NCBI GenBank assembly: GCA_045636285.1
Contig: JAZTXJ010000068.1
Location: 1 to 57,333 of the forward strand
Reading direction: 5' to 3'
Length of the DNA stretch: 57,333 nt
Source: Eubacteriales bacterium
Lineage (GTDB): Bacteria; Bacillota; Clostridia; Oscillospirales; CAG-382
Shown: one piece after another, positions 1-57,333 of the stretch
Layout of the letters: each line of letters starts with the position of its first letter
How positions within the stretch are numbered: position 1 is the stretch's first letter
Position numbers and translations under genes: made by a program
Notes under the pieces: model-generated
The model's input: the letters and a program-made list of their open reading frames with translations, nothing else
Told to the model about the DNA's origin: nothing
Database searches by the model: none

Positions 1-244
1 CCAAACGGCTGATCAGTAAAGCTAAGCCAAAACATAATAAACCAAAAATCAAGAAAAACATTGCAGCGCCGTTGCTTTCCAGCTCCGGATTTTTGGGCGG
101 TTCGCGGTTCTCTACTCTTTCTGTTAAATAATCATACTCTTTGTCATATTTCTGAATACGATCGCTTAATTCAGATTCAAGTAACTGCAGAGCGCATACA
201 TCTTTCAAATAAGGAACTAAAAATTCCCTGTCGTATCTTGCCAT
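1..244 (-). CDS. Hypothetical membrane protein, 5' part only (runs off window edge)
   Basis: Not in the ORF track. ATG at 244 follows an AAAGGGAGAG RBS and the frame is open to position 1: MARYDREFLVPYLKDVCALQLLESELSDRIQKYDKEY...AMFFLIFGLLCFGLALLISRL, ending in a hydrophobic helix. AT-richer than neighbours. Confidence 0.75.
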   Translation of the reverse strand, partial: MARYDREFLVPYLKDVCALQLLESELSDRIQKYDKEYDYLTERVENREPPKNPELESNGAAMFFLIFGLLCFGLALLISRL

Positions 245-288
245 TGAAAATACTCTCCCTTTCGCAGCAAAACATCTGCTTTTTCCAC

Positions 289-317
289 ATTATAGTAAAT
301 ATTTTCACCAAAGTCAA
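289..317 (-). promoter_or_regulatory. sigmaA-type promoter for the edge CDS
   Basis: Minus strand TTGACT-17nt-TATAAT, about 45 nt upstream of the ATG at 244. Confidence 0.7.
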
Positions 318-365
318 TAGCGACCTTCTTTCTATCACACAAAACCAAAAGAAAAAGTTTAGGTC

Positions 366-397
366 AAAAAAACACCGCCAAAAAAGCGGTGTTTTTT
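366..397 (-). terminator. Rho-independent terminator after the GHL10 gene
   Basis: AAAAAACACCGC-CAAAAAA-GCGGTGTTTTTT perfect stem with A/T tracts on both sides, just past the stop at 409. Confidence 0.8.
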
Positions 398-408
398 GTT
401 ATATCGAA

Positions 409-3081
409 TTATTTCAAGCCTATTATATAGTTAAGCTCATTAAGCAGTGCTTCCTTTACCGTTGCCGTTAATGCGGTATCCGATTCGACATCCGCGCAAA
501 CGGTGCCGAGCTCGGCGGAGAAGGCTATGAAATCGCCGCTCTTGCCCAAGCCTTCGATACGAGCGGCAAGCGCTTCGAGCGCGCTTCCTTCGGCTTCGGA
601 AAGCTTGCCCGCATAGCCGACCGCGAAGCGAATCGCTTTTATGCGGTGGATAAGCATTTCCGTGCTTGCCGTTATAAGCTCGGAATCGGGCGCGGTGGTC
701 GTCGTTGCCGCCACGCGAAACGCGTTGGACACGGTTTTATCGTACCCGCAGGTGCCGATATAGCGAAGCGTGAATACCGAAACGCCCTCTGCACAAAGCT
801 CGTAAGGCATTATAAACTGCTCTTCGATAGATTTATGCGTCGCTCTGACGTAGGTACCGACACCGAGAACAAGCTGTGTATGCTCGGTTACGGGAAGTAT
901 TTCCTCGGCATATTTCTGCTGATATTCGGTAGTATCTCCGTATATCATCGGGAATATCGCATCGGCATAACCGTTTTCCGCCCATTTTTCGACGTCCTGA
1001 TAGGTATAAATCTGTCTGTCGCGGTAATCGGCAAAGCAGGTAAAGCTTACGTGAAGCTCGGGATTTACCGCCTTGACCGTTTCGTAAAAGCTCTTTTGGT
1101 AATCGGAGATTATATCTCTTCTCCAAGCGCACCACTTTTCCCAAAGCGGATCGGTTATTTCCAGCTTGGCGGGGTCCTTGCCGTATTTTTTGATAAAGCC
1201 CGATTTACTGCTTTCGTTATAGCCGAAATCCTCGTAATTGTGCGCCTGATAATAATAAGGAAGCGGGTAGCGCATATAGTCCGCCTGAATACCGAAAACG
1301 TCGTATTTTTCGGCAATTTCTTTTACTATCGCAAGGTTGAATGCCTGAACGTCCTTATCTGCGGGGTCGAGCGTTATAACTCCGTCGGGTCCCGCAACTC
1401 TGCCTCTGTTTGTAAGCAGATATTTATCCTTGTATATGCTCATATAGTGATTTTCGGGATAGGCTACGTCCTCGAGCCCGCTCGAAAATGCGTTTACCAT
1501 CACTATAAGCTTTATTCCTTCTGCATCGCACGCCTGCTTGAACGCGGCGATAATATCGAAATTCTTGTAATCGCGATAGGTAACAAAGCCTTCGACCTCG
1601 CTGTTATATACCGCAAAGCCTGCGACGTGGTTATCGATTATAAGCGTATTGAGCCCGCAATGCTTCGCATAGGCAACGGTATGATCGACGTCATTCTGAT
1701 TGGTATAGTGAAGCACCACGTTTTTGGAGTAATCGTATTCGCCTATCGTTACCCAAGCCATTCTGTCCTGAACGGTGACATAGGGAACAAGCTCGTTTTT
1801 GGCTTCGTTCACTTCCGCGAAAAGCGCCTTGACCGCTTCGGCAAGCGATTCCGCATCGCCGTTCGAGATCGAAGCTTCGGCTTTTTCGGTATCTGCGGTT
1901 GCAGATTGGATAAGCCCTGCCGCTTTTTCGAAATCTATTCTGCTCAGCTTTTCGACAGAGGTGCCGTATTCCTTTTTAATCGCTTCAAGCTCTGCCTTCA
2001 GCCTTGCAAGCTCGGTTTTCGGGGTGGTTACGATACGAATTGCACGCGGGCCGTTTTTTATAACGAGCGCGTTCAATACGGCGATTCTTTTAAGCGTTTC
2101 TGCGGCAAGTCCCGTTGCAGAAACGATATATCCGCCCTTTTGAGGCTTTTTCATTCCCGAGCAAGCGGGAAATATTTCGGTTATTCTTCCGTTCGCATCG
2201 ACAGAAATTTCGGTTACGTTCTGTCCGACGGGTGTTGCCGTATACTTTTCGGACGTGAAGATCACTATTCCGTCCTCGACGCGTTCGGTATTGGTGCCCG
2301 CAACGCTCAGCTTTTTCGCGGTATAGAGCTTTTCGCTTTCGACAAGAACCGCCTCGTCGCCAATTTTCAGCCTTTGCACCTTGCGCTCGTTCGCGCTGTT
2401 TTCGCCGACGGTGAGCACGTATCCGCCCTTGGGGATCGCGATACCCGCAGCTTCATCGCGCGAGCGGGTGATTTCGACGATTTTGCCGTCGCATATCGCT
2501 ATTTCGGTGCAATAAATATTGCTTTCGGTGTTGCCGGTGTACCAATTTTCATCGTAAAGCCAGCCCGTATCTTCTGCGGTTCGAACGGTGTTTTTATATC
2601 CGACCTCGACATATACGTCACCGAATTTAACGTAGCTTTCGGGGAGTGCAGAAAGCTTTTCGTCTGCCAATTCCGCCTTGTCGCCGATGTTTATATCCGA
2701 AATATCCTCGCCGCGAAGACGGACAACGAACCCGTCCTCGGGAATGACTGTATTTCTGCCCTTTTCGCCGATTTCGACAACGATTCCGTCGAGCGATACA
2801 ATATCGTAAAAATCGCCGTTTTCGGATTTGGGGGTGGCAGACCATTCGTAACCGCGCGTGAACAGATAAGCTCCGTTTTCGGCGCCGTCTGCGTTTATAT
2901 TTCTTTTGAGCTCGTATTCCCTGCTTCCGAGCATAAATCTTTTCGCTTCTTCGGTCGGTTCGGATTCAAGCCCGAGCTCCGAGCTTTCCGCCTGTTCGCC
3001 GTTATTGCAGGAAACGAGCAACGGACAAAGCATAAATGCCGCACAGAAAAACGCAAGCATGCGTTTTTTCGTCATTTTCAT
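409..3081 (-). CDS. Lipoprotein with three N-terminal repeats and a C-terminal glycosyl hydrolase-like family 10 (GHL10/DUF187) domain
   Basis: Lipobox LLVSC. C-terminal GHL10-like motifs R-MAWV, GLNTL, LDPADKDVQAF...IVKEIAEKYDVFGIQADYMRYP, W..WRR..I, YQD..KW.ENGY.D.IFPMIY. Three N-terminal repeats end in IPEDGFVV / IPKGGYVL / PQKGGYIV. Confidence 0.8.
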   Translation of the reverse strand: MKMTKKRMLAFFCAAFMLCPLLVSCNNGEQAESSELGLESEPTEEAKRFMLGSREYELKRNINADGAENGAYLFTRGYEWSATPKSENGDFYDIVSLDGIVVEIGEKGRNTVIPEDGFVVRLRGEDISDINIGDKAELADEKLSALPESYVKFGDVYVEVGYKNTVRTAEDTGWLYDENWYTGNTESNIYCTEIAICDGKIVEITRSRDEAAGIAIPKGGYVLTVGENSANERKVQRLKIGDEAVLVESEKLYTAKKLSVAGTNTERVEDGIVIFTSEKYTATPVGQNVTEISVDANGRITEIFPACSGMKKPQKGGYIVSATGLAAETLKRIAVLNALVIKNGPRAIRIVTTPKTELARLKAELEAIKKEYGTSVEKLSRIDFEKAAGLIQSATADTEKAEASISNGDAESLAEAVKALFAEVNEAKNELVPYVTVQDRMAWVTIGEYDYSKNVVLHYTNQNDVDHTVAYAKHCGLNTLIIDNHVAGFAVYNSEVEGFVTYRDYKNFDIIAAFKQACDAEGIKLIVMVNAFSSGLEDVAYPENHYMSIYKDKYLLTNRGRVAGPDGVITLDPADKDVQAFNLAIVKEIAEKYDVFGIQADYMRYPLPYYYQAHNYEDFGYNESSKSGFIKKYGKDPAKLEITDPLWEKWCAWRRDIISDYQKSFYETVKAVNPELHVSFTCFADYRDRQIYTYQDVEKWAENGYADAIFPMIYGDTTEYQQKYAEEILPVTEHTQLVLGVGTYVRATHKSIEEQFIMPYELCAEGVSVFTLRYIGTCGYDKTVSNAFRVAATTTTAPDSELITASTEMLIHRIKAIRFAVGYAGKLSEAEGSALEALAARIEGLGKSGDFIAFSAELGTVCADVESDTALTATVKEALLNELNYIIGLK

Positions 3082-3093
3082 CGGTTTCCCTCT

Positions 3094-3612
3094 CTATTCG
3101 GCAAAGATTATCGGCTGTGTTCTCGGTAACGGCTCGGGAAGCGCACAATCGCGGTAGCCGAGAATACAGTTGCCGATGCCGATATATTCATCGGGAATAC
3201 CGAACGAGCGAGCGATTTCTCTGCCCGAATCGCTTTCGAAAACCTCTCTCGCACGGTGAATCCAGCAGGAGTCTATTCCGAGCGAAAACGCGGCGTTCAT
3301 AAGGTTAGCCATCGCGCAGGAGCCGTCTTCGACGGTAGTGGTGCGGTTTCTGTCGGCAAAAACGACTATAACCGTGCCCGCACCGTAAAAGGGGTCGTTG
3401 TCGCTTCCCATAACCGAAGCGTTCATTTTCGAAAGCCTGTCGCGGAGCTCTTTATTCGTTACGACAAGAAAAAGCGTATCACGCGTGTTTCTGCCCGTGG
3501 GGGCATAAAGCCCCGCTTTGATTATTTTTTCGATGTCCTCGCGCGGTACCTGCTTATCGGAAAAGCTTCTTATGCTTCTGCGTTCGGTAAGCGTTTTTAA
3601 CGTTTCGTTCAT
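3094..3612 (-). CDS. Nitroreductase family protein
   Basis: ERRSIRSF...AGLYAPTGRN and NLMNAAFSLGIDSCWI...GNCILGY motifs. Confidence 0.9.
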   Translation of the reverse strand: MNETLKTLTERRSIRSFSDKQVPREDIEKIIKAGLYAPTGRNTRDTLFLVVTNKELRDRLSKMNASVMGSDNDPFYGAGTVIVVFADRNRTTTVEDGSCAMANLMNAAFSLGIDSCWIHRAREVFESDSGREIARSFGIPDEYIGIGNCILGYRDCALPEPLPRTQPIIFAE

Positions 3613-3613
3613 T

Positions 3614-5344
3614 TTATTCCTCCATTGCAGACATAAGCAACGTTGCGAATTCGCGGTAATCGTCGGCAGAAAGGCTCATTATCTTTTCTCTTTCCCAGTT
3701 TGCATAGAGCTTTGCGATTTCGCGTTCGCGGAGCACGAGGGTATAGGCTTTATCGATTACTTCGGCAAGGTTGCGCTTTTCGGCTTCCTTAAGAAGCACG
3801 AAATAACGTATGCCGCGTATAAGCGTTTTCAGTCTTAAGGTTTCGATAGGCTTGCCGTCGGGCGAGGGATAAACGTAGCCGAGGTCGCCCACGGGGAACG
3901 GACCGTAACGAAGGTCGCTGTTGGGGAAATCCGTCCAGCAGGTATAGCTCCAGCGCAAAAATCCGTCCATCTTCGCAAACGCCGCGAGAATACCGGTATA
4001 ATAACCGTCGACAAGCTCACTGCGAAGGAAGCTGTTGGGAATTTCGGGACAGCAACAAACGTAATAGAGGAAGCGCTTTTCGGGCATTTCGGCTCTGAAC
4101 TGCATAAGCGCGTCGTATTCGCTGTACATTGCCGAAATATAGGGCGCGAAATCGAAAATATCCTTGCCGAACTCGTTTACAAATTCGGCGTGGTTGATAG
4201 CGGTTTTGTATTTAAAGGTGGGAGCAACCGACTTAATGTGCTCAAGGCTCTTGCGGTATGCCTCGATGTCGGCGGGCTCGTCCGCCGCAATGCGTACGCG
4301 GTCTATTTGATTTGTGCTTGTAAAATAAGCCTCGAGCGCGCGGATATAAGTATCGATTTCCGCCGCGGTGTGCAGGTAGCCGTAAACACCGCTTGCTTCA
4401 TCGTATACGCGGATATGTATTCCGTCGGGATAATCGGGTGCGGTGCGTACTCCGCCGTATTCCTTGGTATCCCAAACGTTCACCAAGCCGTAAACCGAAA
4501 TACATTCGTCGATACCGTATTCTGCACAAAGGTCGATATATCTCTGCATTACCGAATAATCGAATTCAAGCGTGCCGTCTGCCTTGCGGGTTACGGCTAT
4601 CATCGAATATTCGAAAAGATTTGCGCTGTATCTCTGCTCGTTCTGGCACGCCTGACCGTTCCAAGGAATTTCGGATGCGATAACGGTCACGCACTTCACG
4701 CCCGAATTACCGAGCGATACGCAGTAATTACGCAAAAGCTCGAAATGGCGGTCGCTCCACAAGCGTACACCGTGCTGTCTTGCGATATTCGAGGGGTGCT
4801 GCCATAAATCGAGATGGAAGCCGTTATCCTTATTGTCGGGGAAGGTAAACCCGAAAACGTCGAGCGAAATTGCGATTTCGCCTACAAGTATTTCATCGGC
4901 AAAGCCGTAGCCTTCATATATTTTCAGCTTGCCCTCGAAGCTTCCCTTTTCTGCGTCCTTCGGTATTGCGATTTCGCAGTAAACCGAAAGAATGCCGTCT
5001 GCTTCGGCTTCGACAACAGCCTTTTCCTGCAAAGAATCGGCACGGTAAAAGGCATCGTCGCAAAGATGCATACCGATATGGAACAGCTTGCTTTCGAACG
5101 GAAAATCGCATTCGATGCGTATGTTTTTACGTCTTACCTGCTGTGAAAACCACGGCTGGCTTGTAAGATTGAGCGCAAACAGCTCGTCTGCCGTAATAAC
5201 CACCTGGAATGCGGCAGTATCGTTTTTGCCCGCAACGAGCTTTATGCTCTTGGGCATTGCTTCGATATTGGAATTGTTGAATCTTGCTCTGTCACCCCAT
5301 ATAAGCTTGAAGCTTTCGGGTGCGGCGCCGTAAAGTATTTTCAT
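3614..5344 (-). CDS. DUF4091 / GH123-like glycoside hydrolase
   Basis: FHLDLWQHP, DEP catalytic-like motif (AADEPAD), YYVCC, GFLRWSY..W, GD...VYP, LR...L.RGI..F.LL C-terminal motif. No signal peptide. Confidence 0.75.
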   Translation of the reverse strand: MKILYGAAPESFKLIWGDRARFNNSNIEAMPKSIKLVAGKNDTAAFQVVITADELFALNLTSQPWFSQQVRRKNIRIECDFPFESKLFHIGMHLCDDAFYRADSLQEKAVVEAEADGILSVYCEIAIPKDAEKGSFEGKLKIYEGYGFADEILVGEIAISLDVFGFTFPDNKDNGFHLDLWQHPSNIARQHGVRLWSDRHFELLRNYCVSLGNSGVKCVTVIASEIPWNGQACQNEQRYSANLFEYSMIAVTRKADGTLEFDYSVMQRYIDLCAEYGIDECISVYGLVNVWDTKEYGGVRTAPDYPDGIHIRVYDEASGVYGYLHTAAEIDTYIRALEAYFTSTNQIDRVRIAADEPADIEAYRKSLEHIKSVAPTFKYKTAINHAEFVNEFGKDIFDFAPYISAMYSEYDALMQFRAEMPEKRFLYYVCCCPEIPNSFLRSELVDGYYTGILAAFAKMDGFLRWSYTCWTDFPNSDLRYGPFPVGDLGYVYPSPDGKPIETLRLKTLIRGIRYFVLLKEAEKRNLAEVIDKAYTLVLREREIAKLYANWEREKIMSLSADDYREFATLLMSAMEE

Positions 5345-5355
5345 TTCTGTTCTCC

Positions 5356-5982
5356 TTATGCGTTCTTTAAATAGGGATTATATCTTCTTTCATCGTCGAG
5401 TGTTGTGGGGCGGTCGTGACCGGGATAAATATCGTAATCGCCGGGGAGATCGCGCAGGGCTCTGAGTGAGCGCATCATCGCCGCTTCGTCGCCGCCGAGG
5501 TCGGTTCTGCCGATACTGTTTTTAAACAGCGTGTCGCCCGTGAACATCATACCGTCGAACACGTAGCAAACGCTTCCCTTCGTGTGCCCCGGTGTGGGAA
5601 TAACGTAAAAATCAAAGCCCGCAACCGAATATTCGCCCTCCTTCGAAAAGGTGTATTCGGCAGGCTCGAAGGGACGGGGGTCATAGGGGATTATCGCGCT
5701 GAACATATCGCGCTCGGTAAGCATGTGCGCGTCGGCTTCGTGTATCGCAACGGGAACCTTTATTCCGCGCAGGTCGCCGACTGCTAAAATATGGTCGAAA
5801 TGACCGTGAGTAAGCAGAATAAGACGGCAAACGGCATCGGCGCGGTGAAGCGCATCCTGTATTACCGTAAGATCCGAGCCGGGATCGATAACTATCGCGT
5901 CGCGCGTGTCGGAATTTTTAAGAATATAACAGTTTGTGCGAAGCGTTCCCACTTCCACTCTTATTACGGACATTTCCTTCAT
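5356..5982 (-). CDS. MBL-fold metallo-hydrolase (glyoxalase II-like)
   Basis: THGHFDH, TPGHTKGS, FTGDTLF, IYPGH motifs. Confidence 0.92.
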   Translation of the reverse strand: MKEMSVIRVEVGTLRTNCYILKNSDTRDAIVIDPGSDLTVIQDALHRADAVCRLILLTHGHFDHILAVGDLRGIKVPVAIHEADAHMLTERDMFSAIIPYDPRPFEPAEYTFSKEGEYSVAGFDFYVIPTPGHTKGSVCYVFDGMMFTGDTLFKNSIGRTDLGGDEAAMMRSLRALRDLPGDYDIYPGHDRPTTLDDERRYNPYLKNA

Positions 5983-6106
5983 AATCTTTTTCCTTTCAGC
6001 TTCGATTATGCCTTAATTATACACGCCAAATCACCAAAAGTAAATAGCAAATAAATAAACTAAAGTGTTTTTTATTCTTTGTTTCGCGCATACACGCAAC
6101 AATCGC

Positions 6107-6135
6107 TTTACATCGTTGCGATTTTGCCGTATAAT
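6107..6135 (+). promoter_or_regulatory. sigmaA-type promoter upstream of the lipoprotein gene
   Basis: TTTACA-17nt-TATAAT. A divergent TTTACT-17-TATAAT on the minus strand (~6017-6045) would drive the MBL operon. Confidence 0.55.
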
Positions 6136-6188
6136 ATCTATGCAAATCCGCCTTTTTCGCATTTTTAAGAAAAATTTATAAAAATTAT

Positions 6189-6215
6189 GTGACAAAACCC
6201 GTCTTGCTTTCGTCT
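6189..6215 (+). promoter_or_regulatory. Putative ECF-sigma promoter (GTGACAAA-N14-CGTCT), copy 1
   Basis: GTGACAAAACCCG...CGTCT, with the same motif and spacing at 50142-50168. CGTC-type -10 elements are typical of ECF sigma promoters. Confidence 0.45.
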
Positions 6216-6247
6216 GTATAGGTGAACACGATTTTAGGAGGTATTTT

Positions 6248-7231
6248 ATGAAAAAATTCGTTTTGTTCCTTATTGCGATTTCACTGCTTTTAAGCCTGAT
6301 TGCCTGCAACGAAGGCACAAGCGAAGCAAGCGATCCCGAAAGCGCAGTATCCGAAAACGCTTCCTCGACCGTTTCACAGCCCGAGGAATCGGGTAGCGAC
6401 GTACACTACGAACAGCGCGAAGCCAAGCAGGAAGCCTATCTTTCGCTTACCGCAGGAATTGCAGGCAAGCAGCTTACTTACAGACAGCGCGAGGAAGGCA
6501 GCGCAAAGGGCTATAAGTACGCCTATTACGAGCCCACGGCTTTTTGTGTTCTCGAAAACGGCAACGTTGCTTTTGTCGATTCGGTCGCGCAGAAAATAAA
6601 GGTTTTCGACACGAACGCAAACGAAATAAATTCGCTTGATTATACCGTCGGGCGCGAAAACGATATGCCCGTGCTTCTTGCCGAAAAGAACGGAAGCTTT
6701 TGCATCGTCGTACAGCCCTACGGACCGTTTGACAATGACGAAAATAAGTATTGCTATGCTCTGCTTGTCGAGCCCGAAAAGCAGACGCGCGTTGAAATGA
6801 CGGCGGACTGTGTCGATTATACCAAAGCTCCGCGCACTGTCGAATTCACCGAGGGTAAAAAGGTCAAGGTCGTTTCCGAACAGCACAAGGTTGTCGAAAT
6901 AGATTTCGAGGCAGGTCAATTCACAGAGCTCGGTGTCGAAAACCCCAAGCTCGGCACCATTGTTTTAACAAACCTCGATTCCCGTTATATCGGCTCCAAC
7001 GAATACGGCGAACCGTATTTTTACCGCACGGTCGGCGACGGCGACGGAAAAGCGGTAACTGTTACGTGTTATGACAAATCGGGAGAAAGGCTTCTTTCTG
7101 CCGAAATCGACTTCCCGAACGATAAAAGCTATACCGCTACGCCGTATACGGTTTCGGGCGAATTCGTGTATTATTTCGTCTGCACCGAAAGCACGGTTGA
7201 AATCTGCAAGCTAACGCTTGGAAATTCTTGA
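6248..7231 (+). CDS. Hypothetical lipoprotein (Ser/Glu-rich linker, probable beta-propeller)
   Basis: AGGAGG RBS, lipobox LIAC, low-complexity linker, NHL-like segment PTAFCVLENGNVAFVDSVAQKIKVFD. Confidence 0.75.
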   Translation: MKKFVLFLIAISLLLSLIACNEGTSEASDPESAVSENASSTVSQPEESGSDVHYEQREAKQEAYLSLTAGIAGKQLTYRQREEGSAKGYKYAYYEPTAFCVLENGNVAFVDSVAQKIKVFDTNANEINSLDYTVGRENDMPVLLAEKNGSFCIVVQPYGPFDNDENKYCYALLVEPEKQTRVEMTADCVDYTKAPRTVEFTEGKKVKVVSEQHKVVEIDFEAGQFTELGVENPKLGTIVLTNLDSRYIGSNEYGEPYFYRTVGDGDGKAVTVTCYDKSGERLLSAEIDFPNDKSYTATPYTVSGEFVYYFVCTESTVEICKLTLGNS

Positions 7232-7260
7232 ATAAAAACGAATAATTTATAAAAAAGTCA

Positions 7261-7288
7261 TTGACATTAACCGTGATTATGTTATGAT
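7261..7288 (+). promoter_or_regulatory. sigmaA promoter for the miaA/division operon
   Basis: TTGACA-16nt-TATGAT with extended TG. Confidence 0.6.
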
Positions 7289-7372
7289 ATTTATAAGGAT
7301 TAGGGCGCAGAAGTTCCAAAACTTGTGCGCCTTTCTCTTCTTGTGAAAACATATAACAGTACGGGGCTTTTT

Positions 7373-8251
7373 ATGAGCGGAATTCCATTGCTTGTCGTCG
7401 TCGGTCCGACCGCGAGCGGCAAAAGCGCTTATGCGATTGAAAAAGCAATACAGTTCGGCGGCGAAATAATAAGCGGCGATTCGATGCAGATATATCGCGG
7501 AATGGATATAGGCACTGCAAAGCCGACAGTTGCCGAAATGTGCGGGGTTCCGCACCATCTTATCGATATTGCCGATATAGAAGAGCCGTTTTCGGCGGCA
7601 AGGTTTGTCGAGCTTGCGGCTTCCGCGATAGCCGAAATACGCTCCCGCGGGAAATTGCCGATAATCGCGGGCGGAACGGGACTTTATATCGATACGTTAA
7701 TAAGCGGCACCGTGCTTTCGGCAACCGAGGACGATTGGGAATTGCGCGAATCGCTTTTTAAATTCGCCGAGGAAAACGGAGCCGAAGCACTGCACGCAAG
7801 GCTCGCGGCGGTAGACCCCGAAGCCGCTCTTGCAATACACAAAAACAACATAAAGCGGGTTGCCCGCGCACTCGAAATCTTTTATAAAACCGGCAGGACG
7901 AAAACCGAGCTCGATAAGGAAAGCAGGCAAAGCGCGAGCATCTATTCCCCGCACACCGTTTATATTCAGCCGAAGGAGCGCGAAACGATTTACGAGCGCA
8001 TCGATAAGCGTGTGGATATAATGTTCGAATCGGGACTCGTGCCCGAAGTCACCGCGCTTTACGAAAAGGGCCTGCGCGAAACGCCCACCGCATCGCAGGC
8101 GATCGGCTACAAGGAATTTTACCCGTATTTCGAAGGACTCTGCAGTCTTGACGAGGTAAAGGAAGCGATCTGCCTCAACACCCGCCACTATGCAAAGCGC
8201 CAGCTTACATGGTTTAACCGTAAGCCCGCAGACGAAATAATTTATATTTAA
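7373..8251 (+). CDS. miaA: tRNA dimethylallyltransferase
   Basis: VVGPTASGKS, DSMQIYRGMDIGTAKP, GGTGLY, QAIGYKE, TRHYAKRQLTWF. Start moved to ATG 7373. Confidence 0.97.
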   Translation: MSGIPLLVVVGPTASGKSAYAIEKAIQFGGEIISGDSMQIYRGMDIGTAKPTVAEMCGVPHHLIDIADIEEPFSAARFVELAASAIAEIRSRGKLPIIAGGTGLYIDTLISGTVLSATEDDWELRESLFKFAEENGAEALHARLAAVDPEAALAIHKNNIKRVARALEIFYKTGRTKTELDKESRQSASIYSPHTVYIQPKERETIYERIDKRVDIMFESGLVPEVTALYEKGLRETPTASQAIGYKEFYPYFEGLCSLDEVKEAICLNTRHYAKRQLTWFNRKPADEIIYI

Positions 8252-8289
8252 TCAACTTTTTTAAAAGCTTTCGGAAAGGAGGAAGCACC

Positions 8290-9651
8290 TTGAGCGAGCA
8301 CAATACCAATCTGCCCGAAAAGCAAAAGCCCTCTGCCGTCGCAACAAGACGAATCAGCAGTAAAACACCCAAAAAGGATAAATACGTGCGCTTTATAAAG
8401 CGTTTTCTGGCGCAGTTCGGAACGGCTATTCTCGCCGTATCGCTCGTTGCATACGTATTTCTTCAGCTTATGCTCAACGTAAGCATAAATCTCGACAGAG
8501 AAACAGCCACGTACGCAAGCATTACCGACCGTGCCGAGCTCGAAGCGTTCCTCTTCCGCGATGAAATGCTTATCCCCGCGGGTGCTTCGGGCACCAACTG
8601 CTTTCTTGCAGAGGACGGCGAAAAAATAAGGACCGGAGAAGAAATCGTAATCACCTACTCCGACCCGAACGACGTTCTGATACAGTCGCGCATAAGCGAA
8701 ATCGACAAAAGAATAGATATTCTCGAGCGCTCGAGCCTTTCGACCGGCGCATCGACGACCGATATACAGCTTCTCGATACTCAAATCGACGCGCTCGTGC
8801 TTTCGATAATCCGTCAGGTAGACAACAACGATTTCGATAAGGTCCTGCGCGAAAAGGAAGAGCTTTTGATATTGATGAACCGCCGTCAGACGCTGATACA
8901 GTCGGAAAGCTACGCCGCCGAGCTTTCACAGCTCACGCAGGAGCGCGAAAGCCTTTCCGCACAGCTTACGGGCGCAAGCTTTGTTACCGAATCGCCGAAA
9001 AGCGGATATTTTTATTCGACGGTGGACGGATACGAAAACAGCTTCACGGTTGAAGCCTTGCGTAATCTTACGGGCGAAGGCTTCGAACGGCTTGCCGATT
9101 CGGTTCCCGATAAAAGCATAATTTCGGGCTCTGCGGGCAAGGTCGTGCTTTCTTCGACATGGTATATCGCCGTTGCGATAGACAAGCGTACCGCCGAAAC
9201 CTTTGTCGACGGCAGATCCTACCCCATAACCTTCCAGTATTCCAACAACACCGAGCTGAATATGACTCTCGACAGACGTATCCCCCGTACCGATAAGGAT
9301 ATGACCGTTCTGGTATTCAGCACCAAAATAATGCCCGAAGGCTTCGATTATTCCCGCTGTCAGACAATCGAGCTCCCCACCGCAACCCACGAAGGAATCC
9401 GCGTGAGCAACAGCGCGATACGTATGAAGGACGGCGAAACGGGCGTATACACCGTTGTCGGCTCGAAGATAGTATTCAAAAAAACCACCGTGCTTTATAA
9501 CTACGGCAGCTATTCGATATGCGAAATCCCCGTCGATCCCGCATATCCCACACGCCGCGACGTTGCTTATTCTTCGAAAACCCAGCTTTCGCTTCACGAT
9601 TCGGTGGTTACCGACGGCGACGATATTTACGACGGAATGAGACTCAAGTAA
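8290..9651 (+). CDS. HlyD-family membrane-fusion/adaptor-like protein (as found upstream of yggS in Clostridia)
   Basis: N-terminal TM helix, coiled coil, SPKSGYFYSTVDGYE motif, C-terminal GIRV..SAI...DGETGVY. TTG start after GGAGG. Confidence 0.75.
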   Translation: MSEHNTNLPEKQKPSAVATRRISSKTPKKDKYVRFIKRFLAQFGTAILAVSLVAYVFLQLMLNVSINLDRETATYASITDRAELEAFLFRDEMLIPAGASGTNCFLAEDGEKIRTGEEIVITYSDPNDVLIQSRISEIDKRIDILERSSLSTGASTTDIQLLDTQIDALVLSIIRQVDNNDFDKVLREKEELLILMNRRQTLIQSESYAAELSQLTQERESLSAQLTGASFVTESPKSGYFYSTVDGYENSFTVEALRNLTGEGFERLADSVPDKSIISGSAGKVVLSSTWYIAVAIDKRTAETFVDGRSYPITFQYSNNTELNMTLDRRIPRTDKDMTVLVFSTKIMPEGFDYSRCQTIELPTATHEGIRVSNSAIRMKDGETGVYTVVGSKIVFKKTTVLYNYGSYSICEIPVDPAYPTRRDVAYSSKTQLSLHDSVVTDGDDIYDGMRLK

Positions 9652-9652
9652 A

Positions 9653-10345
9653 ATGAACACAAAAGAACAGATAGCCGAAAATATAGCGCGCATAAAATCC
9701 GAGCTCGGCTCTAAAGCAAGACTGCTGGCGGCAACGAAAACGGTTCCCGCAGATATTATCAATTTCGCGCTCGATTGCGGAATAGATCTTATCGGCGAAA
9801 ACCGCGTGAACGAGCTTTTGGAAAAATACGAATATATCGACAGAAGCCGCACCGAAATACACTTTATCGGCGCACTGCAAACGAACAAGGTAAAATATAT
9901 TATCGATAAGGTCGATATGATCCACTCGGTCGATCGAATCTCGCTTGCCGATGAAATAGAGCGTCAGGCGGCAAAGCGCGGTATAATTATGCCCGTGCTT
10001 GTCGAAATAAATATCGGAAACGAGGAAGCAAAATCGGGTATTGCACCCGAAGAAGCCGCTCGGTTTTGTCAATACGTCGCCTCGATGCCGCATATAAAGC
10101 TGTGCGGATTGATGGCTGTTCCCCCGAAAAGTGTAAATTTCGGTGATAATCGAAAATATTTTTGCGAAATGAAGAAAATATTTATTGACATATCGGGCAG
10201 AAATGTAGATAATAGTATTATGGACATTCTATCGCTCGGTATGAGCGACGACTATGCCGATGCCGTCGAATGCGGCTCGACGTTGGTCAGAGTGGGAAGC
10301 GCGATTTTCGGCAAACGCAGCTACCCCGAAAACAATTCGAATTAA
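9653..10345 (+). CDS. yggS: PLP homeostasis protein YggS/YlmE
   Basis: LLAATKT, GENRVNE, HFIGALQTNKVK, LSLGMSDDY..AVECGSTLVRVGSAIFG. Confidence 0.96.
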   Translation: MNTKEQIAENIARIKSELGSKARLLAATKTVPADIINFALDCGIDLIGENRVNELLEKYEYIDRSRTEIHFIGALQTNKVKYIIDKVDMIHSVDRISLADEIERQAAKRGIIMPVLVEINIGNEEAKSGIAPEEAARFCQYVASMPHIKLCGLMAVPPKSVNFGDNRKYFCEMKKIFIDISGRNVDNSIMDILSLGMSDDYADAVECGSTLVRVGSAIFGKRSYPENNSN

Positions 10346-10377
10346 AATTTTAATAAACATATCAGGAGGCACACACA

Positions 10378-10851
10378 ATGGGATTCATTAACCGCATAGG
10401 CGATCTCTTTAAGTCACCCGAAGAGGATTTTGACGACAACGAACAATACGAAGGATACGAAGACGAAGAAGAGGAAGAAGCAGCTCCCGCTCCCGTACAG
10501 CAGCCCAAGGCAGCTCCCGCTCCCGCAAGAGCAACCGGCGGTATTTCTTCCGGCGCGGCATTGGAAATGAAGGTCGTTAAGCCCGAACGCTTCGATGAAG
10601 TAAAGGCTATCGGCGAGCATCTTCTTGCAAGACGCACCGTTGTTCTTAACCTTGAAGAAACCAACAAAGAAACCACCAAGCGCATTATAGACTTTCTCTG
10701 CGGCGTTGTATTCGCTATCGACGGTCAGGTAAAGAAGGTTGCAAACGCTACCTACGTTGTTACCCCCAAGAACGTTGACGTTTCGGGCGAACAGTCCGAA
10801 GCTCCCGCCGAAAACGGCGCAGGCAAGCAGCCCAGAGAGCTTTTCCAGTGA
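10378..10851 (+). CDS. sepF: Cell division protein SepF
   Basis: VVKPERFDEV..I..HL...RTVVLNLE....RIIDFLCG..FAIDG..KKV...YVVTP.NVDV. Confidence 0.95.
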   Translation: MGFINRIGDLFKSPEEDFDDNEQYEGYEDEEEEEAAPAPVQQPKAAPAPARATGGISSGAALEMKVVKPERFDEVKAIGEHLLARRTVVLNLEETNKETTKRIIDFLCGVVFAIDGQVKKVANATYVVTPKNVDVSGEQSEAPAENGAGKQPRELFQ

Positions 10852-10870
10852 TTGACGGAGAACCGATTTT

Positions 10871-11143
10871 TTGGAAGAATTATTTTTCATTGTATCACAG
10901 TCGGTAAACGCATTTTTAAGCCTGTTCGTTTTTTTGCTGCTCGCAAGAGTGCTTTGGGGCTTCTTCTCGGAAGAAGAAGAATCGAGGGTATATTTCTTTC
11001 TTTATGCAATTACCGAACCTGTGGTTTCGCCCGTGCGCAATCTGCTTGCGCGCATCCCCTTTTTTCAAGAATCGCCGATCGACTTTTCGTTTATGGCGAC
11101 CTGTCTTTTAATATCAATAGTTCTGACTGCACTACCGCTTTAA
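10871..11143 (+). CDS. YggT/YlmG family membrane protein
   Basis: LYAITEPVVSPVR...PIDFS motif and position after sepF. Confidence 0.88.
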   Translation: MEELFFIVSQSVNAFLSLFVFLLLARVLWGFFSEEEESRVYFFLYAITEPVVSPVRNLLARIPFFQESPIDFSFMATCLLISIVLTALPL

Positions 11144-11237
11144 TTTTTCATTAAAGATAGTAGTGCTTTTGGGCTTTTTGCAGATCTGACAGCAGTTTCG
11201 ATATGCAACAATAAAAACCCGAAAGGAGCGATGCACA

Positions 11238-11975
11238 ATGCTGGCACCGCACGAATTAAAAAACAAACAGTTCCAAAAAACCTTCAAGGGCTACAATCCT
11301 CAGGAGGTAGATGAATATCTCGCGTTTGTGCTCGAAAAGTATACCGAGCTCTACCGCGAAAACAACGAGCTTGAACGCAAGCTTAGAATCGTTGTAACGA
11401 ATCTTGATGAAATCAAGGACGAAGAGGAATCTATAAGAAGCACTCTTATTTCCGCGCAGAAAATGGCAGAAAAGATTATTGCCGATGCAAACGACCGCGC
11501 CGATATTATTACCGGTGCGATAAAGGACCGTTGCGACGGCGTTATCGCAGAATTCCGCCAGCAGCTTCAGGCGGAAAAGGAAAAGGCTTGGATCATGCGT
11601 ACCCGTATTATTGATTTCAAAAAATCGGTTTACGAGCTTTACGGCACGCATATCGCCGAGCTTAAGGATCTTTCGGTCAACGAAATCGAAGACATCGTGC
11701 TTCCCAACGACGACGCTCTTATCGCAGGAATATTCAACGACGTAAAGGGCAGAATCGAAGAAGAAACCGAACGCCGCAAGAATGTGCGCGAATTAAAGAA
11801 CGAAGAACCCCGCTTTGCCGAAGCCGAAGAGGAAGAATCTCCCGCACAGGAGATCGCAAGCACGGTCGCAGGTAACCGACCCGAGCTTTCGCCCGAAGCA
11901 AAGGAAGCAGAGGACGAATATCTTAAATACATGATGGGAGAAGACGAAAACGAAGAAGAAAACACCGAAGAATAA
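11238..11975 (+). CDS. divIVA: DivIVA domain protein
   Basis: MLAPHELKNKQFQKTFKGYNPQEVDEYL followed by coiled coil. Confidence 0.92.
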   Translation: MLAPHELKNKQFQKTFKGYNPQEVDEYLAFVLEKYTELYRENNELERKLRIVVTNLDEIKDEEESIRSTLISAQKMAEKIIADANDRADIITGAIKDRCDGVIAEFRQQLQAEKEKAWIMRTRIIDFKKSVYELYGTHIAELKDLSVNEIEDIVLPNDDALIAGIFNDVKGRIEEETERRKNVRELKNEEPRFAEAEEEESPAQEIASTVAGNRPELSPEAKEAEDEYLKYMMGEDENEEENTEE

Positions 11976-11997
11976 TCGGCTTCGTTTTTAAACAGCA

Positions 11998-14802
11998 ATG
12001 AAGGACTACAAGGATACACTCAATCTGCCCGCCACCGAATTTCCGATGAGAGGCAACCTCCCCACAAAGGAGCCCGAAACACTCAACCGCTGGAGCGAAG
12101 AAAAGCTTTACCGTACAATGCTTGAAAAGAACGCAGGCAAGCCCGCGTTCGTGCTTCACGACGGCCCTCCCTTCAGTAACGGCTTCATTCACATGGGCCA
12201 CGCACTCAATAAAATACTCAAGGATTTCATTATAAAATCCAAAGCGATGGGCGGCTATTATACCCCCTACGTTCCCGGCTGGGATAACCACGGACTTCCT
12301 ATCGAAAGAGCGATCGAAAAGACCAAAAAGGATCTCAACAAGGATATGTCCGTTCCCGAATTCAGAAAGGCGTGCGAAGCATTTGCAGAGGACTTTATCC
12401 AAAAGCAGATGTCGGGCTTTAAGCGCCTCGGCGTTGTGGGCGATTGGGACGCACCCTATCGCACCATGGACAGACATTTCGAAGCGCAGGAGGTTAAAAT
12501 CTTCGGTGCGATGTTCGATAAGGGCTATATTTACAAGGGCTTAAAGCCCGTAACCTGGTGCCCCTTCTGTGCTACCGCCGTGGCGGAAGCGGATATCGAA
12601 TATCACGACGACCCCTGCACCTCTGTATACGTTAAGTTCAAAATGAACGACGATCAGGGCAAGCTCGCAGGCTTCGATCTCGAAAATACCTATTTCGTTA
12701 TCTGGACCACTACTATCTGGACTCTTCCCGGCAATATAGCTATCTGCCTCCACCCCCGCGAAAGCTATGCGCTCGTAAAGGCGGAAAACGGCGAAACCTA
12801 TATTATGGCAGAAGCACTCACCGAAAAAACAATGAAGATGGGCGGCTTTGAAAATTACGAAATTCTCGCTACCTTCCCCGGCGAATTTTTCGAAAATATG
12901 CAAGCAACCCACCCCTTCCTCGAAAAAACCTCCCGCCTCGTTTACGCCGAATACGTAACAATGGACAGCGGTACCGGCTGTGTTCACACCGCGCCCGGCT
13001 TCGGTGCAGACGACTATCAGACCTGTATGAGATACGGTATGGATCTTGTCGTGCCCGTTGACGACCACGGCAGGCACACCGATTACGCAGGCAAGTATGC
13101 GGGACTCAAAACCGAAGAATCGAATGCGATCATTCTCGAGGATATGAAGGAATCGGGCGCACTCTTCGCATCCGAAAATATTATGCACTCCTATCCCCAC
13201 CACGACCGCTGCAAAAAGCCGGTTATCTTCCGTGCGACACCCCAGTGGTTCTGCTCGGTTGAATCCTTCAAGGATCAGGCGATCAAGGCGATCGAAAACG
13301 TTAAATGGTATCCCGCGTGGGGCGAAGACAGAATGGTCAGCATGATCAGAGAAAGATCCGACTGGTGTATTTCCCGTCAGCGCCGTTGGGCTCTTCCCAT
13401 TCCCGTTTTCTACTGTAAGGATTGCGGCAAGCCCGTTTCTACCCCCGAATCTATTGCAAAAATATCCGCTCTCTTCGACGAGCACGGCTCGAACGCTTGG
13501 TTCGAACGCGAAGCGGAGGAGCTTATTCCCGAAGGATTTACCTGCCCGCACTGCAACGGCAAGGAATTCGAAAAGGAAACCGATACACTCGACTGCTGGT
13601 TCGACTCCGGCTCTACCCACTTTGCATCGCTCATGAACGATGCGCCTGAGCTTTGGCCCGCAGACGTATATCTCGAAGGTGCAGACCAGTACCGCGGCTG
13701 GTTCCAGTCGAGCCTTCTCACCTCTGTCGGCGCGCTCGATAAGGGTGCTCCCTTCAAGCAGGTTCTTACTCACGGCTGGGTTGTTGACGGTCAGGGACGT
13801 GCAATGCACAAGAGCTTAGGAAACGGCGTAGACCCCGCAGATCTTATTAAGGATTTCGGCGCGGATATCGTTCGTCTTTGGGCGGCTTCCTCCGACTATC
13901 ACGCAGACGTTCGCTGCTCGAAGGAAATATTCAAGCAGCTTTCCGAATCCTACCGCAAGCTCAGAAATACGTTGCGTATACTTCTTGCAAATCTCGGCTC
14001 GGCAGAAACCGATTTCGACCCGAACAGAGATATGGTTGCACCCGATGCGCTTACCGATATTGACAAATGGGCAATTTCGCGCCTTAACAAGCTCGTAAAG
14101 CGCGTTCGTGAAGCATACGACGGTTATCAGTTCCATATCGTTTACCACGATATTCACAACTTCTGCTCGATCGATATGTCGAAGCTTTATATCGACATCA
14201 CCAAGGACAGACTTTACTGCGAAGCAAAGAACGATCCCGCACGCCGCAGCACTCAGACCGCAATGTATATAATCGCAAGCGCGCTCACAAGATTGCTCGC
14301 ACCCGTGCTTTCCTACACCGCAGAAGAGGTTTGGACCTATATCACCCATTTGGAAGGCGAAGATTCGCGCAGTGTATTCTGCAACGATATGCCTGCATTC
14401 GAAGAAAAATACGATTTTTCGGACATCGAAGAAAAATACGAATCGCTCTTCACCCTGCGTGACGGCGTTATGAAGGCGCTTGAATTGGCAAGAGCCGAAA
14501 AGACTATCGGTAAATCGCTCGAAGCGGCTGTTACCGTATATGCCGGCGCAGACAGCGAAGCGATGAAGCTCTTCAAGCAGTTCGAAGCTATCCTGCCCGA
14601 TATCTTTATCGTGAGCAAGGTAACGCTTTGCGAAGGCGAAATCCCCGCAAGCGCATATACCGATGAAGAAACCGGCATTTCGGTTTCGGTTACGGTTGCA
14701 GAAGGCGAAAAGTGTGTCCGCTGCTGGATGCAGAAGGACGACTGCACTCCCGATGAGGACGGTCAGCATCTTTGTGCTCGCTGCCGTAAGGCTGTATGTT
14801 AG
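11998..14802 (+). CDS. ileS: Isoleucine--tRNA ligase (type 1)
   Basis: LHDGPPF.NG..HMGH, PGWDNHGLPIE, WTTT.WTLP, GTGCVHTAPG.G, DWCISRQR, EGADQYRGWF, AMHKSLGN, C-terminal C-x2-C...C-x2-C zinc finger. Confidence 0.98.
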   Translation: MKDYKDTLNLPATEFPMRGNLPTKEPETLNRWSEEKLYRTMLEKNAGKPAFVLHDGPPFSNGFIHMGHALNKILKDFIIKSKAMGGYYTPYVPGWDNHGLPIERAIEKTKKDLNKDMSVPEFRKACEAFAEDFIQKQMSGFKRLGVVGDWDAPYRTMDRHFEAQEVKIFGAMFDKGYIYKGLKPVTWCPFCATAVAEADIEYHDDPCTSVYVKFKMNDDQGKLAGFDLENTYFVIWTTTIWTLPGNIAICLHPRESYALVKAENGETYIMAEALTEKTMKMGGFENYEILATFPGEFFENMQATHPFLEKTSRLVYAEYVTMDSGTGCVHTAPGFGADDYQTCMRYGMDLVVPVDDHGRHTDYAGKYAGLKTEESNAIILEDMKESGALFASENIMHSYPHHDRCKKPVIFRATPQWFCSVESFKDQAIKAIENVKWYPAWGEDRMVSMIRERSDWCISRQRRWALPIPVFYCKDCGKPVSTPESIAKISALFDEHGSNAWFEREAEELIPEGFTCPHCNGKEFEKETDTLDCWFDSGSTHFASLMNDAPELWPADVYLEGADQYRGWFQSSLLTSVGALDKGAPFKQVLTHGWVVDGQGRAMHKSLGNGVDPADLIKDFGADIVRLWAASSDYHADVRCSKEIFKQLSESYRKLRNTLRILLANLGSAETDFDPNRDMVAPDALTDIDKWAISRLNKLVKRVREAYDGYQFHIVYHDIHNFCSIDMSKLYIDITKDRLYCEAKNDPARRSTQTAMYIIASALTRLLAPVLSYTAEEVWTYITHLEGEDSRSVFCNDMPAFEEKYDFSDIEEKYESLFTLRDGVMKALELARAEKTIGKSLEAAVTVYAGADSEAMKLFKQFEAILPDIFIVSKVTLCEGEIPASAYTDEETGISVSVTVAEGEKCVRCWMQKDDCTPDEDGQHLCARCRKAVC

Positions 14803-15344
14803 CAGCAATTATCGCGGTCGTTGCGGTAATTCTGGATCAGGTCAGCAAATATATCGTCGTTCAAAATATCGGACTTTATGAAACAAAGCCGTTTATTAAC
14901 GGATTTATGAGCTTTTACCACACACGCAACACCGGCGCGGCGTTTTCGATGCTCGCCGATCAGCGTTGGGTGTTTATGGTGTTCTCGGTAATCTCGATGG
15001 GCTTGATTATCTATCTGCTTATCAAGGAATACCGTCGCCACATGCTTATGAATATCGCGCTCGGTATGATTCTCGGCGGCGGTATCGGCAATATGATCGA
15101 CAGAATACTGCTCGGCTACGTTGTCGATTTCTTCCACACCGATTTTGTCGATTTTGCCGTGTTCAATATTGCCGATTGCTTTATAACCGTCGGTGCGGTG
15201 CTTTTGGCGGTATACGTCATTTTTATCGAACCGAAGGTCGAAAAAAGACTTCAGGCAGAACAAAAGGCAAAGGAAGAAGCCGCGCTGGCTGCATCTGCCG
15301 AACCCTGCGAAAACACATCCGAAGGAAACGGCGAAAATGGATAA
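14796..15344 (+). CDS. lspA: Signal peptidase II
   Basis: DQVSK, NTGAAFS, GGIGNMIDR, VVDF, FNIADCFI. Confidence 0.96.
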   Translation: MLAAIIAVVAVILDQVSKYIVVQNIGLYETKPFINGFMSFYHTRNTGAAFSMLADQRWVFMVFSVISMGLIIYLLIKEYRRHMLMNIALGMILGGGIGNMIDRILLGYVVDFFHTDFVDFAVFNIADCFITVGAVLLAVYVIFIEPKVEKRLQAEQKAKEEAALAASAEPCENTSEGNGENG

Positions 15345-16248
15345 TTACATCGTTACCGAGCTCGACGCGAACGAAAAATTACGGCTCGATGCGTTTGCCG
15401 CAAGGATTTTCGATATAAGTCGTTCACGCGCACAGGAGCTTATTTCCGAAGGACTTGTTACCGTAAACGGTAAAAAATGCGAAAAGAAGCTTATTCTTTC
15501 GGCGGGCGACAGTATCGAAATAGAGCTCCCGCCCGAACGCGAGCTCGAAGCAGTTCCGCAAAACATTCCTATTGATATAATTTACGAGGACGATTACCTT
15601 CTGGTAGTCGATAAGCCGCGCGGTATGGTGGTTCACCCTGCCGCAGGCAACCCCGATCAAACTCTTGTAAACGCTCTGCTTTACCACTGCAAAGGTCGTT
15701 TATCGTCGATAAACGGCGTTATCCGTCCGGGTATCGTTCACCGTATCGATAAAGATACCTCCGGCTTGCTTATCGTGGCGAAAACCGATGAAGCGCATCA
15801 GGGGCTTGCCGAACAGATCGCGGTCCACTCCTTCGAACGCAAGTACGAAGCGATCGTGGGCGGTCATCTGCGCGAAAGCGAGGGTACGGTGTGCGCCCCT
15901 ATCGGCAGACACAAGACCGACAGAAAGAAAATGGCGGTCACCGAGCATAATTCGAAGGAAGCAACGACCCACTGGCGCGTTGTTGCCGAAGGCAGAGAAT
16001 ATTCCCATTTGGAGCTCACGCTCGAAACGGGACGCACCCATCAGATCAGGGTGCACATGGCGTATATCGGACACCCCGTCGCGGGCGACACGGTATACGG
16101 AAACGTACGGTACAGGCTTGGCATGGAAGGTCAATGTCTGTTCGCAAAATACATATCTTTTGTCCACCCGATAACGGGCGAGACTATGACGTTTGAAGCG
16201 GCAAGACCGACGTATTTCAGCGATGCGTTAAGGCGTGCCGGGCTTTAG
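15337..16248 (+). CDS. RluA/RluD-family pseudouridine synthase with S4 domain
   Basis: RLDAF...SRSRAQELI..G.V.VNG (S4), KPRGMVVHP, HRIDKDTSG, TGRTHQIRVH. Start moved to ATG 15337. Confidence 0.95.
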   Translation: MDNYIVTELDANEKLRLDAFAARIFDISRSRAQELISEGLVTVNGKKCEKKLILSAGDSIEIELPPERELEAVPQNIPIDIIYEDDYLLVVDKPRGMVVHPAAGNPDQTLVNALLYHCKGRLSSINGVIRPGIVHRIDKDTSGLLIVAKTDEAHQGLAEQIAVHSFERKYEAIVGGHLRESEGTVCAPIGRHKTDRKKMAVTEHNSKEATTHWRVVAEGREYSHLELTLETGRTHQIRVHMAYIGHPVAGDTVYGNVRYRLGMEGQCLFAKYISFVHPITGETMTFEAARPTYFSDALRRAGL

Positions 16249-16268
16249 TCAAGAAAGGAAACGCGAAA

Positions 16269-17123
16269 ATGGAAAAAAACACCGTATTAATGCTGAAAGA
16301 AAGAGCCGCTAAAGTCAGAATGCATTCTGTCGATGCGGTCTACGGCGCAAAAAGCGGCCATCCGGGCGGATCGCTGTCGATTGCGGACGTAATCACCTAC
16401 CTCTATTTCCACAAAATGAACATCGACCCGAAAAATCCCGAAATGGAATCGCGCGACAGATTTGTGCTCTCTAAGGGCCACTGCTGCCCCGCGCTCTATT
16501 CTGCACTCGCGGAAAGAGGCTATTTCGATGCAAGCGAGCTTAAAAACCTTCGCAAATTGGGCGCGATGCTTCAGGGCCACCCCGATATGAAGGGCATTCC
16601 CGGTATCGATATGTCTACCGGCTCGCTCGGTCAGGGCTTCTCTACCGCTTGCGGTATGGCGGCTGTGGCAAAGCGCAAGGGATACGACTGGAAGGTCTAT
16701 ACCGCTTTGGGCGACGGCGAAATCGAAGAGGGTCAGGTTTGGGAAGCGGCAATGTTCGCCAACCAATATAAGCTCGACAACATTATCGCCTTTATCGACT
16801 GCAACGGCTATCAGATCGACGGCGCTGTCGAAGACGTTATGAACCCCCACCCCGTCGATGAAAAGTTCAGAGCGTTCGGCTGGTTCGTAACCGTTATCGA
16901 CGGTCACGATTTCGAAGCGATCGACAACGCAGTAAACGAAGCGCTTAACTGCGGCAAGCCCGCGGCAATTATTTGCAAAACCGTTAAGGGCAAGGGCGTA
17001 TCTTATATGGAAAACAACTATTCGTGGCACGGCAAAGCTCCCAACGGCGATGAATATGCTATCGCCCAAAAAGAGCTTTACGAAGCATGGGTAAAGGCAG
17101 CGGAGGATGTTAAAAATGGCTGA
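16269..17123 (+). CDS. Transketolase, N-terminal subunit
   Basis: SGHPGGSLS, RDRFVLSKGH, STGSLGQG, GDGEIEEGQVWEAAM, WHGKAP. Confidence 0.95.
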   Translation: MEKNTVLMLKERAAKVRMHSVDAVYGAKSGHPGGSLSIADVITYLYFHKMNIDPKNPEMESRDRFVLSKGHCCPALYSALAERGYFDASELKNLRKLGAMLQGHPDMKGIPGIDMSTGSLGQGFSTACGMAAVAKRKGYDWKVYTALGDGEIEEGQVWEAAMFANQYKLDNIIAFIDCNGYQIDGAVEDVMNPHPVDEKFRAFGWFVTVIDGHDFEAIDNAVNEALNCGKPAAIICKTVKGKGVSYMENNYSWHGKAPNGDEYAIAQKELYEAWVKAAEDVKNG

Positions 17124-18051
17124 AAAAGAAGCAACAAGAGTCGCATACGGCAGAAAGCTCACCGAGCTCGGTGAAAAATACGATTTTTACGTGCTCGATG
17201 CCGACCTTTCGGGCTCGACACAGACCGCTGTTTTCGCAAAGAAATATCCCGAACGCTTTTTTAACTGCGGTATAGCAGAGGGCAATATGATCTCTGTTGC
17301 GGCAGGTATCGCCGCTACCGGCGTGCCCGCGTTTGCATCGTCCTTTGCGATGTTTGCCTGCGGCAGAGCGTTCGAGCAGATAAGAAACTCGGTCGCATAT
17401 CCCCAGCTCCCCGTTAAAATCTGCGCATCGCACGCAGGTATCACCGTCGGTGAAGACGGCGCTACTCACCAGTTCTGCGAAGATATGGCAATAATGCGCG
17501 CACTTCCGAATATGACGGTCGTTTGTCCCGCAGACTCGGCTTCCACCGAAGCTCTGCTCGAAGAAATCGTAAAATTCAACGGTCCCGTATATATGCGCTT
17601 GGGCAGATATGCGGTTCCCCAGTTCTATACCAAGGGCGAGCAGGAATTCAAGCTCGGCAAGGGTATCGTGCTTGCAGACGGTAAGGACGTTACCATAGTT
17701 GCAACCGGTATTATGGTTGCCGCGGCTATGGAAGCGCGCGAAATTCTCGCAAGCGAAGGTATCGATGCCGCAGTGCTCGATATTCACACCGTTAAGCCTT
17801 TGGACACCGAGCTTATCACCGAATACGCTAAAAAGACCGGCAACGTTGTAACCAGCGAAGAGCATTCGGTTATCGGCGGTCTTGGCGACGCGGTAATTTC
17901 GGCACTTGCCGAAACTGCCTGCGCAAAGGTTGTTAAGCACGGTATCGACGACGTTTTCGGCACCAGCGCACCCGCAGGAGTATTGCTTGAGCACTACAAG
18001 CTCAATGCAGGCGGCATTGTCGAAAAGGTTAAGAAGCTGCTCAATAAATAA
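17116..18051 (+). CDS. Transketolase, C-terminal subunit
   Basis: DADLSGST, GIAEGNM, GEDGATHQ, GPVYMRLGR, EEHSVIGGLG. Confidence 0.95.
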   Translation: MAEKEATRVAYGRKLTELGEKYDFYVLDADLSGSTQTAVFAKKYPERFFNCGIAEGNMISVAAGIAATGVPAFASSFAMFACGRAFEQIRNSVAYPQLPVKICASHAGITVGEDGATHQFCEDMAIMRALPNMTVVCPADSASTEALLEEIVKFNGPVYMRLGRYAVPQFYTKGEQEFKLGKGIVLADGKDVTIVATGIMVAAAMEAREILASEGIDAAVLDIHTVKPLDTELITEYAKKTGNVVTSEEHSVIGGLGDAVISALAETACAKVVKHGIDDVFGTSAPAGVLLEHYKLNAGGIVEKVKKLLNK

Positions 18052-18057
18052 AAAACG

Positions 18058-18079
18058 AGGGGTATCTGATGATACCCCT
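18058..18079 (+). terminator. Hairpin after transketolase (possible weak terminator)
   Basis: AGGGGTATC-TGAT-GATACCCCT, followed by TAATTT. Confidence 0.5.
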
Positions 18080-18098
18080 TAATTTAAACGGTGCAATT

Positions 18099-18854
18099 AT
18101 GACAGTAGAACAGTTAGTAAAACAGCTTGACGAAATTATACCGAAAACTCTTTCCGAACCGTGGGATAACGACGGATACGACGTTATTCCCGATAAAAAC
18201 GCCGAAGTCACACGCGTGCTCTGCGCGCTCGATTGCACGAGCGTTGCAATAGAAAAAGCAACAGAGCAGGGCTGTAACGTTATTATCACTCACCACCCGC
18301 TTGTTTTTAAACCGCTTGCGAGCGTGAGCAACGAGGACAGCGTCGGAAAACGGGTTATCGAATGTATAAAGCGCGGTATCGCCGTAATTTCCTTCCACAC
18401 CCGTTTGGATATTGTCGAAGGCGGCGTGAACGATACGCTTGCAAGCCTTCTCGGTATTAAAAACACCGAAAGCTTTATTCCCTACGGCAGAATAGGCGAA
18501 ATCGAAGAGCAAAGCTTCGAAAGCTTCGCCGCGCTTGTCGCAAGCGCTCTGCGTATCGAAAAAAGCGAGCTTGCGCTTGTGAAATCGAGCGAAGCCGCAA
18601 AGCGCGTTGCCGTCGTTTCGGGCTGTGGCAAGGACGAAATAAACGAAGTTCTCGCCGCAGGTGCAGATACCTTTGTCACCGGCGAGGTTATGCACAACCA
18701 CATGATCGACTGCAAGGAGCTCGGGCTCAACCTTATTTGCGCCACACACTATGCGACCGAACGCATTATCGTACCGCTTCTTGCGGATAAAATACGGAAT
18801 TTCGTCCCCTGCGGCGTATATTTGTTTGTAAGAGAAGAAGAATATGGCATTTGA
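18099..18854 (+). CDS. Nif3-like dinuclear metal centre protein (YqfO/YbgI family)
   Basis: WDNDG, ALD, ITHHPL.F, HTRLD..EGGVND, ATHYATE. Start probably ATG 18099. Confidence 0.93.
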   Translation: MTVEQLVKQLDEIIPKTLSEPWDNDGYDVIPDKNAEVTRVLCALDCTSVAIEKATEQGCNVIITHHPLVFKPLASVSNEDSVGKRVIECIKRGIAVISFHTRLDIVEGGVNDTLASLLGIKNTESFIPYGRIGEIEEQSFESFAALVASALRIEKSELALVKSSEAAKRVAVVSGCGKDEINEVLAAGADTFVTGEVMHNHMIDCKELGLNLICATHYATERIIVPLLADKIRNFVPCGVYLFVREEEYGI

Positions 18855-20568
18855 CGGACTTTTTTGCGCCGCGGCGGCGCAGGAATTGAATAAATGGGCA
18901 GGCGCGAGGGTGGAAAAAATCCACCAAAGCTCGCAAACCTGCTTTTACCTTCAGCTTTATTTCGAAGGTAAGCGCGGCAATTTCGTTATCTCTGCATCCG
19001 CTTCCCGCCCGATACTCGCGATAACCGAAGAATCGGTTGCCCGCCCCGACACACCGACCCCCACCTGTATGCTTTACCGAAAGCATTTGCAAAACGGGCG
19101 TTTTGTTGCGGCGGAATGGGTGGAAAACGAACGCATTATTCGCTTTGCCTTCGATTCGGCGGACGAAATGGGCTACGTTAAGCGCAAATACATCTATGCC
19201 GAAATGATGGGCAAGTATTCGAATATTATCCTTGCCGACGAAAATCAAAGAATTATCAACGCAAGCTCGGTTTCGGATATTACCGCGAGCGTTCGCAGAA
19301 TAATGGCGGGCTTGCCATACGAAATGCCTCCGAGGCAGGATAAAATTTCGGTGTTTGCCATTACAAACAGCGATTTTATTGCGCTCTGCCGCGAAAAAAG
19401 CGGGGCACGCGCCTGCGATTTTCTTTTGAAAACCTTTTTCGGCTTTTCCCCCGTTGTCGCGCGGGAGCTTGCCTTTTGCGCCTATGGCGACAGCGATACC
19501 GAAATTTACGAAGAAAACGCCCTGCCGCTTTTATCCGAGGTAAACAAGCTTATAAGCCGTTTTAAAACCAACGATTTCGCCCCGAACGCCGTTTACGACA
19601 GCGAAGGCAACGGGATTGAATATTCCTTTATCCCGCTTACACAGTACGGCACTGCGGGAGAAACGCGCGTTTATGAAAGCTTTTCGCTTCTTTTGACCGA
19701 TTATTTCGGCAAAAAGGAAGAAGCGGTGAATATCGGTCGTTACTCGCGCGAGATAGTAAAAATCGTAAACAGCCACCTTTCACGCGCGCAGAAAAAGCTC
19801 GTTCTTTTGAAAACCGAGCTCGATGAATGCGGCGCGATGGAGGATATGCGCATGCGCGGCGATCTTATCACCGCAAACATTTACCGTATTCGCCAAGGCG
19901 ATAAAAGCGTTACCGCGATGAACTACGAAACCGGCGAGGAAATGACGGTTTCGCTCGATATTTCGCTCACCCCCGCCAAAAACGCGCAGAAATACTATAA
20001 AAAATATTCAAAAATGAAGCGTGCATCGGTTATTCTTGCCGAGCAGATAAAAAAGACCGAAGCCGAATGCGATTATCTTTCGGGCGTGCTCGGCTTTATC
20101 GAGCGTGCCGCAAGCCCGCAGGAGCTTGCCGAAATAAAGCAGGAGCTTATCGACGGCGGCTATATTGCCGATAAAGCGCAAAGCGGCAAAAAGAAAAAAA
20201 CACCCGCGGCGAAGCCGTTATCCTTCACCACTACCGACGGACTTTTGGTGCGTGTCGGCAGGAACAACCGCCAGAATGATTATCTTACCGGCAACGCCGA
20301 CAGAAACGAGCTTTGGTTTCATATAAAAGGCTTCCACGGCTCGCACGTTATCCTTACCCCGAACGGCAACGAAGAACCCTCCGACCGCGATTATACCGAA
20401 GCGGCAATGCTCGCCGCATATTACAGCGAAAAGCGCGGAAGCCGCAACGTCGAGGTCGATTATACCCGCGTGCGCTGTCTGAAAAAGCCTTCGGGCTCTG
20501 CCCCCGGCTTTGTAACCTACGAAAAATATTGGTCCGCCGTTGTAGATGCAGTGAACCCGTTTGAATAG
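18844..20568 (+). CDS. rqcH: NFACT/FbpA-family ribosome quality-control factor RqcH
   Basis: MAFDGL, EMMGKYSNIIL, NAQKYYKKYSK.KR, VGRNNRQND.L, WFH.K...GSHV, VDYT....LKKP.G..PGFVTY. Confidence 0.92.
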   Translation: MAFDGLFCAAAAQELNKWAGARVEKIHQSSQTCFYLQLYFEGKRGNFVISASASRPILAITEESVARPDTPTPTCMLYRKHLQNGRFVAAEWVENERIIRFAFDSADEMGYVKRKYIYAEMMGKYSNIILADENQRIINASSVSDITASVRRIMAGLPYEMPPRQDKISVFAITNSDFIALCREKSGARACDFLLKTFFGFSPVVARELAFCAYGDSDTEIYEENALPLLSEVNKLISRFKTNDFAPNAVYDSEGNGIEYSFIPLTQYGTAGETRVYESFSLLLTDYFGKKEEAVNIGRYSREIVKIVNSHLSRAQKKLVLLKTELDECGAMEDMRMRGDLITANIYRIRQGDKSVTAMNYETGEEMTVSLDISLTPAKNAQKYYKKYSKMKRASVILAEQIKKTEAECDYLSGVLGFIERAASPQELAEIKQELIDGGYIADKAQSGKKKKTPAAKPLSFTTTDGLLVRVGRNNRQNDYLTGNADRNELWFHIKGFHGSHVILTPNGNEEPSDRDYTEAAMLAAYYSEKRGSRNVEVDYTRVRCLKKPSGSAPGFVTYEKYWSAVVDAVNPFE

Positions 20569-20577
20569 GCGCTGACG

Positions 20578-20675
20578 CTTTCCCCAAAAAGCTTGCGCTT
20601 TTCGGGGACCCCCATATTTTTTGGATGTCCGTTCGCTCGCGCAGAACACCCAAAAAATCAGGATTTTCGGGGAGA
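20578..20675. repeat. REP-like multi-hairpin intergenic element
   Basis: TCCCCAAAAAGC-TTGC-GCTTTTCGGGGA, then ATTTTTTGGATGTCC...GAACACCCAAAAAAT, then a second TTTTCGGGGA. Confidence 0.5.
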
Positions 20676-20709
20676 ATAATTACAAAGCTTTTGTTTTTTC
20701 GTAAAGAAA

Positions 20710-20751
20710 TATCTCTTATCTCTTATCTATTATCTCTTCTCTATTATCTAT
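20710..20751 (+). repeat. Heptamer tandem repeat T(A/C)TCT(C/A)T x6
   Basis: TATCTCT TATCTCT TATCTAT TATCTCT TCTCTAT TATCTAT. Confidence 0.9.
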
Positions 20752-20769
20752 CACAAAATCGGTGCAACT

Positions 20770-21474
20770 ATGAGCTTACTTGAACGATCCATCCCGCTTA
20801 TAACCGAAGACGGTGCAGAAAAACTGAATAATTCAAGCGTTGCTGTGTTCGGCGTGGGCGGTGTTGGCTCGTGGTGTGCCGAGGCTTTGGTGCGATGCGG
20901 TATCGGGAAAATAACGGTTATCGATAACGATACCGTTTCGGAAACCAACCGCAACCGCCAGCTTATCGCGCTCAATTCCACGTTGGGAACCGAAAAGGCA
21001 ACGGTCTGTGCAACGCGCTTAAAGGACATTAACCCGAACTGCGAAGTAACGGGGATAAATATGTTTTATTCGGCGGAAACGGCGGAAGAAATCGACCTTA
21101 CACAGTTCGATTATATTGCCGACTGTATCGATACCGTCACCTCGAAGCTATTGCTTATTCAAAGCGCAAAGCGCGCAGGTGTTCCGATAATTTCCTCGAT
21201 GGGTACGGGCAACCGATTGGACCCTTCGCAAATAACCGTAACCGATATTTACAAGACGGAGGGCGACCCGCTGGCGCGCATTATGCGAAAAGAGCTCCGC
21301 GCCCGCGAAGTAGAAAGCCTGACAGTCGTCTGCTCTACCGAACCGCCGAGCAAATGCGTCGAGGGCAGAAACGAAATCACCGGCCGCGCCACACCTTCAA
21401 GCGCCGTTTTCGTGCCCGCGACGGCAGGGTTGCGAATGAGTTTTGAAATAGTAAAAGAGCTTTTGAATAAGTAA
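20770..21474 (+). CDS. tcdA: tRNA threonylcarbamoyladenosine dehydratase (ThiF family)
   Basis: VAVFGVGGVGS..EAL.R.GIG, TNRNRQLIA, DCIDTV.SK, SSMGTGNRLDP, DPLAR.MRKELR. Confidence 0.9.
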   Translation: MSLLERSIPLITEDGAEKLNNSSVAVFGVGGVGSWCAEALVRCGIGKITVIDNDTVSETNRNRQLIALNSTLGTEKATVCATRLKDINPNCEVTGINMFYSAETAEEIDLTQFDYIADCIDTVTSKLLLIQSAKRAGVPIISSMGTGNRLDPSQITVTDIYKTEGDPLARIMRKELRAREVESLTVVCSTEPPSKCVEGRNEITGRATPSSAVFVPATAGLRMSFEIVKELLNK

Positions 21475-21502
21475 AGTCTTATAAGTTATACAGGTAATAT
21501 CT

Positions 21503-22093
21503 ATGTCTAAACAACATTGGAAAGGCGGGGCTCTTTTGGCGCCCGTGCCTGCGGTGCTTGTTTCCTGCGGGAACAGCGAAAGTGACAATTTAATAACTAT
21601 CGGCTGGACGGGAATTTGTGCCACACACCCGCCGAAGCTTTATATTTCGGTGCGCCCCGAGCGTTATTCCTATGAAATTATTAAGCAAAGCGGTGAATTC
21701 TGCGTTAATCTGCCGAACACCAAAATGGTTCGCGCGCTTGATTTTTGCGGCGTGAAATCGGGCAGAGATACCGATAAATTCAAGCAAACGGGGCTTACGA
21801 AATCCGATTCCTTTGCGGTAAATTGCAAAAGCGTTGCCGAAAGCCCGCTTACGCTCGAATGCAAGGTCGATAAAATAATCCCCCTCGGCTCGCACGATAT
21901 GTTTATTGCCGATATTGTTGCGGTTGCGGTCGATGAATCGATTATCGACGAAAACGGCAGGCTTATGCTTGAGCGCGCCGAGCTTTTGGCGTACTCGCAC
22001 GGCGATTACTTCACGCTCGGCAAAAAGATCGGAGATTTCGGTTTTTCGGTACGAAAGAAGAAAACCGTTAACGCAAGAAAAAGGAAGAAATAA
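21503..22093 (+). CDS. Flavin reductase family protein
   Basis: PVPAVLVSC, ISVRPERYS, CGVKSGRD.DKF, ECKV.....LGSHDMF. Confidence 0.92.
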   Translation: MSKQHWKGGALLAPVPAVLVSCGNSESDNLITIGWTGICATHPPKLYISVRPERYSYEIIKQSGEFCVNLPNTKMVRALDFCGVKSGRDTDKFKQTGLTKSDSFAVNCKSVAESPLTLECKVDKIIPLGSHDMFIADIVAVAVDESIIDENGRLMLERAELLAYSHGDYFTLGKKIGDFGFSVRKKKTVNARKRKK

Positions 22094-22098
22094 CCATT

Positions 22099-22569
22099 AT
22101 GACTTCTGTTACCATTATACACGTCGGAGATTTTAAAGAAAAATATTTCAAGGATGCGGAAGCCGAATATATTAAGCGCTTAAAGGCGTTTTGCGAATAC
22201 AAAACGGTATGCATTAAAGAGGAATCCTGCTTTGGCGAGGAATCCGAAAAGCTTATCGCACGCGCGCTCGAAAAGGAAGCCGCCGCTATCCGCCAAGCGA
22301 TCCCGAAAAACGCATTGAAAATCGCAATGTGTATCGAGGGCAAGCAGTTATCCAGCACCGAGCTTGCGAGCGTTTTCGCGAACGAAGCGCGCCCGATTTG
22401 CTTTATAATCGGTTCTTCGTTCGGGCTCGACGAAGCCTTAAAGCGCGAATGCGATATACGGCTTTCGATGTCGAAAATGACCTTTCCCCACATGCTTGCA
22501 CGCGTTATGCTTGCCGAACAGGTCTACCGCGCGTTCGCGATAAACAGCGGCAAAAAGTACCACAAATAA
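22099..22569 (+). CDS. rlmH: 23S rRNA pseudouridine-1915 N3-methyltransferase
   Basis: EY.KRL, G.QLSS.ELA, FIIGSSFGL, LSMSKMTFPH..ARV.LAEQ.YRA..I..G.KYHK. Confidence 0.96.
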   Translation: MTSVTIIHVGDFKEKYFKDAEAEYIKRLKAFCEYKTVCIKEESCFGEESEKLIARALEKEAAAIRQAIPKNALKIAMCIEGKQLSSTELASVFANEARPICFIIGSSFGLDEALKRECDIRLSMSKMTFPHMLARVMLAEQVYRAFAINSGKKYHK

Positions 22570-22598
22570 AAAACAGACGGAAGGAATCCGTCTGTTTT
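22570..22598. terminator. Bidirectional terminator between convergent genes
   Basis: AAAACAGACGGA-AGGAA-TCCGTCTGTTTT with flanking A and T tracts. Confidence 0.85.
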
Positions 22599-22615
22599 GT
22601 TTTGTTTTTTAACGA

Positions 22616-23152
22616 TTATTTAAAAAGGTTGCGAAGCTTTACGCTGTATTCGTAATAGTAATATTCGTATTCTTCGAGCATTTCTTCTAAATCGTAGCCG
22701 TATTCAGCCAAAATGCCGATACCGATAACCGTCAAAACGATAGAAATGACAGCCACAGCAAGACCGATAGAAGAGGTGATAATACCTGCAACTGCGAAGC
22801 CGTTCTTCATACCTGCCTTCTTTGCCTTGCTCTTTGCACAGCAGGAAAGGATAAGACCTACGATCGCGCAAGGAATTGCAAGATAGAAGGTGCACATAAA
22901 TACGATAGATGCAATACCGAGGATCATACCCGCGATACCCATACCCTTACCGGGAAGCGAGGGGTTGGGAGTGGGGGTATAAGAGGGCTGAAAATCGTTC
23001 TGGGGTGCCTGATATACAGGGTTTTCGGGCTGCATGGGGGTATCTTGAATGGGAACTTCCTGCTTTATGGGCTCGTTAGCCAAGGGCGCGCCGCAGCCTG
23101 CACAGAAAGCGGCATTTTCCGCGTTATTGGTTCCGCACTGAGAACAAAACAT
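22616..23152 (-). CDS. Zinc-ribbon plus DUF4190-like membrane protein
   Basis: MFCSQCG.....AAFCAGCG zinc ribbon, P/Q linker, GMGIAGMILGIAS...AVAGII.S.IG TM pair. AGGAGG RBS and a TTGATT-17-TACACT promoter upstream. Confidence 0.85.
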   Translation of the reverse strand: MFCSQCGTNNAENAAFCAGCGAPLANEPIKQEVPIQDTPMQPENPVYQAPQNDFQPSYTPTPNPSLPGKGMGIAGMILGIASIVFMCTFYLAIPCAIVGLILSCCAKSKAKKAGMKNGFAVAGIITSSIGLAVAVISIVLTVIGIGILAEYGYDLEEMLEEYEYYYYEYSVKLRNLFK

Positions 23153-23271
23153 TACTGTTTCCTCCTAAATGAATTACTGTAACTTGAGTGTAGCATACTA
23201 TTGCGTTAAAATCAATCGTTTTTTTGGTTTTTTTATAATTTTATGTTAATATTCCGAATTTATTCGTGATT

Positions 23272-23691
23272 TTACGAATTCGTGACGTCGTAATATCCCA
23301 TTCCCGAGGGAACGAAATATATATCGCGGTTGCCGAGATGAGTATTCAGGCTTACGAGAGTAAAGCCATCGTAATAATATTCGACACTGCCGTCGGGATA
23401 TGATTTCGATTCGAGCTTTTTGTTTTCGGCATCCTTTTCGGCAGAAGCGAGAATATCCGAAACGGCGATATCGCCTTCCTTTAACGCCATTTCAAGCATT
23501 TTTGCGCTTTCTTCGATATTTATCATCATCAAGCCGCCGACAACGTATACAACGCGTTCGTCATCGTAATAAATATATTCGATTTTACTGCTTCCGTCGG
23601 AGGTATAGGCAAGCCCGTATTCGTTCGCGCTCGCGCAGGCAGAAAGCAAAAGGCAGAGCAAAAGCAGAAAAGAAATTATTAACTTACGCAT
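23272..23691 (-). CDS. Hypothetical lipoprotein, translationally coupled to ftsK
   Basis: Start MRKLIISFLLLLCLLLSAC (lipobox) at 23691 overlaps the ftsK stop. GGAGG upstream. Confidence 0.75.
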   Translation of the reverse strand: MRKLIISFLLLLCLLLSACASANEYGLAYTSDGSSKIEYIYYDDERVVYVVGGLMMINIEESAKMLEMALKEGDIAVSDILASAEKDAENKKLESKSYPDGSVEYYYDGFTLVSLNTHLGNRDIYFVPSGMGYYDVTNS

Positions 23692-26101
23692 CGCCGTCCT
23701 CCTTCTTGCCTTCGCCGTTGAGCTTAAGCTCGGCGAACTGTTCGCGGGTGATAAGAATGGGGCGTTTTTTCGTTGCGGAATCGAATTCTCCGATATATCC
23801 GCGGCGTTCCATTTTATCGATAATTCTTGCCGCACGCGCATAGCCGAGCGAAAGTCTGCGCTGAAGCAGCGAGGTGGAAACCGTACCGCATTCGATTGCG
23901 ACCGCGATCGCGTCCATAAACATCGGATCGGTTTTTTCGTCGCCATCGTCCGAAGCCTCTGCCGCGGCAGAGCCCTTTTTGCCCTTCATACCGCAAAGCT
24001 TTGCTTCCTGCTCGATCTGCTGCATAATGTTTTCGTCGTACTGTGCGTGAGCCGCTTCCTTGATAAACTGGGTTACTGCGGCAACCTCGCCCTTACCGTC
24101 AACAAACGCGCCCTGAACACGCAAGGGCTTCATCGCACCGACAGGATAATAGAGCATATCGCCCTTACCGAGCAGCTTTTCTGCGCCCGTCATATCCAAA
24201 ATCGTACGCGAGTCCACCGCCGATGTGGTGGTGAGTGCAATACGCGAGGGGATATTTGCTTTGATAAGACCGGTAATAACGTCAACAGAAGGTCTTTGAG
24301 TACCGATAACGAGATGTATACCCGCCGCACGCGCCTTCTGTGCAAGACGGCAAACCGAGGTTTCTACGTCGTCGGGCGCGGTCATCATCAAATCGGCAAA
24401 CTCGTCGATAAAAATGACGATCTGGGGAAGAAGCTCGCGTTCGGGATCGTTCGCAACCGCGTTGTTATAGCCCATAAGGTCACGCGCGCCGACTTCCTGA
24501 ATAAGTCTGTAACGGTTTTCCATTTCGGTACACGCCCAATTAAGCGTGCCCGCCGCATTCTTCGGGTCGTTGATAACCGGAACGAGAAGGTGCGGAATAT
24601 CCTTATAATCCGAAAATTCAACGGTTTTCGGGTCGATAAGTATAAGCTTTACGTCGTTGGGGTGATTGCGGTAAAGCAAAGAAATAATAAGCGAGTTTAT
24701 ACAAACCGATTTACCCTGACCTGTCGCGCCCGCAACCAGAAGGTGAGGCATTTTTGCAATATCGAGATAAACGGGACTGCCCGCAACGTCTTCGCCGAGC
24801 GCACAGAAAAGTCTGCTCTTGTTTTCGCGGAAGATAGGGTTATCGATAAGACCGCGCAGGCGCACGGTAGAGGTAGCCTTGTTCGGTATTTCGACACCGA
24901 CCGCCGCCTTGCCGGGAATATTTTCGATTCTTACCGCAGTTGCCGCAAGGTGCAGTGCAATATCCTCCGAAAGATTCGCTATCGCCTTTACTCTTACACC
25001 GGTTTCGGGCTGAAGCTCATAGCGCGTAACGGTAGGACCGTAGGTGGAATGAACGACCTTTGCCTTAACGTTGAAGCTTGCGAGAACCTCTTCGAGCTTT
25101 CTGCTCGTGCGTTCGACCTCTGCGCCGCTGGGACCTCCCATACCGTTGCCGCTGTCCGCGGTAAGCAGAGATATGGGCGGGAAAACGTAAGGCGTATCCT
25201 CGATCGGCTCCAAGCAAAGCTCTTCGTCGTCGCTTTCTTCGATAATTTCGGGAATGGTTTCGGGTACGTTTTCGGGGATCGGATCGGGCTCAAAGGGGAG
25301 CTCGTCGTTGCTTGCGCTCTCTTCCTGGGCAATCGGCCGAGCGATTTCAATATCGGTTTTCGGATCATATTCCGAAATGGTTTCGAATCCGCCGTTTTCC
25401 TCTGTAAGAACGGGATCCTCGGGAAGCGGTTCGGGAACGGGCAGTTCCTTGCGTTTAACCTTTTTTGCGGGTTCGGGAATTTCCTCGGGCTCGGAATCAC
25501 GCGCTTCTCTTGCGCGCTCTGCGGCATCGCGGAAATAGTTGATTATAGCCATAACCGTATCCTTCGGGGTTGCGCCGCAAAGCAAAACGGTACAGATAAA
25601 TATGCCCAATATTGCAAGCACCATCGAAGCGGTCGCCCCGATAAGCTTAATAAACAGTATCGCCACCGCGCCGCTTATAAGTCCCGCGCTCTGAAGTGCG
25701 ATACCCTTTCCGTATAAATCGCGCAGAGCCATTTCATCGCCGCCCGCAACCGCAACCTGCACCACAAGCGAGATGAATATGAATTCAAGAAAATAAAGCA
25801 GATATTTTATTCTTGCAACGTTGTTTTCGTGATCTCTGCCCCAAAAAATATCCACGATAAGTATGAAAAACGGCACGACGTAATACATCGGCCCGAAAAG
25901 TCCCTTCAAAAACGAAGAAATCGCACTTCCGAACCAGCCGTTATTCATAAACGGGAAAAAGGTAAGTATTATAAAAAACGCGACAAAGCCAACCGCCCAA
26001 CGAATTATTTCCGAACGGTCGACCTTTATTTGTGTCTGCTTGGGTGCAGAGCTCTTTTTCGTGCTTGCTTTACTTGTCTTATTTTTTTTCTTATCCGCCA
26101 C
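23684..26101 (-). CDS. ftsK: DNA translocase FtsK/SpoIIIE
   Basis: N-terminal TM helices, GPTVTRYE, MPHLLVAGATGQGKS, IDEFADLMM, TQRPSVDVITG.IKAN.P.R, GAEKLLGKGDML, gamma domain STSLLQRRL.LGYARAARIID.ME. Confidence 0.97.
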   Translation of the reverse strand: MADKKKNKTSKASTKKSSAPKQTQIKVDRSEIIRWAVGFVAFFIILTFFPFMNNGWFGSAISSFLKGLFGPMYYVVPFFILIVDIFWGRDHENNVARIKYLLYFLEFIFISLVVQVAVAGGDEMALRDLYGKGIALQSAGLISGAVAILFIKLIGATASMVLAILGIFICTVLLCGATPKDTVMAIINYFRDAAERAREARDSEPEEIPEPAKKVKRKELPVPEPLPEDPVLTEENGGFETISEYDPKTDIEIARPIAQEESASNDELPFEPDPIPENVPETIPEIIEESDDEELCLEPIEDTPYVFPPISLLTADSGNGMGGPSGAEVERTSRKLEEVLASFNVKAKVVHSTYGPTVTRYELQPETGVRVKAIANLSEDIALHLAATAVRIENIPGKAAVGVEIPNKATSTVRLRGLIDNPIFRENKSRLFCALGEDVAGSPVYLDIAKMPHLLVAGATGQGKSVCINSLIISLLYRNHPNDVKLILIDPKTVEFSDYKDIPHLLVPVINDPKNAAGTLNWACTEMENRYRLIQEVGARDLMGYNNAVANDPERELLPQIVIFIDEFADLMMTAPDDVETSVCRLAQKARAAGIHLVIGTQRPSVDVITGLIKANIPSRIALTTTSAVDSRTILDMTGAEKLLGKGDMLYYPVGAMKPLRVQGAFVDGKGEVAAVTQFIKEAAHAQYDENIMQQIEQEAKLCGMKGKKGSAAAEASDDGDEKTDPMFMDAIAVAIECGTVSTSLLQRRLSLGYARAARIIDKMERRGYIGEFDSATKKRPILITREQFAELKLNGEGKKEDGDA

Positions 26102-26114
26102 AATTAACTCCTTT

Positions 26115-26951
26115 TTACATCAGTACGCACGCCGTTATCGCGGCAATGCCTATTATTATACAGTAAACCGCAAAGAAGGTGAAGCTTTTGTTTTTCGTGA
26201 GATACTGCAAAAGCTTTATTGCGAAGAAGCCGACCACCGCCGCAGTCGCCGCGCCCGCAAGCACGGGTGCGAGCATTTCTGCCGAAAAGCCTTCTTCGAA
26301 CATATCGGGAAGCTCGGTCACGCACGCCCCCAATATCGCGGGGATCGACATTAAAAACGAAAATCTTACCGCTTCCTCGCGGCTGTAACCGAATATTCTG
26401 CCGCCCGTAATGGTCGAGCCCGAGCGCGAAATACCGGGAAGTATGCCGAGCAATGCCTGCATTACACCGACACCCAGCGGACGCAGATACCCGCCGTTTT
26501 CGGCAGTGATATTCTTTGCGCGCAGACGGTCGCTAACTATAAGCATTGCGCCGTTCAATATGAGCAATATTCCCACAGCATAAGAAATTCCGCTCAGCGC
26601 CTCTACCGATTCGTCGAGCCCCAAAAGCTTTACGGGTATAAGAGGAAGAGTCGCAACGCAAAGCATCAAAAACAGTCTTTCGCCGCTTGTGAGTCCCTGC
26701 TTTAATTTGCCCGTGAACAGCTTTTTTACAAGCGAGAAAAAGCCTTTAATAAGCATAAGCACGTCCTTGCGGAACACTATGCACACCGAAACGAGCGTTG
26801 CCAGATGCAATGCGATATTAAAGGTAAAGCCGCTTTCGGTCTGCGTGCCGAAGAAGTTCTGTGCCAAGGCGAGATGCCCCGAGCTCGATATAGGCAAAAA
26901 TTCGGCGATGCCCTGAATTATTCCGTATATGATCGCTTCCAAAATGCCCAT
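26115..26951 (-). CDS. uppP: Undecaprenyl-diphosphate phosphatase
   Basis: GIIQGIAEFLPISSSGH, PGISRSGSTI, FSFLMSIPAILGA. Start at ATG 26951 (or 26957) after AGGAG. Confidence 0.95.
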   Translation of the reverse strand: MGILEAIIYGIIQGIAEFLPISSSGHLALAQNFFGTQTESGFTFNIALHLATLVSVCIVFRKDVLMLIKGFFSLVKKLFTGKLKQGLTSGERLFLMLCVATLPLIPVKLLGLDESVEALSGISYAVGILLILNGAMLIVSDRLRAKNITAENGGYLRPLGVGVMQALLGILPGISRSGSTITGGRIFGYSREEAVRFSFLMSIPAILGACVTELPDMFEEGFSAEMLAPVLAGAATAAVVGFFAIKLLQYLTKNKSFTFFAVYCIIIGIAAITACVLM

Positions 26952-27067
26952 TGCCATTCTCCTTTTTTGCGCCGCAGGCGCGATTCGTGCTCGTATACTC
27001 ATGCACGCAAGCCTTTGCCGATAGCGAAAGATTTGTATGCGTGAACACACGAACGGTTTTGATTTGC

Positions 27068-27100
27068 TTCTGCTCCCGCCGAAGACCGACGGGAGCAGAA
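27068..27100 (-). terminator. Terminator-like hairpin after SBP copy 1
   Basis: TTCTGCTCCCG...CGGGAGCAGAA 11-bp stem just past the stop. Confidence 0.65.
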
Positions 27101-27110
27101 ATTTGCGTTT

Positions 27111-28601
27111 TTATGAGAAATCGATAGTTTCGAGCATATCCTGAAGCTCGGTTTCGGCTTTTGCGATTACCGATTCAAAGCGCGAAGCTACGTTTTTATC
27201 GAGATTCATATACTGACCCATAATGCCGCCCCAGCCGTAAGCACAGCCAAGGTCGAAGGTGCGCGAATCGAAGATAAGGTCGAGCATTTCGCCCGATTCG
27301 TCATCGCGCGAATCGCGGTATTTGAGCTGAATATCGTAATATGCGGGGGTTACGAGGTGCATCGAATATTCCGAAATCGCCGTAATAACCGTGCCGAGCT
27401 CTTCAAGGCTTTCTTTGGAATGGGTAACGGGAAGGAACATAACCGATGCGTTATCCTTCGAAACGGTGTGATAATATCTGTCCTGTGTTTCGTAGTACTT
27501 GGGCATGGGAAGTATGCCGAATTCGTCTTCCATCTGTCTGAACGAAGCAACGTTGATAAGTCCGCACATATAGAAGAGCTCTCTGCCCTCTACAAACGAC
27601 TTGTGAACGGTTTCTTCCCAAACGTTCTGGGGATAGGGATATTTGGATTCATACTTCGGGCTGTTTGCCACCATAACAACGTTTTGGTTGTTGTAGAATT
27701 CGAGAATATCGCTCAAAATGGTGTATGTAGCTTCGGTTTCGTTCGAAAGAGTGAGGTAAGGAAGGTCGTTTTCGTCCTTCTGCGCGATCTTCTGACCTGC
27801 CGCTACGAGATGAACGTAAATGTTATAGGTTTCGGTGCCGAACGCCCAAGTATCCTTTTCGTCGAGCACGCCGTCGCCCGTGGAATCGTAGGTGATAGTG
27901 TTTTCGGTGCAGATTTCAACAAGCTTATCGTAGGTCCACTGATCGTCCTTTACGAGCTGATAAAAATCCTCTTCGATATTGAGCTTGCCCTTGAGGTTTT
28001 TATTGAAAAGAATACACCAGGTACCCTGATCGTCGTAGGTATTGATGTCGCCGCAGGTGAAGAATACCTTATCGGAAATCGAAAGATCCTCTACCGCGTT
28101 TTTGTCCCACCAAGGCTTAGTAAGATCGATAGTTTCGATCGCGTTTATATCGACAAGCATATCCTCGAGTGCGAGAGTAGATGCTCTGCCGAGCGAATCG
28201 AAGCATATATCGTAGGTATGAAGTCCCGAGGTGACCTGATTTTTGATAATCTGGGGAACGGTGGTGCCGGTTGTGGATTCGTGCACCATTTCGCCCTTGA
28301 TAGTGCAGTTATAGTTGGTTTCGATATAATCGACGACCTGCTTTTTCGCATCGTCGACGGAAGAGGGGTTTTCTTCCTCGTAAATTATTTCGCCGGTGTA
28401 GCCGAGAATCGAATTCGATACGGCGCCGAAGTGGTGGCAAAGCACCGAAATTTCCCTTCCGCCGAGATCGATAACAGGTGTGGTAAGAGTAAGTCCCTGC
28501 GATTCTTCCACCGCAGAGGATTCCTCTTCTGCGCCGTTGCAGGCAGACATCAGCGGAACCAGCATCAGCAAAGCCAGCAGGCAGACCAAAAGCTTTTTCA
28601 T
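27111..28601 (-). CDS. Extracellular solute-binding lipoprotein (carbohydrate ABC SBP-like), copy 1
   Basis: MKKLLVCLLALLMLVPLMSAC lipobox. DL.KPWWD, FNK.L, WT.DKL, F.EGR.LF, FGILPMPKY...Q..Y and RDDES.EMLDLIF motifs. Start moved to 28601. Confidence 0.85.
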   Translation of the reverse strand: MKKLLVCLLALLMLVPLMSACNGAEEESSAVEESQGLTLTTPVIDLGGREISVLCHHFGAVSNSILGYTGEIIYEEENPSSVDDAKKQVVDYIETNYNCTIKGEMVHESTTGTTVPQIIKNQVTSGLHTYDICFDSLGRASTLALEDMLVDINAIETIDLTKPWWDKNAVEDLSISDKVFFTCGDINTYDDQGTWCILFNKNLKGKLNIEEDFYQLVKDDQWTYDKLVEICTENTITYDSTGDGVLDEKDTWAFGTETYNIYVHLVAAGQKIAQKDENDLPYLTLSNETEATYTILSDILEFYNNQNVVMVANSPKYESKYPYPQNVWEETVHKSFVEGRELFYMCGLINVASFRQMEDEFGILPMPKYYETQDRYYHTVSKDNASVMFLPVTHSKESLEELGTVITAISEYSMHLVTPAYYDIQLKYRDSRDDESGEMLDLIFDSRTFDLGCAYGWGGIMGQYMNLDKNVASRFESVIAKAETELQDMLETIDFS

Positions 28602-28659
28602 AATATATCCTTTCCTTTTGCGGCGCACGCATTTGCGCCGTCTTGTTATAATATTATAT

Positions 28660-28739
28660 ATTATAGCGTTATATTCTATGATTGTCAAGCGAGAAGACGA
28701 AACGATTCGATTGACAAATCGCCGCCTGCGGTGAATAAT
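28660..28739. promoter_or_regulatory. Duplicated divergent promoter pair (minus intact, plus decayed)
   Basis: Minus: TTGACA(28688-28683)-17-TATAAT(28665-28660). Plus: TTGACA(28711-16)-17-AATAAT(28734-39). Homologous to 30477-30556. Confidence 0.75.
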
Positions 28740-28781
28740 CACACAACGTAAGAATATTGTTTTTTAAAAGGAGATGAGGTT

Positions 28782-28826
28782 TTGTCCTCTGCATTCGGAA
28801 TTTTTTATATCGGAGCTTCCTTTTAG
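28782..28826 (+). pseudogene. Truncated duplicate of the 5' end of the LCP-like gene (MSSAFGIFYIGASF*)
   Basis: AAAGGAGATGAGGTTTTGTCCTCTGC is identical at 28767-28792 and 30577-30602. The intact gene begins MSSAFKNFF. Confidence 0.7.
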
Positions 28827-28894
28827 CCGTTTGTATGCTCGGACGCGCAAACCGTATTCCGATTTGTGCGGCTGAACACACAAGCCTTTAATTT

Positions 28895-28924
28895 GACTGC
28901 CCCCGCGGTAAAGCAGGGGCAGTC
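28895..28924 (-). terminator. Terminator-like hairpin after SBP copy 2
   Basis: GACTGCCCC...GGGGCAGTC stem just past the stop. Confidence 0.65.
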
Positions 28925-28936
28925 TGTAAAACGGGT

Positions 28937-30418
28937 TTATTCGAAATCCATGCTGTCGAGCGTATCCTGAATCGCCATTTCGGCAGAGGTAATTACCGAT
29001 TCGAAGCGGGACGCAATGTTCATATTGAGCTGCGTATACTGACCGATAATGTTACCCCAGTTGTATGCGTCTGCAATATCAAAGGTACGGGACGCGAAAA
29101 TAAGGTCGAGCATTTCGCCCGATTCGTCATCGCGCGAGTCACGGTACTTAAGCTGAACGTCATAGTATGCGGGAGTTACGTAACGCTTGGATTCCTTTGC
29201 AAGTGCAGTGATCACAAGACCGAGATCATCAAGTTGGGGAGTAGTGGTGGGAATGTGCATAACGGTGTTGTGTCCCGCCTGTACGGTGTGATAATATCTG
29301 TCCTGTGTTTCGGTGTACTTGGGAATGGGGAGAATACCGAATTCGTTTTCCATAACGCGGAAGGATGCGGCGTTGAAAAGACCGCACATATAGAACAATT
29401 CTCTGCCTTCAACGAACGCCTTGTGAACGGTTGCTTCCCAAACGTTGGAGTAGCCCTTCTTTTCATACTTGGGAGTGTTGGCTACCATAACGACGTTTTC
29501 GTCGTTGTAGAATTCAAGAATATCGCTTAAAATGGTGTAAGTAGCTTCGGTTTCTCTCGAAAGCGTGAGGTAAGGAATGTCGTTTGCATCCTTGCCCGAA
29601 ACGTGCTGACCCGCGCCGATAAGCTGGATATAGATGTTATATCTTTCGGTGCCGAGCGCCCAAGTGTCGTGTTCGTCAAGGATGCCGTCACCGGTGGAGT
29701 CATAAGTAATGTTGTCTTTGCAGATTTCCTCGAACTTATCCATGGTCCACTTGTTGTCGCGGACGAGTTGATAAAAATCTTCTTCAATGTTGAGCTTCGA
29801 CTTAAGGGTTTTGTTGAAAAGCACGCAGAAGGTGCCCTGATCGTCAAAGGTGTTGATATCGCCGCAAACAAAGAAAAGCTTGTTGCCGATAGAAAGGTCC
29901 TTAACAGCGTTCTGGTCCCACCAGGGCTGAGAAAGATCGAGGGTAGAGATGGTGGTAAGGTCTACCTGAAGCTTTTCGGTCGCCATAGCAGATGCAGAGG
30001 TGAGAGCGTCGAACACGATGTCGTAATAGTGAAGATCGGAGGCTACCTGATTCTTGATAATCGAGTTGTTGTATTGACCGATAGGGTTAAATTCACCGTT
30101 GATTTCAACGTTGTACATGCTTTCGATCTTGTCAACAACGATCTTCTTGGCCTCGTCAACCGAGGAGGGATTTTCTTCGGCATACATGATTTCGCCGGTA
30201 TAACCGAGAATAGACGAAGAGCCTTCGCCGAAGTTATAGCAAAGAACGTTGATCACTCTGCCGCCGAGATCCTTGACCTCAACGGGAATGTTCATCGGAT
30301 CTTCAGAATCGAATTGATTAGCGCCGGCGGAAGACTCGTCGGCAGTTTCGGACGATTCGCAAGCCGCAAAGCCAAAAACAAGCATTGCCGCAAGCAAACA
30401 AATAAACAATTTTTTCAT
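28937..30418 (-). CDS. Extracellular solute-binding lipoprotein, copy 2 (paralog of 27111-28601)
   Basis: MKKLFICLLAAMLVFGFAAC lipobox. Long blocks shared with copy 1 (SILGYTGEI, EENPSSVD, YDSTGDG.LDE, ETEATYTILSDILEFYN, QLKYRDSRDDESGEMLDLIF). Confidence 0.85.
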   Translation of the reverse strand: MKKLFICLLAAMLVFGFAACESSETADESSAGANQFDSEDPMNIPVEVKDLGGRVINVLCYNFGEGSSSILGYTGEIMYAEENPSSVDEAKKIVVDKIESMYNVEINGEFNPIGQYNNSIIKNQVASDLHYYDIVFDALTSASAMATEKLQVDLTTISTLDLSQPWWDQNAVKDLSIGNKLFFVCGDINTFDDQGTFCVLFNKTLKSKLNIEEDFYQLVRDNKWTMDKFEEICKDNITYDSTGDGILDEHDTWALGTERYNIYIQLIGAGQHVSGKDANDIPYLTLSRETEATYTILSDILEFYNDENVVMVANTPKYEKKGYSNVWEATVHKAFVEGRELFYMCGLFNAASFRVMENEFGILPIPKYTETQDRYYHTVQAGHNTVMHIPTTTPQLDDLGLVITALAKESKRYVTPAYYDVQLKYRDSRDDESGEMLDLIFASRTFDIADAYNWGNIIGQYTQLNMNIASRFESVITSAEMAIQDTLDSMDFE

Positions 30419-30476
30419 TTTCGTTCCTTTCGGTCTTTTTACGGGTGCACAAAGCACCGATAATATGGTGTTACGT

Positions 30477-30556
30477 ATTATAGCACTATATTCTTTAACT
30501 GTCAAGCGAGAAGCCAAAACAATGCGATTGACAAATCGCCGATATTGGTGTATAAT
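30477..30556. promoter_or_regulatory. Back-to-back perfect-consensus sigmaA promoters
   Basis: Minus: TTGACA(30505-30500)-17-TATAAT(30482-30477) with extended TG. Plus: TTGACA(30528-33)-17-TATAAT(30551-56). Confidence 0.85.
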
Positions 30557-30591
30557 CGTTTAGAAATACAATGGGTAAAGGAGATGAGGTT

Positions 30592-31563
30592 TTGTCCTCT
30601 GCTTTTAAGAATTTTTTCATCACCTTCGCCGTATGCCTGCTGGTGTTCGGCTTTGTAGGTCTTAAATTTATCTATCCGTGGGTGTCCGATATAGTCAATT
30701 TCGAAGAATTGGGAGAAAACGTTTCGGGCGATACGAGCGAAAACGTTTCGGGCGATACGAGCGAAGATACCTCGCACCCTGTCGTCGTTCCCGACGATTT
30801 TGATGAAAACGGCGACGTGTTCACCGCTATCGTGATGTGCGTCGATTCAAAGGGCTCTGCTCTCAATACCGTGTTTATCGATTCGAACGGAAAATCCAAG
30901 CAGTTTATCTACTGCCCCATTTCTCCGACCGTGAAAAACACCAACGAAGCGGGCGCGCTTGTGCCCATAGGCGATCTCTTCGCCATACAGTCACCCGAAG
31001 CGATTTGTCAGACCGTTTCTGCGATGACGGGTATCGAAACCAAATACTGCCTGCGCTTCGACCGTGAAGGCGTGCGCGCTCTGGCGCAGCTTATCCCCGG
31101 CGCAAGCGTTACCCTTACCGAAGACGTTATTATCGTCAACCCCCTTTATGCCGATTACATTCCCGTTATCGGTCAGCCCTACCCCGACGATTACTATATT
31201 ACGATCTCCAACGTTGACGGCAAGGTTCTGCTCAACGAAGTGCTGAACGAAAAAACAAAGCTCGACTGGCTTCTTTCCTACAACCCCTCGGCTGACGGCA
31301 GCGAATACAACGCGCTCTACACGCTTATCGCAAAATCGCTTATCAAGCAGTTTTTCGCAAGCGAGGACGCAATGAAGAGCACCGAAGCGATGTCCCGGCT
31401 CCTCAACTGCTGTCAGACCAACCTCACGCTCGATGCGGCAAGCGGTCATCTCGAAACGATATTCTCCTACAATGATTTCAGACTCCACGAAACCACCTAT
31501 CCTTCCAACTGGGAAACCGCCGTGGTTAAGCTCCGCGAGCTCGACGGAAGCTACAACAAATAA
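30592..31563 (+). CDS. Membrane-anchored LytR-CpsA-Psr (LCP)-like protein, divergent
   Basis: N-terminal TM helix. FTAIVMCVD, KQFIYCPISP and TVSAMTGIETKYCLRFDREGVRALAQLIPGASVTL resemble the LCP pattern, but the canonical Arg/Asp motifs are absent. TTG start after GAGG. Confidence 0.55.
   Translation: MSSAFKNFFITFAVCLLVFGFVGLKFIYPWVSDIVNFEELGENVSGDTSENVSGDTSEDTSHPVVVPDDFDENGDVFTAIVMCVDSKGSALNTVFIDSNGKSKQFIYCPISPTVKNTNEAGALVPIGDLFAIQSPEAICQTVSAMTGIETKYCLRFDREGVRALAQLIPGASVTLTEDVIIVNPLYADYIPVIGQPYPDDYYITISNVDGKVLLNEVLNEKTKLDWLLSYNPSADGSEYNALYTLIAKSLIKQFFASEDAMKSTEAMSRLLNCCQTNLTLDAASGHLETIFSYNDFRLHETTYPSNWETAVVKLRELDGSYNK
30715..30762 (+). repeat. 24-bp in-frame tandem duplication (ENVSGDTS x2)
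   Basis: GAAAACGTTTCGGGCGATACGAGC repeated exactly twice. Confidence 0.9.
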
Positions 31564-31575
31564 CGGAGGCGCAAA

Positions 31576-32862
31576 ATGAACAAAAACTACTCCCCCGCAA
31601 CAAAATGCATTCATTCGGGATATGAACCCGCAAACGGCGAACCGCTCGCTTTGCCGATATATCAGAGCACGACCTATTCCTACTCTTCCCCCACCGAAAT
31701 CGGCAAGCTCTTCGATCTTACCGCAGACGGCCACATGTATTCGCGCATCTCCAACCCCACGGTTGCCTGTGTCGAAAACAAGATTGCCGATCTTGAAGGC
31801 GGTGTCGGAGCGCTCTGCACCAGCTCGGGACAAGCGGCAAGCTTTCTCGCTATCGTAAATATCGCTTCGGCGGGCGACCATATTCTCGTTTCTTCGAAAA
31901 TCTACGGCGGCACGACAAACCTCTTCAACGTAACCCTGCGCCGCTTCGGGATCGATTGCACCTTCTTCGATCAGGATATTTCGAACGAGGAAATCAAAGC
32001 GCTTATTAAGCCGAACACCAAGCTTATCTTCGGTGAAACCATCGCAAACCCCGCGCTTTCGGTTTTCGATACCGAAAGAATCGCAAAGGTAGCGCACGAA
32101 GCGGGTATCCCCCTTATTATCGATAACACCTTTGCAACCGGCGTGCTTTGCAGACCGATCGATTTCGGCGCGGACATCGTTGTGCTCTCCACCACGAAAT
32201 ATATGGACGGCCACGCGGTACAGCTCGGCGGCTGTGTTGTCGACAGCGGCAATTTCGCTTGGACACAGAACGACAAGTTCCAAGGTCTTTGCACCCCCGA
32301 TGAATCCTACCACGGAATCGTATATACCGAATCCTTCGGCAAGCTCGCGTATATTACCAAAATGCGCGTTCAGTTAATGCGCGATTTCGGTGTTTACCCC
32401 ACCGCGCAGGCGGCTTTCTTGCTCGATCTCGGTATGCAAACGCTCGACGTGCGCCTTGCTCGCCACTGCGAAAACGCACTCACGGTTGCAAAATATCTCG
32501 AAGAAAGCGGTTACGCGGAATACGTTAACTATGCGGGACTCGAAAGCAACAAGTACAATTCTCTTGCGAAAAAATATCTGCCCAAGGGCTGCTGCGGTGT
32601 CGTTTCGTTCTGTATCAAGGGCGGCAGAGAAAAGGCGGAAGGCTTTATGAACTCGCTTTCGCTTTTCGTGAACGCGGTTCACGTTGCGACCGTTCATTCC
32701 TGCGTGCTTCACCCCGCAAGCTCTACTCACCGCCAGTTAAGCGATGAAATGCTTGTCAACGCGGGTATCGATGCGGGACTTATCCGTATTTCGGTCGGTA
32801 TCGAAGATATAAACGATATACTTGCAGACCTCAAGCAAGCGTTCGAAAAGGCGTTCGCGTAA
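31576..32862 (+). CDS. O-acetylhomoserine aminocarboxypropyltransferase / cysteine synthase family (MetY-like)
   Basis: PIYQSTT, YSRISNPT, SSGQAA, IYGGT, ETIANP, IDNTFAT, STTKYMDGH (PLP lysine), HPASSTHRQL, IRISVGIED. Confidence 0.92.
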   Translation: MNKNYSPATKCIHSGYEPANGEPLALPIYQSTTYSYSSPTEIGKLFDLTADGHMYSRISNPTVACVENKIADLEGGVGALCTSSGQAASFLAIVNIASAGDHILVSSKIYGGTTNLFNVTLRRFGIDCTFFDQDISNEEIKALIKPNTKLIFGETIANPALSVFDTERIAKVAHEAGIPLIIDNTFATGVLCRPIDFGADIVVLSTTKYMDGHAVQLGGCVVDSGNFAWTQNDKFQGLCTPDESYHGIVYTESFGKLAYITKMRVQLMRDFGVYPTAQAAFLLDLGMQTLDVRLARHCENALTVAKYLEESGYAEYVNYAGLESNKYNSLAKKYLPKGCCGVVSFCIKGGREKAEGFMNSLSLFVNAVHVATVHSCVLHPASSTHRQLSDEMLVNAGIDAGLIRISVGIEDINDILADLKQAFEKAFA

Positions 32863-32912
32863 ACTCTTTTTGAAAACTTTGTGTTAATTTAAGGAAAACA
32901 CAAAATAGACTA

Positions 32913-32941
32913 TTGAAATTTATAAATTAATGTGATATAAC
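32913..32941 (+). promoter_or_regulatory. sigmaA-type promoter of the ferredoxin gene
   Basis: TTGAAA-17nt-TATAAC with extended TG. Confidence 0.6.
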
Positions 32942-32970
32942 GTAATTAATAATTACGGAGGTGTTTACTT

Positions 32971-33144
32971 ATGGCATATTCTATCGTTAACGAAACCTGC
33001 ATCGGTTGCGGCACCTGCGAGGCTGAATGCCCCGTAAGCGCAATCACCGTTGGTGACGACGGCAAGTATGTGATCGACGCAGAACTTTGCATCGAATGCG
33101 GCGCATGCGCAGGCGTATGTCCCGTTGATGCTCCCCAGGCGTAA
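32971..33144 (+). CDS. 2[4Fe-4S] clostridial-type ferredoxin (57 aa; below ORF-track cutoff)
   Basis: MAYSIVNETCIGCGTCEAECPVSAITVGDDGKYVIDAELCIECGACAGVCPVDAPQA*: two CxxCxxCxxxCP motifs. GGAGGTG RBS. Confidence 0.97.
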   Translation: MAYSIVNETCIGCGTCEAECPVSAITVGDDGKYVIDAELCIECGACAGVCPVDAPQA

Positions 33145-33162
33145 ATCAAGGGCCGAAACCCG

Positions 33163-33198
33163 ATAATGCGTTCATAGGTAGTCCTATGAGCGCATTAT
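33163..33198 (+). terminator. Terminator after ferredoxin
   Basis: ATAATGCGTTCATAGG-TAGT-CCTATGAGCGCATTAT, followed by TGTT. Confidence 0.7.
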
Positions 33199-33323
33199 TG
33201 TTATACTGCGGTTTTTCGCCAAAAAACGCCACGCGTTGCAAGTATGTAAACAAATTGTAAAAATACGAATATTTTTGTGACTTTTCGGCACAAATGTAGT
33301 TTAATATAACAGGGTGCTTTATT

Positions 33324-34052
33324 ATGGGCGATCTACGTATAAACCGAATAAATGCAGACATAATCCTTCGTGAACCCGAAGGCGGAATCCGATTCGGAAC
33401 CGATGCGCTTCTGCTCGCAGATTTTGCTTCGAATATGCGTAAGGGGCTGTGTATCGATCTGGGTACCGGATCGGGAGTTATCCCCCTGCTTATGCTCGCT
33501 TCGGGCTGTAATGCCGATTTCTGCGGGCTTGAGCTTCAGCCCGAATATGCTCTTATCGCACGTGAAAACGCAGAAAACAACGGATTTTCGGATAGATTCG
33601 AGGTAAAATGCGGCAGTGCGGCTGATTTCAGAAGCCTTTTTGAAAGCGGCAGAGCCGATTACGTTATAACGAATCCGCCTTATATGCGCGCCGATTGCGG
33701 TGCCGAAAACGAATCCACCCCCTTGAATATCGCAAGGCGCGAAATTTCGGGCGGGATAGATATGTTCTGCGAAGCGGCATCGTGGTGCTTAAAGAGCGGC
33801 GGCGGCTTTTTTGCGGTCTACCGCCCCGACAGGCTTGTGAACCTGCTCTGCGCGATGCGAAGCAACAGAATAGAGCCCAAGCGCCTGCGCGCCGTTGTCC
33901 CCTCGGCAGGAAAAAAGCCCTCTCTTATTCTCATAGAGGGCAGAAAAGACGGCAAGGAAGGGCTCGTTTATGAAAACGACCTGATTATTTACAGCGACGA
34001 AACGCATACCGCGCAAACCGCGGAAATGCAGAAAATATACAGCAGATTTTAA
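33324..34052 (+). CDS. tRNA1(Val) adenine-37 N6-methyltransferase (YabB/TrmN6-like)
   Basis: RFGTDALLLADF, DLGTGSGVIPL, ITNPPY, IARREI, VYRPDRL...EPKRLR. Confidence 0.88.
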   Translation: MGDLRINRINADIILREPEGGIRFGTDALLLADFASNMRKGLCIDLGTGSGVIPLLMLASGCNADFCGLELQPEYALIARENAENNGFSDRFEVKCGSAADFRSLFESGRADYVITNPPYMRADCGAENESTPLNIARREISGGIDMFCEAASWCLKSGGGFFAVYRPDRLVNLLCAMRSNRIEPKRLRAVVPSAGKKPSLILIEGRKDGKEGLVYENDLIIYSDETHTAQTAEMQKIYSRF

Positions 34053-34064
34053 TTCTTGGAGAAA

Positions 34065-37000
34065 ATGGCAAAAAGAAGCTTGGCATTGATTTTAATAATG
34101 CTCACCCTTCTGCCTGCGCTCGTTTACGCAGGTAGCGTTCTTTTTGCGCCCGTTTCGCAGTTCGAAAGACTTGATAACGAACGCGAAACTGCAATTTCCG
34201 CCGCCTTGGGCAACAAAAAGCCCGAAGAGGCAAACCCCGAAATTCTCCCCGATGGGAACAGATATATAGTTCAGTTCAAAAAGGATGCCGAGCTTTCGCT
34301 TATTTTCGATTCGCTCGAGGGCATTCCCTGCCGTCTGCTTGCCGAAAGCGAGCAGAGGCTTTTTGCCGTTTCTGCCGACAGCAAGGACTTTTTCACCGTA
34401 AATTCCGAAATTATCGATTATTACGAGCCCGATTTGGAGCGTGAATCGCTCGCCGTTACCGATGATCCCGTTACCCTTCCCGTTTATGAATCGGCGGGCA
34501 TAATCACCGCTTGGGACACGGTAAAGGCAAGCAGTGATATTATCGTCGCGGTGCTCGATACCGGCGTCGACCGTCGGCACGAGGACCTTGCGGGGATAAA
34601 CCTTCTTCCCGGATACGATGCCGTTACGAAAACCGCGGGTGTCGATTCCGACCCTGTCGGACACGGCACGGGCGTTATCGGAATTATCGCCGCGCAGGCG
34701 GATAACGGCTTGGGTATCGCAGGGGTGGCGCACGGTGTTACGGTATTGCCGATCAAGGTTTCGGCAAGCAGTACCACGATATATTCGTCCGATCTTATTG
34801 CCGGAATACGCTTCGCGGCAGACGCGGGCGCAAAAATAATAAATATGTCTGTCGGCGGATATACCTATTCCTATGCCGAGGAGGACGCTGTTAACTACGC
34901 CGTAGAAAAGGGCTGTGTTCTTATTTCGGCTTCGGGTAACGGCGGCAACCGTCCCTATGCCGACCAAAAGAGCTATCCCGCATCGTACGATAACGTAATT
35001 TCGGTCGCTTCCTGCAACGAAAACGGCGAAAGAAGCGATTTTTCGCAGTATAACGATTCGGTCGACGTCGCGGTGAACGGCGAAATGCTTTCGCTTCCCT
35101 ACGTCGATGAATTCGGCAATTCTGTCTACCGCACCGATTCGGGCACGAGCTTTTCCTGCGCGATAGTAAGCGGTATCGCCGCGCTTGCGGCAACGCGTGC
35201 GGGAAATGCAAGGTTCGGCGCGGATGAATTTTTGTCGCTTATCGTTTCCGCCTGCGGAGCAAGCCGTACCGACGAGCTCGGTCACGGCGTAATAAACGCA
35301 TACGAAATAACAAGACGCGCACACCTGCCGATCATCACGGGTGTTATGAACAACGGCAGATATTCCGACAGCGTGCGTATCGGCTTCAACCGCGGAACCG
35401 CCGTGCTTAACGGCGAACCCTTCGAGGACGGCGAAAAGGTTCTGGCAAACGGCAGGCATTCGCTCACCGTCACCGACGGCGAAAACGAAATCGCTATCAC
35501 CTTTATTCTCGATTACGACCCGATTTCCTATAAATTCGAAGAAATCGCCGCCTATTCTTATTTCGAATTCAAGCGCGGAAGCGCTCTTCTCGACGGCTTC
35601 CCCTATAACTCGGGCGACCACATTTCCACAACGGGAAAGCACGAATTCACGCTTTTCGACGGCGATGAACGGCTCGAAAAAACCATATATCTTCAATATG
35701 CACTCCCTGCCGTATACGGTATCGAAAACGGCGGGATATATAACAAGCCCGTAGAAATCCGTATCGTAGGCGACGGAAGCGCGTTTTTGGACGGCAAGGA
35801 AATATACGGAGAAGCCGCGGTATGCGAAAGCGGACCGCACACGCTTACCGTAAAAAGCGGAAACGGCGCCGTAACCGAGGAATACGGCTTCGTGCTCGAT
35901 TTCGGATATTCAAGCACGCATATAACCGACTATGCCAACGGAAAAGCGGCTATCGACAGCGAAAACGGATATTTCTGCCTTTACGGCGATTCGCTTGTCG
36001 GGGTACGCATTTACGATATTTCACTGCCCGAGCAGTATCTGCATTTTCTTCCCACAGGTCGAATCTACGGTCACGCATTCACCGAAGAAGCGCTTATTCT
36101 TTTCGGCGATAACGGCATTTCTCTGCTCGACCGCGCAACCGCGCGCCGGGGCGAAGCGGCGCTCAATCGGCTCGGCGCAATCGGCGATATGAGCTTTTAT
36201 ATGTATGCCGAAAACGAAATATACGGATTCGGAAACGGTCTTATGCGTAAAATCTCGCTCGACGGAAGCTTCGAAGAGGTACGCGAATTCGGGTTCGAAA
36301 CCGAGCTTGCCTTCTATGACGACGGAAAATTCTGTCTGCTTGCCCCTTCATCCGACCGACTCGTCCGTATATACGACGCAACCGAAAATACGCTTACCTC
36401 GTTTGAGCTCGACAAAACCGCAGACGGTGTTCCGCTTTGCTTCGGCGAAGGGCTTTTGGCGGTAGGCAACGAGCTTATAGATATAACAAACGGCAACACG
36501 GTGCTTGAATTCTGCTCGAACGCCGCGGTTCTTATCGAAAACGGTCTGCTTTATACCGATAACCGTATAATCGATATTGCCACGGGCAGAGAGCTCGCAA
36601 GCTTTCCCTATCCCGTATCGGATATAGTCACCGCCGAAAACGGTGTATATCTGTTCGGAGCCGAAAGCGTTATGACCTTTATCGCAAGCGGTGCCGAAGG
36701 CTTTGCGGCTTACGGCGCGGCGGAAAGGCTCGAAGCGGCTATTTCGAAGCCCGAAACCATTAACCCCTACCGTACCGATGCTTTTTACCCGATTGATTCC
36801 AAAATCATATCGGCAAAGGCGAACCTTAACACCGTGTTCTTCCTGCTTTCCGACAGCAACCGTATTTACAGCTTCGATTCGGACAGCTTTACCGAACACC
36901 CCGCTGTTCCTTTAAGATTCTTCCCCGAAAGGCTGTTTGTTTCGAACGGATACGTTACCGTAACCTTTAAAAACAGCAACACGGTTTATTTTGCCCCTGT

Positions 37001-39506
37001 CGAAAACGCCGCAGAGGGCAGATACGTTTCCTTCCCCGCGGTATCCGAATACGCCGCAGTGGCAAACGGCAGGCTCTATGCCGTTTCGGGCGGCAGGCTC
37101 GCATATTGCTCGACAGAAGGCGGCGAAACGGTCGTGACCTCTATCCGCGCAACCGTTATCGACAGCGACGGCGAACGGATTTTTGCACTTAACAACGGCG
37201 TCTTTACGATATACGATGCACAATTACGCGTAATCGCAAGCACCGAAACCGAAGCGGCGCACTTCACGCTCGGAAGCGGTGTCGCTCTCGGCAACTCGAT
37301 ATACGACAAATTGATCACCGCCGAATTCGCACGCGTCGACGACGAGGTTCTCGCCCTGCGCGACGGCGCGATCGTTACCGAAAAGGGCGTTTACAGCCTT
37401 GCGCTCGGCAGATACGTCGGCTCGCTCGGTGTCAACAACATATCCGCGGTTGCGATAACCGAAAGCAACGCGGTCGTATCCTTCGGCGATGCGCTCATAT
37501 CGGTCTGCCGATTCGACAACGGACTTCCCGTAACACAACAGCCCTCTGTTTTGGGTGTTTCCAACGGAAGCATATATATCGACAGCACCGTAATCGAATA
37601 CGATATAGGAATGGGCTTCCTCGACGGAAAGCCGTTCGAATCGGGCTCTGCCGCAAGCGGGGCGGGTGTGCACACCTTCCTCGTGTCGCTCCCCTGCGGT
37701 CAAAGCGTTTCGTTTGACTTCACGATAGAAGCAAACATAGAAGCTATCGAATTTCTCGTTCCCGACAGAACCATGTCTGTCGGAGAAACCGTAGCGTTAC
37801 GGATCAAATATCTGCCCGACGGCGCAAGCTCGGTGCCCGTTACCTTCAAGTGTGATTCCGAAGGGCTCGTTATCGGTGAAACGGGCGAAATCACCGCAAA
37901 AGCGGTCGGCGAATATACCGTTACCGCAGAAGCGGTTACCGATTACGGCGTTTTTGTGGCAAGCTGTAAAATCACCGTGCGCGACGACCTTATCGTCTTT
38001 GGCGACGAAAGCGGAATTATTATCGACCGTAACAACGCGCTTGCTATCGGCGTCCCCCCCGCAACGAGCGCGGATTCGCTGATTTCCTTGCTCACAAAGC
38101 CCGCAAACGCATACGTTACAGATGCCGACGGAAACCGAACGAACGGACTTGTCGGCACGGGCAGTAAAATAATCCTTTCGGACGGAAAGGAAATAACAGA
38201 TACGCTCACGGTTGTCGTCACCGGCGATTGCGACGGCGACGCATATTTAACCGCCTATGACCTTTACCTGCTCGAACGCATATTGCGCGGGCACAGCTAT
38301 GAAGCGGCTTATTCCGCCGCGGCAGACGTTAACGGCAACGGCTTGGTTGCAGACAACGATCACCGCGCGCTCAGAAATATGCTTTTACGCCCCGACGAAC
38401 GTATTAACGTCAAGCCCGAAGAAAACCTATTCGGTATAAGCTCGGTGCAAACGCTCACCTATATCGAAAGCGGCTCGGTTATCGACGTTGCGGTCTGCAT
38501 AAGCGGCTGTAAATACGCTCGCGGTGTTTGCGGTATTATCGAAACCGGCGAAGGACTTGAATTTATAGAAGCCGAAGCGACCGGCTGGGAAATCGACGCA
38601 AAGGATTTGGGCGGCGGCAAAATAAGCTTTTACGCCCACGGCGACGACGGCGAAAACTGCGAAAAGGCGTTCAAGGTACTGCTCAATCTCAAATTCCGCG
38701 TTACCGCCGAAGCGGGAAGCACGATCAGCTTTAACTCCTCGGGCTTTACCGTTTCGTTTGCAAGCGGTCCCAAAACCGTGCACTTCGAAGGCCCCGACGT
38801 TTTCGTTTATGAAGAATCGTTCGGCGATCTCAATATCGAGTTCCGCAATGCAAGCCGTTTCGAATTCGACCCCGAAAAGCAGGACTATACCGCGGTTATC
38901 CCCTATAACAGCGCGCTTGCCGATATATCGGTAACACGCCCACAGGGATATACCGTTGCGGTTTCCGGCACGGTCGTGCCCGATTCGGGCAGTACGAGCA
39001 TCAGTATCAGCGTGACCGACGAAAACGGCTCGACCTCGCTCTATACGATTAGGGTACGCAGGGACGACGAGCCCAACTTCGATACAAACTGCCGACTTTC
39101 CGCGCTCGAAATCGAAGGGTACAGATTAAGTCCGCAGTTCGACCCCGATATTCTCACCTATAACGTTTCGGTCCCCTACGGCACCGAAGAAATAAGCCTT
39201 TACTGCGTGGCTCAAAGCGCGAGCGCGCGTGTGATAATCAGCGATACGGTATTAACGGGTGAAATCACCCCCATTACCGTAACGGTCGGCTCGCCCGATG
39301 GCGAAACGCTCGTATATACCGTTTACGTCACGGTGCTTCCTCCCGTCGAGGAAAGCTACGAGCAATCTGTCCCCGACGAGAACAACGGCGGCTTCCCGAC
39401 TCTTACCGTGGCGGCGATTATCGGCGCGATTATAGTTGCGGCGGTAATTATCACCGTATATATCAAGCTAGCAAAGCGCGATGAGGAATTGCGTAAGGAA
39501 CAATAA
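34065..39506 (+). CDS. Membrane-anchored S8 (subtilisin-like) peptidase with Ig-like, dockerin, cohesin-like and cadherin-like domains
   Basis: Signal peptide. Triad VAVLDTG / GHGT / GTSFS. Ig (Big_2-like) segment ~37740-37985. Dockerin pair GDCDGDAYLTAYD...ADVNGNGLVADND ~38220-38385. Two cadherin-like segments (FDPEKQDYTAVIPY, LSPQFDPDILTYNVSVPY). C-terminal TM helix plus charged tail. Start ATG 34065. Confidence 0.88.
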   Translation: MAKRSLALILIMLTLLPALVYAGSVLFAPVSQFERLDNERETAISAALGNKKPEEANPEILPDGNRYIVQFKKDAELSLIFDSLEGIPCRLLAESEQRLFAVSADSKDFFTVNSEIIDYYEPDLERESLAVTDDPVTLPVYESAGIITAWDTVKASSDIIVAVLDTGVDRRHEDLAGINLLPGYDAVTKTAGVDSDPVGHGTGVIGIIAAQADNGLGIAGVAHGVTVLPIKVSASSTTIYSSDLIAGIRFAADAGAKIINMSVGGYTYSYAEEDAVNYAVEKGCVLISASGNGGNRPYADQKSYPASYDNVISVASCNENGERSDFSQYNDSVDVAVNGEMLSLPYVDEFGNSVYRTDSGTSFSCAIVSGIAALAATRAGNARFGADEFLSLIVSACGASRTDELGHGVINAYEITRRAHLPIITGVMNNGRYSDSVRIGFNRGTAVLNGEPFEDGEKVLANGRHSLTVTDGENEIAITFILDYDPISYKFEEIAAYSYFEFKRGSALLDGFPYNSGDHISTTGKHEFTLFDGDERLEKTIYLQYALPAVYGIENGGIYNKPVEIRIVGDGSAFLDGKEIYGEAAVCESGPHTLTVKSGNGAVTEEYGFVLDFGYSSTHITDYANGKAAIDSENGYFCLYGDSLVGVRIYDISLPEQYLHFLPTGRIYGHAFTEEALILFGDNGISLLDRATARRGEAALNRLGAIGDMSFYMYAENEIYGFGNGLMRKISLDGSFEEVREFGFETELAFYDDGKFCLLAPSSDRLVRIYDATENTLTSFELDKTADGVPLCFGEGLLAVGNELIDITNGNTVLEFCSNAAVLIENGLLYTDNRIIDIATGRELASFPYPVSDIVTAENGVYLFGAESVMTFIASGAEGFAAYGAAERLEAAISKPETINPYRTDAFYPIDSKIISAKANLNTVFFLLSDSNRIYSFDSDSFTEHPAVPLRFFPERLFVSNGYVTVTFKNSNTVYFAPVENAAEGRYVSFPAVSEYAAVANGRLYAVSGGRLAYCSTEGGETVVTSIRATVIDSDGERIFALNNGVFTIYDAQLRVIASTETEAAHFTLGSGVALGNSIYDKLITAEFARVDDEVLALRDGAIVTEKGVYSLALGRYVGSLGVNNISAVAITESNAVVSFGDALISVCRFDNGLPVTQQPSVLGVSNGSIYIDSTVIEYDIGMGFLDGKPFESGSAASGAGVHTFLVSLPCGQSVSFDFTIEANIEAIEFLVPDRTMSVGETVALRIKYLPDGASSVPVTFKCDSEGLVIGETGEITAKAVGEYTVTAEAVTDYGVFVASCKITVRDDLIVFGDESGIIIDRNNALAIGVPPATSADSLISLLTKPANAYVTDADGNRTNGLVGTGSKIILSDGKEITDTLTVVVTGDCDGDAYLTAYDLYLLERILRGHSYEAAYSAAADVNGNGLVADNDHRALRNMLLRPDERINVKPEENLFGISSVQTLTYIESGSVIDVAVCISGCKYARGVCGIIETGEGLEFIEAEATGWEIDAKDLGGGKISFYAHGDDGENCEKAFKVLLNLKFRVTAEAGSTISFNSSGFTVSFASGPKTVHFEGPDVFVYEESFGDLNIEFRNASRFEFDPEKQDYTAVIPYNSALADISVTRPQGYTVAVSGTVVPDSGSTSISISVTDENGSTSLYTIRVRRDDEPNFDTNCRLSALEIEGYRLSPQFDPDILTYNVSVPYGTEEISLYCVAQSASARVIISDTVLTGEITPITVTVGSPDGETLVYTVYVTVLPPVEESYEQSVPDENNGGFPTLTVAAIIGAIIVAAVIITVYIKLAKRDEELRKEQ

Positions 39507-39602
39507 AAAAAGACAGAGAATTCACTCTCTGCCTTCGAAAAAAGCAAAAGCATCTCCCGAAGGGAACTTCTTATAAAGATGTTTCCTAACATATCAAAAA
39601 AT

Positions 39603-39636
39603 AACAACCTCGGCAATTTTTAATGCCGAGGTTGTT
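39603..39636. terminator. Bidirectional terminator between the S8 gene and the GNAT gene
   Basis: AACAACCTCGGCA-ATTTTTAA-TGCCGAGGTTGTT with flanking A/T tracts. Confidence 0.8.
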
Positions 39637-39668
39637 TTATATGTGAAAACCGCAAACAAAACCTGTTG

Positions 39669-40301
39669 TTATTCTGTCGCTGTTAGAACGTGCCAAATAT
39701 CTGCCCCTGTAAATCCGCACCTTCTATAAAGCATCTCCGGTTGTGTCGGATTATTGATTTTCCCGGAAACCGTAGCAAAGTCAGTTACCCGAGACAGTCT
39801 TTTCAGCAATTCATTGACGATAAACTGGCCTATCTTTTTACCTCTATACGCAGGTAACACCTGTATCCACTCAATAATACCTTCGCGCAGTTCCTTGTCT
39901 AATTCTGCTATTCCGCAACCGACTATATTTGAATTCACTTTATCAAGAACTAAAACCCATAAATTGGAATCATACACCTTTGTTTCTGTATACCCTATAA
40001 GTTGTTCATATGTAACTGTCAAATCAGTATAAGAACGATTAATTACATCCACAAACAACTGAATATCTTCTCTTAACGCTGTTTTTATAATAAATCCATC
40101 AGGTATAGTTTCTTTGATTTGCTCGAGAGAGTGGTATAATCTAAAATATTGTTCGTCTTTATATCCCGAATAATCGTGTTTTGAAAATTCTTTTTGATGT
40201 ATAATAAGCATATTCGACGGTGTACTGATATGTTTATTTTTCCAATATGGAATAGATAGAGTACCACAAGGATTTCTTAAATATTTTTCAATCAATTTCA
40301 T
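39669..40301 (-). CDS. GNAT-family N-acetyltransferase (AT-rich)
   Basis: IEWIQVLPAYRGKKIGQ acetyl-CoA motif A and LYRRCGF motif B. Visibly lower GC than flanks. Confidence 0.88.
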   Translation of the reverse strand: MKLIEKYLRNPCGTLSIPYWKNKHISTPSNMLIIHQKEFSKHDYSGYKDEQYFRLYHSLEQIKETIPDGFIIKTALREDIQLFVDVINRSYTDLTVTYEQLIGYTETKVYDSNLWVLVLDKVNSNIVGCGIAELDKELREGIIEWIQVLPAYRGKKIGQFIVNELLKRLSRVTDFATVSGKINNPTQPEMLYRRCGFTGADIWHVLTATE

Positions 40302-40380
40302 TTTTATATCTTTCTATAACATTGATATAAAACCAGCATCGCATTTGTCTGTACAAATACTTTTGGGCTTGGCCAAACCC

Positions 40381-40731
40381 TTATTTTGATTTGATTGTTT
40401 TAAGAGAAGAAATTAACATTCTGCGAATTGCACCGCAATCGTTTTGTAATGTCTTATAATCTTCTTCGTTCATACAATCAGTTTCATAAAGAAGTTCTAA
40501 CCAATATTCCGTTTCATAACATTCTTTTTGCGCTATTTCAAGCTTTGATATAAAATCGTTAGTACTTTGAGCATATTGTGCTTCGTGTAGATTTGCACCG
40601 ATAGAAGTAGCAGAACGAAGCAGTTGATTAACCAAACCCGATTCTTTATGATTTGCTTTCATTTCGCGGCAAAGAAAAACAATCGCTTTTGCAAATTCTT
40701 TTGCTTTATCTCTTAAAATGCTGTCAGCCAT
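40381..40731 (-). CDS. Four helix bundle protein (TIGR02436 / 23S rRNA IVP / bAvd-like)
   Basis: K...FA..IV.L..., QLLRSATSIGANLHEAQYAQS..DFISKLEIAQKECYETEYWLELL, I.RML.SS.KT.K. ATG 40731 after GAGGTG. Confidence 0.93.
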   Translation of the reverse strand: MADSILRDKAKEFAKAIVFLCREMKANHKESGLVNQLLRSATSIGANLHEAQYAQSTNDFISKLEIAQKECYETEYWLELLYETDCMNEEDYKTLQNDCGAIRRMLISSLKTIKSK

Positions 40732-40750
40732 TCTTATCACCTCGAATTTC

Positions 40751-40779
40751 ATTATACACAAAAGTATAATGTTTTTCAA
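40751..40779 (-). promoter_or_regulatory. sigmaA promoter of the four-helix-bundle gene, overlapping an inverted repeat
   Basis: Minus TTGAAA(40779-40774)-17-TATAAT(40756-40751). The -10 is one arm of ATTATAC-ACAAAA-GTATAAT. Confidence 0.7.
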
Positions 40780-40983
40780 GTTATATTCCGACTTCGTCGG
40801 AGTGATATTATTGCATTCGCAATAGTGTTATTGAACCCTTGCGGCTTCAGTGGTATTTTATTCGCCTCAAACTGCCGAAGGCAATATCACTATGCGAAGC
40901 ATAATATAACTGCGAAGCAATATAACTCGCCGTTTTTCAAAGCGGCGAATAAAACTGCGAGACTTCCTTGTGGGAAGTCTCGC
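40779..40983. repeat. Mirror-symmetric repeat/hairpin array (9-nt AATAHMACT repeats alternating with small hairpins)
   Basis: Four inverted 9-mers (40779, 40801, 40824, 40849) and four direct 9-mers (40883, 40903, 40919, 40948). Successive repeats are separated by a different short hairpin. Confidence 0.85.
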
Positions 40984-41006
40984 GAAACAGTACACTTTTC
41001 TTAATT

Positions 41007-41813
41007 TTACTTTATAACGTAGGTACCGAAGTGATGGCGCGCAATAAGAAGATAATCGTACTGGTTGATTTTTCCGTCGTAATTAACGTCTGCGCGGGTC
41101 TTTTGCTCTTCGGTAAGGGTAAGCGTGCCGAAATGATTTCTCGCAACGAGAAGATAATCGTACTGGTTGACCGCTTCATCGCCGTTTACGTCGCCGAGCA
41201 CGTGCGAGCCTTCGCGGTAATAATAGTAGGTGCCCTTTTTATAATAATGACGGTCTATTTCTTCGACAACGGTTTTATCGCTGTTATATTTATCGTTGTT
41301 CGAGCGAACGTTCTGCTCGTAAATAAACTTGGGCGCATATTTTTCCTTATAGAACAGCTTCCAGGGGTCGCCGCCCGTATATTCGAAATGCAGGTGCGTG
41401 CCGGAGGAATTACCGGTCGTTCCCATAACGCCTATCTTCTGTCCCTTTTTTACCGACTGACCGACGCTTACGGTATAGGAATCAAGATGAGCATAAAGAC
41501 TGCTGTGTCCGCTGGGGTGCTTTATGACAACGTATCTGCCGAAGCTGGTGTTGCCCAAATCGGTTGCGGTTTCCACAATTCCGTCTTCTACCGCGACGAT
41601 GTTTCCGCCGCCTGCGATATCCATAGACTTATTGTAGCCGTAGCGGGTGCTGTGCTGTCCGCCGGTCTTGTAATAGTACATACAGGTAATGTAGTATGCA
41701 CTTTCGCAGGGCCAGATCAGATCGTCGGTTGCGGCGAGGGTGTTCACCTCGGCAACCGGAATAACACCGAGTAAAAGGGTAAGCGCTAAAAGTGAATGCA
41801 AAAATCGTTTCAT
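41007..41813 (-). CDS. Secreted M23 metallopeptidase with C-terminal type I dockerin
   Basis: Signal peptide. H...D (HSTRYGYNKSMDIA), YAHL, GQ.IG.MG.TGNSSGTHLHFE. Dockerin LGDVNGDEAVNQYDY...ADVNYDGKINQYDY. Confidence 0.9.
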   Translation of the reverse strand: MKRFLHSLLALTLLLGVIPVAEVNTLAATDDLIWPCESAYYITCMYYYKTGGQHSTRYGYNKSMDIAGGGNIVAVEDGIVETATDLGNTSFGRYVVIKHPSGHSSLYAHLDSYTVSVGQSVKKGQKIGVMGTTGNSSGTHLHFEYTGGDPWKLFYKEKYAPKFIYEQNVRSNNDKYNSDKTVVEEIDRHYYKKGTYYYYREGSHVLGDVNGDEAVNQYDYLLVARNHFGTLTLTEEQKTRADVNYDGKINQYDYLLIARHHFGTYVIK

Positions 41814-41886
41814 TTTTAATCTCCTTTTATATGGCTTTTAAAAAATAGATTCGCTTTATCAAAATTCTACGCGCAGGTATCGGTTT

Positions 41887-43164
41887 TTATTTGTCTTCGA
41901 GCTTTTTGAGATCTTCGCTTACGTCGTCCTTGACCTTTATCATACCGAGCGCCTTGAGCTCGCTCTTGACAAAGACCTTTATCGATTGGTCGCTGTTCAT
42001 TTTAACCTTTATTTTACCCGTGAGGAAGCTGCTTTCCACAATAACGCCTCTGCCCTTGGGGGTATCGACTATGGTATCGACCTTCGGGAAGGTTGCGTAT
42101 TCGCGTTCATAGGTGTCGTGCTCGAAGCGCAGACAGCACATAAGCCTGCCGCAAGAGCCGCTTATCTTCGAGGAAGAGAGCGAAAGGTTCTGTTCCTTCG
42201 CCATTTTGATCGAAACCTGAGTAAAATCGGGAAGGAAGGTGTTACAGCAGAAGGGTCTGCCGCAGGAGCCCAAGCCCCCGAACAGCTTCGCTTCATCGCG
42301 CACGCCTATCTGGCGAAGCTCGATTCTGGTGCGGAAAACGCCCGCAAGGTCCTTTACGAGCTCGCGGAAATCGACTCTGCCGTCTGCGGTGAAATAAAAG
42401 CAGAGCTTTGCGTTGTCGTGGGTGTATTCAACGTCAACAAGCTGCATATCCAAGCCGTTTTTGGTAACCTTTTCGTGCCAGATCGGCTTTGCGCTTTCTT
42501 CTAATTTGCGGTTTTCGGCATTGCGCTCATCGTCTTCCTTCGTCGCCTTGCGAAGCACCGGCTTCAGAGGGAACACCACTTCGGATTCGCCGACCATTTT
42601 GTTGCCGAGCGCAACCTCGCCGTATTCCACGCCGCGAACCGTTTCGACAATCGCGTGCTCGCCCTTTTCGAATTTTATATCGAGCGGCGAGAAATAATAA
42701 ATCTTACTGCCGTTGCGGAACTTTATGCCGACAACCTCGATATTTTTCGGCTCTTCTTCCTTTTCCTCGATCGGAAGCGGTTCGTAATCGAACATATACT
42801 TTCGCTCCTGCTCGGGTTCGGGAACAAAGCCTGTCCCGCTTTGCTCTTCGGCACGCTCGGGCTTTTTCTTTTTGTTGCGGTCCTGACGATTTTCGCGGTT
42901 CTCGCGGTTCTCACGATTCTCGCGGTTTTCGCGGTTTTCGCGATTTTCGCGGGGTGCGGATTCCTCTGCCGCGGGAAGAGCTTCGCCCTCCTGCTCTGCG
43001 GCGGATGCGCTTTCGGGCTTTGCCTTCGGCTTTTTGCCGTAATTGCGGTTATTGCGGCGGTTGTTGCGGCGATTGCCGTAATGTCCGCCCTTTCCTCCGC
43101 GGAATTCGCGTTTTTCGTTATTGCTTCCGTTGTTATTTCCGTTGTTGGTTCCGTTATTTTCCAT
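41887..43164 (-). CDS. yaaT: PSP1 domain / stage 0 sporulation protein YaaT (RicT) with long low-complexity N-terminus
   Basis: KIYYF.P, FYFTADGRVDFRELVKDLA..FRTRIELRQIGVRDEAK, CGRPFCC, KMAKEQNLSL...KISG.CGRLMCCL. Confidence 0.93.
   Translation of the reverse strand: MENNGTNNGNNNGSNNEKREFRGGKGGHYGNRRNNRRNNRNYGKKPKAKPESASAAEQEGEALPAAEESAPRENRENRENRENRENRENRENRQDRNKKKKPERAEEQSGTGFVPEPEQERKYMFDYEPLPIEEKEEEPKNIEVVGIKFRNGSKIYYFSPLDIKFEKGEHAIVETVRGVEYGEVALGNKMVGESEVVFPLKPVLRKATKEDDERNAENRKLEESAKPIWHEKVTKNGLDMQLVDVEYTHDNAKLCFYFTADGRVDFRELVKDLAGVFRTRIELRQIGVRDEAKLFGGLGSCGRPFCCNTFLPDFTQVSIKMAKEQNLSLSSSKISGSCGRLMCCLRFEHDTYEREYATFPKVDTIVDTPKGRGVIVESSFLTGKIKVKMNSDQSIKVFVKSELKALGMIKVKDDVSEDLKKLEDK
42886..42951 (-). 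repeat. 9-bp coding tandem repeat encoding about seven ENR units
   Basis: GA(A/G)AA(C/T)CG(C/T) units in the yaaT N-terminal extension. Confidence 0.85.
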
Positions 43165-43180
43165 TTATTTCAACTCCTGT

Positions 43181-44137
43181 TTATCTTGATGCCGCGCTCA
43201 AAAGCTCTATCGCAAGCTTGGAAGCGGCGGCAGTAACGTTTGCGTTATTATCGAGCGAGCTCATACAGTTAAACGCGACCTCTGCCATTCGGGCAAGCGC
43301 TCTTTTCGATGCGCCGGCAATTTTTACCTTCAGCTCTTCGTTTTGCGGAAGGATCGCGTTCGGCACGCCGTATTTATCCTTTTCCGCTTCGTTCACGAGC
43401 AAAATAAACTCGATAAGAATATTTATAAGCTGTTCGCGCTTGTATTTCGGCAGCAAAAGCGCGGAAGTGAGCTCGTAGCTCTGCTTGGAAAGTGCAAACA
43501 GCAAAAGCTTTTCCGCCTTCGTGCGTACCGCGGTCGTTTCCTTCGAAAGATATTTGAGCGCGGTTCCGAGATTTCCTCCCGCTGTTTTGAGAACTCTTTG
43601 GAATTCCGCACCGCGAAGCTCGGGGTGGCGTTCGCGAAGCTGTTCTTCGATTTCGGCTTCACGCAAGCCGTCGAGATGTATTCTCTGCCCGCGTGAAAGC
43701 ACTGTCGGAAGCAGAGAAGCGCGGCTTTCGGTCAGCAAAAAAATCGTAACGCTTTCGGGCGGTTCTTCGAAAAGCTTCAAAAGCGCGTTTTGCGAATCGG
43801 CACGGAGCTTGCCCGCGTTGTTGACGATAAACACCTGCCTGTCGGAATCGTTCGGCTTTAAAAACGAACGTCTTATAAGCTCGCGCACGTCGGCAATGGC
43901 GGCGGTTTTTTCGCGGCCGATAACATAAACGTCGGGGTGCTCGCCCGATAAAAGCTTACGGCAGCTTTGACAATAGCCGCAGGGCTTTTTTTCTTCGGAG
44001 CAAAGCAATATGCGGGCGCATTCGAGCGCAAAATCGAGCTTCCCGATACCCGAATCGCCGTCAACGATATATGCGTGCGAGCAAAGACCGCTGTTCGCCT
44101 TTTGCGAAAAAAGCCGTAATTCGTCGCTGTTATACAC
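43181..44137 (-). CDS. holB: DNA polymerase III subunit delta'
   Basis: SHAYIVDG..GIGK, LLC....PCGYC.SC......HPD, QNALLKLFEEPP, LLPTVLSR. Upstream of yaaT. GTG 44137 after GGAGG. Confidence 0.9.
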   Translation of the reverse strand: MYNSDELRLFSQKANSGLCSHAYIVDGDSGIGKLDFALECARILLCSEEKKPCGYCQSCRKLLSGEHPDVYVIGREKTAAIADVRELIRRSFLKPNDSDRQVFIVNNAGKLRADSQNALLKLFEEPPESVTIFLLTESRASLLPTVLSRGQRIHLDGLREAEIEEQLRERHPELRGAEFQRVLKTAGGNLGTALKYLSKETTAVRTKAEKLLLFALSKQSYELTSALLLPKYKREQLINILIEFILLVNEAEKDKYGVPNAILPQNEELKVKIAGASKRALARMAEVAFNCMSSLDNNANVTAAASKLAIELLSAASR

Positions 44138-44312
44138 CGTTAACCCCTCCAAACTATTTTTGCTCATTATTATCATAACACAAAACTTTCGATATGAAAA
44201 GAGATTTTTGCAAAAATAATTTGACAAATGCGTAAAAAAGTTATAAACTTAATTAGTTATAAAAGATATGATGTGTTATTATGCGTATTTCTCGGAAAGG
44301 AAGGGCTTTTGA

Positions 44313-45143
44313 ATGAGCATTATCGTAGGTATCGACGTCGGCGGAAGCACAACCAAAATTGTCGGATTTGACAGCGGCAGGCTGCTCGAGCCGGTGCTTG
44401 TAAAAGCGAACGACCCTATCGCATCGGTATACGGCGGATTCGGAAAATTCACCACCGATAACAAAATTAACCTTTCGAGCATCGAAAAGGTTATGGTGAC
44501 GGGTGTAGGCGCGTCCTTCCTCGGTGATAATATATACGGCATCGAAACGATTCACGTAAACGAATTTATCGCAAACGGAAAGGGCGGTCTTTATCTGACC
44601 GGACTTAACGAAGCGGTCGTTGTAAGCATGGGCACGGGCACCTCTTACGTTTATGCAAACGCGGAAAGCGGCGAATACGCCCATCTCGGCGGTACAGGCG
44701 TCGGCGGCGGTACGCTCACGGGGCTTGCCGACAGGCTTTTGGGCATACGCTCGGTGCAGAATATCGCAAACCTCGCGCTTGAAGGCGATCTGAACAATAT
44801 CGATCTCCGCATTTCCGATATTACCGAGCACGATATTATCCCCTCTCTTTCGAACAACGCCACCGCGGCAAACTTCGGCAAGGTAAGCGACCTCGCGTCC
44901 CGCGGGGATATTGCGCTGGGGCTTGTCAATATGGTTTATGAAACCATTGCAATGCTTGCGATTTTCTCTGCCCGTATGAAGAACATAAGAGATATTGTTC
45001 TCGTGGGCAACCTTTCTATTCTTCCGCAAGCACCCGTTATATTCAAGGATCTCGAAAAAATGTTCAACGTCAATATATATATTCCCGAAAATTCGGCATA
45101 CGGCACCGTTATCGGAGCCGCGCTCGAGGGTTTGGAAAATTAA
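44313..45143 (+). CDS. Type II pantothenate kinase-like (ASKHA/fumble family)
   Basis: GIDVGGSTTKI, TGVGA, EF.A.G.GG, VSMGTGTS, GGTGVGGGTL.GL, TAANFGK, IGAAL. Confidence 0.8.
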   Translation: MSIIVGIDVGGSTTKIVGFDSGRLLEPVLVKANDPIASVYGGFGKFTTDNKINLSSIEKVMVTGVGASFLGDNIYGIETIHVNEFIANGKGGLYLTGLNEAVVVSMGTGTSYVYANAESGEYAHLGGTGVGGGTLTGLADRLLGIRSVQNIANLALEGDLNNIDLRISDITEHDIIPSLSNNATAANFGKVSDLASRGDIALGLVNMVYETIAMLAIFSARMKNIRDIVLVGNLSILPQAPVIFKDLEKMFNVNIYIPENSAYGTVIGAALEGLEN

Positions 45144-45162
45144 TGCCCGAAAGGACACGAAA

Positions 45163-45552
45163 ATGGCAGAAAACCATCGTTGGAACAAAAAAATATTCGC
45201 AATGCTGCTCAACGAAGCCAAGGGCGTTCGCTCCTGGCGTCAGTTTGCCGCAGATTGCGATATAAGCTACGTTCAAATGCGTAAGCTTGCGCTCGGAACG
45301 CAGGAAAATCCCCCGCGTCCCAAGCTCATTCGCAAGGTCGCGCTTCACGCCTTCGGCGAAATCGATTTAGAGGATCTGATGTTCGCCGCGGGTATCCACG
45401 CGAGCGACACAATGGCACTCCGCGAAAGCGCCGAGGCTTCCGAAACCCCTATCGATAAATACCGCTCGCTTCCCTCGAAGGAACGCAAAACTGTCGATAA
45501 ATTTATCGAATTTCTGATCGAGGATGTAAAAAAGACCAATAACGAACGCTAA
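45163..45552 (+). CDS. Putative XRE-family HTH regulator
   Basis: KGVRSWRQFAADCDISYVQMRKL.LG....P.P.LI.K.A......EDLM.AAG and C-terminal YRSL...ERKTV.KFIEFL. ATG 45163 after AAAGGA. Confidence 0.65.
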   Translation: MAENHRWNKKIFAMLLNEAKGVRSWRQFAADCDISYVQMRKLALGTQENPPRPKLIRKVALHAFGEIDLEDLMFAAGIHASDTMALRESAEASETPIDKYRSLPSKERKTVDKFIEFLIEDVKKTNNER

Positions 45553-45845
45553 AACAACAGCATAAACGCGATTATAAGCACGAAAATATCGTTGTCGCCA
45601 TCGGAATCGAGCAGTAAAAGCAGTCCGATACCGATAAGTATAAGATCGTCGAGCTTTAAATCCCGCAGAAAATCGAGTCTTAACCCTCTCTGCCGCTCCT
45701 GCGGCGAAAACGCATTCTCTTCCTTTATCTGCTCTCGCTCGGGCTCGCGGCGGATTTCGTTCGTTTCGCGGTTTTCGTTGTATTCGCGCTCCATATTGTA
45801 AAGCTGACCCTCGCTTTTTATACCGCCGAAATCTCTGCTATACAC
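45549..45845 (-). CDS. Small hypothetical protein with C-terminal hydrophobic DD-motif
   Basis: LDDLILIGIGLLLLLDSDGDNDIFVLIIAFMLLF. GTG start after GAGG. Confidence 0.7.
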   Translation of the reverse strand: MYSRDFGGIKSEGQLYNMEREYNENRETNEIRREPEREQIKEENAFSPQERQRGLRLDFLRDLKLDDLILIGIGLLLLLDSDGDNDIFVLIIAFMLLF

Positions 45846-45854
45846 AAAAACGCC

Positions 45855-46181
45855 TCACTTTCTGAAGTTTTTCATCATCGAAGCAAGCGCAAGCGCGCGT
45901 GTGAGCGCATCGAGCCGATCCCGCTTTTCCTCGCGCAGAAGCGGCTTGAGCGAAGCAAGCAGGGCTATGCGCGGATCGCTTTGCCGTTCGGAAGCAAACG
46001 CCGAAGCGGGAACCGTATCTGCCGTCGGCTTTGCCGAATCGGGCTCCGGCGCGGCTGTTTCACGCAGGGGCTTGCTTTGCGGCTGTGAAGCTCCCAAGCC
46101 CGAAGCGATCGACATTATTTTCGCCATCGATTCGGGGTCGGAAAGCACGTTTTTCAGCTTTTCCTGAAAATCACTGTCCAA
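45855..46181 (-). CDS. Small hypothetical protein
   Basis: L..VLSDPESMAKIMSIA..L...DPRIALL.SLKPLL.EE...RLD pattern, which I recall from clostridial small proteins. Overlaps the upstream stop. Confidence 0.7.
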   Translation of the reverse strand: MDSDFQEKLKNVLSDPESMAKIMSIASGLGASQPQSKPLRETAAPEPDSAKPTADTVPASAFASERQSDPRIALLASLKPLLREEKRDRLDALTRALALASMMKNFRK

Positions 46182-46434
46182 TATCTACACCCCGCTCGCG
46201 CAGAAGTCGCAAAATCTCCTCGCTTTTTTCTCTGCCCGCCGAATCGATAAGCGCCTGTGCTTCCTCTGCCGTCATTCCCGCTATTCTGCGCTTGAGCAGC
46301 TCGGGATTTGAAAGCATCATTTCGGTCTTCATTTTGCTCGCGCCTGCCGCCGAAGCGATACTGCGCGCAAGCGTTGCAAAGCTTTCGTCGTCCATCGAAA
46401 GAATGCGGTCTAACTGTCTGCGGTCAAAATCCAT
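46171..46434 (-). CDS. Small hypothetical protein (87 aa)
   Basis: MDFDRRQLDRILSMDD... ATG 46434 after GGAGGA. The longer ORF-track version is an antisense extension. Confidence 0.7.
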   Translation of the reverse strand: MDFDRRQLDRILSMDDESFATLARSIASAAGASKMKTEMMLSNPELLKRRIAGMTAEEAQALIDSAGREKSEEILRLLRERGVDIGQ

Positions 46435-46488
46435 AAATATTCCTCCGTTCAAATAAATCGAAAAAACCAAAAAAAGGAGTAAGTCAAA

Positions 46489-46995
46489 TTGTATATCTGC
46501 AAGCCCGAAAGAAGCGTTCTGCAGACAAGGATACTTTTGTTTGTCTGTGCGTTCGTTTCGCTCACTCTGTTTTTTGTTGCGACTGTCGTTCCGAGCTACA
46601 AGGCGTTTATCGAATTCTGCGGTATAGCCGCGGTAATGGTTTCGATATTGCTTGTCGTGCGGTATACGCTGACCGAATTTGAATACGCCGTATGCGACGG
46701 AAGCTTTTCGGTAACGAAAATTGTCGGCAACAAGCGCACGGTGATATGTCAGGTTGCGCTCGAAACGGCGACAGAGCTTCTGAAAAAGCGCGATTACGAC
46801 CATCTCCCCTCCGCCGAAAAGGCGATAATCAAATATTCGCTCAACCAGAACATAAAAGCGGAAAGCTATGTTTTTCTTTGCGACTTCAACAGAAAGCGCG
46901 CAATGATCGAATTCGAACCGAACGTAGAATTCGTTGCCATTCTCAAAAACGAAATCAAGAACGCAAAGCAGAATTCCGAAAACGAAAACGCATAG
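46489..46995 (+). CDS. Hypothetical two-TM membrane protein
   Basis: TTG start after AGGAG, two TM helices, EFEY......FSVTKI.G.KR and FEPN motif. Confidence 0.7.
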   Translation: MYICKPERSVLQTRILLFVCAFVSLTLFFVATVVPSYKAFIEFCGIAAVMVSILLVVRYTLTEFEYAVCDGSFSVTKIVGNKRTVICQVALETATELLKKRDYDHLPSAEKAIIKYSLNQNIKAESYVFLCDFNRKRAMIEFEPNVEFVAILKNEIKNAKQNSENENA

Positions 46996-47068
46996 TATAT
47001 TCTATGCGCGCGTTGCGGAGTAATTGCTTTATAAAATAAATTTTATTAAAACCGTAAGAGGTAGGAAA

Positions 47069-48511
47069 ATGTACGATATTACGATTATTGGCGGCGGCGT
47101 ATGCGGAGCCGCTATCGCAATGTACCTTTCGAAGTACGACGTGAAATGCTGTCTGCTCGAAAAAGACAACGATATTGCAATAGGCACGACAAGAGCCAAC
47201 AGCGGTATCGTTCACGCGGGCTACGACCCCGAGCCCGACACGCTTATGGCGCGCCTTAACGTGCGCGGCTGTGAGCTGATCGAAGAAATCGCAACCAAGC
47301 TCAACGTTCCTTACAACAAGTGCGGCTCGATGGTAATTTCCTTCGACGCAAAGGACGAAGCGCACCTTCACAAGCTTTACGAGCGCGGCGTTGCAAACGG
47401 CGTACGCGGCATGGAGCTTTTGGGCAAGGACGCTCTGCTTGAACGCGAGCCCAATCTTTCGTCCGAAGTTACCGGCGCACTCTTCGCTCCCTCGGCGGCT
47501 GTTGTCAACCCCTGGCGACTCTGTATCGCAATGGCTGAAACCGCGGCGAAAAACGGCGTTGAATTCTTCCTTAACAGCGAAGTAACCAAAATCGAAAAGA
47601 TCAACGGCGCCTTTGCTATAACCGCAGGCGGCAAAATCTACGATACCCGCTATATCATCAACGCGGCAGGTCTTTATTCCGATAAAATCGCAGAGCTTGT
47701 CGGCGCGAAGGATTTCGAAATTTACGCTTCGAAGGGACAGTATTACCTGCTCGATAAAACCTCCTACGGAATCGTAAACACCGTCATCTTCCAGTGCCCC
47801 ACCGAAAAGGGTAAGGGCGTACTCGTTTCTCCGACGGCAGACGGCAATATTATCGTCGGCCCGAACGCAGAAAGCGATAACGAGCGCGATGACGTTTCCA
47901 CCACGCGTGAAGGACTTGATTTCGTTGCGGCGGAAGCGGCAAAAACGACAAAGCTTATCGACTACCGCGAAAACATACGCTCGTTTGCGGGTCTGCGCGC
48001 AAACTCCGATAAGAGCGATTTCATTATCGGCGAATCTGCACTTTGCAGACATTTCATAAACGTTGCGGGTATTAAATCCCCCGGTCTTACCTCCTCGCCC
48101 GCTATCGGCGAATACGTTATCGAGGTTCTTGAGGACTGCGGAGTTATGCTTACCGAAAAGGAAAGCTGGGAATATCCCGAACCCCACTTCTGCTTCTCGG
48201 AGCTTTCGAACGAGGAAAAGGCGGAAGCCTGCGAAAGAAACAGACTTTACGGCAACGTTATCTGCCGCTGTAATCTCGTTACCGAGGGCGAAATTATCGA
48301 CGCACTCGATAACTCCTATATCAAGCCCACCACGCTCGACGGCATAAAGCGCCGCACGGGAAGCGGTATGGGCAGATGTCAGGGCGGATTCTGCGGTGTT
48401 AAAATACACGAAATACTTTGCAAATATTACAACGTTCCTGCCGAAAGCGTGCTTTGGGACAAGGACGGCTCGTACATAGTCGCAGGAAAGGTCGGTGAAA
48501 TCAATGACTAA
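47069..48511 (+). CDS. FAD-dependent oxidoreductase with C-terminal BFD-like [2Fe-2S] domain (G3PDH/LhgO-like)
   Basis: IIGGGVCG, TT.ANSGIVHAGYD, INAAGLYSD, GIKSPGLTSSPAIG, ICRC..VTEGEI...KRRT.SGMGRCQGGFC. ATG 47069. Confidence 0.88.
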   Translation: MYDITIIGGGVCGAAIAMYLSKYDVKCCLLEKDNDIAIGTTRANSGIVHAGYDPEPDTLMARLNVRGCELIEEIATKLNVPYNKCGSMVISFDAKDEAHLHKLYERGVANGVRGMELLGKDALLEREPNLSSEVTGALFAPSAAVVNPWRLCIAMAETAAKNGVEFFLNSEVTKIEKINGAFAITAGGKIYDTRYIINAAGLYSDKIAELVGAKDFEIYASKGQYYLLDKTSYGIVNTVIFQCPTEKGKGVLVSPTADGNIIVGPNAESDNERDDVSTTREGLDFVAAEAAKTTKLIDYRENIRSFAGLRANSDKSDFIIGESALCRHFINVAGIKSPGLTSSPAIGEYVIEVLEDCGVMLTEKESWEYPEPHFCFSELSNEEKAEACERNRLYGNVICRCNLVTEGEIIDALDNSYIKPTTLDGIKRRTGSGMGRCQGGFCGVKIHEILCKYYNVPAESVLWDKDGSYIVAGKVGEIND

Positions 48512-49775
48512 ACGCGATATAGTTATTATCGGCGCGGGCCCCGCAGGTATGGCGGCGGCTGTTGCCGCTTATGAAGCGGGCGTTACCGATATACTTTTGC
48601 TCGAACGCGATTGCGAAGCGGGCGGCATACTCAACCAGTGCATACACAACGGATTCGGACTTCACCGCTTCGGCGAAGAGCTTACCGGTCCCGAATATGC
48701 GGGCAGATTTATCGAAATGCTCAAAAACACCTCGGTCACGCTTCAGCTTGGCACGACGGTTCTCAATATCGAAAACAAAATCGTTTCGGCGGTTTCTGTC
48801 GAAAAAGGCTTCGAGCAGATCGAAGCAAAGTCTATAATTCTCGCAATGGGCTGCCGCGAGCGTAACAGAGGCCCGATATTCGTCCCCGGCGACAGAGGCA
48901 GAGGCGTTTTCACCGCGGGCGCGGCGCAGAGATACCTTAATATCGAAGGCTATCTTGTCGGCAAGAAAATAGTAATTCTCGGCAGCGGCGACATAGGTCT
49001 TATTATGGCAAGACGTATGACTCTCGAAGGCGCGCAGGTGCTTGCGGTTTCCGAAATTATGCCCTACACCAACGGACTTTCGCGTAACGTCGCACAGTGC
49101 TTGGAGGATTTCGGCATTCCGCTTTACCTTTCGCACACCGTTACGAAAGTGCACGGCAAAAACGCACTCGAAGGTATCGAGCTTTCTCAGGTCGGCCCCG
49201 ATATGAAGCCCATTCCCGGCACCGAAAAATATTTTGAATGCGATACCCTTCTTCTTTCCGTCGGTCTTGTTCCCGAAAACGAGCTTACCCGTCAGGCAGG
49301 TATCGAGCTCGACTTCCGCACGAAGGGCGCGACCGTCGGCGAGGATATGCAAACCACCGAACCCGGTGTTTTCGCTTGCGGTAACGTGCTTCACGTTCAC
49401 GATCTTGTCGACTACGTTTCGGCAGAAAGCGAACGCGCGGGCAGAAGCGCGGCAAAATACGTGCTCGGCGGCGAAGAAGCCGAAAACGGCGTTTCCATTC
49501 CCGTTAAAAACGTCGCAGATATAGGCTATACCGTACCGCAGAGAATAAATATCGGTCGTGTGGAAAAATCGGTAGACGTTTTTATGCGTGTCCGCAAAAA
49601 AATGGAAGCCGCAGATATTGTTGTGGAATCGGAAGGCGAAAGAATCGCTTCCTTCTCCAGAAAATTCCTTGCACCCGCAGAAATGCAAAAAATAACCCTT
49701 CCCAAAGTATTGCTTGAACGCGCGCACGGCAGTATCACCGTTTCGGTGTTCGAGCGCGAGGAGGTATCCGAATGA
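48504..49775 (+). CDS. NAD(P)/FAD-dependent oxidoreductase (partner subunit)
   Basis: IIGAGPAGMAAA, GGILNQCIHNGFG, ELTGPEY, GSGDIGLIMARR, GVFACGNVLHVHDLVD.VS.E. Confidence 0.9.
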   Translation: MTKRDIVIIGAGPAGMAAAVAAYEAGVTDILLLERDCEAGGILNQCIHNGFGLHRFGEELTGPEYAGRFIEMLKNTSVTLQLGTTVLNIENKIVSAVSVEKGFEQIEAKSIILAMGCRERNRGPIFVPGDRGRGVFTAGAAQRYLNIEGYLVGKKIVILGSGDIGLIMARRMTLEGAQVLAVSEIMPYTNGLSRNVAQCLEDFGIPLYLSHTVTKVHGKNALEGIELSQVGPDMKPIPGTEKYFECDTLLLSVGLVPENELTRQAGIELDFRTKGATVGEDMQTTEPGVFACGNVLHVHDLVDYVSAESERAGRSAAKYVLGGEEAENGVSIPVKNVADIGYTVPQRINIGRVEKSVDVFMRVRKKMEAADIVVESEGERIASFSRKFLAPAEMQKITLPKVLLERAHGSITVSVFEREEVSE

Positions 49776-50113
49776 AAGAAATGATCTGTATAGTCTGCCC
49801 CCGCGGATGTCATATTCAGGTAAACGAGGAAACCCTTGAGGTTCTCGGCAACACCTGCGCGCGCGGCGCGGAATACGGCAAAAACGAAATAACCTCTCCC
49901 ATGCGTACGGTTACGGGCTCGGTAAAGATTATCGGCGGCATACATCGCCGTCTTGCCGTACGTACCGACCGCGCTATTCCCAAGGGCAAAATGTTTGAAA
50001 TCATGCGCGAGCTTCACTCCTTTGCCGCGCACTCGCCGGTAAAACGCGGCGCGGTGCTGATCGAAAACGTATGCGGCACGGGCGCGAACGTCATCGCCTC
50101 GCGCGATATGTAA
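49772..50113 (+). CDS. DUF1667 domain protein (CxxCPxGC)
   Basis: ICIVCPRGC...GNTC.RG.EYG..E...P.RT.T.SV. Usual third gene of this oxidoreductase trio. Confidence 0.88.
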   Translation: MKEMICIVCPRGCHIQVNEETLEVLGNTCARGAEYGKNEITSPMRTVTGSVKIIGGIHRRLAVRTDRAIPKGKMFEIMRELHSFAAHSPVKRGAVLIENVCGTGANVIASRDM

Positions 50114-50141
50114 GAATTTTTGCGGATTTTTTGCAAAAAAC

Positions 50142-50168
50142 GTGACAAATCCCGCAGCTTAGGCGTCT
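50142..50168 (+). promoter_or_regulatory. Putative ECF-sigma promoter (GTGACAAA-N14-CGTCT), copy 2
   Basis: GTGACAAATCCCG...CGTCT, 35 nt upstream of the CotH ATG. Same motif and spacing as 6189-6215. Confidence 0.45.
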
Positions 50169-50203
50169 TTACAAACAGCGTTTTTATGAACGGAGAAACG
50201 TAA

Positions 50204-53200
50204 ATGGCAAAATCAGGCGGAATGACCGCAAGAACGAAAAAAGAAATAATGATAGCAGTATTGCTCGCCGCCTGTATGCTTTTGGGCGTTGCGGTGATGG
50301 TGCTTGTCGAGGACAAGGTCGGCACTCCCGTCTTTTTCGACGGCGAAATGAAGAATATCTGTGTCCGTATCAACGAAATATGCTCCTCGAACAAATCGAT
50401 ACTCGCAACCGATAACGGCGAATATCCGGATTATATCGAGCTTTACAATTACGGCGAAACCTTTAATCTCGCCGATTTCGGTCTTGCCAACGATACGGGC
50501 AACGGTAAAGCCTATTCCTTCGGAGATATAACCTTCGAAGCGAACAGCTATCTTATCGTTTATCTCGACGGAATCAACGTTCCGTTCAGGCTCGCGTCCG
50601 ACGGAAACGAATATATCTCGCTCGTTTCGTGGGACGGCACGGTTATCGATAAAGCCACCACGGTAAAAACTCTCAGCGATGAGGTTATGGTTTGGACCAA
50701 GGAGGGCTTCGCCGTCACGCGTGATGCTTCGCCGGGTTACCCGAACACAGAAGAGGGCGTGGCGCAGTTCCGCGCAGGCGCATCCGACGGCTCTCTTTCG
50801 CTTGCGATAAACGAAATTCTTACCGCAAACGGCTCGGTTCTCCCCGATTCCGAAGGCGAGTTCTGCGACATTATCGAAATAAAGAATATTTCCTCTGCGG
50901 TGATTTCCACAAAGGGCTATTTTATTTCCGATACGCTTGAAAACCGCGCAAGATACTCGCTCCCCGAAAAAACGCTCGCCCCCGGCGAATTTATGCTCGT
51001 TTTTGCATCGGGCAAGGACAAAATCACCGAAAACGGCGAATTCCACACCGATTTCCGTATATCCGACGGCGAGGATATAGTTCTTTCCGCCGGAAGCAAA
51101 TATATTACCCAAAAGGCAGTATTTTGCGAAAACAACCATTCTCTTTCCCGCATTAACGGCGACAACGGCTACGAATACAAAAAAATGCTCGCCACGCCCG
51201 GATTCGAAAACGACGAATCGGGCAAGGAAGCACTCGAAGAAACAAGAACCGATAAAAACGCGCCCCTCGTTATAAGCGAGCTGCTGCTTTCGCAGGACCT
51301 TACGCCTTACGGCGGCAAGCTGCGCGACGTTATCGAAATCTGCAACGTTTCGCAAAGCGAGGTTTCGACAAAGGGATATTTCGTGAGCGATTCCGAGGAA
51401 GACCCCTATAAATACGCGCTCCCCGAAAAAACGCTTGCACCCAACGAATGCCTCGTACTGTACGCCGAAAACGGAAGCGGCGAAAACGTCTGCGGCTTCG
51501 CGCTTTCCTCGGGCGAATCGGTTTATCTTATAACCCCCGAATTCAAAAAGAGCGAATACGTTTCCTGCGTTCCCGCGGGCAGAGGCAATTCCCGCAGCTA
51601 TTCGAACGAAAACGGCGAAGCGGTCTATACCGACGGCGCTGTTTCGATAGGCTTTGCAAACACCGAAGCGGGTGTTGCGCTTTATGAAAGCGCAATCCGT
51701 CCCGCCGATATAGAAATAAGCGAAATCGTCGCCTCGAACACCGCTCATCTCGCAGGACCCTTTAAAACCTATCACGATTTTATCGAGCTTCACAACCGTA
51801 CCGAAAACGATATCACGCTCGACGGCTGGTATCTTTCCGATGACCCCGAACAGCCCTTAAAGGGCAGTCTTAACGGTGTTACGGTTCCCGCAAACGGTTA
51901 TACCGCGATAATCCTTTCGAGCGACGGCGTGAATACCCCGCTCGGATATACCGTGCTTAATTTCGGAATCAACGCATCGGGCGAAACGCTTACCCTTTCG
52001 AACGGAAGCGAAATCACCGACAGCGCGTCCGTACCCTCGCTCGGTATTAATACCGCGTTCGGCAGAGCCGAAGGCGAAAACGGATTTTCGGTGCTCGCAT
52101 CGGTAACGCCCGAAAAGGCAAACTCCAAGCGCGCCACCGAAAAAACCGCCGCTCCGCAGGCTTCGCTCGGGCAAGGCGTTTACGGCGAAAGCGTAACGGT
52201 TGAGCTTACGGGCAACGGCAATATTTATTATACTCTCGATTGCACCGAACCGACCGCGGATTCCACGCGCTACACCGCGCCGTTAAAGCTTTCCGCCACG
52301 ACGGTTATTCGCTGTATCGCTATCGAAAACGGCAAGCTCAAAAGCGAAGTGACCGATTTGACTTATATCGTCAACGAAAACGATACGCTTGAAGCAATAT
52401 CTATCGTAACCGAACCCAAAAATTTGTGGGACTACTATTCGGGCATTTACGAAACGGGCCCCCGCGCCGATTCGGTTTTTCCCTATGAGGGCGCGAATTA
52501 CTATTACCGCTGGGAGCGCGAAGCAAGCGTGAGCTTTTTCGCCCAAACCGACGAAGGCTTTTCGGAAAACTGCGGAATACGCATTTTCGGCGGTCTTTCG
52601 CGCGCACTCCCCAAAAAATCGTTTGCACTCTTCTTCCGCTCGGCATACGGCTCCGATGCGCTGTATTATCAGCTCTTCCGCGATACCGAGCTCGATTGCT
52701 ACGAAGCGCTCGTGCTCCGCAACACAGGGCAGGATTTTAAATATTCCTCAATGCGCGATGCAATGGTAACCACAATGGCGAACGATATGCTCGGACTTGA
52801 CGTGCAAAACTGCCGTCCCGTCGTGCTTTATCTCAACGGCGAATATTGGGGACTCTATTTTATACGCGAAAAGCTCAACGAAAACTACGTTGCACAGCAC
52901 TATAACTGCGACCCGCTCGAAGCGACGGTTGCGGTTGCGAACGGCAAAACGAGCGAAGCATATATGGCGCTTGTCGATTATGCATCGAAGCACGACCTTA
53001 CCGTGCAGGAGCATTACGATTACGTCGGCTCGCTTATGGATATAGAAAACTATATCGATTATATCGTTGCGGAAATGATTATCTGCAACACCGATAACGG
53101 CAATATACGGTTTTTCACCTATGAAGGCGGAAAATGGCGTTGGATAATGTATGACGTTGACCACGCGTTCCGTTCCTCGAACTATAATACAGTTGCCGAC

Positions 53201-53554
53201 CATCTCGACCCCGGCGGCACCGGAAGCGCGAATATGTTTTCGACAAGACTTATAAACGCGCTCCTTAAAAACCCCGAATTCAAAAAGAAGTTTTTGGAAG
53301 AAATCGCATACCAAATAAATAACGTCTGGACCAGCGCGAATATCGACAAATACGTCGATGAGTTCAAGGCTATGATAGTCAACGATATAGGCAAGGACTG
53401 CACACGCTGGAACAGAAATTACAGCACGTGGGAATCCTCTGTCGAAAGTCTTAAAACCTTCGGAAGAAACCGCGAAAAATATCTTTTGCAGTACGTCAAA
53501 TCCTATTTCTCGCTTTCCGACGAGCAAATGCGAAGCTACGGCTTTAATGTATAG
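50204..53554 (+). CDS. Membrane-anchored CotH-family kinase with four lamin-tail domains and a chitobiase/beta-hexosaminidase C-terminal-like domain
   Basis: N-terminal TM. Four I(N/S)E...D.IE.(Y/K/C/H)N...G.(F/Y)LSD repeats (LTD). IYYTLD.TEPT..S..Y..PL. CotH motifs GG.SR..PKKSF, LVLRN, V.LYLNGEYWGLY...EK, N.RFF, W.W.MYD.D. Confidence 0.88.
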   Translation: MAKSGGMTARTKKEIMIAVLLAACMLLGVAVMVLVEDKVGTPVFFDGEMKNICVRINEICSSNKSILATDNGEYPDYIELYNYGETFNLADFGLANDTGNGKAYSFGDITFEANSYLIVYLDGINVPFRLASDGNEYISLVSWDGTVIDKATTVKTLSDEVMVWTKEGFAVTRDASPGYPNTEEGVAQFRAGASDGSLSLAINEILTANGSVLPDSEGEFCDIIEIKNISSAVISTKGYFISDTLENRARYSLPEKTLAPGEFMLVFASGKDKITENGEFHTDFRISDGEDIVLSAGSKYITQKAVFCENNHSLSRINGDNGYEYKKMLATPGFENDESGKEALEETRTDKNAPLVISELLLSQDLTPYGGKLRDVIEICNVSQSEVSTKGYFVSDSEEDPYKYALPEKTLAPNECLVLYAENGSGENVCGFALSSGESVYLITPEFKKSEYVSCVPAGRGNSRSYSNENGEAVYTDGAVSIGFANTEAGVALYESAIRPADIEISEIVASNTAHLAGPFKTYHDFIELHNRTENDITLDGWYLSDDPEQPLKGSLNGVTVPANGYTAIILSSDGVNTPLGYTVLNFGINASGETLTLSNGSEITDSASVPSLGINTAFGRAEGENGFSVLASVTPEKANSKRATEKTAAPQASLGQGVYGESVTVELTGNGNIYYTLDCTEPTADSTRYTAPLKLSATTVIRCIAIENGKLKSEVTDLTYIVNENDTLEAISIVTEPKNLWDYYSGIYETGPRADSVFPYEGANYYYRWEREASVSFFAQTDEGFSENCGIRIFGGLSRALPKKSFALFFRSAYGSDALYYQLFRDTELDCYEALVLRNTGQDFKYSSMRDAMVTTMANDMLGLDVQNCRPVVLYLNGEYWGLYFIREKLNENYVAQHYNCDPLEATVAVANGKTSEAYMALVDYASKHDLTVQEHYDYVGSLMDIENYIDYIVAEMIICNTDNGNIRFFTYEGGKWRWIMYDVDHAFRSSNYNTVADHLDPGGTGSANMFSTRLINALLKNPEFKKKFLEEIAYQINNVWTSANIDKYVDEFKAMIVNDIGKDCTRWNRNYSTWESSVESLKTFGRNREKYLLQYVKSYFSLSDEQMRSYGFNV

Positions 53555-53566
53555 GGAGGTGCTCTG

Positions 53567-54235
53567 ATGGCAGAACGCCGCGAGGAAAAATACCTGATCG
53601 ATTACAGCGAATATTCGGTTATCGCAAACCGAATAAGAGCACTGATGACTCCCGACGAAAACGCGCAAGACGGCAGATATTCGATCTGCTCGCTCTATTT
53701 CGACGATCCGTTCGGCACTGCGCTTGCCGAAAAAGAGGACGGCAACGCCGTTCACGTTAAATTCAGAATACGCACCTATGGCGGAAGCAAAAAAACAATA
53801 AGGCTCGAACGCAAAACCAAACGCGGTATAGTTACCGAAAAGCATTCGGCAATAATTACCGAAGCCGAGCTCGAATGCATTTTAAAAGGCGAAGGTATCG
53901 ATGAAAACAGCGATTGCTTCGGGCTTGTTTCGGAAATGCGTTCAAAGGCGTTCCGCCCCGCAATATCGGTGCGCTACGACCGCGAAGCCTATGTTTTTGC
54001 TCCGCTCGGAATAAGAGTGACGTTCGATTTCAATATCGATTCGCTCCCGCCGGATAAAGAAACGCTGTTCGGCAATACCGAACGCGCAACCCCTGCAATC
54101 GACCGCGGACAGATAATTATGGAAATAAAATATTCCGAACGCTGTCCCTCGTTTGTCCGTAAATGCTGTTCTACCAACGGTGCACAGCTTTCGGTTTCAA
54201 AATACGCATTGTGCAGAAACGCATCTGCGATATAA
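53567..54235 (+). CDS. VTC / polyphosphate polymerase domain protein (CYTH-like)
   Basis: R.E.KY.I, Y.I.SLYFD, KFRIRTY, LE.K.K, VRYDREAY, RVTFD, MEIKY, SVSKY..C. Confidence 0.9.
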   Translation: MAERREEKYLIDYSEYSVIANRIRALMTPDENAQDGRYSICSLYFDDPFGTALAEKEDGNAVHVKFRIRTYGGSKKTIRLERKTKRGIVTEKHSAIITEAELECILKGEGIDENSDCFGLVSEMRSKAFRPAISVRYDREAYVFAPLGIRVTFDFNIDSLPPDKETLFGNTERATPAIDRGQIIMEIKYSERCPSFVRKCCSTNGAQLSVSKYALCRNASAI

Positions 54236-54248
54236 AAAGGAGATAAAT

Positions 54249-54914
54249 ATGAGTATTTTTGACGCTATCAAAAAAAGTGTATTGGAAGGCTTTTCTTCCG
54301 AAATAACGCTTTCCGATATTATTATCTCGCTCGTTGTAGCATTCCTTGCGGGACTTTTTATCCTTCTTATTTACCGTCTTACCCTGCGCGGAGTATCGCG
54401 CAACCGCACCTTCGAGGTTACTCTGCTTCTTATCACTCCCATTTCTGCGATGATAGTTCTCACCATAACCTCTAACCTCGCGCTTTCGCTCGGTATGGTC
54501 GGTGCACTTTCGATAATCCGTTTCCGCACAGCGATAAAGGACGCAAGCGACACCGCGTTTATGTTCTGGGCGGTTGCCGCAGGTATTACCGCAGGCGCAC
54601 ATTTTTACAAAATCACCATTGTCGGCTGTCTGTTTATCGGTCTTGCCTCGTTCCTTGTATTAAAGCTTTCGTCTGTCGGCGCACGTCCTTATCTTCTCGT
54701 TGTCCGCGCAGATACCGATAAGGCTGTCGATTACACGGCGCGCCTTTTGAACGAAAACAACATAAAAAACCGCCTCTCCTCGCTCGTTAACAACGGCACG
54801 TATACCGAGGTGGTTTACGAAATCGCTTTAAGCGGCAAGCACCAAAAGCTCGTTTCCGCGCTTTCGAACCTCCCCGACGTCAAGAGCGTTTCGCTTGTTG
54901 ACTGCAGAAATTAA
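54249..54914 (+). CDS. DUF4956 domain membrane protein
   Basis: I.SNLALSLGMVGALSIIRFRTAIKD..D..FMFW.VA.GI..GA. ATG 54249 after AGGAG. Confidence 0.9.
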   Translation: MSIFDAIKKSVLEGFSSEITLSDIIISLVVAFLAGLFILLIYRLTLRGVSRNRTFEVTLLLITPISAMIVLTITSNLALSLGMVGALSIIRFRTAIKDASDTAFMFWAVAAGITAGAHFYKITIVGCLFIGLASFLVLKLSSVGARPYLLVVRADTDKAVDYTARLLNENNIKNRLSSLVNNGTYTEVVYEIALSGKHQKLVSALSNLPDVKSVSLVDCRN

Positions 54915-54926
54915 ATAATAATAAAA

Positions 54927-54986
54927 CCGCTCGGCTGACGCGTGTTGTCCTTATCGGAGCTCACGCCTGAACCGAGCGGATTTTTT
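54927..54986. terminator. Long hairpin / bidirectional terminator between convergent operons
   Basis: CCGCTCGG...GCGTG...CACGC...CCGAGCGG flanked by AAAA and TTTTTT. Confidence 0.65.
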
Positions 54987-55824
54987 ATAATGCCTTCACT
55001 TCATCGAGTGTAAACACGTCCGTTATAATATGGTCGCAATCGTACGGCTTGCATTTATCGCTTATTTTATCCAAAAATTCATTGTATTCGACGTCGCAAA
55101 GCTGTTTGCCGCTTTGGTTATCGAACACCGAAACTATCCATTTGTCGCATTTGACGGCATCGCCCGCGCTCGGCGGAAGCCACGGCTTTTTCGGGAATAT
55201 TTCGGCTATGCCGTCGGTAAAAATATACCGCCCGAAAAGACCCTTGTCGGTTTCGTAAATCAAGGGCTCGGCGTATTCTGCGCCAATATCCTGCATTTTG
55301 TGTAACCATTCTGCGTATTTTATGGGGTTGCCCTTGAATCGCTCGGCTTCGCTTTTCGAAATAACAAGCGGCCAGCGCGCCGAAAACAAGGTAAACGATT
55401 GGTTGCTTCCGTCGATAAGCTTATCGCACATATAATCGAGCGTTCTTTCCTCGAACTCGACCATACCCTTGTAGCCCGCGCGGAAGTCTTCCCTTTTCAC
55501 TTCCTCGCCGTTTACGTATATACGGCAGCTCCAATACCCCGCAATACGCTCGACACAGCGGTAAACGTCGGCAAGCTCGAACCTTGTCGAAGGCGACGGC
55601 AGGCGAATATCTATCTGCTTTTTCTCGTTTTCGTTCCAAACGACGCTGAACCCTCTGCCGATATGCTTGGGGCTAAAAAGAACGATTTCGCCCTCGCCGA
55701 CTATGCCGATTTTCAAGCTCATATTTTCGAAGCTTCCGTATTGCAGATCGTTTCCGACAATAAGCTCGAAGGGAATGGCTTTGGGATATGGAAATTTTTG
55801 TTTTATCGTTATATCGAGCGACAT
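54985..55824 (-). CDS. DUF4299-like hypothetical protein
   Basis: MS.DI.IKQ...L.YG......F.P..IGRGFSV......I.IRLP.PST..E pattern. Confidence 0.6.
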   Translation of the reverse strand: MSLDITIKQKFPYPKAIPFELIVGNDLQYGSFENMSLKIGIVGEGEIVLFSPKHIGRGFSVVWNENEKKQIDIRLPSPSTRFELADVYRCVERIAGYWSCRIYVNGEEVKREDFRAGYKGMVEFEERTLDYMCDKLIDGSNQSFTLFSARWPLVISKSEAERFKGNPIKYAEWLHKMQDIGAEYAEPLIYETDKGLFGRYIFTDGIAEIFPKKPWLPPSAGDAVKCDKWIVSVFDNQSGKQLCDVEYNEFLDKISDKCKPYDCDHIITDVFTLDEVKAL

Positions 55825-55826
55825 TT

Positions 55827-56768
55827 TTAAACCTCTGCTTTCAGCACGATCGAATCAAGCTCTGCCTTTACCGCATCTGCACGGCTATCGGTTTCCGAAA
55901 GCTTTTCCTGCAAATGATTTATTATTCGGTTGATTTTGTTTTTAATATCGTAAATCTTTTCCTTCGATTCCTCGATACGCTGTAAAATGCTGTAATCGGC
56001 GAATATTCCGTCGAAAAACCAATCGGCAAACCGCAAAAAGCTTTCGATATCGACTCGTATTTCGGTGTTTTCGGCTATATCGGCAAGCTCGGTTTTAAGC
56101 AAGCGAAGGTCAACCTGCAACGCTTCGACAGAATCCTGCGCGGCATCGAGCTTATCCTGCTTTGCGCTATCGGCTATCATACCGCCGCCGATAATATCCC
56201 AGCTTGCCCATTCTTCCGCGTGGGAAAGGTTTTCGAGCACGGTCGAAACAGAACGGTTTGCGCGCTTTGCGGCAGAAATCGCTTCGGCAATCTCCTCTTT
56301 TGCGCTTTCCGCTTCGGCAAGACGCTTCTGAAGCTCTACTATCCGTTCGGCTTCGGGGTTGCCGTTCGCTTTAAGAATATTTGCCTTTTCCTTTAAAAGC
56401 TTTTCATAGCGGATATCGAACCCGACAAGCGAGAGATATTCCTTGCTGTAACGCTTTATATCCTGCCTTACCGCTTCGAGCTCGCGCACTGCGGTATCGT
56501 ATTTCGCCTGCGCCGCAAGCGCTTCGCGCTGTTCCTTGGCAAGCTGCTCGTCCTTTTTGCCCGCCATTGTATAGATAAACGCAGAAAGGCTTTTGCCGGA
56601 CATTTTATCGAACTCGCCCTGCTCGATTTTGCGTTCCTTATCGAGCCGTTCTACCTTTTCGGCAAGCTCGCGCTCCTGATTACGCAAAGCGGTGATTACG
56701 CCGTGCAAATAAGCCTTGCGCGCCGCCTTTCTTTGAAGCTCGTGTAGCGTTTCGTCCTTCTTCCACAT
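55827..56768 (-). CDS. Coiled-coil hypothetical protein
   Basis: Heptad-rich, with WASWDIIGGGMIAD.AK..KLD.A and FAD.FFDGIFAD blocks. ATG 56768 after GAGG. Confidence 0.75.
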   Translation of the reverse strand: MWKKDETLHELQRKAARKAYLHGVITALRNQERELAEKVERLDKERKIEQGEFDKMSGKSLSAFIYTMAGKKDEQLAKEQREALAAQAKYDTAVRELEAVRQDIKRYSKEYLSLVGFDIRYEKLLKEKANILKANGNPEAERIVELQKRLAEAESAKEEIAEAISAAKRANRSVSTVLENLSHAEEWASWDIIGGGMIADSAKQDKLDAAQDSVEALQVDLRLLKTELADIAENTEIRVDIESFLRFADWFFDGIFADYSILQRIEESKEKIYDIKNKINRIINHLQEKLSETDSRADAVKAELDSIVLKAEV

Positions 56769-56781
56769 ATAAGTTTCCTCG

Positions 56782-57255
56782 TTATTTCGAATATTTTTCC
56801 AATTCCTCAAGCAAGCCCTTACAGCCGTCGTAAATATCGCGGTAGGCAATATCGAATCGGTCGGAATACCACGGGTCCGCAACGTCGCCGCCGCGCGAGG
56901 TATAGTCCATAAGCTTGCGAATTTTGTTATCCCTGTCGCCGTTTAAAATACGGTGCATATTGCGTATGTTGTTGCTGTCCATACCGACAAAAAGGTCGTA
57001 TTTTTCGTAATCCTCTGCCGTTAACCGAACTGCGCGCTTGCCGCCGCAATCGATTCCGTGCTTTTTCAGCTCTGCGCGCGCGGGCGGATAAACGGGGTTG
57101 CCGATACCCGAAAAAGAAATTTCCTCGGTGCTGGTCGCGCTCGACGCAACAAAAAACCTATCGGATATACCCTTTTCGGAAATCATATTTTTAAATATAA
57201 ACTCCGCCATCGGCGAACGGCATATATTGCCGTGGCATACAAAAAGTATTTTCAT
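56782..57255 (-). CDS. Low molecular weight protein-tyrosine phosphatase
   Basis: FVCHGNICRSPMAE P-loop and DVADPWY. Confidence 0.95.
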   Translation of the reverse strand: MKILFVCHGNICRSPMAEFIFKNMISEKGISDRFFVASSATSTEEISFSGIGNPVYPPARAELKKHGIDCGGKRAVRLTAEDYEKYDLFVGMDSNNIRNMHRILNGDRDNKIRKLMDYTSRGGDVADPWYSDRFDIAYRDIYDGCKGLLEELEKYSK

Positions 57256-57267
57256 ATTATCACCAAA

Positions 57268-57333
57268 TCAATCTGTAATTCTTGGTACATCAAGCCAGAT
57301 TCCGCCTTTTTTGGCTGCTTCATGAGCTATAAT
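57268..57333 (-). CDS. 3' end of an upstream CDS, possibly a Gfo/Idh/MocA oxidoreductase
   Basis: Open frame ...IIAHEAAKKGGIWLDVPRITD*, ending 12 nt before the phosphatase ATG. Family call rests on the C-terminal AH.AA..GG...VP pattern only. Confidence 0.45.
   Translation of the reverse strand: MIAHEAAKKGGIWLDVPRITD

Follow-up and report, generated by a model that had tools for sequence, protein, structure and literature searches.

The two halves of a repeat array in the window, by which we mean the whole 57,333-nt stretch of DNA analysed, are convergent copies of the Rfam family RF01706, "Gut-1 RNA", and the new point to emerge is a tight coupling between Gut-1 and the genes that encode a small protein with a four-helix bundle, of the S23p/IVP family. 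The explanation that we favour, with about as much confidence as doubt, is that the array constitutes the paired non-coding arms of a small, multi-copy and insertion-polymorphic module of gut Oscillospirales, and that the IVP protein recognises these arms as folded single strands. It is favoured because of the Gut-1 copies, the coupling to IVP genes, the tracking of linker motifs with IVP clades, covariation, insertion polymorphism, the presence of arrays across phyla and the protein fold.

The array extends over positions 40779-40956, where eight 9-mers, AGTNNTATT, four per strand, are separated by short palindromes, all as located in the first-pass annotation of this DNA. The 9-mer occurs 12 times in the window, against an expectation of 5.63 +/- 2.19, and eight of the 12 copies lie inside 40779-40956, the first four on the plus strand and the next four on the minus strand. 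A repeat search yielded inverted pairs of the 9-mer, an 11-bp terminal hairpin at 40957-40983 and an 11-nt long-range complement between 40856-66 and 40944-54. The features of the locus, together with their basis, are as follows.

40957..40983, minus strand: outer boundary hairpin with an 11-bp stem and a 5-nt loop, followed by AGTTTTATT (terminator scan and repeat search)
40879..40957, minus strand: arm A, a Gut-1 copy on the same strand as the IVP gene (RF01706 match)
40944..40954, listed without strand: 5' strand of the long-range stem P0, as read on the minus strand (11/11 complementary to its partner)
40856..40866, listed without strand: 3' strand of P0, located mid-array (complementarity and MFE fold of arm A)
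40778..40861, plus strand: arm B, another Gut-1 copy, inverted so that it converges on arm A (RF01706 match)
40751..40779, minus strand: sigma-70-type promoter TTGAAA-17-TATAAT (promoter scan, 11 of 12 matches)
40737..40743, minus strand: Shine-Dalgarno sequence GAGGTGA of the IVP gene (read from the sequence)
40381..40731, minus strand: IVP gene, stop codon included, for a 116-aa four-helix-bundle protein (PF05635 / TIGR02436)
40325..40380, minus strand: conserved two-hairpin leader-like element (comparison with contigs C84 and C20 and sites L173 and L174)

An M23-peptidase gene and a GNAT gene flank the window copy, whose array is placed between a terminator and a promoter. The boundary hairpin is the first and longest of the module and resembles a terminator for the M23-peptidase/dockerin gene upstream; its end, position 40983, is also where homology ceases for related modules in three other genomes. 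Within arm A the four 9-mers are separated by mini-hairpins with TTC loops, while arm B, read on the IVP strand, carries three hairpins with GAA, GAAT and GCAA loops and AATANNACT linkers. This loop reading, with TTC and the other complements on the opposite strand, had been made correctly from the letters alone, and TTC (71) and GAA (41) are the most frequent loops over 601 spacers. The 5' strand of P0 comprises the first linker and the 5' arm of hairpin 1, local pairing as hairpin 1 being the alternative. The -35 hexamer abuts the last linker of the array, with a like arrangement at related loci, and the leader-like element directly follows the -10 box in module copies that lack IVP (contigs C84 and C20 of the same genome and the orthologous sites L173 and L174).

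Arm A (40879-40957, minus strand) matches RF01706 over the full model, positions 1-77, with 55.2 bits (E 1.8e-10), above the curated gathering cut-off of 50 bits, and Gut-1 is the sole Rfam family above cut-off in the window; arm B (40778-40861, plus strand) falls under the cut-off with 30.9 bits (E 2.6e-4). The array had been taken for undescribed, with the proviso that a match to a described Rfam family would count against this, and since arm A provides such a match the claim has to be given up. Nor is the array special to the window locus. It is a dispersed repeat, most copies of which have no adjacent IVP gene: the genome of origin, an 82% complete MAG, carries 44 Gut-1 matches in 1.99 Mb, distributed over 31 loci of which 16 abut a contig end and at least five are convergent pairs. 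The other genomes compared are also MAGs, and related ones among them are not independent.

Weinberg et al. (2010, Genome Biol 11:R31) listed Gut-1 as an orphan and likely non-coding RNA, with "human gut only" as its origin. As described in the accessible text of that paper, it resembles the present arrays in its three hairpins, the conserved 7-9-nt linker between them, its CUUCG-type loops and its gut origin. The published element corresponds to a single arm, however, whereas here the arms come as convergent pairs that an additional long-range stem closes, with a terminator at one boundary, a promoter at the other and a coupling to IVP genes. The family is also multi-copy in MAGs of the Acutalibacteraceae and of other Oscillospirales, many of which derive from ruminant or other animal guts. 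In our literature search, which took in the accessible text of Weinberg et al. (2010), neither Gut-1 nor heptamer arrays were linked to IVP.

Coupling to IVP genes was assessed in several ways. In the genome of origin, linker-hairpin arrays lie directly upstream of five of the six IVP genes, and the sixth (contig C134) is flanked by inverted heptamers without hairpins. The first-pass annotation had anticipated enrichment of the array next to four-helix-bundle (TIGR02436/PF05635) genes, and this proved strong and specific: a strict detector was positive upstream of 21/34 and 31/76 IVP genes, while for other genes the figure was 7/1521 and for regions downstream of IVP genes 1/76 (Fisher p 4e-59). 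A measure based on chains of hairpin units gave 21/32 and 50/76 for IVP genes, compared with 40/1521 controls and 2/76 IVP-downstream regions, and inspection by eye of IVP regions negative with the strict detector revealed arrays in 19 of 20, plus three further loci. All 23 IVP-bearing relatives have Gut-1, seven genomes carry Gut-1 without IVP (1-5 copies each) and 11 have neither; across 16 further families of this order the Gut-1/IVP split is 5/2/0/9 (p 0.005). The copy numbers of the two correlate (rho 0.84), and the linker motif tracks the IVP clade, although this tracking could reflect co-inheritance alone. Other detectors were discarded. One based on hairpin density (168 clusters, 45 in shuffles) was dropped because it missed the window's own array, and a loose 8-mer chain detector and a count, T, of the motif plus its reverse complement were not used because they did not separate IVP regions from controls.

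The observation that the stems differ but stay paired was borne out on 26 related arrays, in which 96.1% of 908 cells are paired compared with 84.6% in shuffles (0/500 reach 96.1%). The covariation check recommended at the outset was run on the same arrays and the stems covary: changes occur on both sides in 16 of 35 pairs, and covariation scores 0.299, where shuffles give 0.096 and slid controls at most 0.04. The perfect complement between 40856-66 and 40944-54, and the alternative branched folds attributed to it, also exist. The long-range stem is conserved, with an equivalent perfect stem of at least 10 bp in 88/108 IVP-upstream regions and in 2/108 shuffles, and its sequence differs per subfamily and covaries between subfamilies. 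In the MFE structure of arm A the P0 stem encloses three hairpins. Linkers number 4+4 in every array and their spacing ranges from 16 to 25 nt.

Folding of the whole region as RNA gave z = -7.0 for the minus and -8.8 for the plus strand, and folding it as DNA gave z = -8.2; in no case did any of 200 shuffles fold equally well. Single halves, folded as RNA or DNA on either strand, gained modestly over shuffles (z -1.7 to -3.9), and single-arm folding therefore does not discriminate between strands or molecules. The stem pairs comprise 864 Watson-Crick, 9 G-T and 6 A-C pairs, with no strand bias. We lean towards a DNA-level or strand-symmetric role, given the near-pure Watson-Crick stems and the placement between terminator and promoter; the near absence of G-U pairs and of strand bias does not favour an RNA made from one strand. 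A search of sequencing runs found no RNA run with the stretch, any run containing at most 0.14 of its words.

In the working that we propose, the module would begin with the boundary hairpin/terminator, continue through the Gut-1 copy of arm A and the inverted one of arm B to a strong promoter, and end with the leader, which an IVP ORF may or may not precede. The arms would work as folded single strands, every short palindrome forming a mini-hairpin and the first linker pairing with the centre to close arm A, so that four 9-nt linkers would be presented per arm. An IVP oligomer with a bAvd-like fold would recognise the linkers, both at its own gene and at many ORF-less copies, and this recognition would help the element to spread or to be maintained and might also control the abutting promoter. 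Here we infer the binding by the protein, the strand and nucleic acid that fold and the mechanism of mobility. Several points count against the scheme. The arms of true 23S intervening sequences certainly act as RNA, most arrays stand without an adjacent IVP gene, and the seven genomes that lack IVP still hold a few Gut-1 copies. Furthermore, Rfam and, in its accessible text, Weinberg et al. (2010) file Gut-1 as RNA.

Alternatively, the array could be a dsDNA operator or insulator, with linkers that bind IVP or another regulator; it would block read-through and autoregulate IVP and the downstream gene, and the dispersed copies would represent a regulon or mobile promoter cassettes. This would account well for its exact fit between a terminator and a promoter of 11/12 matches, with the last linker against the -35 hexamer, for the repetition of this layout at related loci, for the retention of promoter and leader, facing other genes, in copies devoid of IVP, and for the Watson-Crick stems that lack strand bias. 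We nevertheless consider it improbable, because the variable linker spacing of 16 to 25 nt places the linker sites out of helical phase, and the compensatory stem changes and conserved P0 point to intrastrand folding. Moreover, the promoter is absent after arm B in tRNA-linked orphan copies, and in other lineages the arms flank the ORF or sit in rRNA.

We attach a similarly low probability to the arms being independent structured RNAs, each a Gut-1 sRNA or a 3'-UTR element stabilising or terminating the upstream transcript, with IVP genes as neighbours through shared terminator-proximal gaps. Membership of Rfam and the assignment as likely non-coding RNA in the accessible text of Weinberg et al. 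(2010) are in line with this, as are the TTC/TNC(G) hairpin loops, the terminator-like hairpin at the array start and the position of arm A, 21-57 nt after the 3' end of a co-directional gene or tRNA at 20 of the 27 loci with a callable upstream feature. Shared gaps do not, however, explain an IVP enrichment of about 25- to 190-fold that persists without a tRNA nearby, nor a linker type that follows the IVP clade. G-U pairs at only about 1%, without strand asymmetry, are unusual for an RNA selected on one strand, and the mirror layout would yield one sense and one antisense arm in any transcript.

Evidence for movement comes from comparison of sites. Among 31 closely related modules no two share an upstream flank, and the genes that follow them are of many kinds. 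At the orthologous sites L173 and L174, in two other genomes, exactly the RBS and IVP ORF are missing, and at one tRNA site in another genome the ~270-nt array module is missing. The earlier suggestion of a minimal mobile element fits these polymorphisms, in which the IVP ORF is present or absent and the array module is missing at the tRNA site, and the copy count and empty-site check suggested with it gave 44 matches, copies with and without IVP, and empty sites. The latter could be deletions. A search for an array-free M23/GNAT site found only dockerin paralogues (L175-L177), and neither a target-site duplication nor a catalytic motif came to light, which counts against the reading we favour. 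The element whose non-coding arms the arrays would form is tiny and probably mobile.

Such movement could also be that of a REP/BIME- or MITE-like selfish repeat mobilised by an unrelated host or element transposase, with IVP as passenger cargo and without a role for it at the array. REP/REPIN-RAYT systems and BIMEs do resemble the Gut-1 modules, as far as the accessible text describes them, in their short palindromic intergenic repeats, inverted doublets and tens to hundreds of copies, and in repeat subtypes matched to a cognate gene flanked by repeats (PMC3116915). The dispersed, often inverted-paired intergenic palindromes that break assemblies, the filled and empty sites and the ability of the module to do without the IVP ORF all agree with this. 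We judge it slightly less probable than the two preceding alternatives. Matches to the Y1 (RAYT/IS200) transposase, PF01797, number 0 in the 82%-complete genome of origin, arrays with lineage-specific units are near-universal at IVP genes over several phyla, which would be odd for a passenger, and Gut-1 copy number goes with IVP gene number. The cognate gene, unlike that of RAYT systems, encodes a 116-aa helical bundle without known catalytic activity rather than a Y1 transposase, and the conserved part, unlike that of REP, is the single-stranded linker and not the stem.

The window IVP matches Pfam PF05635, 23S_rRNA_IVP, with 100.3 bits (cut-off 33.8), TIGR02436 with 112.2 bits (cut-off 24) and PDB entry 2RLD with E 3.5e-41. 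Its predicted model (pLDDT 94, four helices) superimposes on 2RLD with a TM of 0.90, on 2GSC with 0.81-0.85 and on bAvd 4DWL with 0.80, and on this model the protein is a four-helix up-down bundle like 2RLD/2GSC. The relationship to Avd drawn at first reading holds for the predicted fold, which is that of bAvd: comparison with bAvd and with Avd in DGR ribonucleoprotein structures gives TM values of about 0.76-0.80 at 14-15% identity. In those ribonucleoprotein entries Avd is complexed with RNA and reverse transcriptase, and to our knowledge a role with nucleic acids is established for no other member of the fold. While the window protein shares its four-helix-bundle fold with bAvd (PDB 4DWL and the DGR RNP entries), it differs in the low identity, in the lack of a reverse transcriptase in its 82%-complete genome and in being much less basic. 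With a pI of 5.7 and a net charge of -2 it is acidic, and the family here is no more than mildly basic, with a median pI of 8.4, which counts against recognition of the arms. The closest solved relatives, 2RLD and 2GSC, are non-DGR proteins crystallised with five chains each, and a Xanthomonas member of the S23p/IVP family is cited as a homopentamer in the accessible text of PMC4990558. A pentamer with one subunit per linker was considered but not adopted, since arrays carry 4+4 full linkers and four linkers per arm, not five, do not match it in a simple way. An anti-phage defence label was rejected (0 PADLOC matches).

The fold similarity notwithstanding, it is extremely unlikely that IVP is the Avd accessory protein of a DGR and the array its template-flanking RNA, since RVT_1 (PF00078) has 0 matches in the 82%-complete genome despite six IVP genes, no template/variable repeat pair is seen and the nearest structures are non-DGR. 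The first-pass annotation had noted that no reverse transcriptase lies in the window, which is confirmed and extends to the whole 82%-complete assembly, and both the DGR and RAYT readings were set aside on the absence of reverse transcriptase and Y1 transposase from it.

Beyond the gut Oscillospirales, inverted tandem-heptamer arrays flank IVP ORFs at phylum-wide (Bacillota) loci, 14 of 27 scoring above all shuffles in an exact 7-mer test; by eye flanking arrays are present in about 25 of 28, those failing the exact test having imperfect repeats. Three of these loci lie inside 23S rRNA (L148, L150 and L157) and one in RNase P RNA (L159); cyanobacterial STRR arrays reportedly also occur inside RNase P RNA genes. 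The window array is best read as a local, hairpin-intercalated form of a general IVP/S23p architecture, in which the ORF lies between inverted heptamer arrays. More tentatively, and with a probability well below even, IVP/S23p could act in trans to recognise, and perhaps also to mobilise, a cross-phylum class of miniature elements with arms made of arrayed short tandem units, as one protein-guided system acting on folded single strands, the linker or heptamer being the address for a cognate paralogue; 23S rRNA intervening sequences, STRR-type arrays, Xanthomonas convergent pairs and Gut-1 would be its different faces.

The Coxiella 23S rRNA intervening sequence shares with the window element the S23p/IVP protein family, inverted arms and tandem heptamer repeats beside the ORF; according to the accessible text it carries GACAGAT three times and has a terminal stem of 28 bp, the sporadic distribution of such sequences suggests horizontal transfer, and the role of the protein is unexplained (PMC4990558). 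The window element differs in being intergenic, with its own promoter and numerous ORF-less copies, in having both arms upstream of the ORF rather than flanking it, and in the mini-hairpins between repeat units. An S23p/IVP ORF is present at the window locus, and insertion in a 23S helix and terminal inverted repeats flanking the ORF are not.

If correct, these readings would provide a common handle for Gut-1, which has had no function assigned to it since 2010, and for the S23p/IVP family, which has solved structures but no assigned function, and would bear on the origin of 23S intervening sequences, debated for about 30 years, and on unexplained dispersed heptamer arrays. The loci offer natural cognate pairs of protein clade and linker motif, as well as natural filled and empty sites. 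Were the coupling merely co-inheritance, Gut-1 would still be re-annotated: instead of a single-copy sRNA gene it would be a repeat module of Oscillospirales, dispersed and paired, that extends from a terminator to a promoter.

Cyanobacterial STRR (PMC2670836) and Xanthomonas GGGAATC arrays (PMC4692102) are likewise intergenic 7-nt tandem units of unexplained role, often in convergent inverted pairs able to form hairpins, as here; the accessible text of both papers makes no connection with IVP genes. Gut-1 arrays differ from them in having hairpins between the units. A possible link between Gut-1/IVP and these two groups of arrays is suggested by five plasmid loci: the IVP genes of Nostoc and Bernardetia plasmids lie, in 5/5 cases, between inverted heptamer arrays.

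The best reading of the array at 40779–40983, on its sequence and context, is that it forms the two arms of a selfish module resembling an intervening sequence. The first-pass annotation had described it as 9-mers alternating with palindromes, and sequence inspection and a repeat search bore out these elements and their positions, with the inverted 9-mer pairs also recovered by the repeat search. Its suggestion that the array might be undescribed did not hold, since comparison with Rfam yielded Gut-1 (RF01706), the only family above its cut-off in the window. Given that Gut-1 matches cover both halves on opposite strands, the apparent mirror symmetry amounts to two convergent Gut-1 units. The adjacent gene encodes a small four-helix-bundle protein, IVP (PF05635 23S_rRNA_IVP/TIGR02436).

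Features of the array and its surroundings
40779, 40801, 40824, 40849 (+): forward set of AGTNNTATT linkers, four copies interleaved with short palindromes
40883, 40903, 40919, 40948 (-): reverse set of AGTNNTATT linkers, four copies interleaved with short palindromes
40879-40957 (-): Gut-1 RNA (RF01706), cmscan 55.2 bits (cut-off 50)
40778-40861 (+): second Gut-1 copy, cmscan 30.9 bits (cut-off 50), E 2.6e-4
40957-40983: outer hairpin, 11 bp, from the repeat search
40856-66 / 40944-54: perfect 11-nt long-range complement, from the repeat search
40779-40751 (-, IVP strand): promoter TTGAAA-17-TATAAT, 11/12 match, with the -35 hexamer touching the last linker
40381-40731 (-): IVP ORF, PF05635 100 bits, TIGR02436 112 bits

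The AGTNNTATT pattern has 12 matches in the 57-kb window, 8 of them within the 178-nt array, compared with a whole-window expectation of 5.6 +/- 2.2. Read along the IVP strand, the outer hairpin together with AGTTTTATT scores as a terminator and, with the promoter abutting the last linker, the array thus occupies the gap between terminator and promoter. An operator or insulator acting as duplex DNA might be sought in such a gap, and we consider this improbable. The whole array folds far better than shuffled sequences on either strand, as RNA or DNA (z -7.0 to -8.8, 0/200 shuffles as good), with a modest gain for single arms folded alone (z -1.7 to -3.9).

Alignment of 26 arrays of the window's subfamily revealed four forward 9-mers in 25 and four reverse 9-mers in all 26, with start-to-start linker spacings of 16 to 25 nt. 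The stems covary strongly: 96.1% of cells are paired as against 84.6% in shuffles, both sides have changed in 16 of 35 stem pairs, and the covariation score is 0.299, compared with 0.096 for shuffles and at most 0.04 for slid controls. The early impression that stems differ yet stay paired was therefore correct, and the alternative branched folds envisaged at that stage correspond to a long-range stem, in which the first linker and the 5' arm of hairpin 1 pair with the array centre in competition with hairpin 1. This stem is invariant in the window's subfamily; perfect versions of at least 10 bp occur in 88 of 108 IVP-upstream regions and in 2 of 108 shuffles. Their position is constant, with a gap of about 70 nt, and their sequence is specific to each subfamily. 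Among 601 spacers, 251 carry a stem 5 bp or longer, as against 11 after shuffling, with 224 distinct stem arms and with TTC/GAA, TGC/GCA, TAC/GTA and their 4-nt relatives as dominant loops.

Gut-1 was catalogued as a probable non-coding RNA without assigned function, known from environmental sequence of "human gut only" (Weinberg et al. 2010), and one other paper uses it as a folding benchmark. An autonomous RNA or 3'-UTR element would accord with that listing and seems to us no likelier than an operator; stem pairs are nearly all Watson-Crick (864, with 9 G-T, 6 A-C and 29 other) and strand bias is absent.

Gut-1 is a dispersed repeat. The genome from which the window derives (1.99 Mb, 138 contigs, 82% complete) yielded 44 matches at E<=1, 13 of them above cut-off; the 40 that score 29 bits or more fall into 31 loci, 16 of which adjoin a contig end, as is usual for repeats. 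Linker classes AGTKATATT, GYGATATA, ATGAAATC, ATGATAT, GTGAAGC and ATGATGT coexist there. Including relatives, 30 of 41 genomes carry Gut-1, with up to 43 matches each: 22 of 24 of the same genus and 7 of 16 from other families of the order. By their record titles, related loci come from MAGs of Acutalibacteraceae, Oscillospiraceae, Ruminococcus and other Clostridia, many of them sampled from goat, sheep, deer or buffalo gut. A second Gut-1 context is seen on contigs of the window's own genome (C95:9476-9872, C41:222-480, C75:7808-7941, C29:1752-1886 and C4:111-187), where single Gut-1-like forward arms, sometimes in tandem, lie without inverted arm or IVP gene inside another repeat bounded by TGTAGGGACCGG... 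and ...CGGTCCCTACA.

The Pfam and TIGRFAM matches confirm a four-helix-bundle gene beside the array. Its profile matches 2RLD in the PDB (3.5e-41), and the structure model (pLDDT 94) superposes on 2RLD with TM 0.90, on 2GSC with 0.81–0.85 and, in keeping with the initial bAvd-like assignment, on bAvd 4DWL with 0.80 at 15% identity. Linker-hairpin arrays lie directly upstream of five of the six IVP genes in the genome; around the sixth (contig C134) lie inverted heptamers without hairpins. At 29 IVP loci of relatives, Rfam Gut-1 adjoins the gene in 11 and a same-strand tRNA gene lies just upstream in 20; the sequences, when read, have the same layout nearly everywhere with differing linkers, namely a gene or tRNA, terminator hairpin, forward arm, reverse arm, promoter, RBS and IVP. 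A human-faecal contig filed as unverified phage also carries tRNA, Gut-1 arrays and IVP.

Array and IVP gene are coupled, as the first-pass annotation anticipated. A strict detector (at least three similar 7-mers in a chain, then at least three of the reverse complement) and a hairpin-unit chain detector, both excluding regions <200 nt, were positive upstream of IVP genes in 21/34 and 21/32 cases, respectively, for the relatives' set and in 31/76 and 50/76 for 80 loci of named genomes, as against 7/1521 and 40/1521 for other ORFs of at least 100 aa in the own genome (Fisher p 4e-59 and 4e-67); downstream of IVP genes they found 1/76 and 2/76. Inspection of 20 of the 45 strict-negatives in the 80-locus set revealed arrays in 19, three of them one-armed or partial, and only a relic at locus L106; three further loci also proved to hold arrays. 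Among the 41 genomes, all 23 with IVP have Gut-1, 7 have Gut-1 (1–5 copies) without IVP and 11 have neither; the 16 from other families split 5/2/0/9 (both, Gut-1 alone, IVP alone, neither; p 0.005, genome-level values being overstated by non-independence of kin). Copy numbers of the two correlate (rho 0.84). When 34 IVP proteins are placed in a tree, their clades correspond to linker types, one clade having hairpin-less arrays, and co-inheritance alone could produce this match. One IVP subfamily with TCATAAC/GTTATGA linkers (loci L036, L038, L092, L094, L096, L097, L110, L112) always follows a gene ending ...PKP..TIEWE, has its arm order reversed with the GAA-loop arm first, and lacks an obvious promoter ahead of the IVP start.

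Signs of mobility, earlier raised as a possible minimal mobile element, were found. In 31 modules whose IVP is 71–90% identical to that of the window, the upstream flanks are all unrelated and the downstream flanks cluster only in part. The next gene often begins 2–17 nt past the IVP stop, and downstream ORFs (48 of 72 scanned) encode, among others, methyltransferase, GNAT, ion channel, HAD, CTP synthase, MnmA, NUDIX and barstar proteins. In three related genomes, similarity to the window breaks off at 40983, the outer hairpin. Sites are also polymorphic. Two other genomes of the genus (loci L173 and L174) lack roughly 358 bp comprising RBS and IVP ORF, and retain M23/dockerin gene, arrays, promoter and leader in order, with the GNAT start also present in one; at these sites, as on own contigs C84 and C20, the -10 box continues directly into a conserved two-hairpin leader. 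At a tRNA locus, the CCA end is followed directly by the terminator in another genome, and in the own genome a module of about 270 nt, with its own hairpin and both arms, lies between them. No target-site duplication was evident, and the empty sites may have arisen by deletion. Neither a Y1 transposase nor a reverse transcriptase was found in the genome (82% complete), and the lack of the latter contradicts a DGR role.

The two-hairpin element (window 40325-40380 (-), C84:4227-4290, C20 about 4090-4170, L173, L174) reads GGGTTTGG..CCC, then GCRTTTGT..ACAAATGC, then GATGCYGGTT, and follows the -10 box where the IVP ORF is absent and the IVP stop where it is present. Rfam yielded no match to this element, which may be a leader or small RNA. 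ORF-less arrays linked to tRNAs (own C130, C28, C124, C57; L023, L029, L179) are closed by a motif resembling the 3' half of a tRNA T-arm/acceptor, GAGAGTTCGAATTCATACGCAAAA and variants at the 3' end in the four own contigs. Inserts of about 150–190 nt after tRNA genes at L021 (upstream of 1982-2313), L022 and L178 (G362:C22:44850-45330) each end with a duplicated tRNA 3' end and its terminator, and look like another small element targeting tRNA 3' ends, separate from the Gut-1 arrays.

Slightly less probable still than the operator and RNA readings is a REP-like repeat that carries IVP as a passenger. Under the selfish-module reading, mini-hairpins would in this lineage have been intercalated between repeat units and both arms placed ahead of an optional IVP ORF; the linkers would be read by an IVP oligomer, the arms would act as folded single strands, and the system would move. 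Against it stand the mild charge of IVP (pI 5.7 in the window, median 8.4), the linker count of 4+4 and the excess of ORF-less copies.

PF05635 occurs in 49 of 301 genomes drawn phylum-wide. At 28 loci from other families the IVP ORF lies between an upstream tandem array of about 7-nt units and a downstream reverse-complement array, the unit being locus-specific; these arrays are plain on inspection at about 25 of the 28, and 14 of 27 exceed all 200 shuffles in an exact 7-mer test. Three phylum-wide loci lie within 23S rRNA genes and one within an RNase P RNA gene. At this last locus (L159, G092:C1:402344-405661) a bacterial class A RNase P RNA gene at 1229-2003 (-) (RF00010, 294 bits across 775 nt, model 367 positions) is interrupted by an IVP ORF whose arms are inverted and heptamer-like. 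The "intervening sequence" here lies in RNase P RNA and not in 23S rRNA. STRR heptamers reportedly occur inside RNase P RNA genes, going by one paper's title.

Earlier papers describe, in a Coxiella intervening sequence, tandem GACAGAT heptamers ahead of an S23p ORF and a 28-bp terminal stem, the function of S23p being not known and an older idea being that the ORF serves mobility (PMC4990558); hairpin-forming cyanobacterial STRR heptamers of unknown function (PMC2670836); and 70–75 convergent pairs of Xanthomonas GGGAATC arrays with no known role, in a paper that uses none of the terms S23, intervening or four helix (PMC4692102). Our literature search found no paper linking Gut-1, STRR, Xanthomonas or other such arrays to IVP. 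In a plasmid collection, all five hits, four from Nostoc and one from Bernardetia (Bacteroidota), carry the annotation "four helix bundle protein" and have inverted heptamer arrays on their flanks, and three of the four Nostoc copies split a cytosine-methyltransferase ORF. In the Nostoc plasmid loci L180, L183 and L184 the arms are (AATTCGC)n/(GCGAATT)n and a short ORF lies on either side of the element, one of the two being annotated as a fragment of a DNA cytosine methyltransferase, which suggests insertion in a protein-coding gene. At L145, L140 and L181 the upstream heptamer array is greatly expanded, reaching between about 15 and >40 units, and the downstream arm stays short.
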